Positions 1-10,066 of a DNA stretch of 10,066 bases are shown in pieces. The first letter of the stretch is position 1; each line of letters opens with the position of its first letter. The DNA is taken from IMG/VR virus record IMGVR_UViG_2551306491_000002, one strand, 5' to 3'. Made by a program: the position numbers and the translations under genes. The notes under the pieces are model-generated. The model did no database searches and was not told the DNA's origin. It saw only the letters and a list, made by a program, of their open reading frames with translations. The DNA comes from a virus (lineage: Duplodnaviria > Heunggongvirae > Uroviricota > Caudoviricetes).

Positions 1-7257: not shown

Positions 7258-9229
7258 TTCCTGGTTCAGGATGCAGGCTGGTCACCAGAGTGACGCGGAT
7301 ATTTATATTTATGACGAGATTGGTTTCTGGGGTGTTACAGCGAAGCAGTTTATCAGTGATCTGAATGCACTGGGCGATATCACCCACATTAATCTCAATA
7401 TCAATTCACCGGGTGGCGATGTCTTTGAAGGCATCGCCATTTTTAATGCACTGAAAACACATGGTGCGTCCATTACCGTTTATGTCGACGGTGTGGCGGC
7501 GTCAATGGCGTCGGTCATTGCGATGGTGGGAAAACCGGTCATTATGCCGGAAAACTCCTTCATGATGATTCATAAACCATTTGGCTTTACGGGCGGTGAT
7601 GCGGAGGACATGCGCACCTATGCCGACCTGCTCGATAAAGTTGAGGCGGTTCTGTTACCCGCTTATGCACAGAAAACCGGGAAAACCACCGATGAAATTG
7701 CTGCCATGCTGGCGGATGAGACCTGGATGTCCGGTGCCGAATGTCTGGCACATGGATTTGCTGATCAGGTGACGCCAGCCGTTAAGGCAATGGCATGTAT
7801 TCAGTCAAAACGTACAGAGGAATTTAAAAAGATGCCGGAATCCATTCGAAACATGATTACTCCGCCACGCAACAGTGCTCCACGCGTACAGGATGATGGA
7901 CCTGCAGCCTCCCGGACGCCAGTGCAGGCAGCAGCACCTGTGGTGGATGAAAACAGTATCCGTGCGCAGGTACTGGCAGAGCAAAAAGCGCGTGTAAACG
8001 GTATTAATGATCTGTTTGCCATGTTTGGCGGGCGTTATCAGACGCTGCAGGCTCAGTGTCTTGCCGATCCTGAATGTTCGCTGGAGCAGGCCCGCGAAAA
8101 GCTGTTGAACGAGATGGGGCGCGAGTCCACGCCATCTAATAAAAATACCCCGGCTCATATTTATGCCGGAAACGGTAATTTTGTGGGGGATGGGATCCGC
8201 CAGGCGCTGATGGCGCGTGCCGGATTTGAAAAAACCGAACGTGATAATGTCTACAACGGGATGACCCTGCGTGAATATGCCCGTATGTCACTGACTGAAC
8301 GGGGTATTGGGGTTTCCAGTTATAACCCGATGCAGATGGTCGGTGCGGCGTTCACACACAGTACGTCTGACTTCGGTAATATTCTGCTGGATGTTGCGAA
8401 CAAAGCCATTCTGCAGGGCTGGGAAGATGCCCCTGAAACCTATGAACAGTGGACGCGGAAAGGTCAGTTGTCTGATTTTAAAATTGCCCATCGTGTGGGT
8501 ATGGGGGGCTTCAGTGCTCTGCGTCAGGTGCGTGAAGGGGCGGAATATAAATACGTCACCACCGGAGATAAACAGGCCACTATTGCACTGGCGACCTATG
8601 GCGAGCTGTTCAGTATCACCCGTCAGGCCATTATCAATGATGATCTGAATATGCTGACCGATGTCCCGATGAAACTGGGCCGTGCGGCGAAATCCACTAT
8701 TGCCGATCTGGTTTATGCCATTCTGACGTCTAACCCGAAAATCTCCACAGATAATGTAAGTCTGTTCGATAAAGCGAAACATGCAAACGTACTGGAGAGC
8801 GCTGCAATGGACGTGGCATCGCTGGATAAAGCCCGCCAGTTGATGCGCGTTCAGAAAGAGGGGGAGCGTCATCTGAATATTCGTCCTGCGTTCGTACTGG
8901 TACCGACGGCGATGGAGTCTGTTGCTAACCAGGTCATTCGCTCCTCAAGTGTCAAGGGGGCTGACATTAACGCCGGTATTATTAACCCGGTGAAAGATTT
9001 TGCGACCGTTATTGCAGAGCCTCGTCTTGATGATAACAGCCAGACCACCTTCTACCTGGCTGCGTCAAAAGGCTCCGATACGATTGAAGTGGCTTATCTC
9101 AACGGTGTGGATACGCCATATATTGATCAGATGGAGGGCTTCAGTGTGGATGGCGTGACAACGAAAGTGCGTATTGACGCCGGTGTCGCGCCAGTTGATC
9201 ACCGCGGTCTGGTGAAATGTACGGCGTAA
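7202..9229 (+). CDS. prohead protease (ClpP/S14-like) - scaffold-like linker - major capsid protein fusion
   Basis: 675 aa from GTG 7202 preceded by a perfect SD AAGGAGG (7190-7196); the ORF track begins this frame at TTG 7010 and an alternative ATG is at 7271. N-terminal protease motifs (SWFRM..DIYIYDEIGFWGV, INSPGGDV, GVAASMAS, MMIHKP), an Ala/Pro/Gln-rich middle, and a C-terminal ~350-aa capsid-like domain, all in one uninterrupted frame. Overlaps the portal 3' end by 56 nt. Confidence 0.85.
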   Translation: MPQRNDRSRSTPTTSPKNNSWFRMQAGHQSDADIYIYDEIGFWGVTAKQFISDLNALGDITHINLNINSPGGDVFEGIAIFNALKTHGASITVYVDGVAASMASVIAMVGKPVIMPENSFMMIHKPFGFTGGDAEDMRTYADLLDKVEAVLLPAYAQKTGKTTDEIAAMLADETWMSGAECLAHGFADQVTPAVKAMACIQSKRTEEFKKMPESIRNMITPPRNSAPRVQDDGPAASRTPVQAAAPVVDENSIRAQVLAEQKARVNGINDLFAMFGGRYQTLQAQCLADPECSLEQAREKLLNEMGRESTPSNKNTPAHIYAGNGNFVGDGIRQALMARAGFEKTERDNVYNGMTLREYARMSLTERGIGVSSYNPMQMVGAAFTHSTSDFGNILLDVANKAILQGWEDAPETYEQWTRKGQLSDFKIAHRVGMGGFSALRQVREGAEYKYVTTGDKQATIALATYGELFSITRQAIINDDLNMLTDVPMKLGRAAKSTIADLVYAILTSNPKISTDNVSLFDKAKHANVLESAAMDVASLDKARQLMRVQKEGERHLNIRPAFVLVPTAMESVANQVIRSSSVKGADINAGIINPVKDFATVIAEPRLDDNSQTTFYLAASKGSDTIEVAYLNGVDTPYIDQMEGFSVDGVTTKVRIDAGVAPVDHRGLVKCTA

Positions 9230-9252
9230 ACGTCGCAGACAACAACTCTGAT

Positions 9253-9272
9253 GGCCCGTAAGGGCTTTTTTT
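9253..9272 (+). terminator. short intrinsic terminator/attenuator after the capsid gene
   Basis: GGCCC (9253-9257) / GGGC (9262-9265) stem with GTAA tetraloop, followed by T7 run 9266-9272. Short stem, so possibly partial termination only. Confidence 0.35.
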
Positions 9273-9315
9273 GTACCTGAAATCAGCCCCTGAACGGGGC
9301 TGTGCGGAGACAGTT

Positions 9316-9639
9316 ATGGCAAAGAATTTTGTAGAAGAAGGAAAAACGGTGGCGATTGTTGCCAGTGCAGCCATCAGCAGCGGAGATCTGGTGCAGGTGG
9401 GCGATGTTTTTGCGGTGGCGCTGACCGATATTCCACAGGGTGAAACAGGCGACGGCATGACCGAAGGTGTGTTTATGCTGCCTAAGCTGAAAACGGATGA
9501 CATGAAAACGGGTAAGAAGGTTTATCTGAAGTCAGGAAAAGTTCAGCTGACTAACAGCGGCTCTGATCCGCTGGTCGGGGTTGTCTGGGCAGATGCCGGA
9601 ACCAGTGCAGAAGAAGTGCCGGTAAAACTCAATGTCTGA
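9316..9639 (+). CDS. small conserved head-associated protein (DUF2190-like; possible decoration/cement protein)
   Basis: 107 aa from ATG 9316 (SD GGAGA 9306-9310); ORF track frame 9271-9639. Located directly downstream of the capsid gene, the usual place for this small protein family. Function is inferred. Confidence 0.7.
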   Translation: MAKNFVEEGKTVAIVASAAISSGDLVQVGDVFAVALTDIPQGETGDGMTEGVFMLPKLKTDDMKTGKKVYLKSGKVQLTNSGSDPLVGVVWADAGTSAEEVPVKLNV

Positions 9640-9726
9640 TCCCTTTTCCCGGCTGGCAGCGCGTATGGATGCTATCACGGTCAGAAAGATGGGAAAGACA
9701 GCCTCGATTAATGATGTCGATATGAC
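9632..9726 (+). pseudogene. 5' fragment of the next head-morphogenesis gene, truncated by the IS insertion
   Basis: ATG 9632 overlaps the upstream stop (ATGTCTGA); 31 native codons (MSDPFSRLAARMDAITVRKMGKTASINDVDM), then the frame runs into the IS terminal repeat at 9727 and stops after 13 IS-derived codons. Identity of the gene is unknown. Confidence 0.35.
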
Positions 9727-9754
9727 TGAACCGCCCCGGTTTTCCTGGAGAGTG
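9727..9754. repeat. terminal inverted repeat of the IS element (right end, as oriented on the minus strand)
   Basis: TGAACCGCCCCGG... begins exactly where the interrupted phage gene loses its native reading; located 42 bp beyond the transposase stop (9769-9771 on the minus strand). Confidence 0.6.
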
Positions 9755-9768
9755 TTTTATCTGTGAAC

Positions 9769-10066
9769 TCAGGCTGCCAGATCATCGTTTCTGATGGAAG
9801 CATAATAAGCTTTTTCTGCTTCTGCCGGAGGGATATGACCCAGCCTTCCCAGCAATCGTCGATTGTTATACCAGTCCACCCACGTGAGTGTGGCCAGTTC
9901 CACTTCTGCACGGTTTTTCCAGCTCTTACGGTGTATTACCTCCGCTTTGTAAAGACCATTGATGCTCTCCGCCATCGCGTTGTCATACGAGTCACCTGTA
10001 CTCCCTGTTGATGCCAGCAGTTTTGCTTCTTTTTAGTCGCTCCGTATAGGCCAGTGATATATACTG
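9769..10066 (-). pseudogene. IS3-family transposase OrfB (integrase-core DDE domain), 3' portion, frame interrupted
   Basis: ORF-track 9769-9975 (-) extends in frame up to 10032, where it meets a TAA; the upstream part (9995-10066) is open in another frame and encodes ...QYISLAYTERLK. The two parts join into a canonical OrfB sequence (...TERLKEAKLLASTGSTGDSYDNA...) if one T is removed from the T5 run 10030-10034. Confidence 0.8.

Follow-up and report, generated by a model that had tools for sequence, protein, structure and literature searches.

A gpFII-like late gene probably interrupted by an IS629-type element in the Sp3/CP-933K prophage of Escherichia coli O157:H7

The 10,066-nt stretch of DNA analysed here (the window) is best explained by the transposition of an IS629-type element into a gpFII-like gene of prophage Sp3/CP-933K in the Z1486 lineage of E. 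coli O157:H7. The prophage was dead by then, the insertion would have knocked out the gene, and the lesion is most likely neutral and recent. We give this reading a probability of about 0.94. Comparison with the uninterrupted allele of strain EDL933 places the break directly after position 9726, and the first base of the IS is 9727, where the element starts with TGAACCGCCCCGG; from there on the window reads TGAACCGCCCCGGTTTTCCTGGAGAG.... The first-pass annotation, made from the letters of the window, described a frame that starts at 9632 and meets an IS terminal repeat at 9727 after 31 codons, and this description is exact to the base. The features around the junction are the following.

9316..9639, plus strand: intact head decoration/cement gene of 107 aa, the "small head protein" (PF09956, PHROG 122)
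9632..9639, plus strand: 8-nt start/stop overlap ATGTCTGA, read from the sequence; an equal arrangement is annotated in mEp460 and EDL933
9632..9726, plus strand: 5' remnant (31 codons and 2 nt) of the putative 91-codon gpFII-like gene (PF13856), identical to the first 95 nt in EDL933
9632..9766, plus strand: truncated read-through ORF of 44 aa (32 native and 12 IS-encoded residues) with stop codon TGA at 9764-9766
9724..9726, no strand: left copy of the 3-bp target-site duplication GAC, from EDL933 against Z1486; the right copy lies beyond the window
9727..10066, minus strand: right-hand 340 bp of an apparent 1310-bp IS629-type (IS3 family) element, 99.7% identical to O157:H7 loci; the window ends inside it and the full copy is in Z1486
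9727..9751, minus strand: right terminal inverted repeat (IRR), read as the reverse complement; TGAACCGCCCCGG at both ends
9769..10029, minus strand: 3' end of orfB, last 86 codons, with the C-terminal region of the integrase core (rve_3/rve_2), from translation (PF13683, E 1.3e-12; PF13333, E 3.7e-7)
10030..10034, minus strand: T5 run (A5 on the transposase strand) where other copies have T4, giving a +1 frameshift in orfB; the only difference from Z1486

Genome and prophage of origin

Over its full length the window equals the E. coli O157:H7 Z1486 genome (NZ_CP062749.1, 3849749-3859813, minus strand) except for one single-base length difference, which identifies the host as E. coli O157:H7; the type of IS had hinted at an O157 or Shigella background. 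Because of this one base, the window may derive from another assembly or isolate. The Z1486 sequence, CP062749, appears in the Data Summary of Microb Genom 7:000682 and is a closed long-read genome (PMC8743559).

The 48 kb around the locus in Z1486 contain a lambdoid prophage that starts beside ybhC and carries nleB2 and nleC, and the 46 kb around it in EDL933 contain a prophage between ybhC and ybhB with nleB2, nleC, nleH1-1 and nleD aboard. In the Sakai record, the matching locus carries the label "prophage Sp3, lambda-like phage", and Sp3 of Sakai is 100% identical to the window across the stretch that was compared (6000-9728). The EDL933 counterpart of Sp3 is, we take it, CP-933K. Judged by these matches, the window comes from Sp3/CP-933K in E. 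coli O157:H7, and shows the late region of this prophage. The reference strains of Sp3/CP-933K and the Z1486 lineage share the ybhC-ybhB location, the frameshifts in the portal and integrase genes, and the truncation of bet. The gpFII-like gene is intact in the reference strains, whereas in Z1486 it is interrupted.

Structure of the inserted element

The window ends 340 bp into the IS, and the second junction and the full duplication were read in the near-identical Z1486 genome. A look past position 10066 for the other IS end and the target-site duplication, as had been recommended, found both there: the copy at the identical site is complete, with a length of 1310 bp and GAC on both sides. 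Elements of the IS3 family measure ~1.2-1.55 kb and IS629 measures 1310 bp, the length of the Z1486 copy, of which the window holds the last 340 bp. The Z1486 copy has TG...CA ends (TGAACCGCCCCGG...CCGGGGCGGTTCA), whose outer 13 nt are identical and which pair imperfectly to ~25 nt.

The empty site in EDL933 reads ...GATATGACTGTGATCC... and the occupied site in Z1486 reads ...GATATGAC[IS]GACTGTGATCC.... Over a longer stretch, the empty site is ...GATGTCGATATGACTGTGATCCCGGG... and the occupied site is ...GATGTCGATATGAC, then the IS (TGAACCGCCCCGG...1310 bp...CCGGGGCGGTTCA), then GACTGTGATCCCGGG.... GAC stands on both flanks of the IS in Z1486 and once in EDL933, and the window includes the left copy alone. 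The right junction expected of a simple insertion would have the form ...CCGGGGCGGTTCA-GAC-TGTGATCCCGGG. Beyond the far end of the IS in Z1486, the intact rest of the same gene follows, in agreement with the proposal that this gene had been split by the element.

In the full Z1486 copy, orfA matches HTH_Tnp_1 (PF01527) and orfB matches HTH_21 (PF13276), rve (PF00665) and rve_3 (PF13683), and PGAP annotates a "programmed frameshift" together with an AL1L pseudoknot. With 1310 bp, TG...CA terminal repeats, a 3-bp duplication, an HTH_Tnp_1 domain in orfA and an rve DDE domain in orfB, all seen in Z1486, the element shows the defining features of its class and is, on this sequence evidence, an IS3-family element of the IS629 type, as the first-pass annotation had it. 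The window enters the IS at its right end (IRR), so the transposase lies on the minus strand, antisense to the late operon. A megablast search of 9727-10066 against 5,426 complete E. coli genomes returned 25,712 places in 4,138 genomes, annotated as IS3-family transposase, with a best identity of 99.7%, well outside what chance would give; IS629 is present in ~20 copies per O157:H7 genome.

The Z1486 copy at the gpFII-like site differs from two neighbouring IS1203-type copies at 61 of 1310 positions (~4.7%). This gap is similar in size to the differences of 4-5% between the sub-types of IS629, of which sub-type I (IS1203) and sub-type III both occur in O157:H7 (PMC3271280). According to the same study, IS629 generates duplications of 3-4 bp, and 62% of its copies lie in prophages (PMC3271280).

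The additional T in the copy carried by the window is absent from all other copies, in that none of the 25,712 places in complete E. coli genomes gives a perfect 340-nt match to the IS part of the window. It turns ...ERLKEAKLL... into a frameshift with an early stop, ~87 codons before the end of orfB and upstream of the DNAMAES motif, which we take to bear the third DDE residue in IS3-family enzymes. Two origins of the extra T come into question: a private mutation that inactivates the transposase, or a sequencing error in the homopolymer.

The interrupted gene

The interrupted gene starts with the ATG at 9632, still inside the preceding gene of 107 codons (9316-9639), whose TGA occupies 9637-9639. 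The product of this preceding gene matches Phage_cement_2 (PF09956, E 9e-21) and the head decoration family PHROG 122 (E 2e-47), and is named DUF2190 family protein by PGAP. The segment 9632-9726 is identical to the first 95 nt of the EDL933 gene for WP_001283153.1. EDL933, Sakai and dozens of further O157:H7 genomes have this gene in one piece (276 nt, 91 codons), and phages mEp460, cdtI, Ayreon, Tritos and others align up to the IS boundary with 98.8-99.4% identity. In Z1486, PGAP annotates the gene as a pseudogene with a missing C-terminus.

The intact 91-aa protein was compared with protein families and structures. It matches Pfam PF13856 ("Gifsy-2") with 63.6 bits (E 1.8e-17; cut-off 24.1), PHROG 153 ("minor tail protein") with 157.9 bits (E 9e-47), and, over residues 1-91, the Gifsy-2 crystal structure PDB 2PP6 (E 1e-19). 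The latter is a Gifsy-2 prophage protein, the founding member of PF13856, and aligns with the intact orthologue over the full length. The 44-aa remnant alone scores 14.4 bits against PF13856, below the cut-off of 24.1, as expected since it holds one third of the domain. Against PF05354, the family of lambda gpFII, the intact protein scores 19.2 bits (E 0.0018), below the gathering cut-off of 26; the label gpFII-like accordingly refers to the position of the gene and to a weak similarity, not to membership of PF05354. The two families are sister families, the gpFII-like protein belonging to PF13856 and lambda gpFII to PF05354.

In EDL933 and mEp460, the order of genes is ClpP-MCP fusion, decoration gene, gpFII-like gene, gpZ-like, U, V, G, T and H. 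Lambda gpFII (Phage_attach) is a similarly small protein, of ~117 aa compared to 91 aa here, and its gene occupies a like slot in the late operon, after the head/decoration genes and before the gpZ/U/V genes; FII lies between the head and tail genes of lambda, which matches the slot of the gpFII-like gene. Phage annotators have named the latter "head-tail joining" and "Hc1 head closure". We read the interrupted gene, from its position and its similarities, as one for a gpFII-like head-tail joining (head completion) protein and not as a capsid gene. The earlier description of a truncated head gene thus holds insofar as a real phage gene was hit, and is to be amended insofar as its product would act in head-tail joining rather than in the capsid.

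Databases carry several other names for the equivalent of 9632-9907: "DNA breaking-rejoining protein" (PGAP), "ATP-binding sugar transporter(-like)" (PF13856 and 2PP6) and "minor tail protein" (PHROG 153). These are likely legacy misnomers, as they fit poorly with the position in the late operon and with the weak similarity to gpFII.

The IS splits codon 32 after its second base, and 31 complete native codons precede it. Codon 32 (ACT) is kept by chance, because the IS starts with T. Translation would then continue into the element, which contributes the tail EPPRFSWRVFYL to the 44-aa product. This product lacks the 59 C-terminal residues of the native protein, some two thirds of its single domain, and the truncated gpFII-like protein has presumably lost its function. 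An exact look-up of the 44-aa fusion product returned no gene on record. On the far side of the element, PGAP annotates a 79-aa "DNA breaking-rejoining protein" (6182-6421 of a separate Z1486 extract) that starts at an ATC codon 56 nt inside the left end of the IS and runs into the 3' remainder of the gene. Expression of such a hybrid is improbable, and the entry more likely reflects an artefact of annotation by homology.

State of the prophage before the insertion

The portal gene (5748-7257) has a net gain of 1 nt at ~6771 relative to mEp460, which shifts its frame of 503 codons at residue 343; the portal frameshift claimed from the window alone is thereby located. At this site the window reads GTCTG-AGTTTTTCC where mEp460 reads GTCTGAATTTTTTCC or, in a shorter reading, GTCTG-AGTTTTT where mEp460 reads GTCTGAATTTTTT. 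The stretch is identical in EDL933, both portal fragments have the same protein accessions in EDL933 and Z1486, and a portal in two pieces is also annotated in DEC4E, PA11 and many other O157:H7 genomes. Since EDL933 and other O157:H7 strains have this lesion in common, it predates the IS insertion.

In both EDL933 and Z1486 the integrase gene is frameshifted, bet is truncated and the antiterminator gene is partial, and the annotation of both genomes places neither a repressor gene nor O/P genes between bet and ninE. The holin, endolysin, Rz-like, DUF1441 small terminase and large terminase genes are annotated as intact, in line with the earlier statement on the lysis cassette and terminase. 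Asadulghani et al. (2009) described Sp3 as devoid of repressor and replication functions, with further defects in integration, recombination and portal; in their experiments Sp3 neither circularised nor replicated, and it was not packaged (PMC2669165). When the IS arrived, the prophage was already dead, and the IS is consequently not the cause of its defectiveness. The view of a defective prophage, originally drawn from the IS and the portal frameshift together, is upheld by the portal, integrase and bet lesions and by the missing cI, O and P genes, without a causal part for the IS.

Proposed course of events

The integrase, repressor, replication genes, Bet and an intact portal were lost first, in the common ancestor of O157:H7 strains. 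In O157:H7 of the Z1486 lineage, a 1310-bp IS629-type element would then have transposed into the 91-codon gpFII-like gene, probably by the copy-out/paste-in route of the IS3 family. Its point of entry lies within codon 32, behind the second base; GAC was duplicated, and the transposase came to lie antisense to the late operon. The gene now ends after 32 native and 12 IS residues and would thus be knocked out. As the functions of Sp3 had been lost beforehand, we infer that the insertion is most likely selectively neutral, recent and lineage-specific.

Clustering of IS629-family insertions

Four insertions of the IS629 family, representing three subtypes, were found within 178 bp (9549-9727), a segment that takes in the 3' end of the decoration gene along with the first (5') third of the gpFII-like gene.

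9551, antisense: IS629-family insertion, duplication GAC, in NE1169-1 and NE1127
9613, antisense: IS629-family insertion, duplication GAAG, in PSS-11
9630, antisense: IS629-family insertion, duplication CTC, in FDAARGOS_1277 and CREC_5
9726, antisense: IS629-family insertion, duplication GAC, in Z1486

Among the 5,426 genomes, no other IS629-family insertion of either orientation was found in the equivalent of positions 6000-9548. If three further insertions were placed uniformly, all of them would land within 178 bp of the site in the window with a probability of ~(178/3728)^3, or ~1e-4, a post-hoc figure for four events. Around the four sites (within 25 nt), the terminal repeat has no match that stands out: the best ones are equalled in score by 23-95% of prophage positions. 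Base composition at the sites is ordinary (GC 0.53 vs 0.50). Elsewhere in the prophage, IS629 insertions are found in the terminase, tape-measure and tail fibre genes, and in the interval from the major tail gene to gpG. To our knowledge, the target choice of IS629 is currently described as unknown. That 9549-9727 forms a regional, orientation-biased hot spot for transposition of this family is a doubtful proposition at present. The local clustering is the sole element of this analysis that could add something new, on the basis of four events.

These insertions bear on the alternative that survives best, namely that the insertion was selected or is functional, for instance by altering transcription of the tail and nle genes, or that this stretch is a preferred target of IS629. 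Four independent antisense insertions of three subtypes, at 9551, 9613, 9630 and 9726, would agree with it, as would a terminator-like hairpin on the plus strand inside the IS, at 10005-10020. This hairpin, a match to the consensus, is antisense to the transposase and could exert polarity on the downstream tail genes. Against such a role, Sp3 is not induced and lacks a repressor, replication genes and a working integrase, and the effector genes lie >15 kb downstream. As to a preferred target, the cluster amounts to four events at sites without a repeat-like motif or unusual base composition, and other IS629 insertions are scattered through the prophage. We consider this alternative very unlikely, and nothing found here supports a selected or regulatory role.

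Neighbouring copies and rearrangements

Strain DEC4E (E. coli O157:H7) was considered as a fifth insertion into the gpFII-like gene, in the opposite orientation, and was rejected by base-level inspection. There, in 6133-7700 of the extracted region, an IS1203 lies in the tape-measure gene with duplication ATA, next to a deletion of ~4.8 kb. The other end of this deletion is at nt 199 of the gpFII-like gene, with microhomology GCG; the gpZ-like gene, U, V, G and T are gone, and H has lost its 5' part.

In Z1486, three copies of the IS629 family lie within the prophage or close to it, and all share one orientation (coordinates of the 48-kb region).

2564-3873: IS629-family copy at ybhH/ybhI
28727-30036: IS629-family copy in the gpFII-like gene
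43283-44592: IS629-family copy in the tail fibre gene

The outer two are of the IS1203 type and differ from each other by 1 nt, and each is 60-61 positions away from the middle copy. All three are absent from EDL933, and the copy between ybhH and ybhI sits outside the prophage. Copies in the same orientation could mediate deletions in Z1486.

The IS end at 9727 might accordingly be viewed as the mark of an IS-associated deletion or rearrangement, with the rest of the gene, and perhaps tail genes, missing from the source genome. The window does end inside the IS, DEC4E documents such an event at this locus, and the three copies in Z1486 could recombine. Yet the window equals Z1486 except for one homopolymer base, and there the insertion is simple, with GAC and an intact remainder of the gene, which makes a rearrangement highly improbable. 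A still smaller chance attaches to an assembly artefact, in which a contig would have been misjoined to a collapsed multi-copy IS. Such an error is conceivable for an element with ~20 copies per genome, and the homopolymer indel seen only in this IS copy suggests that sequence quality may be imperfect. An artefact would create no target duplication, and in the independent closed long-read genome of Z1486 both junctions are present, with 3 bp of the empty-site sequence perfectly duplicated (CP062749, PMC8743559); the artefact reading is therefore excluded. Finally, the notion that the frame at 9632 is no real gene, so that nothing was truncated, is scarcely credible despite the short residual ORF (44 aa) and a weak Shine-Dalgarno sequence, being ruled out by the PF13856, PHROG 153 and 2PP6 matches of the full-length protein and by a conserved gene that is intact in mEp460, cdtI and Ayreon and annotated at the equal position in these records and that of Tritos.

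Distribution and relation to known insertions

Transposition of an IS629-type element into the gpFII-like gene, the reading that we prefer, describes an event that is already known in kind and is annotated in the public Z1486 genome as a pseudogene beside an IS3-family transposase. Among 5,426 complete E. coli genomes this junction was found in Z1486 only, and the exact 29-nt junction pattern was absent from metagenome contigs. It resembles the IS629/IS1203 insertions of O157:H7 prophages in family, length (1310 bp), TG...CA ends, 3-4 bp duplication and preference for prophages; these are likewise strain-specific and inactivate phage morphogenesis genes. For example, an IS disrupts nu1 of Sakai Sp4 (PMC2669165). 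A catalogue of 2011 lists 47 IS629 sites (PMC3271280), and the site at codon 32 of the gpFII-like gene is missing from its Sp sites, which are without an Sp3 entry. The copy described here differs in being of a subtype ~4.7% away from IS1203 and, in the window, in having a private +1 frameshift in orfB.

Insertions of IS629 into O157:H7 prophages are textbook knowledge, and the biological weight of this one is small. It has a practical use as a lineage marker for IS-based strain typing, and illustrates how, in cryptic prophages with type III effectors, structural genes decay on while cargo genes persist.

Other features of the window

A minus-strand ORF of 132 aa at 414-812, between the DUF3927 gene and the holin gene, is hypothetical (WP_012578864.1); its comparison with Pfam gave a sub-threshold match to Sid-5 alone (18.9 bits). 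No gene is annotated in the ~675 bp at 2272-2945, which separate the lysis genes from the DUF1441 small terminase gene and are presumably the cos region; two ORFs at 2482-2787 and 2567-2956 gave no Pfam match. A scan of the window at the Rfam gathering threshold returned no match. Between the capsid fusion gene and the decoration gene, a terminator-like hairpin that matches the consensus is located at 9253-9266 on the plus strand (GGCCCGTAAGGGC followed by a T run), and the mEp460 record lists the corresponding element as a rho-independent terminator.
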